IMG/VR virus record: IMGVR_UViG_3300031456_000002
Span: 14,381-78,380 of that record
Reading direction: 5' to 3' (one strand)
DNA from: a virus
Length of the DNA: 64,000 nucleotides
The position numbers and the translations under genes are program-made. Shown piece after piece: positions 1 through 64,000 of the stretch. The notes under the pieces were generated by a model. That model did no database searches. It saw nothing but the letters and a program-made list of their open reading frames with translations, and was not told the origin of the DNA. Within the stretch, counting starts at the first letter, position 1, and each line of letters begins with the position of its first letter.

Positions 1-229
1 AAGCTCTTGCTGACTATGCAGGTGAAAAGGAGGGTGCGGATGGATAAAAGGATTAAACATGGCAGAACCAGGCCGAAATTTAATAGTAAGCGTTGGTGGC
101 AATATTATAAGGATGGAAATGTCGGATGCGGTAAATGTGCCATCTGCGGAGTAGTGCTACTGAATCCTATGTCTATAATGGAGCATGCCGGTAGAGTATG
201 CGAAAGGAAAACCACTAAACAGTTAAAAG

Positions 230-733
230 ATGAATAACCTATTCGATATAAAAGAATCCAGCGGTGCCGATTTCAGTGAATGCGGGAAGTATCGGTATGT
301 CCTATGGCGTTTATGGGATAAGGAATTACCTAAAGTTATGTTCATCGGCCTTAATCCCTCTACTGCTAATGAAACAACTGATGATGCTACAATACGTAGA
401 GTAAAATCTATAGCTAAAAACTTAGGGTACGGAGGCGTTTATATGACCAATTGCTTTGCTTATATCAGCACCGATCCCAAATTGTTGAAAATAAACCCAA
501 TGTCCAAAGAGTGGAATGACAACGTTCTAGCTATAACAGCTTCGAAGTGCGCGGATGTTATTTTTGCTTGGGGAAATTTCGATATAGTAAAATCAACCGG
601 TAGAGATTTAGAATTAATTGAAATGTTTCCACGAGCAAAAGCGCTTCATATCAATAAGAATGGGTCACCTAAGCACCCGCTGTATGTGTCGGGCAATGTG
701 GTATCGGTAGTTTTTAACCCACTCAAACAATAA
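230..733 (+). CDS. DUF1643-family protein
   Basis: Motifs GKYRYVLWRLWD, FIGLNPSTA, DDATIRR, AWG and PKHPLY match the family as I recall it. Confidence 0.85.
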   Translation: MNNLFDIKESSGADFSECGKYRYVLWRLWDKELPKVMFIGLNPSTANETTDDATIRRVKSIAKNLGYGGVYMTNCFAYISTDPKLLKINPMSKEWNDNVLAITASKCADVIFAWGNFDIVKSTGRDLELIEMFPRAKALHINKNGSPKHPLYVSGNVVSVVFNPLKQ

Positions 734-757
734 ACATGGTATTATCACCCGAACTTA

Positions 758-979
758 TTGAACATGCAAAAAAAGGAAGTTGACATTAAGCAATACTTTT
801 TGCCATCTGAAACTTGCATCCCAAAGCACCTTTTATTTAAAGAGTTTACGGAAGGGACGAAATGGGAGCGACTACCGAAGATTATCTTCTATATCCTAAT
901 GGATGAATTATCTGAAACCTCTATCGGAAAAGCCGCAAACGGCGACCTTGGATATTTTCTTGAACTAAAAAAACAATAA
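758..979 (+). CDS. hypothetical protein (start uncertain: ATG 764, or ATG 736 with a frameshift in an A7 run)
   Basis: ORF track; packs directly after the DUF1643 gene. Confidence 0.5.
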   Translation: MNMQKKEVDIKQYFLPSETCIPKHLLFKEFTEGTKWERLPKIIFYILMDELSETSIGKAANGDLGYFLELKKQ

Positions 980-1001
980 ACATATAAAAGAAATACCCGA
1001 T

Positions 1002-1035
1002 AAAAAAAATAGGTAGCAAGTTGTATGCTACCTAT
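1002..1035 (-). terminator. intrinsic terminator between convergent gene blocks
   Basis: Stem ATAGGTAGCA/TGCTACCTAT with an A-run on + (U-run on the - transcript). Confidence 0.7.
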
Positions 1036-1107
1036 CTCCCGAATTATAACCCTATAAAGATGTAGAAGTATAAGGATAAATTATTTCTTCATGCGTATAT
1101 ATTCGTT

Positions 1108-1404
1108 TTACCAGTTATTATAGAATCTTAGTTTAGTTACTCCTTTAGGTAGTTTTGTTAGGTCTAATTCAAAACCTTCACTGGATTCGTCTGACCAGTT
1201 ATTATAATGTTCGCCTTCCTTTAGTGCTACAGACAGCTTTTCATCCAATAAATATCTTTGTGGGAAATCGTCGCCAAAATATTCAGCCGTTTCTTTAGGA
1301 AGCGTTACTTCATTTTTAGCGCATACTTCCAGGATTTCCTTATGCTTTATATATTCTGAATCTGTATCAGGAATAAATGCTTCAATATGTGTTGACATTC
1401 CCAT
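1108..1404 (-). CDS. hypothetical protein
   Basis: Last gene of a tightly packed minus-strand operon (2338 to 1108). Confidence 0.7.
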   Translation of the reverse strand: MGMSTHIEAFIPDTDSEYIKHKEILEVCAKNEVTLPKETAEYFGDDFPQRYLLDEKLSVALKEGEHYNNWSDESSEGFELDLTKLPKGVTKLRFYNNW

Positions 1405-1410
1405 AGTTAA

Positions 1411-1632
1411 TTATTTTAGTGGTTTAATATCAGTGACTTCTCTGGTTCTTACATCAAAGCGTCCGCAGTATTTTGCATTTCTTGTATTCCATCCTCTTTT
1501 TATGCCAAAACACCAATAGATATGTGGATTGCTCTTGTTGGCTGGTATGATATCCGGACTTATAGCATCGCCTACAAACCAATTGAAGGTTTCTCCGGAA
1601 TATTCCATAATATGATTTGCTGGTAGAATCAT
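1411..1632 (-). CDS. hypothetical protein
   Basis: ATGA overlap with upstream gene. Confidence 0.65.
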   Translation of the reverse strand: MILPANHIMEYSGETFNWFVGDAISPDIIPANKSNPHIYWCFGIKRGWNTRNAKYCGRFDVRTREVTDIKPLK

Positions 1633-1838
1633 TTCTGTAGTTGTTTTAATTGTTCTTTATATTCTTGGATAGCGGCATTATGGTTTTCTATTTCATCTTT
1701 AATAGCAGTCTTATATTCTTCTGGGAAATCCTCATCCGCAAGCGCCGATTCATCTGTATAAATAATCAAGGCTCTTTCTGCTATTTTAGTTTCAAGCACA
1801 AGGATTTGTTCTTCCTTAGTTAATATTCTTTCTTTCAT
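1629..1838 (-). CDS. hypothetical coiled-coil protein
   Basis: ATGA overlaps on both sides. Confidence 0.7.
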   Translation of the reverse strand: MKERILTKEEQILVLETKIAERALIIYTDESALADEDFPEEYKTAIKDEIENHNAAIQEYKEQLKQLQK

Positions 1839-2338
1839 TTTATATCAGTTTCGTTTTTTATGTATTGTAAAAGTATATCCGGGATATATTTTCGTTCTTT
1901 CGGTGCTATATCAGGGTACATAGCAACAAACTTGTCTATTATCTCATTAAAGCAGTGTAATTCAATAATATCCAAGGTCTTGTTATCAAAATTAGTGTGG
2001 TGTGACTTATTCCAGAAGCATAATTCTATCCAGTTTAAAGGATGGCATTTAACGGACTTGAATAAATTCTTTGGTAGAATATGAGCAATAGAGAACTTGA
2101 AATATTTGTCATTATTCCTACAGGATGGATCGCCACAATGAGCGCACCATCCGGTCATTTCAATTCTTCTAGCTTCAAACCATCTATCCATTTCGCCGCC
2201 GCCAGCCAAACGAATTACTTTCTCTTCCTTTAGTTGTTCTTTCTTCTTAGCCGATACCTTGGGTATGCGGTATGGTGTCTTATTTTTTGGCAGTTTGGCT
2301 TCTGCTTTAATACGTCTAATGTTATCTGCCGCATCCAT
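1835..2338 (-). CDS. HNH-like/Zn-binding nuclease (NinG/Rap-like recombination nuclease candidate)
   Basis: CAHCG...AHILPK...NWIELC...HHTNFD pattern. Confidence 0.55.
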   Translation of the reverse strand: MDAADNIRRIKAEAKLPKNKTPYRIPKVSAKKKEQLKEEKVIRLAGGGEMDRWFEARRIEMTGWCAHCGDPSCRNNDKYFKFSIAHILPKNLFKSVKCHPLNWIELCFWNKSHHTNFDNKTLDIIELHCFNEIIDKFVAMYPDIAPKERKYIPDILLQYIKNETDIK

Positions 2339-2380
2339 GATTCAAAGTAAAGAAGAATTAAATTAATTTCAAAATTATTT

Positions 2381-2411
2381 TTTGATTTTAAAATAAACAT
2401 TTCTACATTTG
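2381..2411 (+). promoter_or_regulatory. Bacteroidota primary-sigma promoter
   Basis: TTTG(2381-2384)-N19-TACATTTG(2404-2411); ATG follows at 2416. Confidence 0.8.
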
Positions 2412-2415
2412 ATGA

Positions 2416-2583
2416 ATGGAAGCAAAAAAAGAGACACGTGGCAGAAAGCCATTAAAAGATAAAAAAGAGCTGGTCAGGGTTTATTTACGTCAGTCTGAAA
2501 TTAAAAAGCTAGGCGGCACTAAAAAGGCAGCATCGAAACTACATACTCTCGCTATGCTTGAATTGATTAAAAATGAGGCATAA
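2416..2583 (+). CDS. small DNA-binding protein (RGRKP hook plus ribbon-helix-helix-like), 55 aa, not in ORF track
   Basis: MEAKKETRGRKPLKDKKELVRVYLRQSEIKKLGG...; directly after the promoter; stop abuts next ATG. Confidence 0.65.
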   Translation: MEAKKETRGRKPLKDKKELVRVYLRQSEIKKLGGTKKAASKLHTLAMLELIKNEA

Positions 2584-2849
2584 TGGTAAAGCCACCGACT
2601 AAATGGAAGTATATAACCATTGAATTAGAAATTGACGGGGTGATAGTGTCTTATAAAGTGGCCTCCCATGTAACGTTTGATAAGATGTACCAAAATATAC
2701 TCTATGAAGGACAAACACAAAGACTCCCATGGGCTATTTTTATATTGAGATCGTATTATAGAAAGCCACGGATAATAAACAGCGGGTTCTGGCAGGATAG
2801 GGATAGAAATGGCAGATTCATGAAAGTAAAATATTCTGAAAAAATTTAA
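2583..2849 (+). CDS. hypothetical protein
   Basis: TAATG overlap with upstream gene. Confidence 0.6.
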   Translation: MVKPPTKWKYITIELEIDGVIVSYKVASHVTFDKMYQNILYEGQTQRLPWAIFILRSYYRKPRIINSGFWQDRDRNGRFMKVKYSEKI

Positions 2850-2859
2850 CCCCATTCCC

Positions 2860-3075
2860 ATGCGCAAAATGAAAGACCTAGACCTATTATCCATTGAACA
2901 GGTAATTAGATTGCCTTTCTTTTATTCATTGGAAAAAGATGGGAACAGAACGAAGATGTGGAAGATAACATTTAGATGCAATAAAGCGCTTTCTGATGGT
3001 AGATGGCAATTACTCGATGAAATATCCAATAACGAATACATAGTAAGATATAAAATCATTGACTTTAATAACTAA
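2860..3075 (+). CDS. hypothetical protein
   Basis: Operon packing. Confidence 0.6.
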   Translation: MRKMKDLDLLSIEQVIRLPFFYSLEKDGNRTKMWKITFRCNKALSDGRWQLLDEISNNEYIVRYKIIDFNN

Positions 3076-3083
3076 TACTTTTT

Positions 3084-3296
3084 ATGGCTATATTAAGCTG
3101 GGAGCAAATTGATCATGGAATGGGCTTTCAAATGCAACGAACTAAAATATTTGGTGGGTGGCTTGTAACTACTATAGATGAAGTCAGAAGCCCTATTTAT
3201 ACTGGGTACAACCAGCCGGAGTACAAAGAAGGTTACGAATGGCGTACATCAATTACATATGTCCACGATCCAAACCATGATTGGAAGCTAGATTAA
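3084..3296 (+). CDS. hypothetical protein
   Basis: Operon packing; R.KI.GGWLV...YVHDPNHDW pattern typical of small phage proteins. Confidence 0.7.
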   Translation: MAILSWEQIDHGMGFQMQRTKIFGGWLVTTIDEVRSPIYTGYNQPEYKEGYEWRTSITYVHDPNHDWKLD

Positions 3297-3320
3297 TAAC
3301 AACCTATAAATAGTAATACT

Positions 3321-3755
3321 ATGCCAGAACAAGATATAAAAGAGGTTATGGTCAATAATGAATTGATTGGAAGATGGATGGGGGGTAAGCCGGAAATAGA
3401 ATATTGTGTAGGTAATGATACAGGTTCATGTTTTCATCCTAAGCATTGCGGGACTAGTTGGCCCCCGAAACAAAAGCAAGAATGCGAAAAATGGCTATCG
3501 CAATCAGAATGGGCTAAGAGGGAAGGATATGAAGTTAAAAAAGAAGAATGGTGGCCCTGGTATAATCAGGATTGGAATAAACTAATGGAAGCATGGTACA
3601 AATTCAGGGAGTTAAAATTTGATAAAGAAATAGATCAATTCCATCATAGCGGTTTAAAAGGACTTATCTCACATGCAATATGTTATAAGGATATACAGAT
3701 CGCATACGATGAAATCTGCAAAGCAATTAAATGGTATAACTCAATAAATAAATAA
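3321..3755 (+). CDS. hypothetical protein
   Basis: NELIGRWMG...YNQDWNKLM pattern common in Bacteroidota phage accessory proteins. Confidence 0.7.
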   Translation: MPEQDIKEVMVNNELIGRWMGGKPEIEYCVGNDTGSCFHPKHCGTSWPPKQKQECEKWLSQSEWAKREGYEVKKEEWWPWYNQDWNKLMEAWYKFRELKFDKEIDQFHHSGLKGLISHAICYKDIQIAYDEICKAIKWYNSINK

Positions 3756-3759
3756 TACT

Positions 3760-4056
3760 ATGCTAGAATATAAAATTCAAACTAATCAAAGAGGATTCCA
3801 ATTTGCCGAATTTGTAGATAGTTATGGCCATCAATGTAGTATTCAGAAATCATCGGCAGCAACGAGAGATTGTATTTGGTTTGGGATTGACAACCCCAAA
3901 TTAACAATATTCGAAAATGACAGCAAGGGTAAATATATCACAACAGAAATGCCTAAAAACTTCGAAGTGGATAGCAGAATGCACTTGACAGTTGATCAGG
4001 TTAAATTATTGCTTCCTATTTTACAGCATTTCGTAGAAACTGGCGAAATGGTATAA
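3760..4056 (+). CDS. conserved phage hypothetical protein
   Basis: RGF...D.YG..CSIQKSSAA..CIW.G...RMHL...FVETG. Confidence 0.75.
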   Translation: MLEYKIQTNQRGFQFAEFVDSYGHQCSIQKSSAATRDCIWFGIDNPKLTIFENDSKGKYITTEMPKNFEVDSRMHLTVDQVKLLLPILQHFVETGEMV

Positions 4057-4074
4057 CTCTAAACAATTAAATAA

Positions 4075-4368
4075 ATGAACTGGATAATAAATAACGAAAG
4101 GGGACCAGAAAAAGATGGATTTTATTTTACGGAGGATTCGGATGGCTTAAAACGCCTAACTAATTTTATAGGAAACCATTGGCATTCAACTACCGGCAAT
4201 CCCGTGGCAAGATGGGTGGATGAAGAATCTCCTTCCTTTAGTTTAGAAGATATGAAAGCAGTTTGGGATAGCTGTAGTAAACAATGGGAGGATAGATCGG
4301 ATCGCTGCATCCCGGAAAGTTTGTTTTCAAAATTCATGAAGGATAAACATAAAATTGACATTAACTAA
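4075..4368 (+). CDS. hypothetical protein (DUF551-like N-terminus)
   Basis: MNWI....P...G.Y...W....V.RW pattern. Confidence 0.6.
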   Translation: MNWIINNERGPEKDGFYFTEDSDGLKRLTNFIGNHWHSTTGNPVARWVDEESPSFSLEDMKAVWDSCSKQWEDRSDRCIPESLFSKFMKDKHKIDIN

Positions 4369-4379
4369 ATAAAGATACT

Positions 4380-4556
4380 ATGCCTAAAAAGAAAATAGTA
4401 GTCTATATCCCGGTTCATATTGAGTGGGAAACAGAAAAACAAAAGAAATCCCTTATACGTGATCTTGCTGATAAAGGATTTGGTAGATATGGTGGTGGAT
4501 ATAGTTACGAGAAAAAGAAATGCAGAATAAAAGATATTAAAATTGAACCTAAATAA
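4380..4556 (+). CDS. hypothetical 58-aa basic protein, not in ORF track
   Basis: MPKKKIVVYIPVHIEW...IEPK fills the gap between neighbours. Confidence 0.6.
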   Translation: MPKKKIVVYIPVHIEWETEKQKKSLIRDLADKGFGRYGGGYSYEKKKCRIKDIKIEPK

Positions 4557-4562
4557 TGAACT

Positions 4563-4859
4563 ATGAGTGAAGAAAAGATATATGAACTACGTGCCGATGT
4601 ATGGACTCCCGCGATATTTTGTAAAGCTGGCACAAAGAATACTGAAAAGGGATGGATAAAAACATTTGGGGAATTTAATATTCAATGGGCAAGCGAATGG
4701 TTCATTGATTTATCAATACAATAAGAACCAGAAAACATAGATGAATTACGAGAACTTGTAAATAAAGTATTCGAACGAAAGAAATTGCATTCCCTGACGT
4801 ATAAAGATGCGGCGCAAGAGGTCGCCAAATTATGGTTAAAACAAAATCAATCCAAATGA
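4563..4859 (+). pseudogene. hypothetical gene interrupted by one in-frame TAA (4722-4724)
   Basis: Frame stays open for 44 codons after the TAA and ends in an ATGA overlap with the next gene (ATG 4856). Confidence 0.65.
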
Positions 4860-5038
4860 GCAAAGAAAGATGGGAAAGCACCGATGTGTTCATTGCAACC
4901 TGTAACGCCTTTAGCGCACTAGATGAAGGAAAGAAGGAGTTGGGTCATAAACATAGGCTTGACCCTTCCCTTGAAGACATTAATACGCTACAGGACTTGC
5001 TTATTATGCAGGGTTATTCAATTCAAAAGATAAAATAA
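4856..5038 (+). CDS. hypothetical protein
   Basis: ATGA overlap upstream, TAATG overlap downstream. Confidence 0.6.
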   Translation: MSKERWESTDVFIATCNAFSALDEGKKELGHKHRLDPSLEDINTLQDLLIMQGYSIQKIK

Positions 5039-5385
5039 TGAATGCTACTACAGCAATAGGACTAGCCTTTCTGCGAGGCGATGTTCTTACAATTAAGACA
5101 GCTTTCAGAGACTACGGGGTAAGTAATCTGCCCAGGGAGGCGAGCAGATGCATTGAAAAAAAATTCGGACTGAAGCTGGCAAAAGTTAAGAAAACTGGTA
5201 AAAGCAGATTCGGTATTCCCTGTTATTGGAATGAATACCGTTTACCGGATACTTTATACAACAAACCAGGCCGTGCCAAATTAATCGACTACTGTCAGAA
5301 GCATATAGGATCTATGACCACTTGCAAAACAGAAAAGGAACGTACGGTATTTGTTCAGCAATCTCTATTTCTTGAAACATTATAA
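5038..5385 (+). CDS. putative winged-HTH protein
   Basis: FLRGDVLTIKTAFRDYGVSNLPRE...EYRL resembles phage wHTH proteins. Confidence 0.5.
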   Translation: MNATTAIGLAFLRGDVLTIKTAFRDYGVSNLPREASRCIEKKFGLKLAKVKKTGKSRFGIPCYWNEYRLPDTLYNKPGRAKLIDYCQKHIGSMTTCKTEKERTVFVQQSLFLETL

Positions 5386-5396
5386 GTAAATTTATT

Positions 5397-5816
5397 ATGA
5401 TTATACAAAGGGATTTAAACGACTTAACTAAAGAAGAATTTGACCAAGTCCCGCTGGTTGAATGGCGGGATAATGTAACAGATTTTGATTCATTGATTAT
5501 TGTCCCGACTGATCAAATTCATGATAGCGGATTTAAGTGTATGTATTTTATCGCATGTAAAGGAGACGAACCAATATGTAGAATATCTGGATGTAGTGAT
5601 GTTATCCATATAAACGGTATAGGCGGATATGGACTTGGTGGCATTCGTAAGCATATGGAACAGCCCAGGTTCCCCACTGATTGGTCAATTGATTGCTTGA
5701 AAACAAGTGGCCTACTGAGATTATTTACATCCGGCAAGTTACAATCTGGTACTGCACTTTCTTCATTTGAAATATTTTCCGTACCAAAAATAGATTCACC
5801 CACACTACCTAAATAA
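5397..5816 (+). CDS. hypothetical protein
   Basis: 139-aa ORF in operon. Confidence 0.75.
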   Translation: MIIQRDLNDLTKEEFDQVPLVEWRDNVTDFDSLIIVPTDQIHDSGFKCMYFIACKGDEPICRISGCSDVIHINGIGGYGLGGIRKHMEQPRFPTDWSIDCLKTSGLLRLFTSGKLQSGTALSSFEIFSVPKIDSPTLPK

Positions 5817-5825
5817 ATTAATGTT

Positions 5826-6098
5826 ATGCAAATAAAAGGATTAATGAGGCTTTTCAGAGTTGATACGGGGACACCAGATGCAGGAGCAGGATATATTTCT
5901 TTTGGCAGCAGTAATAAACAATACTTCGTTGTTGCAAATGGCTATCAAGATGCAGTAGATAAGGCAATAAATTTTATCCTAAATTTTAATCATGAAAAAA
6001 GTGTCGTAGATTCAGACGGTAGCCTATCGCAATATGCATCAACGGGGGAAATTCAGATAAAATCCGTCCATTTAGTTACAGAAGAATTGATATACTAA
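5826..6098 (+). CDS. hypothetical protein
   Basis: Operon packing. Confidence 0.7.
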   Translation: MQIKGLMRLFRVDTGTPDAGAGYISFGSSNKQYFVVANGYQDAVDKAINFILNFNHEKSVVDSDGSLSQYASTGEIQIKSVHLVTEELIY

Positions 6099-6221
6099 TC
6101 CCGCGAAATAATTTTTGAAAAACCAAAGTACAATAACCCAGTACCATTCAATTTCCTATTTTATAAAATATATTTGGTAGGGTAATTAATACGGATTATT
6201 ATTGTGGAATAAATAACCTTA

Positions 6222-6413
6222 ATGAGGAAATACAGAACGAAGCATATTTCTATTCTCAAGGAGGAATATGATAAATACATGGACGCCTTAACCCAGGCAG
6301 ACTATAACAAAAGCAAAGCCGCAAAGTTGCTTCATATAGATCGAAAGACCTTCTATAACAAGTTTCGAAAGTTTAAAGAAGCTGGATTGCATCCAACTAA
6401 ACAGATAGCATAA
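6222..6413 (+). CDS. Fis-type HTH regulator
   Basis: ALTQADYNKSKAAKLLHIDRKTFYNK matches the HTH_8 signature. Confidence 0.85.
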   Translation: MRKYRTKHISILKEEYDKYMDALTQADYNKSKAAKLLHIDRKTFYNKFRKFKEAGLHPTKQIA

Positions 6414-6444
6414 CCCTATTTTTAGACAGATTCAATCCTGTACA

Positions 6445-6870
6445 ATGGCAAGTAGGTTAACTTTAACTCGTAGAGAAAAACGTTCTGTTATCGATAAAAA
6501 TCCGTTCTGTGTTTATTGTGGAAACAATGAATATGATGGATTGGTCCTGGAACATATATATCCATTTTCATTAGGGGGAAGCAATAGCTTAAATAACATT
6601 ACAATATCATGCGGGAAGTGTAATTCCCATAAACACAATTACACTATCAATGAGTTTATTAATGTGATTATTCGGAAGCGGAATAGTATACTAAATGAAA
6701 CATACAAACACATTCACAATCTCAGGAGTTTAAGGGCCGGCTGCCCCTTACATTATCAGCATAGCGAGTATTCTATTTGCAAGAAAATCAAAAAGGCTAG
6801 GTTTTACCATTCTTATTATACTCGTATTATATCGGCTATTAATAAAAATAAGTATCAAATATTTAATTAA
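6445..6870 (+). CDS. HNH endonuclease
   Basis: CVYCG...EHIYPFSLGGSN...N....CGKCNSHK. Confidence 0.9.
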   Translation: MASRLTLTRREKRSVIDKNPFCVYCGNNEYDGLVLEHIYPFSLGGSNSLNNITISCGKCNSHKHNYTINEFINVIIRKRNSILNETYKHIHNLRSLRAGCPLHYQHSEYSICKKIKKARFYHSYYTRIISAINKNKYQIFN

Positions 6871-7409
6871 TGGCAAAAAGATTCTCCGATACCGAAATAT
6901 GGTCAGAAGATTGGTTCCTTGAAATGCCGAATGAGTATAAGTTGTTTTGGTTTTATATGCTATCCAATTGCGATCATGCTGGTCTTTTTAAAGTAAACTT
7001 GAGGTCTTTTAGTAGTCTTTTAGAGGTCAAATTGACCACAACCGAGGCTCTAAGGCTATTCAATTCTGGCAAAGATCGAATCAGGATTATTAATCCATCA
7101 CTTTGGTTTGTCGAGGATTTCTTTGTATATCAATATGGGCCGACATTCAATACCAACAACAGACTCCATGAGAGCATAGAGAAGATATATGACAAGTATG
7201 GCATTGAATTGACCTCAATTAGAGGTGTTTTAGACCTCAAGCATGGGGTCAAGGATAAGGATAAGGATAAGGATAAGGATAGTTTAACTGAACCAAAAAC
7301 CAAAAAACAAAAATATATCAATGGAACCGAACCCGTCAACAATTTTAAGGCACAATCGGAAAATCTATTTGCTGGCCGAATGGCCAAAAGAAAAAATGAA
7401 ACTGACTGA
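6870..7409 (+). CDS. phage replication initiator / replisome organiser
   Basis: MAKRFSDTEIW..DWF...KLFWFYML..CDHAG N-terminus; KDKDKDKDKD linker; internal iteron-like repeats; upstream of primase-helicase. Confidence 0.7.
   Translation: MAKRFSDTEIWSEDWFLEMPNEYKLFWFYMLSNCDHAGLFKVNLRSFSSLLEVKLTTTEALRLFNSGKDRIRIINPSLWFVEDFFVYQYGPTFNTNNRLHESIEKIYDKYGIELTSIRGVLDLKHGVKDKDKDKDKDSLTEPKTKKQKYINGTEPVNNFKAQSENLFAGRMAKRKNETD
7251..7280 (+). repeat. (AAGGAT)x5 tandem repeat encoding a KD linker
   Basis: Direct reading of sequence. Confidence 0.95.
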
Positions 7410-7812
7410 GTTAGAAAAACTAATAATTGAAGCCCGGTTAGATGGGCAAAGTTTTTCATTAATGGATGAAGTAAACCAAAGGCATAGTTGTGATCAGATT
7501 ATGTTAAAGGGGGCTGCTATAAGTGGTTGTTCGCTTCCGCAAACCGATTTCTTTGCGGAAATTATTTCTAATCAAATATGTGAATTTATTGTCAAATTCG
7601 GGTATGGTGAATTGACTTTGAATGAGATTATTCTTGCACTTCAAATGAATGCTAAAATAGGCTTGCGTTATCCTTCGGGCGCGGAAGTAGAACAAAGCGT
7701 ATTCATTGGCAATTGTTTTCATGTAGATTTCTTGGGAAAGGTGTTGTATAACTACATGTCACTTAGGAATTTATTAGATAATAAATTCAAAAACGTAATT
7801 GACGGATATTAA
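7396..7812 (+). CDS. hypothetical replication protein (possible helicase loader)
   Basis: Lies between initiator and primase-helicase; F.VDFLGKVL.NY motif. Confidence 0.55.
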   Translation: MKLTELEKLIIEARLDGQSFSLMDEVNQRHSCDQIMLKGAAISGCSLPQTDFFAEIISNQICEFIVKFGYGELTLNEIILALQMNAKIGLRYPSGAEVEQSVFIGNCFHVDFLGKVLYNYMSLRNLLDNKFKNVIDGY

Positions 7813-9926
7813 TGAATTGTCAAGATTTACATAGCATCGAAGGTTTGCAGTTTATGCCCGTAAAGGCTAATAAACAACCAATTATAAAGGGATGGCAGAC
7901 TTCTGCCGAAAAGCATGATTTAAGTAATTGCACGGCAGTTGGCTTAGTGTGCGGTAAGCTCTCTGGTAACCTAGAAGTTATCGATATCGATCTCAAGTAT
8001 GATTTAACCGGTAAGATTTATGATACATATAAAAGACTGATCAATGAGATAGATAACACTTTACTAAACAGACTGGTAGTTCAACAAACTAAGAGCGGAG
8101 GCTACCATTTTTTGTATCGCTGCCAGGTCATTGCTGGGAATCTTAAGTTAGCCAATCGGGTTACTACCGAACAGGAACGACAAGAAACATATCAAGACGC
8201 CTACAAAAATGAACTTTCAAAAAGCACGCCCGACGATAAAGCGAAGGCAATAGCCGCCAAGGCGTCTGAAAACGACAAGGTTCGCGTATTGTTTGAAACA
8301 AGGGGCGAAGGCGGCCAAATAGTTTGCCATCCTACAAGCGGCTATAAAATCGTTTACGGGGATTTTTATTCTATTTCTGAGATTACAACAGATCAGAGGG
8401 ATATACTTCATGGAATTGCGCGGCAGTTTAACGAAGTCATCGAGGAAGAGGCTATTCCGCTAAAGAAAATGGTTTTTGACCGCAAGACGGGGGGGCTTTC
8501 GGTTTTTGATGATTATAACTTGCGTGGGGATGTTTGTGTATTGCTGCAAGAGCATGGCTGGAAGTTCGTTTCTCAGAAGGGTCAAAAGTCAGTATTCTTG
8601 CGACCTGGTCAAGCCACATCTCAAACCAGCGGCAATTTCGATCATGCTAAAAATTGGTTTAGCGTATTTACTACCAGCACTGAATTTGAGCCACAAAAAG
8701 CCTATTTGCCCTATGCAGTATTCGCTGTGCTTGAATGCAATAAAGACTATTCAGCAGCCCACAAAAGGTTGTTAGAATTGGGATATGGCGACAAGCCAGA
8801 AGAAAAAAAGAAGGAGACGGAAAGCACCAGGGCCATAAAATCGCGCATTAATCCAGAAGATGGGGATTTATCTTTTTTGGCAAAATCGGTAGACTATGAT
8901 GAATACCTGCAACAAGTTCGTGACGGGACTTTAAAACAAGGATTAACTACCGGCAGCCCATATTTAGATGAATTTTTTCTATTCAAAGAAGGCAATTTGG
9001 TAATGACCAATGGGCACGATAACACAGGAAAGTCTGTTTTTACTTGGTGGTTGCTTTTACTGGCTGCAATGTATCATGGATGGAGAGGGATAATATTTTC
9101 TAGTGAAAATACATTGGGAGCTTTCATGCGAAAAATGATTCAGTTTTATTGGGGAAAATCATTATATGGTAAGTTCGCCATGAATGATACCGAATATCAG
9201 ATAGCAAAAACATTCATAGAAAAACATTTTTCGTTAATAAAAGCGCAAGAGGATTTATACAACTACAAGGATATTATCAACATGGTTAAGAAGGCAAGGA
9301 AATCATCTAAGTATGATTACGGAATGATTGATCCTTACAACTCTCTAAAGATAGATTTAAGCGGCTTTAGTAAACTATCAACGCATGAATATCACTACGA
9401 AGCATTGAGCGAAATAAAATCATATGGTCAACAAAATAATTTTGGATGGTTCGTAAATCACCACGCAGTTACAGCAGCATTAAGGGCTAAGGATGGCGAA
9501 AAGAAATATCCGGTAGCGCCTCAAAAGGCAGATACGGAGGGCGGCGGGAAGGTGAGTAATAAAGCCGACGATTTTATAACCATACATCGCATAACACAAC
9601 ACCCTACCGATTGGATGGTAACGGAATTACACGTAAGAAAAATAAAAGATACCGAAACTGGTGGTAGAATAACATCAATTGATAACCCGGTAAAGTTTGA
9701 GATGTATAAAGGTGGGTGTGCTTTTATTGAACGTCGGGAAGATGGGCTAAGAAATATTGATCCTATATATCAGTGGCATTTGAATAACGGGTCAGTGCAG
9801 CAAGAGTTATATGAATCGACAAAGGAATTGACAAGACCATCTAATGGTCATTCTAAAGTTGTTGATATAAATGGATGGATGCCTTTTAAAGACAAAGATT
9901 TAGAAACAGACGAAGATCCTTTTTAA
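7812..9926 (+). CDS. Prim-Pol (AEP) primase fused to DnaB/SF4-like helicase
   Basis: KQP..KGWQ, GLVCG, LEVIDID, TKSGGYH, ETRGEGGQIV; Walker A GHDNTGKS; IDPYN; KIK. Confidence 0.9.
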   Translation: MNCQDLHSIEGLQFMPVKANKQPIIKGWQTSAEKHDLSNCTAVGLVCGKLSGNLEVIDIDLKYDLTGKIYDTYKRLINEIDNTLLNRLVVQQTKSGGYHFLYRCQVIAGNLKLANRVTTEQERQETYQDAYKNELSKSTPDDKAKAIAAKASENDKVRVLFETRGEGGQIVCHPTSGYKIVYGDFYSISEITTDQRDILHGIARQFNEVIEEEAIPLKKMVFDRKTGGLSVFDDYNLRGDVCVLLQEHGWKFVSQKGQKSVFLRPGQATSQTSGNFDHAKNWFSVFTTSTEFEPQKAYLPYAVFAVLECNKDYSAAHKRLLELGYGDKPEEKKKETESTRAIKSRINPEDGDLSFLAKSVDYDEYLQQVRDGTLKQGLTTGSPYLDEFFLFKEGNLVMTNGHDNTGKSVFTWWLLLLAAMYHGWRGIIFSSENTLGAFMRKMIQFYWGKSLYGKFAMNDTEYQIAKTFIEKHFSLIKAQEDLYNYKDIINMVKKARKSSKYDYGMIDPYNSLKIDLSGFSKLSTHEYHYEALSEIKSYGQQNNFGWFVNHHAVTAALRAKDGEKKYPVAPQKADTEGGGKVSNKADDFITIHRITQHPTDWMVTELHVRKIKDTETGGRITSIDNPVKFEMYKGGCAFIERREDGLRNIDPIYQWHLNNGSVQQELYESTKELTRPSNGHSKVVDINGWMPFKDKDLETDEDPF

Positions 9927-9928
9927 TT

Positions 9929-10594
9929 ATGGCAAAAGCTAAAAAAGAGAAGAAAGAACCAAGACTTAGAAAAGGGGCTACGGATTTTGTCGGCAGGCGA
10001 TTCGGTAGATTAGTGGTATTATCAGAAGCCCCACGGCGAATAACTCCAAGCGGCTATAAAGTTAGAATAATGAATGTTTTGTGTGATTGTGGAACTCATA
10101 AGGAGATTCATTTGCAAAGCCTGAAAAATGGCCAGACGGTTAGTTGTGGTTGTCGAATGCGCGAGGTAGGATATGAAATTAAAAAACATGGATTATCAAA
10201 TCATCCATTATATACAGTTTGGAATGGAATGAATAGGCGTTGTTCAGAGCCATCATTTAAAGATTATAATTTATATGGTGGTCGTGGAATAGATGTTTGT
10301 GAAAAATGGAAGACAGATTTTAAATCGTTTTATGATTGGGCGATAAAGAATGGGTGGCAAAAAGGACTTCATGTGGATAGGAGAAAAGCTGATGGCAATT
10401 ATTGTCCTTCTAATTGTCGAATAGTCACTCCAAAGCAAAACGCTAATAATAAACGCAATACTAGATTTTTTGAAATAAATGGGGTGCGCAGGTCACTTTC
10501 TGAATGGTGTGAAAAATATGGAGTTTCTATTAAAAATACGGGGAAACGCCTGAGAAATGGCCATAATATTAAATCAGCCTTGAAGATTAAATAA
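9929..10594 (+). CDS. HNH homing endonuclease
   Basis: G.RFGRLVV, CDCG, SCGC, HGLS.HPLY..W..M..RC, YGGRGI.VC..W, DR...GNY.PSNCR. Confidence 0.9.
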   Translation: MAKAKKEKKEPRLRKGATDFVGRRFGRLVVLSEAPRRITPSGYKVRIMNVLCDCGTHKEIHLQSLKNGQTVSCGCRMREVGYEIKKHGLSNHPLYTVWNGMNRRCSEPSFKDYNLYGGRGIDVCEKWKTDFKSFYDWAIKNGWQKGLHVDRRKADGNYCPSNCRIVTPKQNANNKRNTRFFEINGVRRSLSEWCEKYGVSIKNTGKRLRNGHNIKSALKIK

Positions 10595-10921
10595 ATGAAA
10601 AAAAAGAAATCTATTCCCGAGCCATTTTGGAACGAACAGGTTGGAATTTTTTTTGAGTTTACAAAGTCAAAATTCCATGACGCGCCTTCTTTTGATAATT
10701 CCGCGCCACGTGATTTGAAAAGCATTTTGATTACGCTTCGTAAACGTGCAGAAGATAAGGCAGTTGAGTGGACTTATGAAGTAGCAACAAGTAGATTCCG
10801 GCACTTCTTAGAGTGCGCTTACATGGATAAATGGCTGGCCGAAAACTGGTTGCTTATGAATATAAACAGACAAAAGGATCGGATATTTTTTGCTATAACC
10901 AAACAATATTTAAGCAGATGA
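10595..10921 (+). CDS. hypothetical protein
   Basis: Operon packing. Confidence 0.7.
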   Translation: MKKKKSIPEPFWNEQVGIFFEFTKSKFHDAPSFDNSAPRDLKSILITLRKRAEDKAVEWTYEVATSRFRHFLECAYMDKWLAENWLLMNINRQKDRIFFAITKQYLSR

Positions 10922-11235
10922 TGTGTTCTAATTGCATGGAAGAAAACGAATCAGTGGTTATGGTTTGCGAGGCTAGGGATTACAAAGTTTGTGATAAATG
11001 TGTTGTGACATATGGCAAGAATCGGGATGGAGTTACATTCTTTCCAGATGAAGAGGTCATATTGAAGGATGGCGGTAATTTCAAGATATTAAAAGACAGA
11101 CTGCTAATCATAAAAGGAATTTATATTTTTGAAGAATGCGAAAGCGGTAGAATGGTATGGTTAAAGGATAAAGAAACAGATAAGCCATTAAAAAACATTT
11201 TTGATATAAACTGGTTAATTAAAATTAAAAACTAA
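10918..11235 (+). CDS. hypothetical Cys-rich (Zn-finger) protein
   Basis: ATGA overlap; CSNC...C...CDKC. Confidence 0.6.
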   Translation: MMCSNCMEENESVVMVCEARDYKVCDKCVVTYGKNRDGVTFFPDEEVILKDGGNFKILKDRLLIIKGIYIFEECESGRMVWLKDKETDKPLKNIFDINWLIKIKN

Positions 11236-11239
11236 AATT

Positions 11240-11596
11240 ATGAACCAATCTTTTTATGGCAGCATTGATGTTACTAGATTTCTGGAAGAACTAAAAGCGA
11301 AGCATTCCGGCTTTTACAAAGGCAATAACGGAAAAGTTTACGCTAATTGCCAAGTATGGCTGAACGACCAACCCGATAAGTTCGGGAACGTGGTATCGAT
11401 TAAAATAAATCCATCAAAAGATAAAAAGGATATTGAGAAAGCCTTTTACTTGGGCAACCTTAAGAAGTCAGACGGCCCCAAACCAATCGGAGATAACGAC
11501 ATAGTGGATATTAATTTAGACGAAGTTGATCCACTGCCACATCAACAAAATCTAAACCCGCCATCGTCAGCAGAAGTAGACGATTTGCCATTTTAA
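11240..11596 (+). CDS. single-stranded DNA-binding protein-like
   Basis: NGKVYAN..VW.N..PDKFGN core; acidic C-terminus DDLPF. Confidence 0.7.
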   Translation: MNQSFYGSIDVTRFLEELKAKHSGFYKGNNGKVYANCQVWLNDQPDKFGNVVSIKINPSKDKKDIEKAFYLGNLKKSDGPKPIGDNDIVDINLDEVDPLPHQQNLNPPSSAEVDDLPF

Positions 11597-11635
11597 ACAT
11601 TCCATGTAATAGAATACTTTTTAAATAACAAACAA

Positions 11636-11881
11636 ATGAAATCCATAAAACTAACACCAAAAGAAAAAGAGATATTCGAGGCGCTTGCTGGCAGCCCCGG
11701 TGGGCATCTTTACAAACATGTAAAGCCAACCGGCCTCGTTTGTTACCGACTCTTGGACAAGGATCGGAATCCGCTGCACAATTTCCGGGAGAACGCAGTG
11801 TAGCGATTGATTGAGAAGGGCGTTTTAGATATAGACGGAACGGGCATAGTTACAAAAGCATCTATTGATATTAAAAACTAA
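11636..11881 (+). pseudogene. putative wHTH-like gene with one in-frame TAG (11801-11803)
   Basis: MKSIKLTPKEKEIFEAL...ENAV*RLIEKGVL...KN; frame runs to TAA 11879-11881, 7 nt before the next ATG. Confidence 0.65.
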
Positions 11882-11888
11882 CAACAAC

Positions 11889-12125
11889 ATGAACAATCGG
11901 TTATTCGCATTATTCGTTATTGGATTTATGGGGTTAATGGCTTTCCAGGAACACCAGCAAGTTAAGTCCGTGAAAATAACACTAACAGTTCCGGAGGCTG
12001 AGACAGTGGTAACGGCCCTCTCTAAACTACCCTACGATCAAAGCGCCGGGATCATTCAAAAAATAATCTCACAAGCTAACACGCAATTAGCAGATACTAC
12101 TATCTCTAAACCCAAAAAGAATTAG
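11889..12125 (+). CDS. small exported protein
   Basis: Signal-peptide-like MNNRLFALFVIGFMGLMAF-Q; ITLTV.E..V..LSKLPY...I.KI..QA..Q domain; DTT sequon. Confidence 0.7.
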   Translation: MNNRLFALFVIGFMGLMAFQEHQQVKSVKITLTVPEAETVVTALSKLPYDQSAGIIQKIISQANTQLADTTISKPKKN

Positions 12126-12127
12126 CA

Positions 12128-12361
12128 ATGACTCATACAATAGATGTAGTAGAAGGACTATTGGAATTATTGAAAAGCGGTCGTAAATCATTCTTAGTAT
12201 TGAAAGATGATAGGAACTACATAGTTAATGATACCATAGTATTCCAGGTACTAGCCGATCGAAAAGAATTGAAAATGTCCATTGATTACTTGGAAGTAGA
12301 AGTCCCTGGATTAAAAAATGGATTCATTATCTTGGGCCTGAAAGAAATTGTAAACGATTAA
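12128..12361 (+). CDS. DUF3850/ASCH (PUA-like) protein
   Basis: SGRKSF...DDRNY.V.DTIVF...GFIILGL. Confidence 0.6.
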   Translation: MTHTIDVVEGLLELLKSGRKSFLVLKDDRNYIVNDTIVFQVLADRKELKMSIDYLEVEVPGLKNGFIILGLKEIVND

Positions 12362-12372
12362 AATGGTCAATA

Positions 12373-12651
12373 ATGAATTTCGATAAACCAAAAGTGACTA
12401 TTGATCTGGAAGAATACAATTATCTGAAACAATTAGAGCAAGAAAAGCAGATTGATCCAGGGAAATGGGCAATAGCCGCAAAGAAAATTTTATGGTATTC
12501 TATGATTGCGGCACATAGTCGTCATTTGACCCCTGATGATTTAAAGAAAACGCTTCATAAAGAAGGTATAATGTATTACACAAATCCAAGTAGCTCCGCA
12601 TTCAACACATGGGAAAGTTTAGGCATAAAATTGGAAGACCCAAAGCCATAA
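12373..12651 (+). CDS. hypothetical protein
   Basis: Operon packing. Confidence 0.7.
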   Translation: MNFDKPKVTIDLEEYNYLKQLEQEKQIDPGKWAIAAKKILWYSMIAAHSRHLTPDDLKKTLHKEGIMYYTNPSSSAFNTWESLGIKLEDPKP

Positions 12652-12659
12652 AATAATTA

Positions 12660-12851
12660 ATGATGAAAACACAATTAAAACTATTCAAGTTGTTTTTAAA
12701 ATGCATTTGCTGTGAACTAAAGAACGGACATTCTATAAAAAATGGAGTTTCCCTTTATAAAAAAATTACATACTTAATGACTAGGAGTGCGCCAACTGGA
12801 ATATGTCTTGATATAGATACATTAGAAAACCTCAACTTAAACAATCAATAA
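12660..12851 (+). CDS. hypothetical protein
   Basis: Operon packing. Confidence 0.5.
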   Translation: MMKTQLKLFKLFLKCICCELKNGHSIKNGVSLYKKITYLMTRSAPTGICLDIDTLENLNLNNQ

Positions 12852-13039
12852 TGGAAGACATACAACCCAAGTCAACCCGTACCTACGAAGAATGGAAAGA
12901 AGCATTAATCCAGACTATACATAATGGAACCGGAACGCCAGTCGAAGAAATCGAAATCAACGACGAACTCATTCGGCCAAAATACGAAGATGCGCTCTCC
13001 CCTTTCGCTGTCTATCTGGAAAATTATAGAAATAAATAA
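12851..13039 (+). CDS. hypothetical protein
   Basis: TAATG overlap. Confidence 0.65.
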   Translation: MEDIQPKSTRTYEEWKEALIQTIHNGTGTPVEEIEINDELIRPKYEDALSPFAVYLENYRNK

Positions 13040-13050
13040 AGAAACAATCG

Positions 13051-13695
13051 ATGGAAATAAGACCCAGAACCTGCGTCATTTGCTCAAACGAGGCTCCGCA
13101 TAGGCTCACGAAGGGCCATACGCTGTATTATCAGTGCGAGAGTTGCCGTACACTATTCAGTGATCCTCTTTCGCAAGATGGGCTTTGTGGGGGCCAGCAT
13201 GAGGCTGGTAGGGCACTTCAAAATGATATTCGCTTGGATCGAATCAAAACCATGACCCGGGGAATGAAGAAAGAGGATATACGGATATTGGATTTTGGCT
13301 GTGGAAATTTTATGCTAGGTAAATACCTGCAAGATAAAGGCTATGACGTAATGGGATATGACGCATACAATGAGGAATATAGTCGATTGCCGGAGAAAAA
13401 TAAGTATCACATTTGCCTTTGTATCGAATGCGTGGAACACCTATCATCACCCTTCATTGAATTGGATGTAATGCACCGATCCTTAGTAGAAGGAGGGCTA
13501 TGTTATTTTGAAAGTGGATTTATTAATATAGCAATAAGAGATAATATACAACTCGAAGATTATCTATATGTTAATCCAGATGCCGGCCACGCTACTGTGT
13601 TTTCTCACCACGGGCTTGATTTGTTACTCCAAATAAAAGGCTTTCTTCCTAAACGGCATTTTGATGACAATACGCGGTTGTATCGTAAAATATAA
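13051..13695 (+). CDS. class I SAM-dependent methyltransferase with N-terminal Zn ribbon
   Basis: CVIC...CESC; ILDFGCG motif I; ECVEHL; the type found in glycan loci. Confidence 0.9.
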   Translation: MEIRPRTCVICSNEAPHRLTKGHTLYYQCESCRTLFSDPLSQDGLCGGQHEAGRALQNDIRLDRIKTMTRGMKKEDIRILDFGCGNFMLGKYLQDKGYDVMGYDAYNEEYSRLPEKNKYHICLCIECVEHLSSPFIELDVMHRSLVEGGLCYFESGFINIAIRDNIQLEDYLYVNPDAGHATVFSHHGLDLLLQIKGFLPKRHFDDNTRLYRKI

Positions 13696-13700
13696 TTTCA

Positions 13701-13820
13701 TACCTTAGTGCTACTTATCACTTCCATCATGCAAAAATCATTTTTACATATAATTCCCGGCATAGTCGCATCCTACCTTCATGGTGGCGGTGATAAGTCT
13801 TCTATGTCCGGGATTTATGT
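13701..13820 (+). ncRNA. putative structured 5' leader (pseudoknot) of an HNH gene
   Basis: TACCTTAG -7-like box; ACTTATCAC (13713-13721) complementary to GTGATAAGT (13790-13798) inside stem 13755-13765/13802-13813. Confidence 0.5.
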
Positions 13821-13823
13821 TTT

Positions 13824-14456
13824 ATGGCAAAAATAACGCATGGATTATCTAAACATCCTTTGATGGGGATATGGCACGGCATTAAGTGCAGATGTTATAC
13901 TAAATCAGCAAATGGATATCCGAGATACGGGGGCACCGGAGTTAAAATGTGCGCAGAATGGAAGGATGATTTTAAGGCATTTTACGATTGGGCTATTGCG
14001 AATGGATGGCGAAAGGGACTACAAGTGGATAAAGATATTAAGGCAGCTTTGCTAAAAGTAGAGCCTAATTTATATTCTCCCGAAAGATGCAGTATAGTTA
14101 CCGCTAAATTAAATGGGAATTCTAAAAAAAGCAATAGAATATTAGAATTTAACGGTGAAAAATTAACCATTTCGCAATGGGCTGATAAGACGGGAATTCC
14201 TAGAAATGCTATACGAATGAGAATAGAGTCACATGGGTTTACTATATCAGAAGCGCTTACTTTGCCATTAGGGAAGGTGAGGGACATGAAATCAAGAAGT
14301 AAGCAAATAGAATTCAACGGAATTACAAAAAGCTTAATTGAATGGAGTTTAATTACGGGAGTACAAAGAAAAACGTTGGGGCATAGATTAACAAAAGGGT
14401 GGTCAATAGAAAAAGCATTAACTACAATAACAGGGAAAACAGGCAAGAAGAAATGA
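13824..14456 (+). CDS. HNH homing endonuclease with duplicated C-terminal HTH-like modules
   Basis: HGLSKHPL..W..IK.RC, YGG.GV..C.EW, DKDI...YSPERC; two EFNG...W....G repeats. Confidence 0.85.
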   Translation: MAKITHGLSKHPLMGIWHGIKCRCYTKSANGYPRYGGTGVKMCAEWKDDFKAFYDWAIANGWRKGLQVDKDIKAALLKVEPNLYSPERCSIVTAKLNGNSKKSNRILEFNGEKLTISQWADKTGIPRNAIRMRIESHGFTISEALTLPLGKVRDMKSRSKQIEFNGITKSLIEWSLITGVQRKTLGHRLTKGWSIEKALTTITGKTGKKK

Positions 14457-15256
14457 ATAAATTATCATTAGTGTTTCCAACACAAGGGAATCCAATCGCA
14501 TTAAAGCGGACATTAGATAGCACAAAGAGAGTAGTAGATGAAATTGTAATTGGTTCTGTTTGTGTTTTTCAAGAGGACATTGATTTAATAAATTCATATA
14601 AAAATGAGTACAATATAAAACTTATTGAACTTCCATTTAATCATGTGTTCCGGGTCGGTTTTTCGGAAACATTAAATCTATTAGCATCTCATGTAACTAA
14701 TCCTATTGCCATGTATTTGAATGTAGGGGAGATTATAGAAAAAGGAGAAGATGGTCTTTTAGAAAAGATGTCGCCCGAATATAATTGTTACTATATAGAT
14801 CATTCTGTAGAACGGCACAGATGGTGGCGCGTATTTTCGCCAACAGAAATGAAATGGTCTGGTGTATTGCATGAAGAAATAGTAGGTAATAATAGGCCGT
14901 TCCATAAGCCACTTTTTACTTTTGGGGACACTAATAAAGACATGGATGATACTTTTAAAGCCCGTGTGTACGATGATATCAAAGAGATACTTTATTTTTC
15001 ATTGTATAATAAAATAGTGGATGAACCTGATAGCCTGGGTGCCACGAATGAAGGATGGGTCAAGTTTGCTACTGAAAACTACGATAGTATGAAGGAGAGA
15101 TTGTTGAAAAAGGGTAAACGATATGAAGCATTTCAAGAAGGTGATTTGCAAAAATATTTGCATGATGTAATGACAAACCCGGAATTTGAAAAGGAAAGGT
15201 TTGAAAGTTCTATAAAAATCGAGTTCCAACAAAACCCCATGTTTTTAAATAAATAA
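14453..15256 (+). CDS. glycosyltransferase family 2-like
   Basis: KLSLVFPT..., VDEIVI, W.G.LHEEI; ATGA overlap with the HNH gene. Confidence 0.75.
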   Translation: MNKLSLVFPTQGNPIALKRTLDSTKRVVDEIVIGSVCVFQEDIDLINSYKNEYNIKLIELPFNHVFRVGFSETLNLLASHVTNPIAMYLNVGEIIEKGEDGLLEKMSPEYNCYYIDHSVERHRWWRVFSPTEMKWSGVLHEEIVGNNRPFHKPLFTFGDTNKDMDDTFKARVYDDIKEILYFSLYNKIVDEPDSLGATNEGWVKFATENYDSMKERLLKKGKRYEAFQEGDLQKYLHDVMTNPEFEKERFESSIKIEFQQNPMFLNK

Positions 15257-15259
15257 CAA

Positions 15260-16276
15260 ATGCGATTCAGTATAATTTTCTGCCACTGGAAAACGGGCCC
15301 AATGTCAGCTTACACGGTTGCTCAAATATTAAAGTATAAAGGCAATCATGAAATCGAAATTTTAATCTGCGACAATAATGCAGGAGATGGAAGTATAAAA
15401 TATCTTGAACCATTTAAAGATGCAGTAAAGATATTCGACTACCCAAAAGATAAGCTGCAATCCCACGGTATCGGGTACGATGTTCTCTTTGAATTAGCAC
15501 AGAATGAGTGGGTGATATGTTTGGAGAGCGACAGTTATCCCGTTAGGGATGGATTCTTAGACTACTATGTACGATTGATTAATCAAGGATACGATGGAGC
15601 TGTTTCCGTTCTTTCATTGAGTGGCGGCATTTACGGTCATCCAGCAGGAGGATTGTATAAGCGCAGCATTTGGGTAGAAGCATGGAAATATAGTAAAGAA
15701 ATTGAGTATTATTATTTCCCGAACATGGGGATGAAAGATACGTTCGCTTGTCACATCATGGTGCATAAAAGTATAGTAAATGATTTCTTAGCCGAACCAG
15801 AAAACTATATTGAATTAGCCGATAATTATAAACCATACTATCCACAAAAGGCAGAACAAAAGGCTGCACATTATATGCCTACAGTCGGGCCAATGCATAA
15901 TGGGATGGGGCGTTTGCAGGAATCATTAAAGACGTATGGTACCCGTAATCCAGAAAGTGAAATCCCTAATATCATATTAGATAATAGAGCAAAAATAATA
16001 TACAGGATTGGCATGGAGCCGGGGCAACATCATTATTATTGGATGTTGGCGAAAGGGTATAAAATCTTTGGTATTCCCACCGAAGTTAAATGGCTGGAAG
16101 GGAAAGAAAATCAACAGCAAGAATATACGCTAAGTGCAGCTAGAATTAAGCACATTTGGGGAGTATCAGCCTATCATGGAACAGATTTAAACGATGGAGA
16201 TGTAGCTAAGATCAAACAAACTCTCCCTGAAACTTTGTACGAAACATTACCTGAACATCAAAAAATAAAAATTTAA
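15260..16276 (+). CDS. glycosyltransferase family 2
   Basis: FSIIF, EILICDN.AGDGS, SHGIG.D, ICLESD (DxD-equivalent). Confidence 0.85.
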   Translation: MRFSIIFCHWKTGPMSAYTVAQILKYKGNHEIEILICDNNAGDGSIKYLEPFKDAVKIFDYPKDKLQSHGIGYDVLFELAQNEWVICLESDSYPVRDGFLDYYVRLINQGYDGAVSVLSLSGGIYGHPAGGLYKRSIWVEAWKYSKEIEYYYFPNMGMKDTFACHIMVHKSIVNDFLAEPENYIELADNYKPYYPQKAEQKAAHYMPTVGPMHNGMGRLQESLKTYGTRNPESEIPNIILDNRAKIIYRIGMEPGQHHYYWMLAKGYKIFGIPTEVKWLEGKENQQQEYTLSAARIKHIWGVSAYHGTDLNDGDVAKIKQTLPETLYETLPEHQKIKI

Positions 16277-16572
16277 TGGAAGTAAAAAGTTATAGTGTTT
16301 ATGGTATTCCCCCTCCGTCGAGAGAAGAAATTATTATCATGCAGCATAGGCTGTTTATGTATCTGGAAGCATTAATCAGAGCAGAACGATTGAACCCAGA
16401 AAGAGATTATGAAGGAACGAGAGAAGTGGGATTATTGAAGCGTATCGCTACGTCTGATACTACGGTAGAGCAAAGAATGACTCTTACTCTTTTGCTTTTG
16501 GGAAATGAACCACAAGAAACAGAAGATGATGAAGATATAGAAGACTTCGAAGATGAAGCCGGGGAAGAATAA
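16276..16572 (+). CDS. hypothetical protein with acidic tail
   Basis: TAATG overlap. Confidence 0.7.
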   Translation: MEVKSYSVYGIPPPSREEIIIMQHRLFMYLEALIRAERLNPERDYEGTREVGLLKRIATSDTTVEQRMTLTLLLLGNEPQETEDDEDIEDFEDEAGEE

Positions 16573-16595
16573 TTAAAACAATAAAATAAAAATAG

Positions 16596-17411
16596 ATGGA
16601 AATAAAAAACAGCTTTCTGCATTCAGGAAATTCCGGAGATTGCGTTGGGGCAGTCCCAGCTATGAGAGAATTTTATCGTAAAACAGGAATTAAGCCAATT
16701 CTTTATCTTAGAAAAAACGTAGAAGCGTGGTATTATGATGGAGCCGTTCATCCCGTTAAAAACCCAGAAACCGGGAAAAATGTGATGCTAAATGATGCCA
16801 TGATTGCGATGCTTACTCCTTTATTAAAAGCGCAGCCGTTCTTTGAAGATGTAAAAACATGGGTAGATGAAGAGATAGGTTGCGATTTAGACCAAATCAG
16901 AGAAACATATGTGGGCCTTCCTGGATTGAGTTTGAATCGCTGGTATTTCTATGTATATCCAGACTTAGCCTGTGACCTTTCAAAGCCTTGGTTGGAAGTA
17001 CCGGATGCAGAGAAGGATTTCGCCAACGGTAAAGTTATCATTACCCGGACAGAGCGCTACACGAATCCGCATATTGATTACTCCTTTCTGAAGCCATTTG
17101 AGGATGAATTGGTATTTAGCGGAACAATGAGGGAGTACAATGTATTCTGCATGACCTACGACCTGAATATTAAAAAGCTAACCATAACCAACTTTTTGGA
17201 ATTAGCACAGGCCATAAAACAAAGTCGGTTTCATATTACGAACCAAACCATGGCCAACCAAATTTCACAAGGAATTTTTCATCCTTCTATATTGGAGGTG
17301 TGTGGCTTTGCTCCTAACTGCATTCAGATAGGGGAAGATCGTTATGACTTCATGGCGCAGGAAGGGTTAAAATACTATTTTGATTTATTGTACAAAAAAA
17401 CCGCTCAATAG
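16596..17411 (+). CDS. GT-B fold glycosyltransferase (GT9/heptosyltransferase-like)
   Basis: HSGNSGD N-terminal motif; FLELAQAI..SRFHITNQT...ILEV. Confidence 0.75.
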   Translation: MEIKNSFLHSGNSGDCVGAVPAMREFYRKTGIKPILYLRKNVEAWYYDGAVHPVKNPETGKNVMLNDAMIAMLTPLLKAQPFFEDVKTWVDEEIGCDLDQIRETYVGLPGLSLNRWYFYVYPDLACDLSKPWLEVPDAEKDFANGKVIITRTERYTNPHIDYSFLKPFEDELVFSGTMREYNVFCMTYDLNIKKLTITNFLELAQAIKQSRFHITNQTMANQISQGIFHPSILEVCGFAPNCIQIGEDRYDFMAQEGLKYYFDLLYKKTAQ

Positions 17412-17424
17412 TAGAGCGGTTTTT
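17396..17424. terminator. bidirectional intrinsic terminator
   Basis: AAAAACCGCTC-N7-GAGCGGTTTTT between convergent genes. Confidence 0.9.
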
Positions 17425-17451
17425 GTTATATCAAATACACATAATGAAATT

Positions 17452-17709
17452 TTAACCCATCAAGGTGGCAATTTGGGCTACCGTTTCAGCTACATAGTAT
17501 GCGGTACCAGCAGAGTTTGCGGCGGCACTGGAAGGAACTCGAATCAGGCCATAAACATTATAACCTGAACTAAGGCTCCTTTGTGGGGAGTTGGAGCAAT
17601 CCTCAACCAAGACTAGGCCAGCAGTAGGAAAGCCTATCTTTTTCGGCTGATCCCTATCCAGTACACGTGCATCAATCTGGTACACGTTTACGAAAAATAC
17701 ATTTGCCAT
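17452..17709 (-). CDS. hypothetical 85-aa protein, possible small virion protein
   Basis: Solitary antisense gene with its own terminator; Ala/Ser/Val-rich. Confidence 0.75.
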   Translation of the reverse strand: MANVFFVNVYQIDARVLDRDQPKKIGFPTAGLVLVEDCSNSPQRSLSSGYNVYGLIRVPSSAAANSAGTAYYVAETVAQIATLMG

Positions 17710-17761
17710 TGTTACAAAATTTTGAGATGTTCAATATATTGACCAGTAAAATTGAAGTTAA

Positions 17762-17793
17762 TTTGGGGCAATTGAATGGGTTGCATATATTTG
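17762..17793 (+). promoter_or_regulatory. Bacteroidota promoter of the RHH-groEL operon
   Basis: TTTG-N20-TATATTTG; both boxes lie in an ATTTGGGG direct repeat. Confidence 0.8.
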
Positions 17794-17817
17794 GGGACAT
17801 AGAAGGGTGATGGAATA

Positions 17818-17991
17818 ATGGCTAAAAAAGAGAAAAAAAGCAAATCTCCCGATTCAATGGAGGAAATAAGGTTCACTCTAAGTGTGTGGCATCATGAGAA
17901 ATTGAAGGCATGGGCCAAAGAAAATGGAATGTCAGTAAGGGCCGCTATCAGGTATTTAATCAATCAATTCTTTAAAGGAACATCATATTAG
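17818..17991 (+). CDS. ribbon-helix-helix (CopG/Arc-like) regulator, 57 aa, not in ORF track
   Basis: EIRFTLSVWHHEKLKAWAKENGMSVRAAIRYLINQFF. Confidence 0.8.
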   Translation: MAKKEKKSKSPDSMEEIRFTLSVWHHEKLKAWAKENGMSVRAAIRYLINQFFKGTSY

Positions 17992-17996
17992 TATTT

Positions 17997-19565
17997 ATGA
18001 ACAAGAAGACGCTTTATGGAGCCGAAGCAAGGGCTAAGTTATTGTCAGGAGTTAAGAAAATCGCAGCAGCGGTCAAGGTGACCTTAGGCCCGATGGGTCG
18101 GAACGTTCTTATATCGCAAAGCATGGTTATTGATTATGGGGTGCATAATCTTCCCATCCATGTTACGAAAGACGGATATACGACTACTAGGGCGTTTGAG
18201 ATCAATGATGATCCTTTTGAACAAGCTGGCGTGTTAATGATAAAAGAAGCGGCTCAGAAATCAGTAGATCAGGCTGGTGACGGCACAACAACAACAGTGG
18301 TGTTAGCTGAGGCTATTGTTGAAAAGGCAATCGAAGCCATTGTCGCAGGAGGTAATCCAGTCGAGTTGAAGCGCAGTATTGATAAGGGGGTGCAGGAGGT
18401 AGTAGAACAGCTTAAGGGAATGGCCATTCCTATTAAAGGGAATATTGATCGTATCCGACAAATCGCGACCATTTCGGCTAACAACGATTCGGCAATGGGG
18501 GAATTAATAGCAGATGCCTTTAGTAAAATAGGAGAAGAAGGGGTTATTGATCTTGAAAAAGGGCAATCAGTGAATACAGAAATAAGAATTGCCGATGGCT
18601 ACAAATGGGATCAAAGTTGGGTAAGTCCTTATTTCATTAATAATAAGGAGAAGCAAATATGCGAATTCGAAAACCCTATTATTCTATTGTATGATAAAAT
18701 GATAAAACATCATACTCAGATTATAAGAGCCCTGGAGTTGATTCAGAAAAGCGGCAGACCGCTATTGATAGTTTGCGAAGATTCTATTGAAGAAGGGTTA
18801 TCAACATTAGCGGTTAATAATCTACAAGGACGATTCAAGATATGTGTAGTAAAATCCCCCGAGTTCAATGAAAAAAGAAGAGAAGCGATGGAGGATATTG
18901 CATTGATTACCGGCGCTACCTATATCAGCGATACGAAAGGCATTGATATAAAGGAAATGGAATTCGACCATTTTGGGCATGCAAAGAAGGTATTGGTAAC
19001 GAAAGAAGAAACTGTTATTATCGGAGGCGCGGGGAATAAGGAGGACTTGGAAAACCTTCTGAATGAACTGAAGATAAATATGGTTCAAGCAAAGAATGAA
19101 GACGAAAGTGCGCCTATCGAAAGAAGGATAGCGAAGTTAACAGGGGGAGTAGCTGTTATTTCAGTTGGAGCGGCTACGGAAACTGAAATGAAAGAGAAAC
19201 TGGATAGATTTGATGATGCCGTAAGGGCTGTTAAAGCTGCATTGAGTGAAGGATTTATCGTTGGTGGCGGCACAGCCTTTTTACGGGTAAAAACTTCAAG
19301 TGATATAATAAATAGCATACTTCGTATTCCTCTATGGCAAATTTGTAGCAACGCTGGCAAAGAAAGTTCCGCTGATCGTATTATACATGATGTAGAATCT
19401 TTCAAAAACAATGTTGGGTATAACGCCAAAACTGATCAAATCGTAGACTTGATTGATGCTGGGGTTATTGACCCGGCTAAAGTGTTGAGATGTGCTATTA
19501 CTAATGCAGCTTCGAGCGCAGGTATGATCATTACGACTGAGGCTCTTATTTGTGACACTATGTAA
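17997..19565 (+). CDS. groEL: chaperonin GroEL (Cpn60)
   Basis: TLGPMGRNV, TKDG, AGDGTTT, ATISANND, ERRIAKLTGGVAVI.VGAATETEMKEK, GVIDPAKV; no GGM tail. Confidence 0.97.
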   Translation: MNKKTLYGAEARAKLLSGVKKIAAAVKVTLGPMGRNVLISQSMVIDYGVHNLPIHVTKDGYTTTRAFEINDDPFEQAGVLMIKEAAQKSVDQAGDGTTTTVVLAEAIVEKAIEAIVAGGNPVELKRSIDKGVQEVVEQLKGMAIPIKGNIDRIRQIATISANNDSAMGELIADAFSKIGEEGVIDLEKGQSVNTEIRIADGYKWDQSWVSPYFINNKEKQICEFENPIILLYDKMIKHHTQIIRALELIQKSGRPLLIVCEDSIEEGLSTLAVNNLQGRFKICVVKSPEFNEKRREAMEDIALITGATYISDTKGIDIKEMEFDHFGHAKKVLVTKEETVIIGGAGNKEDLENLLNELKINMVQAKNEDESAPIERRIAKLTGGVAVISVGAATETEMKEKLDRFDDAVRAVKAALSEGFIVGGGTAFLRVKTSSDIINSILRIPLWQICSNAGKESSADRIIHDVESFKNNVGYNAKTDQIVDLIDAGVIDPAKVLRCAITNAASSAGMIITTEALICDTM

Positions 19566-19574
19566 TTTAAAATT

Positions 19575-19841
19575 ATGCCAATTCAAGCAACCAATAATTT
19601 TGTATTTGTAACGAGAGAAAAGGCTGAATCCGAAAAGTCTGGTATTTATATTCCAGATCAAGGCCGTGAAAAGCCAAACGAGGGAATAATTGTTACTATT
19701 GGAGATTTAGTGCAGGATAAAAAAGTAAAGGCGTCTAAAAATAAGAAATGTCTTTTTTTTAAAGGGGCTGGCTTTACTGTGCCATATCAAGGAGTGGAAT
19801 ACTTGGTATTAACTTCTGATCAAATTATTGCCATTCTATGA
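19575..19841 (+). CDS. groES: co-chaperonin GroES (Cpn10)
   Basis: SGIYIP mobile loop, EKPNEGIIV.IG, EYLVL...IIAIL; follows groEL. Confidence 0.9.
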   Translation: MPIQATNNFVFVTREKAESEKSGIYIPDQGREKPNEGIIVTIGDLVQDKKVKASKNKKCLFFKGAGFTVPYQGVEYLVLTSDQIIAIL

Positions 19842-20383
19842 GTTATCCTGTCAACGGTAAGATTCTTGTATCAGTGAATATGAAGCAGAAGGATGAAGCT
19901 ATCATTGCGGGTATAAAGATCAAGATGGGGATCAAGTTCGATAATAATCATCGGGAGAAGTCGCCAGTAATAGCCAGAGTTGAACAGGATAATGGTTATT
20001 TGAAAGTGGGAGAATTAATAATATGCCACCACAATCATTATTATCACCCATCGCCATACTTCTTGTATGAGTGCTATTATAGCATCCCGGTTAACCATAC
20101 CATTTTTGCCATCTTGCATGAAGATGGCTCCCTCACGCCAGCCTATGGCAATATTTTAGGAGAAAAGATTGATATTGAATCTTCTATACTGCTACCAGTT
20201 GACCAGCGGAAGAAATACACCGATCGAATAAAAATAACCCAAAGCAGTAATCCTAATTATCGGGAAGGGCAGGTCATATTCACGCGCCCTTCAGCTCCCT
20301 ATGATATTGTTTATAACTTCGGCAGTATTATAAAAAGAGTCACAAAAGTCTGGGATGAAATGGTTTGCGGGGTGTTAAAATAA
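19838..20383 (+). CDS. tandem GroES-like protein
   Basis: Two degenerate Cpn10-like units (P.NGKILV...LKVGELI; P.YGNIL...ILLP...YREGQVI). Confidence 0.55.
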   Translation: MSYPVNGKILVSVNMKQKDEAIIAGIKIKMGIKFDNNHREKSPVIARVEQDNGYLKVGELIICHHNHYYHPSPYFLYECYYSIPVNHTIFAILHEDGSLTPAYGNILGEKIDIESSILLPVDQRKKYTDRIKITQSSNPNYREGQVIFTRPSAPYDIVYNFGSIIKRVTKVWDEMVCGVLK

Positions 20384-20415
20384 AAAATCCTTATTTTTAG
20401 TAAAATTTTACTATA

Positions 20416-22920
20416 ATGCCGGAAATATATCAATCCAATCAAAACCAACCCTCTTTCTCTGATCCTTTGCTCAATAGACTGTTCTTGTCACCGGCTGAAA
20501 AAAAGGACAAAGAGCGTGGCAAGAAAATGGTAAAAGAGTTCTATCAGCTTCAAACAAATTCAAGCGCCTCAACAAATTATTTCCGACTTCGCAACCTCAA
20601 GTGGACTGAACTTTTGCTCTGGTGCAAGGGTAGTCAAGCAATGACAGAGTTTCTTGATTACATGAATATAGAGTCGGCAAACAAATCGTTTGTGAATATT
20701 GATTACACACAGAGCCGTATAGCCGCACAATTCATGGGTACTTTAATCGAGAGCATGGCAAAGAATAAATCGTATCCCTGTGTCACTGCAATCGATGATG
20801 GTTCGGTTAGTGAGAAAGAAGATAGATTATTTGATGCGTTATATAGAATGCATGATGTAGAGGTTATCAATGATATTCAACAGAAATCGGGGGTAATGGT
20901 AGAACCTCCAAATGCATTTGTCCCTGATGATGAAATGTCTGCGAGAGTGTACTTTGAGTTGGAGGATAGGTTACCGAAGGAAATACGATTCGAGAAGTTA
21001 TTGAACGCTACACAGGCTGCTATTAAGTTTGAGCGGGTATTGAATCGGAAAACGCTGTTTGATTTAACAGTATTGAATTTCGGTGCTACGAAGATTGAAA
21101 AATGTGGCCCCAAAGAATATACGGTAAGAAAATGTATTCCCACTAATATGGTATTCAATTTCTTTTTAAATGATACTAGTGAGCATGAAGTAGATATGGT
21201 GGGCGAGTTCTACAACCTGAAAGTAAAAGATGCTCGTTATAAAATACCAGGCATTACTGAGAAAGAATTATTTAACCTAGCAAAGTTTTCAACTACTAAA
21301 AATATCGGAACGTTCAATTATATGTGGAATGATAATTGGGCGTTAACTACATTTAATCAGAATAGGCCATATGATGATTGTTCTATTCTGGTTTTTGATT
21401 GCGAAATAAATTGCGGGGAGGATATTTATTATGTCGAAAAACCCGATACGTTCGGCAGGATGAATATCGAAAAGAAAAATGGCATTCCCTATCAGCAAAC
21501 AAAGAAAGACGGTACTGTCATCGAGCAGGACAAGCCAGAAGATGTTGAAATAATCAAGCGCAAAAAGAATACGTGGATGCGTGGCATCTACGCTCCTTAT
21601 GGAGATATGATGCTTTACTGGGGGGCTCCTGATTTAATTATCACTCCTTACACCAATACAGCAAAGCCGCTTTCTTCTTATAGCATTAACATTCCTAATA
21701 ACGATGGTGAATATGTGCCTTCTCTTTTTGAAAGGGGAATGGAAGTTTTGCGGGAGTTGCAGTTAACCAAATTAAAAAGAAAGCAATTAATAGCTAAGAT
21801 CAAACCGTCCGGTATTCGTATTGATGTTGAAAGCGCCCGTAATCTTGATTTAGGAAGCGGAGATACAATCCCATGGGAAGAAGTAGTACGCATCTACGAT
21901 CAAACCGGTAATGAGCTTTGGAGTAGCAAAGGGGTAGACCCATTGCAACGGGAAGCGCCACCATTAAGTAATACAGTTCGAGACGAAAGCATAGATAAGG
22001 TTATCGGCCTTACAAGTATAATAGCCAGCATGGTGCTGGAGCTTCGCCAATTATGGGGGGTGCCTCAGTACCGGGATGGAAGCGATGTGGGAGATAGAAC
22101 ACCTGCAAAATTAGCAGAAGGACAAAACCAAAGTTCATTCAATGTTACTGATTTCATTCTTAATGGGAACAACCAACTTTGGGAAGAAACGTTTTACAAA
22201 TTATGTTTACTCCATTGGAATGATATAGCAAAAGAAGAACCAGAATCTGAAAACGACATGCTGAATACTCGGTTTGATATTCGGGTAAAAACCAAATCAA
22301 CAGAATACGAAAGAGAAAGATTAGAGGCTGACATTCAGCGATTCAGCCAAATGCCAGATGCACAAGGCAACCCATCCATTACATTGAAGGACGCAATGAT
22401 GATCCGGGAAATAATGGATGAATACAATTACAAATTAGCTACATGGTATTTAACAACTACCTATGATAAGAACCGGAAAAACGCAATGGAGGAAAGCGCT
22501 AAGTTGCAGACCCAAAACCAGCAGTTACAGGGGCAAGTAGCACAGGAATCGGCTAAGAAGGCAATGGAATTACAGTTGCAGAAAATAGAAGCCGAAAAAG
22601 AATTAGCGGAGCACAAAGCGCTTCAAGATATGAAAGTAGAATTGATTCGGGGATCGTTCACTATTGCGGCCAAAGCAGAAAACCCACAAATGCCGGCATG
22701 GTTGAATACGGTAATAGGTCAATTAATACCCAACATAGTTGTTCCTATTGCGCAAGAAAATAAAGATATGGCCGAAGAGGTTGCAGCACAAGAACAACAA
22801 GAACAACAAGAAGCTCAACAAGCCAAAATGCAAGATCAATTAGCGCAATTGCCTCCTGAGCAGCAACAGGCGGCGATGGAACAGATGCAACAACAAGGAC
22901 AATCAGAACAAATGCAGTAG
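20416..22920 (+). CDS. portal protein
   Basis: 834 aa; position before terminase and capsid; TG...RDGS-type motif (WGVPQYRDGS); Gln-rich coiled-coil tail. Confidence 0.8.
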   Translation: MPEIYQSNQNQPSFSDPLLNRLFLSPAEKKDKERGKKMVKEFYQLQTNSSASTNYFRLRNLKWTELLLWCKGSQAMTEFLDYMNIESANKSFVNIDYTQSRIAAQFMGTLIESMAKNKSYPCVTAIDDGSVSEKEDRLFDALYRMHDVEVINDIQQKSGVMVEPPNAFVPDDEMSARVYFELEDRLPKEIRFEKLLNATQAAIKFERVLNRKTLFDLTVLNFGATKIEKCGPKEYTVRKCIPTNMVFNFFLNDTSEHEVDMVGEFYNLKVKDARYKIPGITEKELFNLAKFSTTKNIGTFNYMWNDNWALTTFNQNRPYDDCSILVFDCEINCGEDIYYVEKPDTFGRMNIEKKNGIPYQQTKKDGTVIEQDKPEDVEIIKRKKNTWMRGIYAPYGDMMLYWGAPDLIITPYTNTAKPLSSYSINIPNNDGEYVPSLFERGMEVLRELQLTKLKRKQLIAKIKPSGIRIDVESARNLDLGSGDTIPWEEVVRIYDQTGNELWSSKGVDPLQREAPPLSNTVRDESIDKVIGLTSIIASMVLELRQLWGVPQYRDGSDVGDRTPAKLAEGQNQSSFNVTDFILNGNNQLWEETFYKLCLLHWNDIAKEEPESENDMLNTRFDIRVKTKSTEYERERLEADIQRFSQMPDAQGNPSITLKDAMMIREIMDEYNYKLATWYLTTTYDKNRKNAMEESAKLQTQNQQLQGQVAQESAKKAMELQLQKIEAEKELAEHKALQDMKVELIRGSFTIAAKAENPQMPAWLNTVIGQLIPNIVVPIAQENKDMAEEVAAQEQQEQQEAQQAKMQDQLAQLPPEQQQAAMEQMQQQGQSEQMQ

Positions 22921-22921
22921 T

Positions 22922-25048
22922 ATGGGAGAGGTATTGATTCAGGGGATTTTATGCAAGCATCGGGATTTAGGTAAATCTTCAGTGACGGAAGATGGCGAAT
23001 TAATCGAGGGAGAAGATATACTGTTTTCGGATTTACCACAGGATGAACAATATTTCAGAAAGACCGAACACCCTTTTAATGATGACGACCTAGTTGCTAT
23101 TGCTAACAGAGAACTAGCTTATCAGGGATTTACCAAAATTCAAAAACAATGGTTAGATAGAGAGAATAAGAGATTTGAAGAAGGAGTGTATTGTTATATT
23201 GACGGCATTCTTACTTACATCCCAGGCCCTTATTATTGTTACGTAAATTATTGGACGCTTGAGCATGGGGAGAAACCAGAATATCGGGAAGATGATAGAC
23301 TTTTCTTTTTATTCCATGAATATTTACGGTTAGAGACAATTATACTAGCGCTTACCCGACTTAAAGGCCGCCGCCAAGGAGCCACTTCTATTGGCATGTT
23401 TTTCATGTGGTTTATTGCCGGCAAAAAAGAGCATAAATTATGCGGGACAACCTCATTCAATGATGGTGCTGCACAAGATAATTTCCAGAAAATGTTTATG
23501 TATGGATTCAAGGCTCTCCTCCCTTGTTTCCAAGCTGATTTTGATAGCGATAGCGATAATTTTATTCGTTTTGTAAAGCCGGTAGAGAAAAAGAAAAAAG
23601 GTGTTCTTGCAGTTAAACGCGAAGGATTAAATAGTTATTGTGATTATAAGTCGAATGTAATAAGTTCGTATGATAGTGGCCGTCAGTCATATAACGTTCC
23701 GGACGAAGGAGGAAAGAGAAGTAAATTAAATATAAACTCTTATTGGTCGCGATTATATAAGACATTCCTTATAGGTAAAAATAAAGTAGGATTTGGATAC
23801 TTGCCTACTACGGTTGGGGCTAAGAAAGAAGGCGGCGAACATTACAAGTTATTTTACGAAAACTCTAATCAGCATAAAATTGATAAAGAAACTGGGGAGC
23901 CAGTTGGATTAAATACTCCCAATAGATGCGTTCGATATTTTGTCCCAGCAACACATTGTTATGCCGGGTGTATTGATAAATTTGGCAGAAGCGTAGTTGA
24001 TGACCCTAAGGAGCCGATTATGGGGAATGATGGGAAGTGGATAACAGAAGGATCGAGAACTATTCTGCTAAGGGAGCGAAAGGTAATTGAAGATAATATC
24101 CAAGCCGGGATAGGGGATATGGAACAGCTTATGGAGCATAGGCGAGATTATCCCCTTGATGAATGGGATGCCTTTGCATTTGAGGCCGGGACTTGCGAGT
24201 TTAACGAAGAGAATTTTAAAAATCAAATCAAATTCTTAGAAGATAATCCGCAGGCAGCATTTTGGCGGCGAGGTAGATGGGATGATAATTATGATAAAGA
24301 AAAGAAAAAGATTATTGTAAAGTGGATAGATGATCCGAAAGGGGAGTGCTGGATTGAGGAATTTGCAGAAGAGGATAATTTATATGCAGATTTCAATGGG
24401 ACAATAGAGCCATTAAATGAAATAATGTATAGCATAGGCGCTGATACTTATAAAAACATATTTGCCGATGGGGGCTCAGATGGCGCTATCTCGGTAATGA
24501 AAAAATCATGCATCATAGATGGGAAGGAAACAGGGCTAAAGCCTGTGTTTTTCTTTGTAGGGAGACCAAAATTAATTAAACAGTTCAATAGGCAAATGTT
24601 CCTAACATGTCTGTATTTTGGTGCTAAAGTGAATGTTGAGAGAGATGCTGGTACATGGTTTTATGAGGATTTTTTAGAATGGGATGCTTTGCAATTGCTA
24701 GAATGGAGTCCGGCCGTGGATATAACTAAGCCTAATCGTAAAATATTACCAGGCACCGAATCAGCAAATCCTTTTGAATTGGCCAAACAGTTAGAAGTAT
24801 TAAAATTATATTATGATGGGAATAGTGCTATTTCATATAATGGCAATGTACATAGAGTAACTTATTTGCCATTGCTTAAAGACAGCTATGCATATAATCA
24901 CGCAGAACGCACACCTTACCATTTGTCGGTCAGTCTGGCAATGGCTTTACTTCCAATGTTAGGAAGACCACGTCCCCGTGGCGGTGAAAGGCCAAACGCA
25001 AAGCCTAAGTTTATTATGCCACAAAAGAAAATTAAACTTCCTTCTTAG
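22922..25048 (+). CDS. terminase large subunit
   Basis: LKGRRQGATS Walker A; PDEGGK Walker B; YSIGADT, GSDGA, VNVE nuclease motifs. Confidence 0.9.
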   Translation: MGEVLIQGILCKHRDLGKSSVTEDGELIEGEDILFSDLPQDEQYFRKTEHPFNDDDLVAIANRELAYQGFTKIQKQWLDRENKRFEEGVYCYIDGILTYIPGPYYCYVNYWTLEHGEKPEYREDDRLFFLFHEYLRLETIILALTRLKGRRQGATSIGMFFMWFIAGKKEHKLCGTTSFNDGAAQDNFQKMFMYGFKALLPCFQADFDSDSDNFIRFVKPVEKKKKGVLAVKREGLNSYCDYKSNVISSYDSGRQSYNVPDEGGKRSKLNINSYWSRLYKTFLIGKNKVGFGYLPTTVGAKKEGGEHYKLFYENSNQHKIDKETGEPVGLNTPNRCVRYFVPATHCYAGCIDKFGRSVVDDPKEPIMGNDGKWITEGSRTILLRERKVIEDNIQAGIGDMEQLMEHRRDYPLDEWDAFAFEAGTCEFNEENFKNQIKFLEDNPQAAFWRRGRWDDNYDKEKKKIIVKWIDDPKGECWIEEFAEEDNLYADFNGTIEPLNEIMYSIGADTYKNIFADGGSDGAISVMKKSCIIDGKETGLKPVFFFVGRPKLIKQFNRQMFLTCLYFGAKVNVERDAGTWFYEDFLEWDALQLLEWSPAVDITKPNRKILPGTESANPFELAKQLEVLKLYYDGNSAISYNGNVHRVTYLPLLKDSYAYNHAERTPYHLSVSLAMALLPMLGRPRPRGGERPNAKPKFIMPQKKIKLPS

Positions 25049-25214
25049 ACGCCTGTTTTAATGTAGACATAATTCCAGCCCATTCTTTCACTATCTGGAT
25101 AATAGTGTGTTTCTGAGAATATTTCCCTTGCTTCTTGATGGCTTTCATTTCTGCTTGCTTTATTAATACTGCTTTTCTTGCGTCTGCTGGGAAGTCTTTT
25201 AAAAGATTCGACAT
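25032..25214 (-). CDS. small basic protein, probable RHH/Arc-like regulator
   Basis: MSNLLKDFPADARKAVLIKQAE...SQKHTIIQIVKEW; TACCTTAG box upstream; divergent from scaffold-capsid operon. Confidence 0.6.
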   Translation of the reverse strand: MSNLLKDFPADARKAVLIKQAEMKAIKKQGKYSQKHTIIQIVKEWAGIMSTLKQASKKEV

Positions 25215-25319
25215 ACTTATCAGGACTTTAGGTGATCTAAGGTAACCAATAAATTTAAAACGCAAAAATTCAACCTTTTATAAGAAGTATTTTTACTTCA
25301 AATAAAAACATTCCCAGAA

Positions 25320-26489
25320 ATGGCCGACAATGTAATTGAACAAACAGCACCAGAAACACAAGTAGTAGAACAACAGGCAGAGCCTCAATTTGATTTGGCG
25401 GCTCAAATGGCGATTGCCTTAAATGGCGGCATCGTTCCACAACAGCCCGAAGCTACTGCAACTACTACCACCGAACCAGCAGCAGCAACGGTTGCAGATA
25501 CAGCCGTAAATGATCCATTCGGGTTGTTTAAAGAAAAATTCGGGTATGAAAACCAGGAGGCAGCGTTTAAAGAAATTGAAGAATTACGTGCATTTAAAGC
25601 ACAGCCGCGCACCCCTGAATTTCAAGTACCGGATGATGAAAGTGCTGCTATTTTAAAAGCTCTCGTTGCCGGTAAGAAAGAAGAAGTATGGAAGCTTTTG
25701 GATCATGATATGAGGGTTGACCGGTTTGTGAACGCCGAAGTCAACAAAGACAATGCCGGGGATATTGTGAAAATGGGTATGCAGTTAAAATATAAAGACC
25801 TTACCCCCGAAGAAATAAACTATAAGTTCAATAAGCAATTTTCTATCCCTCCTAAACCTGTTCAAGCGCTTGAAGAAGAAGATGCCGATTACCAACAAAG
25901 AATAGACGGTTGGCAGGAACAGGTTACAGACAAACAAATGGAGTTAATGATCGAGGCTAAACTTGCAAAGCCCGAAATCTCCAATGCAAAAGGTAAATAC
26001 GTATTCCCCGAAATAGAATCTCCTGTAGACGAAGGGTACATCCAATATAAGAAAATGTTGGAAGACAATGCCCAAGCCGATAAGGAGACAAAAGAAGCAT
26101 ACAAAGCCTTAACGCCAAAAGCGGTCGAAACCAAAATCAATTTTAAGGATGAAGCCAATAAAATTGGATTTGAATTTCAATTTGAACCGGATGCGGAAGG
26201 CTTTGCAAAGGCTGTAGAAATCGCATCGAATGCTGACTTGTTTTGGCAAAACTTCATGAATCCGGACGGAAGCCCGAATCGCCAGAAGTTTTTAGATGCT
26301 ATTTATTACTCCAATAACAAAGAAAAAGTTCTAATGTCCGCTCTGAATCAGTCTAAAAATGCTACGATCAAAGCAAGTTTACCTGATAATTCACAAGGGG
26401 GATTGGTACGTCAAATACCACAAACCCAAGAGCCAAACGAATTAGAAAAGAATATGCGTGCTGCCTTATCGGGATACGGTGGATTTTAA
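25320..26489 (+). CDS. probable capsid scaffolding protein
   Basis: Acidic helical protein immediately upstream of the major capsid gene. Confidence 0.65.
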   Translation: MADNVIEQTAPETQVVEQQAEPQFDLAAQMAIALNGGIVPQQPEATATTTTEPAAATVADTAVNDPFGLFKEKFGYENQEAAFKEIEELRAFKAQPRTPEFQVPDDESAAILKALVAGKKEEVWKLLDHDMRVDRFVNAEVNKDNAGDIVKMGMQLKYKDLTPEEINYKFNKQFSIPPKPVQALEEEDADYQQRIDGWQEQVTDKQMELMIEAKLAKPEISNAKGKYVFPEIESPVDEGYIQYKKMLEDNAQADKETKEAYKALTPKAVETKINFKDEANKIGFEFQFEPDAEGFAKAVEIASNADLFWQNFMNPDGSPNRQKFLDAIYYSNNKEKVLMSALNQSKNATIKASLPDNSQGGLVRQIPQTQEPNELEKNMRAALSGYGGF

Positions 26490-26522
26490 AAAACATCTAC
26501 TAACATCTTAATTTAATAAGCT

Positions 26523-27929
26523 ATGCCTAGTGCAATAGTTAGAGGCGCGACCGGTCAACCGGGTACAGTGGCGTATCCTTCCGGCCTAACCACAGGTATT
26601 TTCAACGAACTGAACTTCGTAATCCCAGATTATATCCCAGGCTTAATAGCCAAATACGGTAATGAATCGTACATGCTGGCTGCCGAAATTCTGGGTAATT
26701 CTAATATCGAGCAGGTAAACACTACAACCAATACATTCTCCCACTTTGAAAAGAGCCGTATTTATGGTTCTGGTTTAGTGGCAACTACTGTAGCTGCCGG
26801 CGCGAGCGGTGCTGCCGTAAACGTGACATTGAAGAGTCCAGAATCCTATAATAATGGCACAACAGGTACTCAATCTCCGTTTCTATTAAATCAAACCGTT
26901 AAATTCCGCTCGAATGGTTTGAAATTCAAGGTAACCAATATCACCCGTACAACCAGTGCGTTTGTAGTTGAGCTTACCCCGATGGGAGCCTATACTGTTC
27001 ACTCCGGCACAGGTGCCACTGTTCTTGCTGGTGAAGGTCTGGAAACATTTGGTAATCAGCTAGCTGGTGAAGCATCCGATAGCCAGGGTACACAGCAGCC
27101 TAAATTGTATCGCTACGACAATACGGCTACAGTTTTACGTGCTTCTGTGAAAGCAAGCGATTTGGCTGGAATGAATAAGACGCAAATTGATTTCGGGAAC
27201 GGCAGTCACTATCTTCCAACTTTAGCCATCACCACGATGAACCGTGTAATGATGACTAACATCGAAGATGCAGTTATGGAAGGTGTTCCTTATTCAAATA
27301 TTTCTGGAACTGTAGGCACGGTAGGTGTATTACCTGATGTTGCCGCACGTGGTTCAGAAGTGGATTATGTTCAGGGCAACTTCATAATTGGCGATTTCCA
27401 GAATTTCACAAACGTACTGGATTCTAATGGCGGCCCCCGCGAATATCACTTCTTACAAGATTTGAAACAACGTCAGGATATAAATAACCTGTTATTCGGC
27501 GTTTATCGTAATGGTGCAATCAGTTATGGATCAGTAGGTACAAGCGCAGAAGCCGCAGTGTCTTATGGCTTCAAAAGCTTCTCAACCGATACTTTTGACT
27601 TCCACTTCCACCGTTACAAAGGATTCACCGCTCAGGCACTATTTGGATATACGCCTACCGTTGGCGATTATCGCGCATATTTCGGCTTCGGTGTGCCACA
27701 AGGCATGACCGTGGATGCAAAGGATTCAAGCACAAGACCTTATATGCAGTGGGTTTATCAGCAAAATCCGGATATTCCGACAAGTCAGAGGATCTATAGC
27801 TGGGATCTGGGTTACACCAAGAACACGAAGACTACTGAGGCTAGTAACAAATATGAACAAATTAGTTACGTTGGTTCGAGAGTTACGGCCGCAGAGCAGT
27901 TCAGCCTGCTGCGTGGGATCGTATCATAA
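26523..27929 (+). CDS. major capsid protein
   Basis: 468 aa; position after scaffold; YGFKSF motif; followed by a strong hairpin. Confidence 0.85.
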   Translation: MPSAIVRGATGQPGTVAYPSGLTTGIFNELNFVIPDYIPGLIAKYGNESYMLAAEILGNSNIEQVNTTTNTFSHFEKSRIYGSGLVATTVAAGASGAAVNVTLKSPESYNNGTTGTQSPFLLNQTVKFRSNGLKFKVTNITRTTSAFVVELTPMGAYTVHSGTGATVLAGEGLETFGNQLAGEASDSQGTQQPKLYRYDNTATVLRASVKASDLAGMNKTQIDFGNGSHYLPTLAITTMNRVMMTNIEDAVMEGVPYSNISGTVGTVGVLPDVAARGSEVDYVQGNFIIGDFQNFTNVLDSNGGPREYHFLQDLKQRQDINNLLFGVYRNGAISYGSVGTSAEAAVSYGFKSFSTDTFDFHFHRYKGFTAQALFGYTPTVGDYRAYFGFGVPQGMTVDAKDSSTRPYMQWVYQQNPDIPTSQRIYSWDLGYTKNTKTTEASNKYEQISYVGSRVTAAEQFSLLRGIVS

Positions 27930-27942
27930 TTAGTATATTTGA

Positions 27943-28028
27943 AATCGGTTATGAACGTTGTAGATTATAACTGATTATTAATAATCTCAGAGGAGTAGGC
28001 GGTATCTACAACTGCCGCCTCTCTTTTG
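27943..28028 (+). ncRNA. two-hairpin kissing-loop element; second hairpin is terminator-like
   Basis: Loop 1 GTTGTAGA (27957-27964) is the exact complement of loop 2 TCTACAAC (28005-28012); TATATTTG at 27934-27941. Confidence 0.6.
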
Positions 28029-28073
28029 AATAAAATGAACCATTATAATAATTTTTCTCTTCAAAACATTATT

Positions 28074-28640
28074 ATGGAATTTGAAGGGATTGCTTATGAA
28101 GAGGAATGGAAAGCTATTATAGGATATGAAGGATACTATGAAGTGTCTAATTTTGGGAGAATAAAAAGTTTGGCAAGATCATGGGTCACAGGGGAGCGAT
28201 TTGGTGTTCGTACTAAAGAAGATACAATTGCAAAACCGGGATCAGATGTTGGTGGATATTTGAAATATACGTTTTGTGTAGACAAAATTAAAACATATTG
28301 GTCTGGACATGTTTTAGTGGCGAAATACTTCTGTGATAATCCTGATAATTATTCAATAGTGAACCATTTAAATTCCATTAGAAACGACAACTTTTTTAAG
28401 AATTTAGAATGGACAACATATTCAGGGAATGCAATTCATGGATTTAAGCACGGATTTCGGAAAGGGCAAAAGGGAGAGGATAATCCTCAAACTAAACTGA
28501 CAAAAGAAGTGGTGATGGAAATTAAGAAATTGTGGGAAGAGAAGAGTCTTTCACAAGCAGCGATTGGGATGAGATTTAATATTAGGCAATCCCAGGTTTC
28601 TAGAATAGTAACTGGCGCTAGGTGGGCGCACATTAAGTAA
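28074..28640 (+). CDS. NUMOD4-HNH homing endonuclease
   Basis: EEWKAI.GYEGYYEVSNFGRIKS; H.LVA..F..N; VNHLN..R.DN...NLEW. Confidence 0.92.
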   Translation: MEFEGIAYEEEWKAIIGYEGYYEVSNFGRIKSLARSWVTGERFGVRTKEDTIAKPGSDVGGYLKYTFCVDKIKTYWSGHVLVAKYFCDNPDNYSIVNHLNSIRNDNFFKNLEWTTYSGNAIHGFKHGFRKGQKGEDNPQTKLTKEVVMEIKKLWEEKSLSQAAIGMRFNIRQSQVSRIVTGARWAHIK

Positions 28641-28658
28641 AAAATTAAAATAAAAAAC

Positions 28659-29651
28659 ATGGCAGACACTAACAATGAGTTAGTCCCAGAAAAAAAAGAA
28701 CGAAAGAAACGGGAGCCAAAGGCTGTAATAGTCCCTCCTGTAGTTCAAAAGATTGACGATAGCGATAAATATCCAGTTGAGGCTGCTTATTTGGCTATGA
28801 CTTTTGAATCTACTAAGAAATACATGTTTGAATTGGCAACTCAAAACATGGAACGCGAAATGCCGGTTATTGAAGTTGACGGCCAAAGATCAAGGCCAAT
28901 ACCTACTGAAAAGTTTAAACCATATCAAAACATAGTTCTTACCTCTCAGATTATTTGGAAAGGACAGCGCAGGATATTGAGATACTACGATGGTTGTACT
29001 TCCATTTTCGCAGATGAACAACCAAAGGACAAAGAAGAAATCGATCAGTTCATAAAAGTAACTCAACCAAGAGCTTTTTTGAAAGGTAAATTCGGCGCAT
29101 ATGGAGATGAAAAGATGTTGCTGATGTACCTGAATATTTGTTCTTGGAATGCCAATAGTCCTTTTAGAACGCGTGCAGCCAATGCTATCTTTATCGCGAC
29201 CGATACAATGAAAATCGCATCAACTGAATCAGCGAAATTGGATGAAACAGAACGGGCATTGGAATTGGCTAAAAATGCATCTCATACAAAAATGTTGATT
29301 CATGCTGCATATTTAGGAATTCCAACGGAGGACTATGATTCAGGCAATGGATTAACACCTAAGGAAATCAGAACTAAGTATCGCAGATTTGCGCTTCAAG
29401 ATGCAACTTACTTCATAGATAGCTACGGAAACAAAGCTATTGAAGTTAAGTATTACATCAACCAGGCGCTTTTGAAAGGGTTAATCACAAACAAATTCAA
29501 TCCCAATAAGCTAACATGGCAGAATGGGAAAGAAATATGTGATATATCCGGGTTGAAATCAAATGACGCAATTGGAGAGAAAGCATTCGAGTTTTCGCAA
29601 TTGGAGGATGGTGCCGAATTTGGGATTCAACTAAGGGCGTTATTTAGTTAA
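28659..29651 (+). CDS. conserved head-module protein (function unknown)
   Basis: Follows capsid gene; R.LRY..G..SIFADEQ motif. Confidence 0.7.
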   Translation: MADTNNELVPEKKERKKREPKAVIVPPVVQKIDDSDKYPVEAAYLAMTFESTKKYMFELATQNMEREMPVIEVDGQRSRPIPTEKFKPYQNIVLTSQIIWKGQRRILRYYDGCTSIFADEQPKDKEEIDQFIKVTQPRAFLKGKFGAYGDEKMLLMYLNICSWNANSPFRTRAANAIFIATDTMKIASTESAKLDETERALELAKNASHTKMLIHAAYLGIPTEDYDSGNGLTPKEIRTKYRRFALQDATYFIDSYGNKAIEVKYYINQALLKGLITNKFNPNKLTWQNGKEICDISGLKSNDAIGEKAFEFSQLEDGAEFGIQLRALFS

Positions 29652-29676
29652 GCTCTTTACTATATAATTCTTTAAA

Positions 29677-29705
29677 ATGAAGCCTGTCTTATGGATGGGC
29701 TTCAT
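29677..29705 (+). terminator. intergenic hairpin (terminator or processing site)
   Basis: ATGAAGCCTGTCT-TAT-GGATGGGCTTCAT; weak U-tract. Confidence 0.5.
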
Positions 29706-29716
29706 GACTTTAATAT

Positions 29717-30388
29717 ATGGCACTTACTGTTGATTATTTATACCAGTTTTCGCTGAATCTGATTCGCAAGAACCAGGCGGGTTCGCTTGCTTCTATCGAA
29801 TGGGCTAGGCATTGGAATGATGCATCAAACACATATCAAGATGATTTACTTGGTAGATTCCAACCTAGAAGTATTGGTAAGGCCGGGGCCAATACGGGAT
29901 TGATAGAAAACGAAACCATAGAAACTAAATTATCACCATTTACAAAAAAGGATACAATCAACATTGTTGCTGGGGATGGGCCAAAGCCTTCTGATTTCAT
30001 CTATTTGTTGGCATTAAGAATAGACGGCAAAGAAGTAAGGCATATTAATAAGAATCAGATAGCGACGGTAAATGATAATACAATTGATGCCCCCAGTATT
30101 GCCGATGGAGCTTATTACTATACTCCCTATCTTAATTATTATTCTTTTCTTCCCAATACCGTAACGACGGCAACCATAGACTATATAGCTACCCCAGTAG
30201 ATGTGGTTTGGGGTTTTACCATCGTATCGGGAAGGCAAGTTTATAGTTCCGGAGCGAGCACGCAAAGCCAGTGGGATGATCACAGTAACAGGGAGATTAC
30301 AAAGAGAATGTTAACGAATTTAGGCGTGAGTTTCAAGGATAATGATTTCTCGCAATTTGGTAAAAGCGTTCAATTAACAGGAGACTAA
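29717..30388 (+). CDS. tail ring/adaptor protein
   Basis: Position; IRKNQAG...WN.A; DYIATP..V.WG pattern. Confidence 0.65.
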   Translation: MALTVDYLYQFSLNLIRKNQAGSLASIEWARHWNDASNTYQDDLLGRFQPRSIGKAGANTGLIENETIETKLSPFTKKDTINIVAGDGPKPSDFIYLLALRIDGKEVRHINKNQIATVNDNTIDAPSIADGAYYYTPYLNYYSFLPNTVTTATIDYIATPVDVVWGFTIVSGRQVYSSGASTQSQWDDHSNREITKRMLTNLGVSFKDNDFSQFGKSVQLTGD

Positions 30389-31053
30389 TGGCATCATTAA
30401 TACCATATACTAAAAAACTTTTTGTTCAAAGACTTCGTCAAGACCTAGCAAATGATTTCCCGGATTCTGAATTTGCCATATCTGAGCGTGAAGTATTACT
30501 GCATATTGATCAGGCATTAGCGTTTAATGCAGTTGGTCAGATATATGCAGGGGCCAAGGTTCTGGGAACGCTTGAAGTTCCTGAAGGTTTCCTCACTAGG
30601 TATCTATTGGCAACATTGGTTCAGGATGCAGTTACAAGTGAATGGTACGCTACTCTCCCGCAACCGCCAGTTTCTTTACCCTTGGGTTATAGCATAACCA
30701 GAGCATATTTTGCAAATGCGCAGAATGGGATTAGTCAGGAAATACTACCTATCAAAGCAAAACGTGCAGCCTATAGGAACAATATGCCACGTCCGGCAGG
30801 CGCAGAATACAAAGTGGATGGAAGTACTATTTATATAACGGCTAATGATGGATCGCCGTTATTTAATTTACAAGTTTATGTGGAAATGTTGAATACACGC
30901 ACAAGTAATCTCTCGGAAGTGTTAAATTTGCCAGACGACCACATCGAACAGATTTATAATCTTGCATATCAAAAACTGGTGCAGAGATATAAAATGCCAA
31001 AAGATATAATTCTGGACGATATAGGGGGCGGCAATAATACACAAAAATCATAA
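30388..31053 (+). CDS. tail ring/adaptor protein
   Basis: Position and size; TAATG overlap. Confidence 0.6.
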   Translation: MASLIPYTKKLFVQRLRQDLANDFPDSEFAISEREVLLHIDQALAFNAVGQIYAGAKVLGTLEVPEGFLTRYLLATLVQDAVTSEWYATLPQPPVSLPLGYSITRAYFANAQNGISQEILPIKAKRAAYRNNMPRPAGAEYKVDGSTIYITANDGSPLFNLQVYVEMLNTRTSNLSEVLNLPDDHIEQIYNLAYQKLVQRYKMPKDIILDDIGGGNNTQKS

Positions 31054-31055
31054 TC

Positions 31056-31802
31056 ATGAAAAAATGGACGATATATAAAATAATAAACCCATTAAAGGAG
31101 GTTTACATTGGGCGAACAGGTAATTATAGTAAAAGAAAATCTTCATATAAGAAACTGGCTAATTGCACAATAAATCAAAAATTGCTACATAATTCTTTGA
31201 AAGTATTTGGCTTCGAAAGTCATACATTATCAATAATAGAAGAATTTGTAGGTATAGAGAAGGAGGCTGACTCTAAGGAAATGTTTTGGATTCGGACTTA
31301 TATGTCAAACAGGCATAAATATCCAGAACAAAATGGATTGAATTTAACTAATGGAGGAGGCGGATTGATAGGGTTTATTCCTAGCGAGGAAACAAGAAAT
31401 AGACTATCGGCGGCTTCGACGGGGAGAATGCATACGGAGAAAACAAAACTAAAAATGTCATTAGTCCAAAAAGGAAGAAAGGTATCAGAAGAAACAAGAG
31501 TAAAAATATCAAAGGCTGGCATTGGAAGAATCGCAACGCTAGAAACAAGAAAAAAGTTATCAGAAAAAAAGATAGGAGTAAAGAAAAGTGATAGTACTAA
31601 AGAAAAAATGAAGGCGTATCAGGTCAGTACACATGGCAAGATAGTTAACCAATACGATCTTAATGGGAATTTTATAAGGCAACATGAAACAATATGTACT
31701 GCCGCAAAGGCAGTTGGTGCAACTCAGCCGAATATGACTTCTCATTTAAAGGGAAAGCATAATAAAAGAACTATTAAAGGATTTGTCTTTAAATACGCAT
31801 AA
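31056..31802 (+). CDS. GIY-YIG homing endonuclease with NUMOD3 repeats and NUMOD1
   Basis: TIYKI.N...VYIGRT; E..WI; GLNLT.GG; SEETR repeats; VNQYDLNGNFI. Confidence 0.92.
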   Translation: MKKWTIYKIINPLKEVYIGRTGNYSKRKSSYKKLANCTINQKLLHNSLKVFGFESHTLSIIEEFVGIEKEADSKEMFWIRTYMSNRHKYPEQNGLNLTNGGGGLIGFIPSEETRNRLSAASTGRMHTEKTKLKMSLVQKGRKVSEETRVKISKAGIGRIATLETRKKLSEKKIGVKKSDSTKEKMKAYQVSTHGKIVNQYDLNGNFIRQHETICTAAKAVGATQPNMTSHLKGKHNKRTIKGFVFKYA

Positions 31803-32540
31803 ATGCCTACAGATATTCAACAATACGTGCCTTTAAAAACCGTGGTATCCTTTTGCCTTGATGAAAATGATCAGTCTATTGGTTCGTTCGACAAAGCGTG
31901 GTTGTTAGGATTTAGGGCGCTAGTTGATTTATTGTTTGACATCAGTGCCCATGAAGTGACTGTAAGATTGCCGGTAGGCGGGAATAAAACAGTTCCATTC
32001 CCTGCCGATTATTTGTCATGGGTAAGAATAGCTATACTAAACGAACGTGGGGAAGAAAGTACACTTAGAATAAATAATGCGCTAACTAAATACAAGGATA
32101 ACAATCCTAACCGAATAGAAAAATTAACATCTGACATAACAGATGCATTCCCATTGTCACTAAATGCGCCTTTTTTCTATAACTACAGTTTCAATAATCA
32201 GTATCGGCCATTATTTGGAGTGGGCGGCGGATTAATACAGTACGGCTCATGCACGGTGGATGATGAAAACAATCTTATAGTACTAGAGCCAGGGTTTAAA
32301 TATGATAGCATCATACTGAGTTATATTAGCAGCCCCCAAAAAAATGGCGATTATCAGATACTAACCGCTTGTCAAGAGGCTGTTATCGCTTTCATTAAAT
32401 GGAAGTCGAAGCAGGGTAGCCGGGATGAATATTATGCAGCAAAAATAGAAGCAAGGCGCAGAATGCCAAAGAAAAAAGTGCACTTACAAAGCATAAACGC
32501 AGTGTTAAGAGAATCCGAATCGATGAAATTAAGAAGTTGA
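31803..32540 (+). CDS. tail ring/tubular protein
   Basis: TV.FP.DY..W; ILSYIS; position before the muzzle gene. Confidence 0.65.
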   Translation: MPTDIQQYVPLKTVVSFCLDENDQSIGSFDKAWLLGFRALVDLLFDISAHEVTVRLPVGGNKTVPFPADYLSWVRIAILNERGEESTLRINNALTKYKDNNPNRIEKLTSDITDAFPLSLNAPFFYNYSFNNQYRPLFGVGGGLIQYGSCTVDDENNLIVLEPGFKYDSIILSYISSPQKNGDYQILTACQEAVIAFIKWKSKQGSRDEYYAAKIEARRRMPKKKVHLQSINAVLRESESMKLRS

Positions 32541-32544
32541 GTAT

Positions 32545-32739
32545 ATGGCAATATGTAGTTGTGGTAAAACGTGCGATGAATTATATTCTTACTTTGATAA
32601 AGTGTCAAAGTATAGAATAACATGCTGTGAACAATGTGCAATGGATAATAAGATTGACGATGAAGAAAAATACGAAAAGCATTTGTACAAAAATCTGAAT
32701 CAAGAACAAAGTAAAACACCAGAACCGGATGCCTCCTGA
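32545..32739 (+). CDS. small Cys-rich hypothetical protein
   Basis: CSCG...CCEQC; fills the gap. Confidence 0.55.
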   Translation: MAICSCGKTCDELYSYFDKVSKYRITCCEQCAMDNKIDDEEKYEKHLYKNLNQEQSKTPEPDAS

Positions 32740-35700
32740 AATTAAAATGTTAGCTGGCACATTGAATTTAGATGATCCATTGGAGTCATTGGGTAAGGCA
32801 TTCCATCGAGACGGAAGGAACATCGAGTTTGACGGGACACCTCCCAACAGGAGATGTAAGATAAAGCCTGGTAATATTGCTGTGCCAAATGTCTTATTGC
32901 CAGCTATAGGGGTTAATAAAACGATCAGCGAAAGGTATGATTCCCTAACCAAAAGGATTTATTTTTTCAATTATAATTCTGGCGGCAAGCATGGTATTTA
33001 TTTATATAATACAATTCTAGGTACATTTCAGCGATTAGTCGAAGTAGGGATAAATACAATAGGCGATCCATTAGCATTTACAGCAGAAAGTTATACCAAT
33101 AACGATATTATTAATGCCGATAGTGTACAAGGCGACATCCTTTATTATCTTGATTCGTTAGGAAGGCCATCAAAGATTAATGTAGCCCGCGCATTAGCTG
33201 CCGGCTACGGAAGTATACAGCGTTCATTTTTGGATGTAGCAAAAGAGCCAGCGGATATCCCTCCTTGTGTGATTTATGAACGCGATCCAGCCAATACCGT
33301 AAATAACCAAAGAAAGAAATTATTCAGATACAAAGTTCGGTGGGGATTTGATGATAATGATAAATCAGTAACAAGCTCTCAAAGTGAATTGCCGCTACCT
33401 CTTGATCCATTTGATCAGGCAGTAGATGCTGATCCAACATATAATTGCAGAACGGCTATTGTTTATCAAACTGGCCCATCTAATGTAAAAAAGATAGAAT
33501 TGTTAGCTGCCGTTAGTATGGGTAATGTATTTTCTGATTTCTTTTTAATACAGTCTATTGATAAATCGGTATCAGGCATCCCAGACAATGATGTAGCGAC
33601 ATTTTTATTCTACAATGATCAGGCATACAATTATATTGATGTTCAGGAAAGTATACAATTGTTTGATTATGTTCCATTAGCGGCTAGGGCTCAGACTTTA
33701 TTAAATGGTAATGTGGTATCTTATGCGAACATCACAGAAGGATACCCTAATTTAACCAATTTCACATTTTCATCAAATACCAGCAATTTATCACAAAGTC
33801 AAATACTTTACTATAGCGGCATCTATTTTACTAAGCTAGTGGCGAGTCAAGGAGGCCAAAGCGGATTCGGAAGTGGTAATATCCATATAGTGATAAGAGG
33901 GTATGTTTTTTCATTATCATTCTCATTGGACACGTATGTGGTTTATATGACAGATGGAACCAACATCTCATATACGATAAATACAGGAGATGATGCAGCG
34001 GCTGTAATTGAGGGGTTGCGTGTAGATGCATTATCAAAGGGATATACAATTATAAGTACGAATAACAATGATTTATATGTATTTAAGACAGGTATAAGTC
34101 TGGCTAGGGCTCGAATAATCTCAGATTATACATACAATTCTTTAGGCAACAACGCCTATGCAACAGATGATTGGTCTAGTAAGCATGGATACGGGTTGGT
34201 CTATTTTGATCAGAAAGGTAGAACCAATGGAGTAGTTTATACAAGCGGATTTTCGGTGACGTCAATAGCATTTAATGAAGCCGATCCCTTCCAGCCATAC
34301 ATACCCAAGTATTTGGCTATGATTTATCATCAACCCCCAGATTGGGCATATTATGTTCAGTGGACTCGCACTAAGGATTTATCAAAAAGCAAAATCCAAC
34401 AGTGGATAACAGATAGAACCTTTAAAGATACTTCTGCCGTTTCTGGATTGTTAAAATATGCTTATGTAAGTATTGAGTCATTAAATGCCTTCGTAAAGGC
34501 TAATCCAGGCTCTCCTTTGGGGTATGGATTTTCGCCGGGAGATCGGATAAAATTCATGAAGCGATACAATGCAGACGGTACTACAGCTAATTTATATGGG
34601 AATACAAAAGATTTTGAGGTTGTAGCTTCATTAACAAATCCAACTATTAATGGTGAGATAAAATCAGGTCAGTTCATAAAATTCGTATTGCCAACTACTG
34701 ACGGGTCATTTGATTTCGGAACTACTGGATTTGCTAATTATTTAATTGAATTATACACTCCGGCACAATCTGTAGCAGGAGGATTAGATGTTTATTTTGA
34801 ATTTGGTGAAAGATATGCAATAGGAAATCCTACTGCTTCAAATCGTTTCCACCAAGGAATGATGCAAAATCAAACAGCAGATTATGCAACACCAGCCACG
34901 TATGAATTTTTTAAGGGGGATTATTATATTAAATTAAGGTCCATCCAAACCGGGAATGTTTATTCATTTAATATATTGAATGGGAATATGACAGCCGGCA
35001 GATTTTTATTCGGATTAACATTTGTAGATTCCACTTACGTTGACCCTGGTATTACTGCCCAAAGCGTGGCGATGGCGAATATTAGCGGTAATACTCCCAG
35101 TGGCGGTATTAGTCCGGGAAGCGACACGAGGTGGTTTTTGAAATCAATACCAAATAATACATTCAGGATACGAGGAACTATTAGTATAAATTTCACGACT
35201 GATGTAACCGGTGATGTATGGCGAATATTCATATTGAACCGATTCAATGAACGACAATATTTAGTCAACAACTTTAGTGCAGGAACAGCAGGAGTATATA
35301 CATTTACAATAGATGCTATTACTACATTGGAAGATGATAGGATATTTTTAATCGCGGAGGGAGGCGAGCGACCGCTTAATGTACTATCCAATGAAATAAC
35401 TTTCTCTATTGATCACGTCATTGCGCAAAAAATGATTGATCAGAATTTCTCCGATTATTTTGCAAGTGCGGTTAATTCAAACGGAAGATCATTTATTTAT
35501 GATCAAAACGCCAATCAGGTTACTTATCCTGTAATGTACAGATGGGGATTAGCATATCAGACAAATACCAATATCAATAAAACAAATAGATTTTATCCTA
35601 CAAATTTTGATGAGGCCAATAGAAGACATGGCGCAATAATGAAGATGGCTCAATTAGGCAATGAATTGATATTTTTCATGGAACGAAAGATTGGGCATAC

Positions 35701-36628
35701 AGGTGTTTTCCAAAAATTCATAACCGATAGTGGTGGCAATACGAGTTTAATAACAACTGACTCCATCATAACAAGCAATAATGTTCAATATTATAAGGGA
35801 GAAATAGGTTGCGGAAATCAGCCTACGGGAGTAATTGAAAGCGATTTTGTATTCTATGGCGTAGACCCAGTAAAGAATATAATTTGGAGACTATCGCTAG
35901 ATGGCATTACTGATTTGACGGAATTATATAAAACAAAAACATGGGTATCTGCAAATTTGCCTAAGTATCTCGCCCCCGGAACTTACGCATTTGGTGGCAA
36001 TCAAAAAGTTCTTGGAACGTATCATCTAAGACCCGATAATATAGGAGAATATCTGATATTGGCGCAAGGCACAGCACTTGTTGCAGGAGAAACGCTTGCA
36101 TTCGAAGAGAAATACAATTCATTCACTAGTAAAGTAGATATTGATTGTGATTGTATAGTAAGTGCAGAGAATGTTTTGTATGCCTTTAAAAATGGAGCAC
36201 TGTGGAAGCAAAGCATAGCCAATGCGTATGCGGTATTCTTTAATACTCAATATGCGGCAAGTATTACGTTGGTGTTTAACGATTCAGAGCCGGTTAAGAA
36301 GTTATTTAATGCGCTGGCATATCAATCGAATCAGACTTGGTTCGCAGGTACAAAGGGCGACGTAAAGACAAATACAGTAAACAGCCAAACGTTCTTACAG
36401 CAAGAGAGTTTGATCATGAATCAGGATTTTGATGTGTTGGAGAATCCCAATCGTTTCGCGGCTTTTAATCGAAATCAAAATAGCAGTACAGATCCAATCC
36501 TAAGTTTGTGGGAGGGGGAATACCTTTGCGGGAACTACATAATCGTTAAATTATCAATAACTTACAATGGATTCTCTTATTTATTTTCACCAGCGGTGAC
36601 CTGGAAGCCAGACCCACGAAACTTTTAA
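32729..36628 (+). CDS. tail muzzle/stabilisation (tubular B-like) protein
   Basis: 1299 aa beta-rich; LNLDD...RNI N-terminus; VP..A.AQ...GN...YAN..EGY; typical position. Confidence 0.75.
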   Translation: MPPEIKMLAGTLNLDDPLESLGKAFHRDGRNIEFDGTPPNRRCKIKPGNIAVPNVLLPAIGVNKTISERYDSLTKRIYFFNYNSGGKHGIYLYNTILGTFQRLVEVGINTIGDPLAFTAESYTNNDIINADSVQGDILYYLDSLGRPSKINVARALAAGYGSIQRSFLDVAKEPADIPPCVIYERDPANTVNNQRKKLFRYKVRWGFDDNDKSVTSSQSELPLPLDPFDQAVDADPTYNCRTAIVYQTGPSNVKKIELLAAVSMGNVFSDFFLIQSIDKSVSGIPDNDVATFLFYNDQAYNYIDVQESIQLFDYVPLAARAQTLLNGNVVSYANITEGYPNLTNFTFSSNTSNLSQSQILYYSGIYFTKLVASQGGQSGFGSGNIHIVIRGYVFSLSFSLDTYVVYMTDGTNISYTINTGDDAAAVIEGLRVDALSKGYTIISTNNNDLYVFKTGISLARARIISDYTYNSLGNNAYATDDWSSKHGYGLVYFDQKGRTNGVVYTSGFSVTSIAFNEADPFQPYIPKYLAMIYHQPPDWAYYVQWTRTKDLSKSKIQQWITDRTFKDTSAVSGLLKYAYVSIESLNAFVKANPGSPLGYGFSPGDRIKFMKRYNADGTTANLYGNTKDFEVVASLTNPTINGEIKSGQFIKFVLPTTDGSFDFGTTGFANYLIELYTPAQSVAGGLDVYFEFGERYAIGNPTASNRFHQGMMQNQTADYATPATYEFFKGDYYIKLRSIQTGNVYSFNILNGNMTAGRFLFGLTFVDSTYVDPGITAQSVAMANISGNTPSGGISPGSDTRWFLKSIPNNTFRIRGTISINFTTDVTGDVWRIFILNRFNERQYLVNNFSAGTAGVYTFTIDAITTLEDDRIFLIAEGGERPLNVLSNEITFSIDHVIAQKMIDQNFSDYFASAVNSNGRSFIYDQNANQVTYPVMYRWGLAYQTNTNINKTNRFYPTNFDEANRRHGAIMKMAQLGNELIFFMERKIGHTGVFQKFITDSGGNTSLITTDSIITSNNVQYYKGEIGCGNQPTGVIESDFVFYGVDPVKNIIWRLSLDGITDLTELYKTKTWVSANLPKYLAPGTYAFGGNQKVLGTYHLRPDNIGEYLILAQGTALVAGETLAFEEKYNSFTSKVDIDCDCIVSAENVLYAFKNGALWKQSIANAYAVFFNTQYAASITLVFNDSEPVKKLFNALAYQSNQTWFAGTKGDVKTNTVNSQTFLQQESLIMNQDFDVLENPNRFAAFNRNQNSSTDPILSLWEGEYLCGNYIIVKLSITYNGFSYLFSPAVTWKPDPRNF

Positions 36629-36631
36629 AAA

Positions 36632-37318
36632 ATGAAAAGAAATTATAATTACATCGAATACAACAAAGGACAAATTTTAGGAGAATGTATTTTTATTGAA
36701 GAAATAGAGACGAAAGTTACAGGGAATCGAAAAAGACGATTTGCGGAGTTCTTATGTAATTGTGGGAATATATTTAATGCTGATATTTTAAATGTAAAAG
36801 GTAGACATACTAAAAATTGTGGTTGTGTCAGATTGAATAAATCCATACAAAGACTGACTACGCATGGACGAGCGCATACGCCTGAATATAATGCATGGTT
36901 GGCTATAATCGCAAGATGTTACAATGAAAAAACTAAAGGTTACCATAATTACGGGGGACGTGGCATTGAGGTATGCGAAAGATGGCAATACTCATTTGAG
37001 AGTTTTTATGCCGATATGGGTAAGAGACCTTCGGCCCAGCATAGTATAGATCGTTATCCAGATAAAAATGGGAATTATGAACCAAGTAATTGCAGATGGG
37101 CGACCAAAAGGCAACAGGCAAACAATATAAGAGCTAATTTATTAATAGAATATAATGGAGAAACCAAAACATTAGCTGAATGGTGTTATGATTTGAATAT
37201 CAATTACAAGTTAACGCATTGCAGAATTCATAAATTAAAATGGACTACCTATGAGGCATTTACTATTCCCGTAAGTAGAAATAGCAAGTATATTAGGATT
37301 ATAAGAAAAGCATCATGA
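36632..37318 (+). CDS. HNH homing endonuclease
   Basis: CNCG, NCGC, THG...EY.AW....RC, YGGRGI.VCERW, SIDR.PDKNGNYEPSNCRWAT. Confidence 0.92.
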   Translation: MKRNYNYIEYNKGQILGECIFIEEIETKVTGNRKRRFAEFLCNCGNIFNADILNVKGRHTKNCGCVRLNKSIQRLTTHGRAHTPEYNAWLAIIARCYNEKTKGYHNYGGRGIEVCERWQYSFESFYADMGKRPSAQHSIDRYPDKNGNYEPSNCRWATKRQQANNIRANLLIEYNGETKTLAEWCYDLNINYKLTHCRIHKLKWTTYEAFTIPVSRNSKYIRIIRKAS

Positions 37319-37728
37319 CGTATAATAACATATATGAGTATTTTAAAGAGGATCGGCAGCTATTAAGATATTTTGACCCTTTGAGTACAGCGGTAAATAA
37401 TGAACAAGCGGCATTGGAAATATATCATAAATTAGTAGAATATAGTAAGGATTATAAGTGTAGATTCATTAGGCTGGAACATGGGTATATATTTTATGCA
37501 AAACCAAAATGGTTCTTTCAAAAAAGGATACTCGTTAGTTTCTGTTTGAAGTCGGAATATCGAAAATACCCATATGTTGCGGAATTTTGGGGTTTGATAA
37601 GGTATTATGTGGGAAATCATTTTACATGTTGTCTATTTAATAGGAATAAACGGGGGATGAATTTCTTGGTTAAGGGTGGGATGAAAATCAAAAAGGCAAA
37701 CGAATTAATCACATTATTAAGTATCTAA
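37315..37728 (+). CDS. GNAT-like protein
   Basis: C.L..RN.R.MNFL.K.G tail; position between tail and ejection genes. Confidence 0.5.
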   Translation: MTYNNIYEYFKEDRQLLRYFDPLSTAVNNEQAALEIYHKLVEYSKDYKCRFIRLEHGYIFYAKPKWFFQKRILVSFCLKSEYRKYPYVAEFWGLIRYYVGNHFTCCLFNRNKRGMNFLVKGGMKIKKANELITLLSI

Positions 37729-37729
37729 T

Positions 37730-38338
37730 ATGCCAGTATCAAGTTTGTTAATGTCTTCTTTGGCAAGTAGTGGCGGCGGCGGTGGCCAGGGTGCAGGGAT
37801 TGCAAATATGGCCGGGGGATTGGTTAGTGGGATAACCGGATTTTTCCAAAGAAGGAAAGCTAAAAAAGAATTGGCTAAACTGAAGCGTCCGGAATACGAA
37901 ATCCCACAAGAGATATTACGTACTCAGAAAATGGCCGAACAAGATGCAGCAGAAGGGTTGCCGTCACAGCAATATAACCAGGCGCAGCAAGGAATCCAGC
38001 GACAACAGAATAGGGCGATTTCAATGGCCGCTGATAGGCGTGGTGGATTGATGGCTCTTCCGACAATACAACAAACGGGAACGGATGCTCAATTGAATTT
38101 GGATGTAAAAGATGCTGAGGCGAGAAGGACTAACAAGCAACGACTATACGGCATAATGGGACAGACAGCCGGCTACAGGGATAAAGCATTTGAGGTTAAT
38201 AAAATGCAACCATATCAAGAGGATAAAAATTATTACATGGGCCTATTGGGTGCGGGAGACAAAAATCTAACCGGTGGTGCAGAGAAATTTCTTGGAGGGG
38301 CATTAAGTATGGGCCAACAAAGAGGGGGGTACGCTTAA
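37730..38338 (+). CDS. internal virion/ejection protein (small)
   Basis: Gly/Ala-rich hydrophobic N-terminus followed by Gln-rich helices. Confidence 0.65.
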   Translation: MPVSSLLMSSLASSGGGGGQGAGIANMAGGLVSGITGFFQRRKAKKELAKLKRPEYEIPQEILRTQKMAEQDAAEGLPSQQYNQAQQGIQRQQNRAISMAADRRGGLMALPTIQQTGTDAQLNLDVKDAEARRTNKQRLYGIMGQTAGYRDKAFEVNKMQPYQEDKNYYMGLLGAGDKNLTGGAEKFLGGALSMGQQRGGYA

Positions 38339-39882
38339 TGGCAAAAGGATACTCACAGCCATACGGCGATGCCTTTATAGTGGAGACACCAACACTTGAT
38401 GCATTAAGTAAGCAATTATATGCCGAACAGAAGCAAAGGCAAATGATCCAATATCAGGAGAATAAGGCATTAGATGAAGGTATGCGGAAGGAATTTGCCA
38501 ATGTTCGGTCGGTTGATACCCCAGAAGTGGTAAACGCCTATAATCAATACAAGACGATAAAGAAACAATTGTACTTCGATAAGAAACTACAAAAAGACCC
38601 AATTGCATTTAATAAACGCCAGCAAGAGGCGAATGCTGCATTACAGAAAACGTATGAGATAATAAATGGCAGTAGCGAGATAAAGGAATTGGGGAAAACT
38701 CTTTTGCAAGAGAGGTTTAAAAACCCAGACGATATGACTGAAGATTCTGGCCAAAGAATAGGTACATTAATGAATACCCCATATAGTCAGGTAAAAAGTC
38801 ATCCTCAATATGGAGATTTGACCAATATGGATTCTTATAAAGATCAAGGACCAAATTATGATTTCGGGGAGGCGCTTCATAAGGCAGCAGGAACACCAAA
38901 AGAAATATTGGGCAAATCAATACCAATAGATAAAGGGCTTCAAACTCAAACATCCGTCTATCAATTTGGAAATACGCCGGCCCAAGTGTATGATTATTTA
39001 TTGAACACCACGGCAGTAAATAAAGCAGGACGCAGTGCAGCCAAGCTATGGAATAAATTGCCGGTATCGCAAATCCAGTCTACAATTGAAAAATACAAGC
39101 AAATCCCACAAGAAAAATGGGAGCGCATGGGAATAGACAAACCACAAGATTTAGGCAATTTCTCAGATAACAAAGCTGATAATTATGCGAAATATCTAGC
39201 AATGAATTATGCCATTAATTCAGAACCAAAAGAAGGGAAGCCGATTATAAAGGACAACAAATCGGCAGTAATGGCGGCTCAGGAAGCTAAAGACAGGAGA
39301 ATGGCAGCCCTTAATCATAGGTATAGTGAATCTGATATAAGACTGAGAGATGCATTGAAAAATAAAGGTGAAGATGAGCAGAATGATATTATTGATGAAA
39401 AGTATGCCGAAGTAAAACAAGATGCACTAAAAAATCCATTACAATATAAGCCAGCAAAGGGTAGCTCCTATAGCCAATATAGCATTAAGGTAACACAGCC
39501 CATGAGAAATATGTTTGGGGTTCAAGATTCAAATGGAAAATGGATTTATCCCGATGATGTAAGATATTCCACGGACTTAAAATATGTGGTGCCAGTATTC
39601 TACCAACACTATGTTGAAACAGATAAAAATGGGAAAGCCACAAACAAAAGATTGCCCCAGCCAATATTAGATGCAAAAGGGAATGCGGAAGTTGATCCTA
39701 CTTTAAGCAAACCAATACTAGAAAGTGAATTTAAAGAGCGATGGAAAAAGGAATTACTTGGTGTTCAGGGATATAATAAATCATTAAAAGGAAAGAAAGC
39801 GCCAGGATCATCCAAGCCAAAGCAGGTAATTCAAAATGGGCATACATATACACTCAATGAAGCAACAGGCCAATACGAATGA
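38338..39882 (+). CDS. internal virion/ejection protein
   Basis: Position; helical composition. Confidence 0.6.
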   Translation: MAKGYSQPYGDAFIVETPTLDALSKQLYAEQKQRQMIQYQENKALDEGMRKEFANVRSVDTPEVVNAYNQYKTIKKQLYFDKKLQKDPIAFNKRQQEANAALQKTYEIINGSSEIKELGKTLLQERFKNPDDMTEDSGQRIGTLMNTPYSQVKSHPQYGDLTNMDSYKDQGPNYDFGEALHKAAGTPKEILGKSIPIDKGLQTQTSVYQFGNTPAQVYDYLLNTTAVNKAGRSAAKLWNKLPVSQIQSTIEKYKQIPQEKWERMGIDKPQDLGNFSDNKADNYAKYLAMNYAINSEPKEGKPIIKDNKSAVMAAQEAKDRRMAALNHRYSESDIRLRDALKNKGEDEQNDIIDEKYAEVKQDALKNPLQYKPAKGSSYSQYSIKVTQPMRNMFGVQDSNGKWIYPDDVRYSTDLKYVVPVFYQHYVETDKNGKATNKRLPQPILDAKGNAEVDPTLSKPILESEFKERWKKELLGVQGYNKSLKGKKAPGSSKPKQVIQNGHTYTLNEATGQYE

Positions 39883-42800
39883 GTACTAAAACATTCCCAT
39901 CAACAGGCTCAAAGCCTAAATTTGATCCCAATGTTTCATATGAAGCAGTTGAGCAAGAGCCTGTGCCCAAAGGAAAGAAACCGGCTTTTAATCCCAATGC
40001 TAAATTCGAAGCAGTTACTATGGAAGTGCCGCCTGAACAACCGAAGTCAGCGCCACAACAGCCAGCATTTAAGCCAATGACCGATTGGTTAAATATCCCA
40101 CAACAAGAGCATCAGCCAATGGCAGTAGAGAATGCTGTTCCTATCGATGACCATACCATAAAGACTAGTCAAGCAAGTCAAAGAGTGCAAAATCACTTAG
40201 GCGATATTGATAATAGCATTCACAACCTGATTTACGATAAGAAAAAAGACGTAAAAGGAAGATTAGTTAGTCAGCAACTGGGATTAAATCCGTCTGAATC
40301 AGGGCCAATTAATCCACAGGCGCAGCAGTTGGAAAGCAAATTAAGGCAAGATATTCCAGTAGCGCCACAAGAGGTAGAAGAATTTAAAGTTGGCATGAAT
40401 GAAAATCCTGTTATGCTTCGCCAGGGATTAGCACAAAAAGCCAAGGATTTGACTAAGGTGAATCCGACAGAGGCGAGTAAGTTAAAGGGGGATATTTACA
40501 GATTAGACCGGCAAGCAAATCCAGAAAAAGAACAAAATATTTCTCAAAACATAGATAAAATTAACAGCGGCGAATATGACTATGACATAGTGAATGGTCG
40601 GTTAATTAAACCATTGGGATTTTTTGGAAGTGTGGCAAATGCTTTTAAAGAAAAGGGGAAAGCATATGATGACTATGATGTTTATCAGTCCGGAGATGAG
40701 AAAAAAATAATGGACAGGATCAGGCAGCGATTAAATGATGATCCAGACAAAGCCACTCCTATTCCTATCGGTGAATTGGGAGAGGCTGGGGCGATGCTAG
40801 GCGGCCAGCCATTAAAGCCATTGATAGGGGGCGCTATTGCGGGAGTATTTACCGAGGGGTTGGGAGCGCCAGCAGCGGCAGCGGCTATATCTGCCCCTGA
40901 AATGTATAAATTAACATTCGGAAGTGCATTGCCGGGTAATTATGCGGCACTCAAAAAGCAAAACCCAGAATTGCCAGATAGTGAAGTTCTACAAAAGGCT
41001 ATTGATTTAACTGACAAGCAAGCAAATACGGATGCATTAAGCGGGGCTGCTATGGGCGCAATAGGCGCTAAGGCTGCATTAAAGCCGGCAGCATCTGCAT
41101 TATTGCAGAAGTCGGTGAAAAGCGCATTGAAGCAAATAGGGGAAACGGTAGCGATTGAGGGAATTGGTGGCGGTGCAATTGGAGCCGGAGGTCAATTAGT
41201 CAAAAACTTGATGGCACAAAAAGCCGGGATTCCAGTTGACGAAAGCGAAGGGATGGCGCAGCAATTGGTGGGTGGGGCTTTTATGACACTGGGGGTAGCG
41301 GTTGCCGGTAGGATGGGGGCTTTATTGAAACCATCCACGTATAATAAGCTGCTTCATGGATTATCAAAACTTCCAGAAGAAGCAATTTCAAGCGAATTAG
41401 CAAAGGCGCAGGAGGTGGGCGCATTAACACCAGAGCAAGCACAAAAAGTACAGAACGATATATCTGAACAGAAAAAGATCGATGCCTCTATTCGTGGCGA
41501 TGTGCCTGAATCAGATAGGGTAAAAATAGCAGAAAAGATAAAGGAGACGGCAGCCTTGGATAAGGAATTGGAAACAGCCCATAAGGCATATCATCCTGAA
41601 ATAAAAGAACAAATAAAAAAGCTGGATGAAGATATTGTAAATACATCTAAGGGATCAGAACGTGGTGAATTACAGAAGTTGGTAGATAGAGAGCACAAGT
41701 CAGGCAAGATCGAAGGCTTTGTAACGGAAGCATTAAGGGATGCAACCGAAAAAGAGCTTCAAGGTTATTTTAAAGAGATATCAGAACAGGCGCATGATCC
41801 TAATTCAGAAGCTATAACTATCGCAACGTTTGGAGAAGATATAGTAAATAAGGCAAAAGAGCTATATCCGCAAGAAGTTCCAAAAGAATCAAAAATATCA
41901 GTAATTCAACCTGGAGAAATAAAACATCCTGAAACTATAACTATAAAACCACAAGAGAATGAGTCCCTTCGCGAGCGAATCCCAGAGGCGGCTGCTATGG
42001 ATGAAACATCCGGAAGTAGCCCGGAAATGGGCCAACGAGTACCCGAACCAGGGGAAGCTACCAATGCACAAGAAGGACAGCGACCACCCCAAGAAGAAAG
42101 TGCGCCTGGTGGTCAAGAAGGGATAGGAGGCGGTAAAGGTGGCCCTCCTGCTGGGAAAGTAGTAAATATGGCAGATTATGGAGAGGGAGGAAAGGAGCTA
42201 GATAAACTTGCCAATAATATTCCAGATAGCGGGAAGGTGGCAGAATACATGAGTAAGGAAACAATTGAAAAATATACGGGAGAAACACCCGCTAATGATC
42301 AATCAAGAGGGGTTCAGGAATTAGAAATAGCCCTTAATCATGGAGAAAAAATTATCGAAAAAGCAAAACAGATTTTTGGGAAAGATTATGCCGAAAAGAC
42401 TATCGAATACATAGATAATAGCACAGCCGGAGTTTCCAATAAAGCTCTTATGTATGTGAGTTTGGAAAACGCATTAGGTAGAGAGAAATTAGAGAACCCG
42501 ACGAGGGCCGCAGAAATCACTAAGCAACAAGCATTGGTATATGCAAAATCGCAAGCATTTGCTAGGGAAAATTCACTTGCATTAAATTATCAAAAGCTAA
42601 GAAGGATTGCCAAAGTAGGGTATGATATTGACAAGGTTACTGAAAGCTTCTTTTCTCCTGAAGAAAGAGAGGGGCGAAAAAATATAAGTAAAGCAATAGA
42701 GGCTGACCCGGATATGATTAATAAGCAAGCAGAAGCAGTTGAAACTGGCAAAATTGCGCCTGATGTAGAAAAAGCCATTAAGGAAGGAGTTGCAAAAGAG

Positions 42801-45695
42801 ATAGAAAATATATATAACAAACTGCCAAAAGAAAAGAAAACGATAGCAGATAAGGCTATTGCCGCGCTTGATAAAATTCACGATAAATTAAGAGGGAAAA
42901 CGTATGAGTCAACATTAGGGATTCCAATAGCCATCATTGATGGCGGCGTTCTTACTATCAGAAATGCTATTAAAGCGGGAGTTAAGATTGCGGATGCGGT
43001 CGAAATGGGGATTGCTAAAATAAAAGAAAAATACAAAGATTGGGCTAAAGAAGATGAATTTAGAAAAGATGTAATTAGTGGACTAAGAGAGCAGGGAATT
43101 GAAGATACCCCTATAGCTAAAACGAGACAAGAAAGATTAGCCGAGGCAGAGGGGAGTTTACAAAAAAGGATAGATGCTATTCGAGAAGAAATAATAACAG
43201 GAGAGAGAGAGGCTAAGAATAAAAGGGATAAACTACAAAGCAAGAAACTAGATCAGCTTAAGGAGCAGAAAAAAACACTAGAAGCATTCAGAGATAAATA
43301 CCTGCCAAAGGGCGATGATCCTTATACAAATGAAAAAACGGCTAAAACAATCGAAACAAAACTTATAAATGAAAATATCGAGTTAAACAGACAGATAGCA
43401 AAAGGCGAAAAGGACAGAGTAGAAAACAAGGTTACCATAGAAAGCGAATCGATTGATAAATTAAAAGCAGAGCGAGATGTAAGGAAAGAAATCCTAGAAG
43501 TGCTTGATCCTACCCCTAAAGACTATGTGAAAAACGCATTAATTCAACAAGGGCTTGGTAGAGAGAAAGTTATAAAGGGGGAAAAGAAACAAATACTAGA
43601 TTGGAAAAAATTGGCAGGGGCTGCCGGAACTGTTTCTAAGATAAGCGAAAATGTCGGTAAGGTATTAGAAAGTGATGGTTTTAGTGAATCACAATTAGAG
43701 AGGATAAAAGATTCATTTATCCAAGAGTATGTGGACTTACGGGCTTCTGTTATCGAAAAAGCTCAAAATGAATTGGCTAAGAGAAATAAAGAAACAGTTA
43801 CGCAAGAGCAAAAATCGGCTGCTAAAAAGTTAGCGGAACTATATACTTATGGGCTGTTCGATTCTCAGCCAGATGTATTTGAAAATATTCTTAATAAGGC
43901 ACTTGGTTCCAAAGTAAGCGAAAAGGGGTTCAATGAAGCGAGAGAAATAGCAAAAGGGATGGAAACATTATATTCCAGTTCGTTTCAGGGAGTTAAACTA
44001 AATGATATATCTGCGAAAGCTGCGATTGAACAACTGGAAAACAAGATGCGGCTCTTATTGGTTAGAGAAACGAAGGGACAGGGTAATTATAATTTCAGGG
44101 CAGCAAATATAGTTAGGAACTATTTTGATTTACAGCAAACTATGGTTCTTAATAACTTGAAACAAGCGGTGGAAAATCCATTATCTGGATTTCAGCAGGA
44201 ATTAATTGAAAAAATAGGAGGAATGATTGGTAAAGAAAGGATAGGGACTCCGGAAATGGGAGCACAGCGGAGGGCATTAATGAAGGATATTTATAAAGAC
44301 ATGGTATTAAATGGTTCCATAGGATACGGAAAGACGGAGACGGCATTCGTAAATAGAACGCATGTTGATGATCATATTAATAAATTATCAGACGGCAAAT
44401 TGTATCATGGTGTTATGTCTGTTTTAAGTGGCAAAGCAACACTGAATGCTGCCGATGCTATGTATAAGGCATCAATTACTGAAAAGAAATTTGCAACAAA
44501 TCTGATAAAAATACTAACGAATGAAACTAATCCTAACCGGATGAGTCCGGGGGACGCAATTAATTTTGTGTCCGAAAAATTGACAGGCCAAACATTAAAA
44601 GATGCTAAAGTATCCGCACGCGAAATAATAGAAAAAATAAATAAAGACGCAGGAAGGGAATTGATACCTACAACGCCAGAGTCAATAAATCGTTTCGCAA
44701 ATGATATTGTGAAATCGGCATTGGAAATGGGGAATCAAATAACGACAGAACAAATTACTGCCGCATACAATGCGGCATACAAGGCGGCTGGATTGGGACT
44801 AGGACATGAGGCTAACAATATTCTTTCTTCTACGGTTTCTGGATATACCGCTAAGCTGGAATCAAGAATTAATGATGCCATTAAGGATAAAGAATGGAAT
44901 AGAGCGGCTGTGCTTACGGCTCAGTCAATCTTATTCAGGAATGTATTAAATCCGTTCGTTGGAGGGGGTACTAATTGGCTAGTGCTGAAGTTCGAAAAAA
45001 CTGGGCTGGGATTAGTAACTGGGTTGGGGTATAAAATTGGCTCAAATACTAAGATTGATTTAAGCACAGAGGTGGGCATGAAAACGCTTGAAAAAAGATT
45101 ATACAACCAGGCAAGAGTAAAGGATAATTACATGAGAGGTCTGGTGGGGGGCGCTGCTTCAGCTTTAACTTATTTGGCTTTTACTGGGCTGGCTAATACC
45201 GACGAATATCGCAAATGGAGAGGTAGAAACGCTTGGGCTGCAAGATATTTAGACATAATCACCCCGGAAATGTTGCTTATTCAAATGGCGGTAGAAAACA
45301 AAGCAGTTAAGAAGTACATAAGTGGCACTTTAAATAGAAATGAATCTTTTGATGCTACCGCAAAATTAATCAAGGCAGGCGAGTATGCGGTAAAAGGAGA
45401 TAATGATATGGCCATGGGCGCAATAGGCGAAGCGCTGGGGGCTAAGTTGAATATCCCATTGCCTTGGCGATTAGTGAAGGACGGTCAAGTTATTTATCAG
45501 GGGATCAAAGGGCAAGACCCATATCATGGGAATTATGCGCCATCGATTGGATTTTTAAACGGAGTGTTTCAGGGCGGCGCTATCGAATGGGTAGGACTTC
45601 GCCCCGAGGCTAATGAATCTAATGGCGCATCTGGATCAAGTGGCAAACCAGGAAAGCCCGGTAAACCATCAAAACCAGGAAAGCCGACTAAATAA
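39879..45695 (+). CDS. large internal virion/ejection protein
   Basis: 1938 aa; KP.F(D/N)PN..(Y/F)EAV N-terminal repeats; Gly/Ala-rich hydrophobic segments; (GKP)n tail. Confidence 0.7.
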   Translation: MSTKTFPSTGSKPKFDPNVSYEAVEQEPVPKGKKPAFNPNAKFEAVTMEVPPEQPKSAPQQPAFKPMTDWLNIPQQEHQPMAVENAVPIDDHTIKTSQASQRVQNHLGDIDNSIHNLIYDKKKDVKGRLVSQQLGLNPSESGPINPQAQQLESKLRQDIPVAPQEVEEFKVGMNENPVMLRQGLAQKAKDLTKVNPTEASKLKGDIYRLDRQANPEKEQNISQNIDKINSGEYDYDIVNGRLIKPLGFFGSVANAFKEKGKAYDDYDVYQSGDEKKIMDRIRQRLNDDPDKATPIPIGELGEAGAMLGGQPLKPLIGGAIAGVFTEGLGAPAAAAAISAPEMYKLTFGSALPGNYAALKKQNPELPDSEVLQKAIDLTDKQANTDALSGAAMGAIGAKAALKPAASALLQKSVKSALKQIGETVAIEGIGGGAIGAGGQLVKNLMAQKAGIPVDESEGMAQQLVGGAFMTLGVAVAGRMGALLKPSTYNKLLHGLSKLPEEAISSELAKAQEVGALTPEQAQKVQNDISEQKKIDASIRGDVPESDRVKIAEKIKETAALDKELETAHKAYHPEIKEQIKKLDEDIVNTSKGSERGELQKLVDREHKSGKIEGFVTEALRDATEKELQGYFKEISEQAHDPNSEAITIATFGEDIVNKAKELYPQEVPKESKISVIQPGEIKHPETITIKPQENESLRERIPEAAAMDETSGSSPEMGQRVPEPGEATNAQEGQRPPQEESAPGGQEGIGGGKGGPPAGKVVNMADYGEGGKELDKLANNIPDSGKVAEYMSKETIEKYTGETPANDQSRGVQELEIALNHGEKIIEKAKQIFGKDYAEKTIEYIDNSTAGVSNKALMYVSLENALGREKLENPTRAAEITKQQALVYAKSQAFARENSLALNYQKLRRIAKVGYDIDKVTESFFSPEEREGRKNISKAIEADPDMINKQAEAVETGKIAPDVEKAIKEGVAKEIENIYNKLPKEKKTIADKAIAALDKIHDKLRGKTYESTLGIPIAIIDGGVLTIRNAIKAGVKIADAVEMGIAKIKEKYKDWAKEDEFRKDVISGLREQGIEDTPIAKTRQERLAEAEGSLQKRIDAIREEIITGEREAKNKRDKLQSKKLDQLKEQKKTLEAFRDKYLPKGDDPYTNEKTAKTIETKLINENIELNRQIAKGEKDRVENKVTIESESIDKLKAERDVRKEILEVLDPTPKDYVKNALIQQGLGREKVIKGEKKQILDWKKLAGAAGTVSKISENVGKVLESDGFSESQLERIKDSFIQEYVDLRASVIEKAQNELAKRNKETVTQEQKSAAKKLAELYTYGLFDSQPDVFENILNKALGSKVSEKGFNEAREIAKGMETLYSSSFQGVKLNDISAKAAIEQLENKMRLLLVRETKGQGNYNFRAANIVRNYFDLQQTMVLNNLKQAVENPLSGFQQELIEKIGGMIGKERIGTPEMGAQRRALMKDIYKDMVLNGSIGYGKTETAFVNRTHVDDHINKLSDGKLYHGVMSVLSGKATLNAADAMYKASITEKKFATNLIKILTNETNPNRMSPGDAINFVSEKLTGQTLKDAKVSAREIIEKINKDAGRELIPTTPESINRFANDIVKSALEMGNQITTEQITAAYNAAYKAAGLGLGHEANNILSSTVSGYTAKLESRINDAIKDKEWNRAAVLTAQSILFRNVLNPFVGGGTNWLVLKFEKTGLGLVTGLGYKIGSNTKIDLSTEVGMKTLEKRLYNQARVKDNYMRGLVGGAASALTYLAFTGLANTDEYRKWRGRNAWAARYLDIITPEMLLIQMAVENKAVKKYISGTLNRNESFDATAKLIKAGEYAVKGDNDMAMGAIGEALGAKLNIPLPWRLVKDGQVIYQGIKGQDPYHGNYAPSIGFLNGVFQGGAIEWVGLRPEANESNGASGSSGKPGKPGKPSKPGKPTK

Positions 45696-45715
45696 CACAT
45701 CTAAAATATTGAATA

Positions 45716-46429
45716 ATGGCTAAGGTAATTTTAAAGGTTAATAATAATAAGGGAAGTGGTGATCCCGATCCCCTTCCATTATACAAGCCCAAAGACACTA
45801 CACTTATTCAATTAAGTGATAAAAGAAAAATAAATCCTGCCACCGGTACGCCGTATAAAACACCTGGTTCCAAGGGGATTAAGGCTAATGAAGAAGACGT
45901 TAAGGCGATAATATCGCATGCCAAGGCGAAGGGAGTTGATCCCAAGGCGGCATTGGCGATAGCGTTGCAAGAAACGAATATGGGACAGCTTGATCCTAAT
46001 TATGGTTCGGCATGGTCAACTTTTGAAGATGAAGGACTCCCGGATGACCGAAATAAATATGCTAATGTATTAGCTAAAGCAATAAAAGAAAAAATGGCAT
46101 ATGCTGGCGAACTTAGGGGAAAGGGCATTTTACCACAAGGGGAAGAATATGATTTGCAAACATATAATGGACTAGGGAAGCTAAGCCCTACTTTAAGAGT
46201 TGGAGGGAAATTGCAAGATGCTAGTTATTACGGGATTCCGGTTACGGCTAACAGTCCTTTAGACTTAAAAAAGAATCCAGCTTATGGGAAAATCGTACGG
46301 CAATTAAGGGATGAAGTTATTGGAAATAATCCCCAGATATTGAAATTAATAGAAAGCACACCAGCCTATGGGCAGACGGCAGCCGCACCGAATCCAGCCC
46401 AAAAGGTGATGCTTTCAGTCCGAAAATAA
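45716..46429 (+). CDS. lytic transglycosylase/lysozyme-like virion protein
   Basis: GVDP..ALAIALQET and YNG motifs. Confidence 0.65.
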   Translation: MAKVILKVNNNKGSGDPDPLPLYKPKDTTLIQLSDKRKINPATGTPYKTPGSKGIKANEEDVKAIISHAKAKGVDPKAALAIALQETNMGQLDPNYGSAWSTFEDEGLPDDRNKYANVLAKAIKEKMAYAGELRGKGILPQGEEYDLQTYNGLGKLSPTLRVGGKLQDASYYGIPVTANSPLDLKKNPAYGKIVRQLRDEVIGNNPQILKLIESTPAYGQTAAAPNPAQKVMLSVRK

Positions 46430-46464
46430 ACAGTAATTTTAGTTAATATTATAATGTATAATCT

Positions 46465-46974
46465 ATGGCATTCAACGGGAATTTTACTGTGGCGAGCTTG
46501 ATAGTTCCAGGAAGCTTCACTATTACGGATTCGTCAACTGGGTCCGATATAAATTTAACCGGGAGGACTATAAGTTTATTCCAGGCATCAGGCGTATTGT
46601 TGGGAGGGGCCACTATTGATTTTCCGTTATCAAGCGGCTCATCAATAACACTGAATGTATTAAACGTTGATCTCTGTTTATTGATACTTATAACGTGGCA
46701 ATCATCTGCACCATTATCGCCGCCATCAACTTATAGTGCATCAGGATTATTCAACTTTGTAGGCAATTCAAGAGCTTTTGAAGATCAACAAATAGGGGCC
46801 ATTCAATCAAATCCGGGAATACTTCAAGATACTAATTTCTACAATTCATTAGGAATTTTACAGACGGATATAGACTGTAGTATTCAAGCAGCAAGTATGG
46901 GCCAGCAATCAAGTGCCCAAGCTGCCCTTTCGCGTATTCAATCTATGATTGTTAATCAAAGCAAGTTATTCTAA
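46465..46974 (+). CDS. virion structural protein
   Basis: FTITDSSTG beta-rich start; first gene of fibre operon. Confidence 0.6.
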   Translation: MAFNGNFTVASLIVPGSFTITDSSTGSDINLTGRTISLFQASGVLLGGATIDFPLSSGSSITLNVLNVDLCLLILITWQSSAPLSPPSTYSASGLFNFVGNSRAFEDQQIGAIQSNPGILQDTNFYNSLGILQTDIDCSIQAASMGQQSSAQAALSRIQSMIVNQSKLF

Positions 46975-47576
46975 TGGCGTATACAGTAACCGAAATATTG
47001 CAGATAGCCAACATATGCGAATTTTTGGCGGCTGATAATCAATCGCAGGGATATTTGTTTCGTGGGAATTATGAACGAACCGGACTTTCAAGATTGATCT
47101 ATCTAGTAAAAAGTAGCGTGAATTGGCTGAATAGTTATAATCCTTCCAATAGTACTTTATTAGGGAAGGCCAATTATCTTTTTTCATTATGTCAGCCATT
47201 TGTGGGGCAAGCATTACAGATAATAGGAAGTGGAGGAAACGGGACAATCGCTAATCCGGCAACGGGTGTTATTTCAACGATAGAAGTGGTGTATCTGGAA
47301 TTTATCGTAGGGGTTACGTCTTCCCCACAGACTGTCAACGGCGAAAGTGTAACGTTGCCCGTTGATGGGGAGTCTCAGATCATTTTACCTATTCCGGACA
47401 TTTTGAATAAATCCATAAGTGTCACTAAGGATAATGTTCCGCTACCCATTGCATTTAATGATAGGGAATCATTTACACCTATTTATACAACCCCCAGCGT
47501 TACAATAAGCGTCAATGTGCCATTCCAGGACGGTGATCTTTTTGTAATTCAGGGTCTTCAATATGTAACCGCATGA
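46974..47576 (+). CDS. virion structural protein (possible fibre anchor)
   Basis: Helical N-terminus plus Ig-like C-terminus; no signal peptide. Confidence 0.6.
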   Translation: MAYTVTEILQIANICEFLAADNQSQGYLFRGNYERTGLSRLIYLVKSSVNWLNSYNPSNSTLLGKANYLFSLCQPFVGQALQIIGSGGNGTIANPATGVISTIEVVYLEFIVGVTSSPQTVNGESVTLPVDGESQIILPIPDILNKSISVTKDNVPLPIAFNDRESFTPIYTTPSVTISVNVPFQDGDLFVIQGLQYVTA

Positions 47577-50500
47577 GATATGTAATATATATAGTATTGT
47601 TTCTTTGCGTTTGCCAATGTGCTATTGGCCAAAGTAACCCATCTGGATTTCCTACACAAAACTCTACTGGATGGTTTAGACACGGCTGGGATCAATCGGA
47701 TTCGGGAACTGTTTTAGCGCCACGTCTCCCTAATTTCACCCCACGGTTCCCTGGAACCACAATATTATATCAAAATGCAGGGACAGATACTTCAATCCAC
47801 TATTGGACGGGTGGCAGATGGATTAAGATAAGTGCAGCAGGGACAGATACTACATCATTAAGCAATAGAATAAACCTTAAGCTAAATATTTCGGATACCA
47901 TAGGCGCATGGTTAGCACAATCTACCCGGTTAGTGGATACTATGTATCGGGTAAATGATTCTACTGTAGGATATACTATTAAGGGAAGTCCGTATACGTT
48001 TCAAATATTGGGCGGTTTTTCAGGTGGTGGCGGCGGTTCTGGTACTGTAACAAGTGTAGCCCTCTCGATGCCATCTGCATTTACGGTAACTGGATCACCA
48101 ATTACAGGAGCCGGAACTTTTGCCGTAACAGGGGCTGGAACTTCATTACAATATATTCGAGGGAACGGAACATTAGCAACATTTGATACTACTGCTATAC
48201 CTAATTTCTATTTAAAAGTGCGCGGTTTATTAACAGGTACATCACCAATTACATTTAGTCAAACTACAGGAGCAATTGGAATAAATAATGCCACGGCTAC
48301 AGGTACAAAAGGAGCTGCCGCATTTACTGGTTCATTTTCTGACAATGGAAGTGGGTTAATAGATCTCCTTAGTCTCATAACTGCAAGTAGCTGTACTAAT
48401 TGTAATTTAACATTTGACGCAAAAGGAAGAATAACGGCTGCATCAAATGGCTCGGGCGGCAGCGGTTCTTCAGATACTGCATTTAATGGGTTAACTAAAA
48501 TAGCAGATACTATTCAATTAGGTGGTGCATTTACTAAAATAGATACATTAGATGCAGGCTTATTCCATCTTAAAATTACCGGAGCAAGAGTAGGAGGAGG
48601 TGTTTTGGAAGTAAATAATACAGGATCAGATTATGCGGCAACATTTGAAAGTGCAGGGAGTAATACAATCTTAGCAACGGCCTCAACTGGGAATTATGTT
48701 GCAGATTTGTTGATGAACTCATCATCAACAAATGATGTAGAGGCCATCTTGAAGATACGCAGGGAAAGTACATCCACTCCTGTCAATGGAATTGGGGGCG
48801 CAATAGATTATGTAACTGAATCTACGGCAGCAACTACTACATCTAATAGATTAATATCCATTTGGACAGACGCTACTACGGGATCGCGCACATCGCAATT
48901 TGAAATTTGGGGTGTAAATAATGCCACTACTGCAAGGAAATCGGCTATTGCAGGGAATGGTCAATGGACATGGGATGGATACCCTGCATTAACACAACAA
49001 ACAGACACAACGAATATTAAGCCTATTGGGTATAATACTACAACAGGATTAATACAGCCCATGGCTAATTGGATGGGAGGTGGTGGATCAGTTGATACAG
49101 TATTTTCAACTTACGTTGCATATGTAGATACTCTTGGAAGTGATGTAACAGGAGCTATTAATAATCCGGCAAAGCCATTTGCTACTATTAACGGCGCTCT
49201 TATTGCCACTTCATCGTTGTTCATATGTACTGTCTCAATAGGAATGGGAACGTTTAATGCCCCGGATTCAGCTAACATGAGGTCAAATATATGGTTCCGT
49301 GGTAGTGGGATGCCAGCGGCCAATGATACGGTTACTGTAAATGCATACTATAACAATACCATACAAGCCCCAACTAAACTACTTGGAGGAACAATAATAA
49401 GAGGTTCTTTTATTATTCCCTTCAATAGAGAAAACATACATTGTACAGACTTTGGTGTGGATGTAGGCTCCAATTGGGTTACTAATTTTAATTCTGGAAC
49501 CGAAGTGGATGGGTTTTTATGTGCCCAATATTTCAATCCGGCTGGGGGTCAACCATCCGCTGACGGAAAGCATCAACTGCAAATAAATACAAAACCTCGT
49601 AGAGGGATGCTATTCCAAAATATACGTGTTTTATTAGCTTCTCCAACTTCTCCCTTTCATGCGTTCTTGATAGAAAATACCATAAACCCAGAAGCTGACA
49701 ATATTTATACAACTTACGGCTTTGCCGGGGTTGTAATAAAAACAATCGGCGGTATATATACGAATATACACACTCGGTCACATGGTACTTATCATATAAT
49801 ATTAAAATCAAACGACTATTCATTCTGTTATGGGGTACTTGTAAATGGATTTGAATGTAGTACTAGTGGGTTAGGATTTACGATTGACCAAGGCGACCCC
49901 GGATCGCCAGGGATTTATTGGTGTAATGTATCTAACGGGTTCATAAATTTGACTGGTGGAGGAATGAACATCACTGGGGATAATATGAATATTTCAAATA
50001 TAAATTTAGTTCAAGCAGGTAGTGTGTTGTCTACTGGCTTAATACGGTCTAACGTTAATAACATAACGCAGCGCCTAAGCGGAGGGTATGGGTTTGATAT
50101 AAATACCGGAAGCGTGTTGGCAAATGGAGCGACAACTTGGAGTAATTGTACCGCAATAGGCAGCACGCTGGATGGATTTTTTGTTCATGCGGGTTCGGCG
50201 CGAAACGATTTCGAAAGTATAACAAGTGGAGAGAATACAAGCTATGGATTCAACACAAATGGAACCGCGTGGATAGGGAATCATAATTACTATTCCAATA
50301 CCGCAGGGGTTACACTTGGAACTATTCATAATCGTGTTGAGATAACAGGGTTAATAACTAATGGGTCTGGTATTTCGATCAGTGGAGATGGGAGTGAAGC
50401 AAGTCCATATAATATATCTGCTTCTGGTGGCTCACAGACGTGGCAGCAAACATTAACTACGGGAAGTACATTAACTGGGAATAACACTGTGACAGGTGGT

Positions 50501-51085
50501 AATAATAGTCTTACGTTTAATGGAATGTTTAATTACAGAATAAATGCTAATTCATTTGTCCTTGATAAGACCACAGCAACCGCGCCATATTCTTTCACCG
50601 TTTTGGGTACCGATAATAGATTTCTGTTGGCGTATACACCAACTCCGGCTACATATAGCAAAGGGGCAGGAATAGTTATAGATACTAACAATAATACCAG
50701 CTTAGGATCACAAATACCTACGGCTGCTCCATTATATGCGGTGGGTAATTCTGCATTTTTTAATGGATTTCAAAACCAAGCCGGTAATTTCTATCGAGTA
50801 GATGCAATAACAAGTAATGTAACAGCGGCGTTAGATGATTATTACTTTAGAATCGATGCAACCTCTGGGAATATAACAATAACGCTGCCAGCGGCCAGCA
50901 CTGCATTTGGATCGAGCATGGGCCTCCATTATGTATTTAAAAGAATTGATGCATCTGGGAATACAGTCACGATAGCGAGAAGTGGATCGGACGTAATCGA
51001 CGGGGCAACATCTATCACATTAACAACCCAATATGAGGTAAAAGAACTTCAATGTTCGAGTGCCTCAACATGGGATATTAAATAA
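47573..51085 (+). CDS. tail fibre/spike with beta-helix domain and N-terminal signal peptide
   Basis: GTVTSV, QYIRGNG, DAKGRITAASNG fibre motifs; YV..LGSD..G....PAKPFATI beta-helix cap; C-terminal DATSGNITITLP domain; MRYVIYIVLFLCVCQCAIG-Q leader. Confidence 0.8.
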   Translation: MRYVIYIVLFLCVCQCAIGQSNPSGFPTQNSTGWFRHGWDQSDSGTVLAPRLPNFTPRFPGTTILYQNAGTDTSIHYWTGGRWIKISAAGTDTTSLSNRINLKLNISDTIGAWLAQSTRLVDTMYRVNDSTVGYTIKGSPYTFQILGGFSGGGGGSGTVTSVALSMPSAFTVTGSPITGAGTFAVTGAGTSLQYIRGNGTLATFDTTAIPNFYLKVRGLLTGTSPITFSQTTGAIGINNATATGTKGAAAFTGSFSDNGSGLIDLLSLITASSCTNCNLTFDAKGRITAASNGSGGSGSSDTAFNGLTKIADTIQLGGAFTKIDTLDAGLFHLKITGARVGGGVLEVNNTGSDYAATFESAGSNTILATASTGNYVADLLMNSSSTNDVEAILKIRRESTSTPVNGIGGAIDYVTESTAATTTSNRLISIWTDATTGSRTSQFEIWGVNNATTARKSAIAGNGQWTWDGYPALTQQTDTTNIKPIGYNTTTGLIQPMANWMGGGGSVDTVFSTYVAYVDTLGSDVTGAINNPAKPFATINGALIATSSLFICTVSIGMGTFNAPDSANMRSNIWFRGSGMPAANDTVTVNAYYNNTIQAPTKLLGGTIIRGSFIIPFNRENIHCTDFGVDVGSNWVTNFNSGTEVDGFLCAQYFNPAGGQPSADGKHQLQINTKPRRGMLFQNIRVLLASPTSPFHAFLIENTINPEADNIYTTYGFAGVVIKTIGGIYTNIHTRSHGTYHIILKSNDYSFCYGVLVNGFECSTSGLGFTIDQGDPGSPGIYWCNVSNGFINLTGGGMNITGDNMNISNINLVQAGSVLSTGLIRSNVNNITQRLSGGYGFDINTGSVLANGATTWSNCTAIGSTLDGFFVHAGSARNDFESITSGENTSYGFNTNGTAWIGNHNYYSNTAGVTLGTIHNRVEITGLITNGSGISISGDGSEASPYNISASGGSQTWQQTLTTGSTLTGNNTVTGGNNSLTFNGMFNYRINANSFVLDKTTATAPYSFTVLGTDNRFLLAYTPTPATYSKGAGIVIDTNNNTSLGSQIPTAAPLYAVGNSAFFNGFQNQAGNFYRVDAITSNVTAALDDYYFRIDATSGNITITLPAASTAFGSSMGLHYVFKRIDASGNTVTIARSGSDVIDGATSITLTTQYEVKELQCSSASTWDIK

Positions 51086-51091
51086 AGTTAT

Positions 51092-51445
51092 ATGGTAAAG
51101 AATTTAAGATATAAAATATTATCATTTTCTTTAGGGCTGATTGCTGTAGTTATGGCGATTGCTTATTCGCCTAAAGCATACGCCCCAAGTATATCTACCT
51201 CAGCAACTCTTAATTTTGGTGCTACACTTCCTGCTAGTAGTACAGACTTAACAATGACCGTAACAGGGGCTGTTATAGGAGATGTTGTTATATTAGGAGT
51301 GCCAAATGGATCAATGCCCGCTAATGGAGGTTTTACGGCTTGGATAAGTGCAACAAATAATGCAACCGTTAGATATTTTAACATGGATGCTTTATCGACA
51401 TTAGACCCTTCATCGGGTAGCTTCAAAATAACAGTTATAAAATAA
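51092..51445 (+). CDS. signal/anchor-bearing fibre-tip-like protein
   Basis: Basic plus hydrophobic N-terminus; SATLNFG...TVTGAVIGDVV...AWISA.N..TVR domain. Confidence 0.65.
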   Translation: MVKNLRYKILSFSLGLIAVVMAIAYSPKAYAPSISTSATLNFGATLPASSTDLTMTVTGAVIGDVVILGVPNGSMPANGGFTAWISATNNATVRYFNMDALSTLDPSSGSFKITVIK

Positions 51446-51448
51446 TAT

Positions 51449-52171
51449 ATGGCACAAAGAGTTTATAATTCAGCCGAAACTAAAGCAGATTTGTATGCCC
51501 TTATCCCTGCTGATGGGCAAACTGATTTATTAATGAGCGATACTACATTAGGAGATATCCCATTTGCATTATGGCAATATGATGCCAGTTCAAGTGCTAC
51601 AGATAATTTTGCAGCAGGAGTTATTAAACCTACTCTACAGGGTGGTAATGGTAGATGGTTGCGAAGAGGGTATTATGAAAATCCGATAGGGACATTATTC
51701 ATGTGGGGAACCAATACGGCACCAGGCGGATATTTACTATGTGATGGTAGTGCGGTTTCAAGAACAACTTATTCTGAATTGTTTGCGGCAATAGGAACCA
51801 CTTTTGGGGTAGGGGATGGGTCAACTACTTATAATGTTCCGGATTTTACTCAACGATTCCCACTGGGTAAAGCATCAAGTGGAACTGGCAATACATTGGG
51901 CTCAACAGGAGGCACTATAGATCATTTACATGCAGCAAACCCACCATCAACAGGTAGCTCTACTGATGGCTCACATAATCATGGAGGCGTTACCGGAACG
52001 CCTAGCGCAACAGTGGCAGCAACAAATTTAACGGGATCTGCTGCCAGCACCACCCATACACATAGTATTTCAACTGATGGATCACATTCGCATACGGTAG
52101 ATATAGCATCATTTAATACTGGAACCGAAAACCCGCCATTTCTGGCAATTCGCTTCATCATAAAATATTAA
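51449..52171 (+). CDS. tail collar domain fibre protein
   Basis: PIGT..MW....AP.GYLLCDGSAVSRTTYSELFAAIGTTFG.GDGSTTYNVPD; HTH/HSH repeats; PPFLAIRFIIKY. Confidence 0.92.
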   Translation: MAQRVYNSAETKADLYALIPADGQTDLLMSDTTLGDIPFALWQYDASSSATDNFAAGVIKPTLQGGNGRWLRRGYYENPIGTLFMWGTNTAPGGYLLCDGSAVSRTTYSELFAAIGTTFGVGDGSTTYNVPDFTQRFPLGKASSGTGNTLGSTGGTIDHLHAANPPSTGSSTDGSHNHGGVTGTPSATVAATNLTGSAASTTHTHSISTDGSHSHTVDIASFNTGTENPPFLAIRFIIKY

Positions 52172-52175
52172 GCAA

Positions 52176-52472
52176 ATGACCGAATTACTACTTTTAGGAC
52201 AAGCTGGCGTAATGCTGCATTATTTGAAAGAATTTGTAGTAGCCAATAATCAAGGCAAAAAGTATGAATTGAAAAAATCAATTCCAATGGCTTTGTTGTC
52301 TAGTATTACAACCGCATTGTTGGTATATCTAAAAGATGATATTGCTGATTTATATGTAGTAACTAAATTTGGCGCGGTGGTGCTAGGTTATGTCGGGAAT
52401 AGTACTTTCTTTTCATTTATTGATGTTCGGAAGCCAAAAGTAATTGATGATTCTTCAAACATAAAACCATAA
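52176..52472 (+). CDS. membrane protein, holin-like
   Basis: 98 aa with 2-3 hydrophobic segments. Confidence 0.55.
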   Translation: MTELLLLGQAGVMLHYLKEFVVANNQGKKYELKKSIPMALLSSITTALLVYLKDDIADLYVVTKFGAVVLGYVGNSTFFSFIDVRKPKVIDDSSNIKP

Positions 52473-52476
52473 ATTA

Positions 52477-52734
52477 ATGTCACCAAAACAGAAATTAACC
52501 GATTTGAGGCAACAGCTAGAAAGATGGAGATCAAACAATGAAGTTCATGCAAAACCAGCAGATAACATTCTGTATGAGTTTTTAAGTGACCTTTTAAAAT
52601 TGGCAGATTATGATGAACAACCAGAATCGGTGCCATCAATCGAAGCCCCAGCGGTGGCGGATGAGGCCCAAACAGAAAGCGATGATGAAGATGAAGGTGG
52701 CAATTCGCCAGACACTCCACCGGATTTACCATAA
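52477..52734 (+). CDS. hypothetical acidic protein
   Basis: Operon packing. Confidence 0.65.
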   Translation: MSPKQKLTDLRQQLERWRSNNEVHAKPADNILYEFLSDLLKLADYDEQPESVPSIEAPAVADEAQTESDDEDEGGNSPDTPPDLP

Positions 52735-53083
52735 CATCCCCAAGATAGCAATAGGCTGGTATTTAACCGGTCTATTGTTGTTTCATACAAAAGCCGACTT
52801 TTCGAACCCTATGTGGGCCAAAGCGTACTATAGTTGGCAAAAAGAAAGTGATTGTTTATTTTTATTAGCATTATATTATTTAGTACCAAGCTATAGAAAA
52901 CCCTTAACTCCAATTATTATTTACTCAATAATAAGATTATGCTTTCAAGTAATTGGTTTCTTTCGAAAAACGGGGCAAAACGATCCATTTATAGTGACAA
53001 CTCTATATCTCATCGCACTAACTATAGCAGTTTACCTCACAATAAAACAGCTCCAAAAAGAATGGAAACAAAACTCATTTTGA
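52691..53083 (+). CDS. multi-pass membrane protein (start uncertain)
   Basis: About 4 hydrophobic segments; overlaps both neighbours. Confidence 0.6.
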   Translation: MKVAIRQTLHRIYHNIPKIAIGWYLTGLLLFHTKADFSNPMWAKAYYSWQKESDCLFLLALYYLVPSYRKPLTPIIIYSIIRLCFQVIGFFRKTGQNDPFIVTTLYLIALTIAVYLTIKQLQKEWKQNSF

Positions 53084-53280
53084 CGATAATGACATGGCTG
53101 GGAGTTAGTTCATATATAGGCGCTATTTGGTTAAATGTAGGTAGCTGGAAGGCGGACGTTCTTTGGTTTTTGGCGCTTATGTTTGGAGTGGTAAAGTTTA
53201 TTCGCTACAGTATGAAAACATGGCAAGACTTTAGAAAGGGGGAACTTGAAATAAAAGCGCAAAAGAAAAAGATTAAATAG
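53062..53280 (+). CDS. 2-TM holin-like protein
   Basis: METKLILTIMTWLG...; two TM segments and a basic C-terminus. Confidence 0.6.
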   Translation: METKLILTIMTWLGVSSYIGAIWLNVGSWKADVLWFLALMFGVVKFIRYSMKTWQDFRKGELEIKAQKKKIK

Positions 53281-53301
53281 TATTCCTTGGAAAACTACCA
53301 G

Positions 53302-53329
53302 AAAGCCAGGAGCAGTGTCCTGGCTTTTT
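53302..53329 (+). terminator. intrinsic terminator
   Basis: AAAGCCAGGA-N6-TCCTGGCTTTTT. Confidence 0.85.
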
Positions 53330-53336
53330 GAATTTA

Positions 53337-53368
53337 TTTGACCGTCTCAAAGTGTATCACTAACTTAG
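53337..53368 (+). promoter_or_regulatory. Bacteroidota-type promoter (variant -7 box)
   Basis: TTTG-N20-TAACTTAG; ATG at 53377. Confidence 0.6.
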
Positions 53369-53376
53369 CGACTATT

Positions 53377-53529
53377 ATGGAATTATTGAACGGGGTAGAG
53401 GCGGTTAAAAAACTAAAAATAAGTCGGGCGACATTTTACCGCTGGATTAAAAAAGGCATTATAAAACCCAAGATAATGGGGGATTTAAAACGATATCGAA
53501 TTAATGATCTAAATAAATTATTGAAATAA
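53377..53529 (+). CDS. excisionase/MerR-like HTH protein
   Basis: LLNGVEAVKKLKISRATFYRWIKKG..KP.......RY. Confidence 0.85.
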   Translation: MELLNGVEAVKKLKISRATFYRWIKKGIIKPKIMGDLKRYRINDLNKLLK

Positions 53530-54297
53530 ATGTTGACACTTAAATTGCCATCATGGGCTTGGATAGGAATATTTATAGGGATCGGAGTGCTTTTATTTTC
53601 CATGATTCGTGGGTGCAAACAATCTAAAATACAATTAGCCGAAAACAACATACTGAAAGCCCTTAATGGGGAATTGCAAAATACTATTGCAAGCGATAAG
53701 GCAATTACAGATAGTTCCAATAAATTATTTAAAGATACATTGGAATTTGAAAGAGGGCAAACTGCATTGATCAAAGGGCAAAAGGAAAGAACGGAATCTG
53801 AATTACGAGATATAACAAAGGAAAACAAAGCGCTGATTGCTAGGTACAAATTAAACGACTATACTGATACCGCCACAACCTTAGTACCGAACGATTTCAT
53901 CGCTGACTGCCAAGGATGCTTTGTTAATTTAGAAAAGACTACAGATTTGGTAGATAAATACAAGAAAGATGTTAATAATCTACAAAATAACTGGGACAAA
54001 CAAACTGCTATTTATCAAAAAAGATTCAAGGAATTGGATGCAGAAAAACTAGGATTCTACAATAGAATAAATACTTTAGCCAAAGAGCAACAAAAGGTTA
54101 TCGATCAACTAAAGCCTCATGGTAGATTGTATTTAACTTGGGGAGTGCTTTGGCGCGGATTACCTTCGGCGGCAGGGGCGGGCCTGATGTATCAAAATAA
54201 ACGTAACCTTATATGGGCCGCTACATGGTATTATGGTGCGAATGGCACTACTATACAAACAACTATTAATTTCCCATTATCACTAAAAATTAGATAA
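53530..54297 (+). CDS. spanin-like envelope protein
   Basis: N-terminal TM, long coiled coil with CQGC, C-terminal amphipathic beta strands; in lysis operon. Confidence 0.6.
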   Translation: MLTLKLPSWAWIGIFIGIGVLLFSMIRGCKQSKIQLAENNILKALNGELQNTIASDKAITDSSNKLFKDTLEFERGQTALIKGQKERTESELRDITKENKALIARYKLNDYTDTATTLVPNDFIADCQGCFVNLEKTTDLVDKYKKDVNNLQNNWDKQTAIYQKRFKELDAEKLGFYNRINTLAKEQQKVIDQLKPHGRLYLTWGVLWRGLPSAAGAGLMYQNKRNLIWAATWYYGANGTTIQTTINFPLSLKIR

Positions 54298-54298
54298 T

Positions 54299-54511
54299 AT
54301 GGCAACTGAGAAAAAGACAAATGTCCCTTTAATTATATGCATAATAGCCTTTGTGGCTGGCATGGGAATTGGCGCATGGGGGCTGATAAAAGTAGATTGT
54401 ATTGGCCCTGATTGCTGGGTTGGTAGTGGCTTTCTAATGTGGACTGGCGGTATCATGATTGTAGGTGGACTGATTGGCATGGCAGCAATCGGTGGAAAAA
54501 CTAAGCGATGA
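54299..54511 (+). CDS. 2-TM membrane protein
   Basis: Two Gly-rich TM helices with a CIGPDC loop. Confidence 0.7.
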   Translation: MATEKKTNVPLIICIIAFVAGMGIGAWGLIKVDCIGPDCWVGSGFLMWTGGIMIVGGLIGMAAIGGKTKR

Positions 54512-54909
54512 CGTTTATAATTAACCAATTCATTTTAGCCTTCTGGAACTTCATTAATAGCCGGATTGATGCCTATCGTATTCTTAAAAATAAGGCAATC
54601 GCGCATGGTATCAACTTTGGCGCTTATGCTATATTGGTGGGAATGTTAATATGGTTGTTTAAAATGAATTGGCCAAATGGAATTTTGTTTTGTATCAGTG
54701 CATTCGCGAACCGACAACTTAGTTTCGATATTCCACTTAATTTGCGTAGGCATCTGAAATGGTACTATCGAAGCTCCGCTAATCCTCCCAAAGCCTTATT
54801 AGATCGAATAGAAAGAAAGATATTCCCATATGGTAGTGGGGAAGAGATAGTGGTTTTTTATGTATTCCTATGGGTGGCTACCATTGTGATTAAAACTATA
54901 CTTCTGTGA
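54508..54909 (+). CDS. multi-pass membrane protein
   Basis: Hydrophobic segments; FDI.LN..R...WYY motif. Confidence 0.7.
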   Translation: MTFIINQFILAFWNFINSRIDAYRILKNKAIAHGINFGAYAILVGMLIWLFKMNWPNGILFCISAFANRQLSFDIPLNLRRHLKWYYRSSANPPKALLDRIERKIFPYGSGEEIVVFYVFLWVATIVIKTILL

Positions 54910-55505
54910 CAATAACAACTGACATATTAAAGGCTATTGCACCAGGGAGTAAGAAAAGTAACTATAAGCATTTGCCGGGGCTGGCTTTGTGGATGAATCA
55001 TTGGTTCCCTATATTTGAAATTGATACTAAAGGGGAGATATGCCATATATTAGCGCAGTTGGCCCATGAGAGCGATTCATTCAACGCCATGGAGGAATAT
55101 GCCAGCGGCAAAGCATATGAGGGCAGAAAGGATTTGGGTAATACACAGCCAGGGGATGGAGTAAAGTTCAAAGGAAGAGGACCATTGCAGGTTACTGGTA
55201 AAGTAAATTATAGTTTAATGGGAATAAAGGCGAAAGCCCCATTGAAATTCATAAATGACCCTAAGCTATTAGCTACTCCGGAATGGGGTGTTTGGTCAGC
55301 TTGCGTATTTTGGACAGAAAAGGGGTTATTGGATATTTCCAATATGGATGATGGCGAAAGAATTTGGGTAAAGAAACTTAACGAAAGCCTCGCACCCATA
55401 GAATATATTACCTATCGAGTAAATGGAGGCTTTAATGGATATCAGGAAAGATTGAAATTATATACAAAGGCTAAATCAAGCATAAGCATAACTATTTTTT
55501 CATAA
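54906..55505 (+). CDS. glycoside hydrolase family 19 endolysin
   Basis: LAQLAHES, YEGRKDLGN.QPGDG.KFKGRG.LQVTG..NY, VNGG.NG..ER. Confidence 0.93.
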   Translation: MTITTDILKAIAPGSKKSNYKHLPGLALWMNHWFPIFEIDTKGEICHILAQLAHESDSFNAMEEYASGKAYEGRKDLGNTQPGDGVKFKGRGPLQVTGKVNYSLMGIKAKAPLKFINDPKLLATPEWGVWSACVFWTEKGLLDISNMDDGERIWVKKLNESLAPIEYITYRVNGGFNGYQERLKLYTKAKSSISITIFS

Positions 55506-55581
55506 TCATGTAGCAGTAAATACTGACAACGGGCCTTTATTCTTATTGGCCCATTTTTATTATAACCCCTAAATCAACCAC

Positions 55582-55950
55582 ATGCGTATACTATTCCTCC
55601 TATTAGCCCCATTGCTGGGTTATTCTCAATTGGATACCACATTGTCATATCGTCAAAAAGAAGTCCATAGCATCAATATAGGGGCCGATACTGCCTCATT
55701 AAACTGGGTGATTGATACGATAAAGTACAGTGCAGATTTTGAAATAAAATTCAACAAGGCAAAAAATAGCATTGCAATAGACGGGTATGGAACTTATAAA
55801 TATATTCAATACTTTTTGCATTCGTCTTCGGGCCGTCCTACGTATACCCTGTCAAATGGTGGTGAATTAAGCTGGATTGCCGGTTCAGTAATTTGGGCTT
55901 GGCCCATTGTGAATAGAAAAACAAAGACCATAATATTTGAGATTAAATGA
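55582..55950 (+). CDS. exported hypothetical protein
   Basis: MRILFLLLAPLLGYS-Q leader; DTT, DTA and DTI sequons. Confidence 0.7.
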   Translation: MRILFLLLAPLLGYSQLDTTLSYRQKEVHSINIGADTASLNWVIDTIKYSADFEIKFNKAKNSIAIDGYGTYKYIQYFLHSSSGRPTYTLSNGGELSWIAGSVIWAWPIVNRKTKTIIFEIK

Positions 55951-55990
55951 AAAAACGGCTACACTCCAAGAAAAGAGTTATGCCGTTTAA
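55951..55990. terminator. hairpin between convergent late and early blocks
   Basis: AAACGGC..ACTC...GAGT..GCCGTTT. Confidence 0.6.
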
Positions 55991-56006
55991 TATCTACGAG
56001 AATGAA

Positions 56007-56372
56007 TTAACGTAAGGCTTTTAATGCGCTGTCTAGCTCCAATATATTCATGTCGTTATCCAATTCCTTTCCAGCTTCATGGTTGATGGCTATATTCAGC
56101 GCTTCCCATTGACATGTTTTGTAATTCAATGCGAAGTTATCCCAACTATAAGAGGCTCCATTATCTTCTATTACCAGTTCTGCCCCATCGAAATGAAACC
56201 CATCAATACAGGCCAATGTATACAATTTTCTTGCAGTTTCTTCCGGGGATAAAATAAGATGTAGCTCTTTAAGTGTATAGCTGTCTGTTCGTTCATAAGA
56301 AACGGTCATTCCTTTATGATTCAATTTCCAGTTACGAACGATAACGGCTTTTCTTAATGTTTCAGTTGTCAT
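56007..56372 (-). CDS. hypothetical protein
   Basis: Last gene of the minus-strand block. Confidence 0.7.
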   Translation of the reverse strand: MTTETLRKAVIVRNWKLNHKGMTVSYERTDSYTLKELHLILSPEETARKLYTLACIDGFHFDGAELVIEDNGASYSWDNFALNYKTCQWEALNIAINHEAGKELDNDMNILELDSALKALR

Positions 56373-56405
56373 GTTGTTTGGGTTTATGTGATTATTGCCT
56401 CAGTC

Positions 56406-56783
56406 TTATGCTTGTTCAGGATAATTTATGTATGCCCAGTGTGTGGGAATGTAATTAGCGGGGCATGCCCATCCCAAAGGCTCATTATCGCGAGTATAAT
56501 GATACATCATAGCCTTAACTTTCAGTCCGTCTGTAGTTAATACTTCTTCGGAAAAATACGAAGATGTATATTCTAGCTCAACTAAAGGAGGCAAAGAATC
56601 TGCGCAATTAAACCATGCAATGGTTCCTTTTGTTGGGTCGAAATCAGCCCTTAACCTTACCAATCTATCTACATAGTATTTGCATTCCTTTAACCCGAAT
56701 CCAGTTTCCGTTTTTACATATTTAACCGCGTTTAATATTCCATAGCGATCAAATTGAATGAGTACTTCTTTTTCGTTTAGCAT
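56406..56783 (-). CDS. bL12 C-terminal-like domain fused to DUF551-like domain
   Basis: ILNAVKYVKTETGFGLKECKYYVD; W..C.DSLP...VL...THW....P. Confidence 0.6.
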   Translation of the reverse strand: MLNEKEVLIQFDRYGILNAVKYVKTETGFGLKECKYYVDRLVRLRADFDPTKGTIAWFNCADSLPPLVELEYTSSYFSEEVLTTDGLKVKAMMYHYTRDNEPLGWACPANYIPTHWAYINYPEQA

Positions 56784-57056
56784 TTATATGCATTTAATTG
56801 GTTCATAATAAGAATACACTATAGCCCCATCAGGAGCCAGAATAAGAATCTTGCCATCGGGTATACTTCTGGTAAATCCATAACCAAATCCACTTATCCC
56901 ACGGCGTTCTTTGCATGGGTCTTTGGATTTTCGTCTAGTTACTGTACAGGAACAGGCCATAACAATGAAAGCAATGATCAGTATAAGAGCCGGCAGCCCT
57001 ATCCAAAAGGTTACTGCGTCTCTACGGTAATCGTGTGGGGTAGGTTTGGTGTTCAT
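56784..57056 (-). CDS. membrane/lipoprotein-like hypothetical protein
   Basis: TM segment ending MACSC. Confidence 0.6.
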   Translation of the reverse strand: MNTKPTPHDYRRDAVTFWIGLPALILIIAFIVMACSCTVTRRKSKDPCKERRGISGFGYGFTRSIPDGKILILAPDGAIVYSYYEPIKCI

Positions 57057-57077
57057 TTATGCATTAATTTATTTGGG

Positions 57078-57230
57078 TTAATTTTCAACTTCAAGAATAA
57101 TATAAGCGATACCAACGAGAATTATACTAGTACAACAATAAATAGAGAATAGTATGGCATCCCCAAAAATTGCGCTCACAATAGCAACGCCGAAGAGCAA
57201 AACAGCTATGATTGCAAATGTCTTATACAT
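57078..57230 (-). CDS. 50-aa 2-TM protein, not in ORF track
   Basis: MYKTFAIIAVLLFGVAIVSAIFG...; fills the gap. Confidence 0.55.
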   Translation of the reverse strand: MYKTFAIIAVLLFGVAIVSAIFGDAILFSIYCCTSIILVGIAYIILEVEN

Positions 57231-57233
57231 ATC

Positions 57234-57551
57234 TTATATATTTATTTTAGCCCATTTAACAATTAATTGCGCATCATCTTTATTTAGATAGATGTTGTAT
57301 TGTTTATATACTCCATGTCTATCTTTTTTTCGTGTGCAATTATATCGGGTGATTAACTGCTCCCATTTTTGCAGAATAACCTTAGCTATACTTTCATTGC
57401 AGCACTCAATTTTTGCCACGGTCTTGATATAGCTTATGGTAGTTTCATCGGCCAGTAATACTTTGGTTGAATCTTGGGCGCTAGCTTTTAATGTAAATGC
57501 ACCCATAAGAGAAATAACCAGAAACACAATAATCAAGAGATTCTTTTTCAT
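57234..57551 (-). CDS. exported hypothetical protein
   Basis: MKKNLLIIVFLVISLMGAFTLKASA-QDST. Confidence 0.75.
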   Translation of the reverse strand: MKKNLLIIVFLVISLMGAFTLKASAQDSTKVLLADETTISYIKTVAKIECCNESIAKVILQKWEQLITRYNCTRKKDRHGVYKQYNIYLNKDDAQLIVKWAKINI

Positions 57552-57569
57552 GTTGGTAGTTTTGTTGAA

Positions 57570-57848
57570 TTAATTTAATGATGTGAATGATTCATAATCA
57601 GTAACCCCATCAACGGCTAATAGTTGGAATGGGCAGTCAATCGCCTTATTCCTTATAATCATTATCTTTTTTTTCTTACCTATTTTATACTCCCATACAA
57701 AATCGAATAGCGCTATTATTGGGAATATTTCTAATTCGTAAGTAAGACCACGGGCATATAACCTTTTTGGACTGTAAAAGTTAGCATGCTTTTGACTACT
57801 TCCGGAAAAATGGAGCGGGTAGTATTGGTGAAATTCTGGAATATCCAT
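57570..57848 (-). CDS. hypothetical protein
   Basis: Operon packing. Confidence 0.55.
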   Translation of the reverse strand: MDIPEFHQYYPLHFSGSSQKHANFYSPKRLYARGLTYELEIFPIIALFDFVWEYKIGKKKKIMIIRNKAIDCPFQLLAVDGVTDYESFTSLN

Positions 57849-57866
57849 TTTTGATTGCTTTTTGCC

Positions 57867-58130
57867 TCAGTCTTGTAGTTGTTCAAGTTCATTATCAATC
57901 TGCTCTGCCAGTTCTTCAAACCCTTCACAAAGCAATACTGGCATTCCCTCTTTGACCAGTCGGATTAGATTAAACAATTGTGCTTTCTGCCATTCAGCAC
58001 CAGCCTGAAAAGCAATGTTATCTATTTCCTGAGCGCTTCTGTTTAATTGTACGTGTGTTACACATGCACGCCGCGAATGATTCCCGGCAGCTTGTTCTAA
58101 TGTTAGTGGTAAACTATCCTTATTTTCCAT
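57867..58130 (-). CDS. hypothetical protein (AFQAGAEW motif)
   Basis: TLEQAA...AFQAGAEWQK pattern common in Bacteroidota phages. Confidence 0.7.
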   Translation of the reverse strand: MENKDSLPLTLEQAAGNHSRRACVTHVQLNRSAQEIDNIAFQAGAEWQKAQLFNLIRLVKEGMPVLLCEGFEELAEQIDNELEQLQD

Positions 58131-58147
58131 GTATCAATGTTTTATTT

Positions 58148-58366
58148 TTAATGAAGAGTAATGAAGCGATCAAACAAGCTTTTCCCATTTGCATTGTCAT
58201 AAAAAAACTCATTAACGGCAACTTCAAAATTATGTAATATCCATAAGGCATTAAGGCCATCAAAATATTTATGATCATTTTGGGACAAAAAATGGGGCCG
58301 TGTTTCTTTATGCTTTAGCCATCCCTTAAAGGCTATACGCTGTATTATATTTAACTTCCTATACAT
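58148..58366 (-). CDS. hypothetical protein
   Basis: Operon packing. Confidence 0.6.
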   Translation of the reverse strand: MYRKLNIIQRIAFKGWLKHKETRPHFLSQNDHKYFDGLNALWILHNFEVAVNEFFYDNANGKSLFDRFITLH

Positions 58367-58390
58367 ATTTCATTTTTAATGAAGATGGAA

Positions 58391-58603
58391 TTATACTATA
58401 GCATCACAGGTCTTTATAACCCATACGGTTATAACATTCTCGCAATTCGTAGCCGTATGTAATAGCCGTTTAGTTACCATGTAATTGCCGGGACATATAT
58501 CTAGTGAAGTATGGGCGTAAGTATCTCCAATACTTGGAAGGACATTAGTTTGGTAATCAAATAGCTTAATCGCTGATTCATCGTACACGTATACATTATA
58601 CAT
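58391..58603 (-). CDS. hypothetical protein
   Basis: Operon packing. Confidence 0.6.
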   Translation of the reverse strand: MYNVYVYDESAIKLFDYQTNVLPSIGDTYAHTSLDICPGNYMVTKRLLHTATNCENVITVWVIKTCDAIV

Positions 58604-58799
58604 ATAAATGATTTAAAGATTAATAAATTATACTTCCAATAAATTCCATGTAGGGTTATACATGTCGCCACCGAATGTGTTACCTGATTCAATTAATCTG
58701 GCAATCTCTTTAAGTAATGCGGCCATCGATGTTGCGGTATTAGTTTCCTGCGTTATCTCTATTTTATACATAAATGTTTGAAATTTAATTGATTAAAAG

Positions 58800-58830
58800 A
58801 ATAAGGGAGACTATAGCCCACTCCCTTATT
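58800..58830 (-). terminator. intergenic hairpin/terminator
   Basis: AATAAGGGAG-N11-CTCCCTTATT. Confidence 0.65.
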
Positions 58831-58855
58831 TGGGTTGCCTTCCATGAAACCGTAC

Positions 58856-59071
58856 CTATGAATTAATTGTGGATAACACCGCTTTGTTTTCTTTTAATTG
58901 CCATCTTTCAGCAGCTTTCTGTGCGGTTTCAAACTTTTTACAGGTTTGCACTACACTGCCATTTTCTTCGCCTTCAGGATACATAACTATTGCCCATCGA
59001 CCAGTAGCTAATTTTTCAGGCTGATATGTTGCAGCCCCTTTCACTGGTAGCTTACTATATTCGTTATTCAT
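58856..59071 (-). CDS. hypothetical protein
   Basis: Operon packing. Confidence 0.65.
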   Translation of the reverse strand: MNNEYSKLPVKGAATYQPEKLATGRWAIVMYPEGEENGSVVQTCKKFETAQKAAERWQLKENKAVLSTINS

Positions 59072-59172
59072 AATAAAATGATTTTAAATTAATGGCTTAC
59101 TCCCTATATGGTTGTAATCATAGGTTTCAGCCATTATTGACACAACACAAACTATTATTGTATGTTTGTTTT

Positions 59173-59373
59173 TTATTTTGGTTTATGTAGGATGCATCCG
59201 AAATTACCAGATGTTAATAATGTTACATTCATATTGCTATCGTCATCCGCAGATGCATTTATTTCAAATGTTATGTCTTTATGTGGCTTGCAGTCTGGTC
59301 TGTCACAATCTGATATATTATTTACTATTTTAAGACGCGATGACCAATAGCGACATGTGTTACATGTATTCAT
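59173..59373 (-). CDS. Cys-rich hypothetical protein
   Basis: CNTCRYW...C...FGCILH. Confidence 0.7.
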   Translation of the reverse strand: MNTCNTCRYWSSRLKIVNNISDCDRPDCKPHKDITFEINASADDDSNMNVTLLTSGNFGCILHKPK

Positions 59374-59415
59374 TATGATTTTGTTGTTTTTATATATTTA
59401 GCCTCAGTCTTGATG

Positions 59416-59751
59416 TTATTTATAACCGTGTTCTGATTTCCAGTTTTCGAAATCCGATGCGTATAAGTCACAATATTCTATCGCTTCCCGTGTTTCTAAG
59501 TGAATTAATGACGTACGAAATGTTTTGTTGTATGATTTTTTCGCCTCTGGCAATAGTTGAAGTAGCACGGCATGCGCTATTTCTAAATACAATGATTCAT
59601 CTTTAATAAATTGGCGTTTATCATTAACAAACTCTTTGTATATAAAATCTCTTAATTCCGCCAATTCGCTGGTATTGTCTGTAAATAATATAAGATCATT
59701 TACTGCGTGAGATGTTGCGCCAGTTTCATATATTACCTTGTCGGTATTCAT
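59416..59751 (-). CDS. hypothetical protein
   Basis: DLILF.DNT.EL pattern of phage early proteins. Confidence 0.7.
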   Translation of the reverse strand: MNTDKVIYETGATSHAVNDLILFTDNTSELAELRDFIYKEFVNDKRQFIKDESLYLEIAHAVLLQLLPEAKKSYNKTFRTSLIHLETREAIEYCDLYASDFENWKSEHGYK

Positions 59752-59772
59752 GATGTAGTTTTGTTTTATTGG

Positions 59773-60273
59773 TTATGAAGGCATTTGTTTCACTTCCAAT
59801 TTACCAATAGCGGTAAATTTATTATTCCAATAATGTTTTATGCGCTTGCAAAGGGCTTTGTTTATGAGGCGTTGGGCAGTTTCAAGATTACATAAAACAT
59901 TTTCCCCGTTATATGTTTCTATTTGGAAGATGCGCTCATTCGTTTTGACCATAGCGGGGATATACGTATTGTCAAGTAGTTTGTGCTCATGATGGGTAAC
60001 AACTGGTAATCCGGCTAATATGCCCTCTAGTCTTAATCTCATTTCTTTGTATGGCAACCTGTTAGATGTTTCCCCAAATCCAAAAGCCGATCGGGTGGCA
60101 CCACTATTGACCATTATTGTTACAAGTCTGAATCCGGGAGCCTGACCGCAAATTTCATCAAGGGCTAAGTATCTTTCATGGCCCCCGTCTTTGGCCTGTT
60201 CATAAGTAGTTGCGTCTCCGGTTAATTCGGCGATATTCTTTATTAATAGCTCTAAGTGTTGTTTGTTGGTCAT
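59773..60273 (-). CDS. hypothetical protein
   Basis: 166-aa ORF in operon. Confidence 0.7.
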   Translation of the reverse strand: MTNKQHLELLIKNIAELTGDATTYEQAKDGGHERYLALDEICGQAPGFRLVTIMVNSGATRSAFGFGETSNRLPYKEMRLRLEGILAGLPVVTHHEHKLLDNTYIPAMVKTNERIFQIETYNGENVLCNLETAQRLINKALCKRIKHYWNNKFTAIGKLEVKQMPS

Positions 60274-60283
60274 TGGTTAGGTG

Positions 60284-60493
60284 TTAATAGTTAGATGTAT
60301 ATTCACATTTACGGGATAATGGGCCAGGTTTATGAGTTTCATTCCATTGTTGGCAATATTGCCGAGCCTCATATTCATTTGTAAATGTATGCTGCTGTGT
60401 GCGTCTCGCGCTGGGATCAGGGATGAGTTTTTTTATTGTCCCTTTCATTTCCCAGCGATACCAATTACGAGTAAAACATGTGTAAGTTGCCAT
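60284..60493 (-). CDS. hypothetical protein
   Basis: Start reassigned to MATYTCFTRNW to avoid overlap. Confidence 0.65.
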   Translation of the reverse strand: MATYTCFTRNWYRWEMKGTIKKLIPDPSARRTQQHTFTNEYEARQYCQQWNETHKPGPLSRKCEYTSNY

Positions 60494-60506
60494 AAAATAA
60501 GATGTT

Positions 60507-60749
60507 TTATAATTTATTAATAAGTTCAAGTATTTTTTGCTCGGTTGCCTGTATATTATATGACTGGAACGCAATACCCCCGCCATATTTTTTATTGTGA
60601 TACTTTCGCCATCCAATTGTATGCGCTATTTTAAGCGCCTGTGCATATGTTGTTGTATTAAACGATAGCCAGGAACATACATAACGGGGATTCCCGTTTG
60701 TGTCGTTATCAATACGAGTCCACTGTATGGGCGATTGTGTTGTGCTCAT
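60507..60749 (-). CDS. conserved phage early protein
   Basis: TRIDND.NGNPRYV...RKYH.K.YGGGI.FQSYN. Confidence 0.75.
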   Translation of the reverse strand: MSTTQSPIQWTRIDNDTNGNPRYVCSWLSFNTTTYAQALKIAHTIGWRKYHNKKYGGGIAFQSYNIQATEQKILELINKL

Positions 60750-60781
60750 GATATATAATTTAGCAGGATAATTTTGTTTGA

Positions 60782-60801
60782 TAAAGATAATATCTTTTAT
60801 C
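60782..60801 (-). promoter_or_regulatory. operator/promoter A2 (GATAA-N6-TTATC overlapping TATCTTTA)
   Basis: 19/20 identical to 61075-61094. Confidence 0.75.
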
Positions 60802-60838
60802 ATTTAATGTAGGGTGTTTGTCTTGTTTTAACAAAATG

Positions 60839-61069
60839 TTAGTAATTGATAACATAACATGTTCCTTGAAAATCAACAATATCGTATTTGGGGTGAGGAG
60901 TATATCTCCTTTCTTTCTTGCTGTTAAGATACCCAAACATATGCCTGTCATATTTCACATGCACGTAGGCTGAAGAAGATATGCCAAACTCTTTCGCATA
61001 TTTGCTTATGGCCAATGCTTTTTTAGGCAATCTGTCTATTCCTGGGTATTTTGTTCCTTGTGTTCGCAT
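60839..61069 (-). CDS. putative DNA-binding regulator, paralogue A
   Basis: Flanked by two operator copies; aligns with 63669-63887. Confidence 0.7.
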   Translation of the reverse strand: MRTQGTKYPGIDRLPKKALAISKYAKEFGISSSAYVHVKYDRHMFGYLNSKKERRYTPHPKYDIVDFQGTCYVINY

Positions 61070-61074
61070 AATCG

Positions 61075-61094
61075 TAAAGATAATATCATTTATC
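61075..61094 (-). promoter_or_regulatory. operator/promoter A1
   Basis: GATAAATGATATTATCTTTA, 5 nt upstream of ATG 61069. Confidence 0.75.
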
Positions 61095-61192
61095 TAATGT
61101 TGGGATTATTTTGCCGATTTATCTTTATTACTCACCGTCTTTGCCTGGTTCATCAATTATATCTTATGCACCTTGTTATATTAGAATCTGCT

Positions 61193-61417
61193 TTACTTCA
61201 AAATGTTGTCAAATAATTGAAGCAATTTGTGATTCCCTAATCCGCTATCCCAGCCGCCAACGGTTGCGGATTTTAAAAAATCAACTCTATTCGATTTGGG
61301 CATTGCTCTAAATTGGTCATATGCTTGACTGAATTGTCCATTTAAAAATGAATTTACAATCAATTCATAGTATCCCATATCGGAGATAAGGCCATATGCT
61401 TTAAGTAACTTTTTCAT
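61193..61417 (-). CDS. hypothetical protein
   Basis: YYELIV.S.LNGQ..QA...F pattern. Confidence 0.7.
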   Translation of the reverse strand: MKKLLKAYGLISDMGYYELIVNSFLNGQFSQAYDQFRAMPKSNRVDFLKSATVGGWDSGLGNHKLLQLFDNILK

Positions 61418-61448
61418 GATAGATGTATTAATGTGTTTAAATTAAAGA

Positions 61449-61658
61449 TTATTGACTTACTATATATTCCAACTGTCCTACAGCATCTTTATCTGCGCCC
61501 GTTACTGTATACCTTCCGTTATTGTAATTAATGCGTGCGACCTCTTCAGATTTAAAAGTTACAATAAGGCTATTCCCGTTATTATCTGCTTTATAGCCCA
61601 GTGTCCAGTCTTTGTTTATTTCAATAGCCCATAATTTTAATTCGTCTTGGGGTGTCAT
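61449..61658 (-). CDS. hypothetical protein
   Basis: Operon packing. Confidence 0.65.
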   Translation of the reverse strand: MTPQDELKLWAIEINKDWTLGYKADNNGNSLIVTFKSEEVARINYNNGRYTVTGADKDAVGQLEYIVSQ

Positions 61659-61668
61659 TTGTAAATAT

Positions 61669-61968
61669 TTAATGCGTTAGTAATGAGTCTAATTGATCAG
61701 CATCAAGGGTAGGATATTTAATATGTAGCATATCTATGTAGTATGCATCTATACCAGCCTTACCGACATAATTTGCAACTACTTTCGATGCTTTGGCTGT
61801 ATCAATTCCACGGTAGGGGCAAAGGGGCCAGCGGCATTGATGGGGATATACTTTTCCTGCGTGCCCTAATGATTCAATAGCTTGTATTCTGTCCCTACTG
61901 CTAGTTATATAAGCAATCCCGGTACAAACACATAATAGACAAGCGATTATAAACGAATAGCGTAACAT
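61669..61968 (-). CDS. membrane-anchored/exported hypothetical protein
   Basis: N-terminal hydrophobic segment; CRWPLC. Confidence 0.65.
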   Translation of the reverse strand: MLRYSFIIACLLCVCTGIAYITSSRDRIQAIESLGHAGKVYPHQCRWPLCPYRGIDTAKASKVVANYVGKAGIDAYYIDMLHIKYPTLDADQLDSLLTH

Positions 61969-62197
61969 GGTTGAATAGTGTTTGATTTAATCAATTAATA
62001 AAGGTCCGTACGGCTATATTCGTAAATTTCAAGATAAGCTGCACGCATTTTAGCGCTAAGGGTATCATCCTCATAGCAGGTATACGACATTGATTCAATG
62101 CTAGACAGGTGACTGAGCTCATTTAATTGTTTAAATAATCTTTCAGCCAGGGGAGATAATTTAGTTTGTGTCAAAATACAATAGTTTGATTAGTTAT

Positions 62198-62425
62198 TTA
62201 AATCCATTCCCTATATCCAACATTGAAGGCAATAGGATCGAATTTGCGTAATAAAGAACCAAGGGTATGACTTGTACACGCCTCACAGATTGCCTTTAAA
62301 TTCGTAGCCTTTCCCCGGCTTTTATTAGCCAGATAAGCAAAATTGTCTTCTGCTTGAGATTCTGAATACATGTCCGCATATAGGGTATTCAGATAAGTTT
62401 CATAATCTTTTTTAGTGCGCTTCAT
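62198..62425 (-). CDS. hypothetical protein
   Basis: LRKFDPIAFNVGY.EW pattern common in phage early proteins. Confidence 0.7.
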   Translation of the reverse strand: MKRTKKDYETYLNTLYADMYSESQAEDNFAYLANKSRGKATNLKAICEACTSHTLGSLLRKFDPIAFNVGYREWI

Positions 62426-62456
62426 AATATATACAGTTTAATAGTTTGATTATTTG

Positions 62457-62651
62457 TTATCCCTTATAATCCTTATCCAGTATGTATGGGGATATAATTC
62501 TGTGAGCGTAATTGCGTAAAAATTCCAATTCATGTTTATTGTAGCCGGTTGTCATGATTTCATTAATTCGCTTATGTGTCTTAAGATATTCTGCTCTATC
62601 AACTGAGTGCATATTTGGAGGCAGATTAGCTATGATATCTTCAATTGACAT
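62457..62651 (-). CDS. hypothetical protein
   Basis: Operon packing. Confidence 0.6.
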   Translation of the reverse strand: MSIEDIIANLPPNMHSVDRAEYLKTHKRINEIMTTGYNKHELEFLRNYAHRIISPYILDKDYKG

Positions 62652-62656
62652 GCTGC

Positions 62657-62854
62657 TTAATTAAATAAATTAGGAACATTTTTTAGATCACAGACATAAG
62701 CCGAACTAGCGTATCCGGCTAATGGTGGATTGTAATTAGGGTATTCATTTTCAGGAATAACATTGTAAAGAATTTTGCCTTTTATCATGCCTTTGTAGTA
62801 GTGGTATCCAAATTTATCGGCTATTAATTCCATTGGTTTATCGGTAGCTAACAT
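62657..62854 (-). CDS. hypothetical protein
   Basis: Operon packing. Confidence 0.6.
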   Translation of the reverse strand: MLATDKPMELIADKFGYHYYKGMIKGKILYNVIPENEYPNYNPPLAGYASSAYVCDLKNVPNLFN

Positions 62855-62866
62855 AACACATACAGT

Positions 62867-63112
62867 TTATTGGTTAACATGATTGTGACATTTAGTACCT
62901 GCAACCTTTACAATAGCCTTGCATGGCTGACCCGCTTTTGTTGAAGCACCACATCTAGGGGTAGCGGGATCGTGTTGCTTACAATACGTTGTAGCTGTCT
63001 TATGCATGCATTGTGCACCCACTTTAGTCTTTCCTGCGCACTGATGTTTATCCTGAGACATAACCAATAATGTAGAAAGAGTAAGCAATAAGAGAATGGT
63101 GAGCTTTTTCAT
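62867..63112 (-). CDS. exported protein with two CCCH repeats
   Basis: MKKLTILLLLTLSTLLVMS-Q; C...TK.G..C...C..H twice. Confidence 0.75.
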   Translation of the reverse strand: MKKLTILLLLTLSTLLVMSQDKHQCAGKTKVGAQCMHKTATTYCKQHDPATPRCGASTKAGQPCKAIVKVAGTKCHNHVNQ

Positions 63113-63145
63113 AATCGTAAATGATTAATAGTGAGTGAATAGGGA

Positions 63146-63331
63146 TTATAATTTAATAAGGTTATCGCATGGCACCCAAGATACAATGCTTGTGTATTCT
63201 CCATTGCCATCTTTTAACCACTCAACTTGTGTCATATTCCCATCTACATCATTAATGCGCCCTATCCAATTGTTTGTAATATGCTTAACACGTACTCTTT
63301 CAACGTTTTGGGTGTTTTTAGTCTGCGTCAT
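63146..63331 (-). CDS. hypothetical SH3-like small protein
   Basis: RVKH...IGRI...VEW...WV...L. Confidence 0.6.
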   Translation of the reverse strand: MTQTKNTQNVERVRVKHITNNWIGRINDVDGNMTQVEWLKDGNGEYTSIVSWVPCDNLIKL

Positions 63332-63361
63332 ATATGTATCAGTTTAAAGGTGAAGAGTGCA

Positions 63362-63583
63362 TTAGACTACCTTATAAGTAGGTTGCTGTTCTTTGAACTG
63401 GGCGTATTGCTGGTATTGTCCCTCTTCCCATATATCTAAGCACTCCCCATTGTGTGGGCTATTAGTGACCGTATTGGTTAGGATTGTGCATTCGCAACCA
63501 TCGGCCGTATGTGTTAGGTATATCTCGAATCCAGCCTTAAGAGCGGCGTTAATCCGGGTATTGTATACGTGTGTTTGTGTCAT
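63362..63583 (-). CDS. hypothetical protein
   Basis: Start reassigned to MTQTH downstream of promoter B2. Confidence 0.65.
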   Translation of the reverse strand: MTQTHVYNTRINAALKAGFEIYLTHTADGCECTILTNTVTNSPHNGECLDIWEEGQYQQYAQFKEQQPTYKVV

Positions 63584-63602
63584 GTTATTCTGATTTGATA
63601 AG

Positions 63603-63634
63603 TCAAAGATAGTATCTTCTATCATTCCGTCCAA
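63603..63634 (-). promoter_or_regulatory. promoter/operator B2
   Basis: TTG-N20-TATCTTTG containing GATAG-N6-CTATC; 22/23 identical to B1. Confidence 0.8.
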
Positions 63635-63668
63635 GTATTATTATGTTAAAATAATCATAATGCACAAA

Positions 63669-63887
63669 TTAATTAGGGATTACTACATTAGTTCCATTCC
63701 AGCTACGTATTGTATATCCGGGATTAGAGCCTTTGCCGGCTAAGTAACGATCATACATTATATATACATAGTTCATGTTCTTAATGTCGTTCTGATCTGC
63801 ATATACACCTACCTGCACAGGTTCTTGGGTTAGCTGCTTTAATTCATCAATACCAATGGTGTCGTATTTAGTGCCTTTACGTCTCAT
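63669..63887 (-). CDS. putative DNA-binding regulator, paralogue B
   Basis: MRRKGTKY...YVYIMYDR...PGYTI....GTNVVI aligns with 60839-61069. Confidence 0.7.
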   Translation of the reverse strand: MRRKGTKYDTIGIDELKQLTQEPVQVGVYADQNDIKNMNYVYIMYDRYLAGKGSNPGYTIRSWNGTNVVIPN

Positions 63888-63891
63888 GTGC

Positions 63892-63924
63892 TCAAAGGTA
63901 GTATCTTCTATCATAGTAACCAAA
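63892..63924 (-). promoter_or_regulatory. promoter/operator B1
   Basis: TTTG-N20-TACCTTTG containing GATAG-N6-CTACC; ATG 4 nt downstream. Confidence 0.8.
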
Positions 63925-64000
63925 TAAATAATAACGTTACCATTCATACAATCCCCCCCTCAATCAAACCAATAGCCACACCAACACAGCTAATCACAAC

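Follow-up and report, generated by a model that had tools for sequence, protein, structure and literature searches.

A candidate exported and host-processed tailspike-type fibre in a phage inferred to infect Bacteroidota

The tailspikes and depolymerases of tailed phages (P22 gp9, HK620, the Klebsiella capsule depolymerases, CBA120 TSP4) are built from beta-helix modules and gp10/TSP4-type domains, combine a conserved attachment end with enzyme modules that are exchanged, and are encoded at the end of a structural operon. They lack leaders and fold in the cytoplasm, and no host glycosylation of them is known. To our knowledge all tailed-phage fibres described so far assemble in the cytoplasm, and we know of no tailed phage that adds parts to its particles from the periplasm. 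The fibres of Cellulophaga phage phi38:1 and of the Flavobacterium elemo phages are leaderless, as is fibre gp22 in the crAss001 structure, which docks by its own residues 1-26 (PMC10172136).

Leaders in front of fibre-like domains or of an exposed glutamine are known from cellular proteins. The MAT fibres of Bdellovibrio bacteriovorus consist of a signal peptide and a conserved N-terminal domain followed by a phage-fibre-like trimeric shaft and mosaic distal domains (PMC10769870); they are proteins of the predator surface, with no link to a virion operon or to an O-glycosylation sequon. In Bacteroidota, the Q-rule describes signal peptidase I (SPase I) sites that expose a Gln, which is reported to stabilise the exported protein (PMC5837995, PMC10653852), and O-glycans are reported to occupy almost all D-(S/T)-(hydrophobic/Thr/Ala) motifs of non-cytoplasmic proteins, engineered motifs also becoming glycosylated (PMC12871550). 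The known substrates of both kinds are cellular; the word 'phage' is absent from the 2025 review of PMC12871550, and the Q-rule proteins noted in Porphyromonas phages are of unknown function and are not fibres (PMC10367356).

Cellulophaga phage phi18:3 (Pachyviridae, NC_021794) is a podovirus in culture whose host belongs to the Bacteroidota. It encodes three consecutive large late proteins, gp085, gp086 and gp087, directly upstream of its lysis genes. Each begins with a basic-hydrophobic leader, ending respectively in GYS/Q, VSA/Q and LNA/Q (the slash marks the predicted cleavage site), and their N-terminal modules also occur in PHROGs named tail fiber and pectate lyase. The record calls all three virion/tail proteins, 'based on experimental MS/MS proteomics analysis'. 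We found no paper that remarks on these leaders, and none that describes maturation outside the cytoplasm for tailed-phage parts.

The locus

The window (the whole stretch of 64,000 nucleotides that was analysed) belongs to a 78-kb phage of Bacteroidota, with the host placed at the level of phylum; the phage is a distant relative of phi18:3 (27% identity in TerL, 24% in the portal, 25% in the capsid-like protein). The last large gene of its late structural operon encodes a fibre of 1170 aa, P0001 (Table 1), whose ATG overlaps the stop codon of the preceding gene (ATGA); it is thereby translationally coupled to the structural genes. This ATG is the first ATG, GTG or TTG of the frame, with no alternative start upstream. 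Both position and coupling are kept in four related phages (five phages in all), and no terminator was found between the fibre gene and position 53299.

Table 1. Features of the fibre gene and its surroundings, in window coordinates.
Feature	Position	Strand	Basis
169-aa and 200-aa genes, leaderless, always preceding the fibre	46465..47576	+	Conserved synteny
P0001, leader-bearing tail fibre/tailspike gene	47573..51085	+	ORF, ATGA overlap, synteny in four relatives
Predicted Sec/SPase I signal peptide, aa 1-19	47573..47629	+	n/h/c regions; form kept in 115 of 120 homologues
Gln20, predicted mature +1, candidate pyroglutamate	47630..47632	+	Invariant column, 120 homologues
Conserved N-terminal shaft, aa 20-330	47630..48562	+	Common to whole family; 8 of 13 sequons
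Repeat-type sequon block, aa 92-131	47846..47965	+	Sequon columns in 82-88% of homologues
Most conserved family block, aa 146-270	48008..48382	+	Mean top-residue frequency 0.79
Beta domain of trimeric-fibre-end kind, aa 393-478	48749..49006	+	Predicted fold matches
Right-handed parallel beta-helix, aa 540-925	49190..50347	+	Predicted fold, pLDDT mostly >90
Conserved C-terminal beta-sandwich, aa 1072-1170	50786..51082	+	107 of 120 homologues
117-aa protein, own leader or anchor and stand-alone fibre-tip domain	51092..51445	+	Sequence
240-aa leaderless tail-collar-domain short fibre	51449..52171	+	PF07484, 7e-22
Strong terminator-like hairpin at the end of the late operon	53299..53330	+	13-bp stem, then T run
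Lysis region: 255-aa and 70-aa membrane proteins, GH19-like endolysin (54906-55505)	53530..55505	+	Sequence, synteny
122-aa protein with Q-rule leader LLGYS/QL	55582..55950	+	Kept in L002 and L004

By its predicted fold P0001 is a genuine tailspike-type fibre, and the beta-helix and fibre-type C-terminal domain that had been recognised in the preliminary description of this DNA are both borne out by fold matches. The most conserved block consists of a Gly-rich hinge and fibre repeats and holds the invariant G189 and D205; its motif is also seen in fibre-like ORFs from assemblies of Chitinophagales, Chryseobacterium, Bacteroides and Lishizhenia. The beta domain at aa 393-478 (pLDDT 82-87) resembles the Bdellovibrio MAT fibres, the C-terminus of T5 pb1 and the C-termini of the P22 and 9NA tailspikes (Z 7-9; MAT 8.5-9.3), the likeness to MAT being one of distal-domain fold, with the N-terminal layout compared by description. 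The beta-helix, which is common to fibres with other N-termini, matches the A-modules of the AlgE4 and AlgE6 epimerases, the P22 and HK620 tailspikes and the Klebsiella capsule depolymerases, and is a candidate polysaccharide-degrading or -modifying module. The C-terminal beta-sandwich has the T4 gp10/CBA120 TSP4 fold (Z 10-12.5, rmsd about 2 Å over about 90 residues) and shares 38-49% identity with the ends of fibres from Thermocrinis, Gordonia, Halorubrum and Microcystis phages. Throughout the family the ends are conserved and the middle is exchangeable (SGNH, pectate-lyase, BNR or SASA modules). P0001 shares with the known tailspikes and depolymerases its fibre folds, a location in the virion module, a conserved attachment end and distal modules that are exchanged; it differs from them in carrying the gp10-like domain at the C-terminus and in the cleavable Sec leader that its family keeps.

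Leader and sequons

The N-terminus reads MRYVIYIVLFLCVCQCAIG/Q, and the ORF, its start and its place in the tail operon are as had been reported. The leader (aa 1-19) is composed of an n-region MR, an h-region YVIYIVLFLCVC and a c-region QCAIG, with cleavage predicted at AIG/Q; we identify it as a signal peptide from these classical features and from their conservation throughout the family. Leaders of 17-39 aa are present in 115 of 120 homologues (18-19 aa in 105), and the other five have short leaders that resemble miscalled starts. Among the 115 full-length leaders, position -1 is always A, S or G and position -3 always A, V, S, G, T, L or I, the hydrophobic uncharged core spans 9-17 residues, and the net charge of the n-region is at least +1 in all except one. 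Gln at +1 is invariant in the 120 homologues, Q20 being among only three invariant columns. What is conserved is the form of the leader, while its sequence varies. The shaft behind it is matched by 479 representatives (E<=1e-3), and in nearly all of those that match from the start of the query this domain begins at residue 19-27.

P0001 therefore has both the tripartite leader and the Gln at +1 of Bacteroidota Q-rule Sec/SPase I substrates, and the earlier proposal that the fibre is exported is strongly supported by the agreement of the full-length leaders with the -3/-1 rule and by the unfailing Gln. The same beta-helix also occurs on unrelated N-terminal domains; 13 of 16 such proteins bear a leader, followed by Gln in 12 of the 13, and small proteins of these phages that are not fibres carry the signature as well. 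A lipoprotein (SPase II substrate) was considered and rejected, as the residue at +1 is always Gln and the leaders of the 120 homologues have no conserved Cys.

We have defined the sequon as D-(S/T)-(A/I/L/M/T/V). P0001 contains 13 (at 92, 108, 122, 129, 205, 301, 312, 324, 478, 508, 519, 565 and 585), so that 13 of the 27 Asp residues up to residue 585 open a sequon and none of the 24 from residue 626 on does. These counts and the individual tripeptides agree with those first made by hand, as do the comparison counts: none for the 1938-aa protein or the 468-aa capsid-like protein, one for the portal and five for the 1299-aa protein. The suspected enrichment is also found against shuffled sequences, which yield a mean of 2.9 sequons for aa 20-600 (4.5-fold excess) and in none of 20,000 cases reach 13; for the whole protein 4.8 are expected (p = 0.0004). 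The family as a whole has 1839 sequons against 670 expected (2.75-fold), compared with ratios of 0.56 for E[ST]x, 1.02 for N[ST]x and 0.92 for the reversed motif. The other 46 ORFs of the phage together have 28 (32.8 expected), and the ratio is about 1.0 in the leaderless ORFs of three genomes and 0.55-1.3 in leaderless fibres.

The sequon block at aa 92-131 has the layout DTT-16-DTI-14-DTM-7-DST. Its four columns (92, 108, 122, 129) keep D-(S/T), while every substitution at the third residue stays within the sequon definition. The first three lie within tandem repeats of 13/16 residues, each of which opens with DT and a small or aliphatic residue, and up to about 20 copies of these units are found in other leader-bearing fibres; part of the excess lies in these repeats and may be structural, the DT start perhaps capping helices. 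With the repeats masked the ratio for the family is still 1.55, and in this analysis aa 140-600 of P0001 have 9 sequons against 2.2 (p = 5e-5).

The sequons lie in a soluble region that, judging from the leader, would be non-cytoplasmic. Glycosylation of P0001 by the host at these sites, as the preliminary description suggested, is plausible: enrichment specific to the sequon and retention of the D-(S/T) columns speak for it, while the repeat-borne columns could have a structural origin. As to the further suggestion that the enzymatic part is spared, sequons in this beta-helix module are at chance (27 vs 24 expected), but sparing is no family rule, the variable regions of other homologues showing a 2.3-fold enrichment. 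Because a host-type secretion signal is combined with sequons at about three times chance, P0001 is very probably exported, relieved of its leader and matured outside the cytoplasm.

A proposed route and its alternatives

From the leader and its conservation, the excess of sequons, the folds of fibre and tailspike type and the place of the gene in the operon we infer a route in which attachment to the virion is the most conjectural step. P0001, laid out as a conserved shaft, a parallel beta-helix glycan-active module, a fibrous stalk and a tip domain, would be produced as a Sec preprotein late in infection and moved unfolded into the periplasm, where host signal peptidase I would cut after AIG19. 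The Gln20 so exposed would become pyroglutamate, probably by host glutaminyl cyclase, and the unfolded or exposed protein would probably be O-glycosylated by the general Bacteroidota system at D-(S/T)-x sequons, chiefly those of the shaft. Folding and trimerisation would follow outside the cytoplasm; the fibre would meet the cytoplasm-built particle, and dock, only once the inner membrane has been breached by the lysis proteins, any surplus being released as free enzyme. Such a route would, as far as the literature we found goes, be new for tailed-phage parts. That P0001 is a receptor-binding fibre or tailspike exported, processed by the host and docked on virions at lysis has, in our estimate, about an even chance. 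Joining at lysis is proposed because of the analogy with gp085-087 of phi18:3, leader-bearing proteins annotated from virion MS/MS. These have no detectable sequence similarity to P0001 and, unlike it, are sequon-poor (3 vs 9.7 expected); their detection could also reflect co-purifying envelope material.

A more tentative reading is that the fibre is exported but never becomes part of the virion, acting as a periplasmic, cell-surface or released glycan-active protein while the particle uses another receptor-binding protein. It might then strip or modify host surface polysaccharide, leading to superinfection exclusion or keeping progeny from sticking to debris, or loosen the matrix for release; a fibre-derived cell-surface adhesin or exclusion factor, the alternative offered at the outset, is likewise possible. 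The plan of the protein is MAT-like (signal peptide, conserved domain behind it, mosaic distal modules; PMC10769870), as is the fold of aa 393-478, and its exchangeable modules are of receptor-destroying enzyme types (SGNH, sialidase, SASA, pectate lyase). The phage has a second, leaderless fibre with a collar domain, and the adjoining 169-aa and 200-aa proteins show no covariation with the fibre N-domain, whose identity across the four relatives they do not track. However, there is neither a lipobox Cys nor an NCBIfam T9SS C-terminal domain, that is, no known outer-membrane routing signal, and the protein would therefore stay in the periplasm until lysis. Moreover, apart from the leader-bearing fibre, two complete relatives encode nothing fibre-like of 400 aa or more, and they have no collar domain, so that their particles would have no modular receptor-binding protein. 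The translational coupling to structural genes and the MS detection of leader-bearing analogues in phi18:3 virion preparations also argue for a fibre that joins the virion.

It is improbable that the hydrophobic N-terminus is a docking or membrane-active structural element of a fibre assembled in the cytoplasm, with the sequons a by-product of DT repeats. Cytoplasmic assembly of all known tailed-phage fibres, docking of crAss001 gp22 by its extreme N-terminus, the tandem repeats around sequons 92, 108 and 122 and a low-confidence AF2 helix at aa 106-116 would fit such a role. A docking peptide should, however, keep its sequence, whereas only signal-peptide physics and the Gln are kept here; the same signature stands on unrelated N-terminal domains and on small non-fibre proteins, and the sequon excess outlasts repeat masking without enrichment of the control motifs. 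Very improbable is passage of the Sec-exported fibre across the outer membrane by T9SS with the C-terminal beta-sandwich as an unrecognised sorting domain: the phylum of the inferred hosts has T9SS and this domain of about 95 aa is present whatever the enzyme module, but P0001 and six homologues have no match to the NCBIfam T9SS C-terminal domain, the fold is that of T4 gp10 and CBA120 TSP4, and the similar fibre ends belong to phages of Actinobacteria, Cyanobacteria, Aquificota and Archaea, hosts without T9SS.

Neighbouring proteins

P0001 is the only tail-fibre/tailspike-like host-recognition protein of the phage, which also encodes the leaderless collar-domain short fibre. The latter is absent from the four relatives and specific to this phage; it could act as the receptor-binding protein, an observation that counts against P0001 as a virion fibre. 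The 169-aa and 200-aa proteins are candidate docking or hub proteins; neither has a match in PHROGs, and in Pfam there is only a sub-threshold End_beta_barrel match for the 169-aa protein (E 0.0075, 16.6 bits vs a cut-off of 35). The 117-aa protein matches, over its residues 31-117, the last 87 residues of family member P0218 with 59% identity. Finally, the 122-aa protein beyond the lysis genes has 3 sequons where 0.3 are expected and, with its Q-rule leader, is a candidate second exported glycoprotein.

The leader of the fibre and of its homologues

In the translated ORF the N-terminus of P0001, the 1170-aa tail fibre of the window, reads MRYVIYIVLFLCVCQCAIG followed by Gln, as given in the preliminary description. 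Its leader was assessed by comparing homologues, of which 339 were found and the best 120 were used; these have the N-terminal 300-500 residues in common and are mostly divergent beyond. Nearly all of the 120 begin with Met and Lys/Arg, continue with a hydrophobic run and A-x-A, V-x-A or a similar site, and then show Gln; Gln20, the first residue after the leader of P0001, is one of only three invariant columns of the alignment. Full leaders are present in 115/120 homologues (18-19 residues long in 105 of these), with Ala, Ser or Gly at position -1 and a small or aliphatic residue at position -3 in all 115, an uncharged core of 9-17 residues, and a net positive n-region in 114; the five homologues with short leaders look like miscalled starts. 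The sequence of the leader drifts freely across homologues (top-residue frequency = 0.51), and this combination of conserved form and drifting sequence points to selection for an export signal, not for a docking peptide. Gln at position +1 is what the 'Q-rule' describes for SPase I substrates of Bacteroidota (PMC5837995), and is reported to stabilise exported proteins via pyroglutamate formation (PMC10653852). From these comparisons, export of P0001 and cleavage of its leader appear well supported and very probable.

The leader signature is also independent of the N-domain of the P0001 type. The central beta-helix module is common to 16 proteins, 13 of which have leaders; among these 13, 12 carry other N-terminal domains and 12 have Gln after the leader. 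Small non-fibre ORFs of the same phages bear a leader of the Q-rule type as well. With mature residues 20-150 as the query, an exhaustive phmmer search revealed a large family, with 479 cluster representatives (50% identity, N-domain alone), and in nearly all representatives matching from the start of the query the domain begins at residue 19-27. No T9SS C-terminal domain was matched in P0001 by NCBIfam. A lipoprotein was rejected, as there is no lipobox Cys at +1, and so was an internal start giving a cytoplasmic form, as the first ATG further on, at codon 124, lacks conservation.

Genomic setting and predicted architecture

The IMG/VR record comprises 78,380 bp and is complete according to CheckV, the window being its right-hand 64 kb. 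Besides the features listed in the table, the window encodes a primase/helicase, GroEL, and virion proteins of 1299 and 1938 aa, and contains no tRNA genes; the large terminase is 25-27% identical to the terminases of Flavobacterium 'elemo' podophages and of Cellulophaga podophages. The ATG of the P0001 gene overlaps the stop codon of the 200-aa gene and the first terminator-like site downstream is at 53299, so that P0001 is the final large gene in the late structural operon; the genes coming directly after this operon encode membrane proteins and a GH19-like endolysin. The order is kept in four related IMG/VR phages, where genes for a 514-aa protein, a giant protein, and proteins of ~160-250, 169 and 200 aa precede the leader-bearing fibre, which is followed by membrane and lysis genes. 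A promoter pattern of the Bacteroidota type shows a weak excess (7 vs 2.5; a count of 7 was reached in 1 of 100 shuffles). A scan of 185,579 species genomes matched the short fibre-repeat motif only, full-length prophage copies being absent, and hence no host is assigned.

Coordinates and distinguishing traits of the features discussed
Feature	Position	Strand	Traits
Portal	20416-22920		
Large terminase	22922-25048		
Capsid-like protein	26523-27929		
237-aa protein	45716-46429	+	downstream of the 1938-aa giant; …ALQETN… segment
P0001 fibre gene	47573-51085	+	1170 aa; after three small conserved genes (237, 169, 200 aa)
117-aa ORF	51092-51445	+	directly after the fibre; basic-hydrophobic leader …AIAYSPKAYA followed by PS
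240-aa tail-collar-domain fibre	51449-52171	+	leaderless; present in the phage of P0001
122-aa protein	55582-55950	+	Q-rule leader MRILFLLLAPLLGYS followed by QL; 3 sequons vs 0.3 expected
Small ORF	57234-57551	-	Q-rule-type leader …LKASA followed by QD; early/accessory region
Small ORF	62867-63112	-	Q-rule-type leader …LLVMS followed by QD; early/accessory region
gp085, gp086, gp087 of Cellulophaga phage phi18:3	32891-38583 (phi18:3 genome)		directly upstream of lysis genes

As a whole, P0001 matched no family in Pfam, PHROGs or NCBIfam; its N-terminal 390 aa and the upstream 169-aa protein had no tblastn match in 50,697 phage records, the C-terminal domain being the only part of P0001 that matches cultured phages, and the viral fibre clusters found in the ESM Atlas were all below threshold. 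The AF2 model of the entire protein is poor (pLDDT = 48.7), but a refold of residues 540-1170 with their own alignment reached a pLDDT of 79.9. In the predicted fold residues 540-925 form a right-handed parallel beta-helix, whose best matches are alginate epimerase A-modules, the P22 and HK620 tailspikes, and capsule depolymerases. Residues 1072-1170, common to 107/120 homologues, are 38-49% identical to the fibre ends of Thermocrinis, Gordonia, Halorubrum and Microcystis phages, and have the fold of T4 gp10 and CBA120 TSP4 domains (Z 10-12.5). The middle region is exchanged among homologues, with SGNH esterase, pectate-lyase, BNR sialidase and SASA modules. The predicted architecture is that of a receptor-binding, glycan-active tail fibre, and the position in the tail operon, the beta-helix and the fibre-type C-terminal domain noted in the preliminary description are borne out by gene order and fold matches.

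Distribution of O-glycosylation sequons

A recount agrees with the earlier figures for the Bacteroidota sequon D-(S/T)-(A/I/L/M/T/V), which starts at 13/27 Asp within the first 600 residues of P0001 and at 0/24 later Asp, and occurs 0 times in the 1938-aa protein, 0 in the capsid-like protein, once in the portal and 5 times in the 1299-aa protein. Between residues 20 and 600, 13 sequons compare with a mean of 2.9 in composition-preserving shuffles, and 0/20,000 shuffles have as many; in the remaining 46 ORFs of the window, pooled, there are 28 vs 32.8 expected. In the 120 homologues there are 1839 sequons vs 670 expected, with excesses of 4.7-fold (N-part) and 2.3-fold (variable middle), and the control ratios are 0.56 for E[ST]x, 1.02 for N[ST]x, 0.92 for the reversed motif and 0.70 for D[ST] followed by a non-permitted residue. 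At columns 92, 108, 122 and 129, 82-88% of homologues have a sequon, in which the second residue alternates between Ser and Thr and the third varies between T, A, I, V, L and M. The sequon ratio is ~1.0 for leaderless and ~3 for leader-bearing ORFs of three complete genomes of the group, and 0.55-1.3 for the few leaderless fibres collected.

Sequons 92, 108 and 122 sit in 13- and 16-residue tandem units (DTxSLSNRINLKLNIS, DTAAMLSxYxxxx), which reach ~20 copies in other leader-bearing fibres and whose DT start could be a structural cap. Because sequons borne by repeats may thus be structural, those within 9-21 residues of another were masked; the ratio is then 1.55 for the homologue family and 1.77 for its variable part, and residues 140-600 of P0001 have 9 vs 2.2 (p = 5e-5). 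Three other leader-bearing fibres from the phmmer search (P0138, P0145 and P0179) consist largely of 13/16-residue tandem repeats starting with DT(A/T/I/V), and contain 42-61 sequons each vs 8-21 expected; these repeats have no match among 50,697 cultured-phage records.

Glycosylation had also been proposed to spare the enzymatic part of the fibre. This holds for the beta-helix module, but the module is at chance level (27 vs 24 sequons in 19 proteins), which is neither a depletion nor a family rule, and the idea of a distal half specifically kept free of sequons was rejected. According to a 2025 review (PMC12871550), in which phages are unmentioned, the sequon is used only on non-cytoplasmic proteins, its sites show almost complete occupancy, motifs introduced by engineering acquire glycans, and glycosylation functions across species. 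Given export into a Bacteroidota periplasm, O-glycosylation of P0001 can be considered probable.

A possible route to the virion and its alternatives

These features can be accommodated in a scheme in which capsid and tail would be made in the cytoplasm, while the receptor-binding fibre would be sent through Sec, trimmed, capped with pyroglutamate and O-glycosylated by the host, to be attached only once the two compartments are joined at lysis; the part by which the infectious particle recognises its host would thereby be coated with glycans made by the host. For the whole chain of export, cleavage, O-glycosylation and post-lysis attachment we consider the chances about even; that a large group of Bacteroidota podophages, most of them uncultured, uses two-compartment virion assembly is a more tentative proposition.

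The main rival is that P0001 is an exported, non-virion glycan-active fibre, like the mosaic adhesive trimer (MAT) proteins of Bdellovibrio (PMC10769870). Residues 393-478 resemble trimeric end domains of the Bdellovibrio MAT fibres, and also those of T5 pb1 and of the P22 tailspike (Z 7-9). In two complete relatives, apart from two ORFs (403 and 479 aa) in one of them, all ORFs of at least 400 aa encode the leader-bearing fibre, the giant, the 1299-aa protein, or core head, packaging and replication proteins; a collar-domain fibre is absent from both. For a sole fibre in the genome with an obligatory leader, attachment to the particle after lysis would be the most economical reading, and is inferred here.

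A cultured phage bears on the same choice. The gp085, gp086 and gp087 proteins of phi18:3 start with the canonical Q-rule leaders MKNKITIIMILMSISFGYS, MKKTIYILSILLLTISGVSA and MKHTFSIVLFFILSIGLNA, each followed by Gln, and the sequence record lists them as virion/tail proteins on the strength of 'experimental MS/MS proteomics analysis'. With PHROGs named tail fiber and pectate lyase they share their first 60-115 residues, and they are sequon-poor. By analogy, no better sign is at hand that fibre-type proteins with leaders become part of particles, although their presence in the virion MS/MS via co-purification is possible. We found no comment on these leaders in the literature searched. The fibres of other cultured relatives (phi38:1, the elemo phages, crAss001) are instead leaderless, crAss001 gp22 docking by residues 1-26 (PMC10172136), and thus both strategies exist among related phages. 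A complex prediction for the 200-aa upstream protein with fibre residues 20-160 scored 0.00, which counts neither for nor against binding.

In the textbook view tailed phages are assembled entirely in the cytoplasm, and the glycosylation of mycobacteriophage virions is carried out by phage-encoded cytoplasmic transferases. We found no description of leader-bearing tail fibres in the literature searched, the nearest published remark concerning Q-rule proteins, of unknown function, that are encoded by Porphyromonas phages (PMC10367356). If the proposed scheme is true, a fibre family with an obligatory cleavable export signal would represent a new maturation route, and the first virion part modified by host periplasmic glycosylation machinery. 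Glycans and pyroglutamate on the fibre could mask this host-recognition organ or protect it against proteolysis; infectivity would hinge on the Sec, SPase I and glycosylation genes of the host, which suggests new routes to resistance and host factors to screen. Recombinant or engineered receptor-binding proteins would need the leader removed and the glycan supplied, and such genes would be misclassified by host-range predictors or annotation pipelines in which a signal peptide speaks against a structural function.

Some neighbouring genes deserve mention. The 240-aa collar-domain fibre has His-rich HxH motifs resembling the metal sites of T4-type fibres, and is missing from the four related phages, so that it is probably a recent acquisition. 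With its residues 31-117, the 117-aa ORF matches the final 87 residues of the family member P0218 at 59% identity; it has the look of an alternative fibre-tip domain standing by itself, either a spare cassette left over from module exchange or a small exported lectin. The 237-aa protein, which has no Pfam or PHROG match, may be a virion-borne cell-wall hydrolase; judged by eye, its …ALQETN… segment resembles the active sites of lytic transglycosylases. The 122-aa protein, a second candidate exported glycoprotein, also follows the lysis genes in relatives L002 and L004, where it is conserved, and the first of the two small minus-strand ORFs is conserved in L002, L004 and a third relative, L005.
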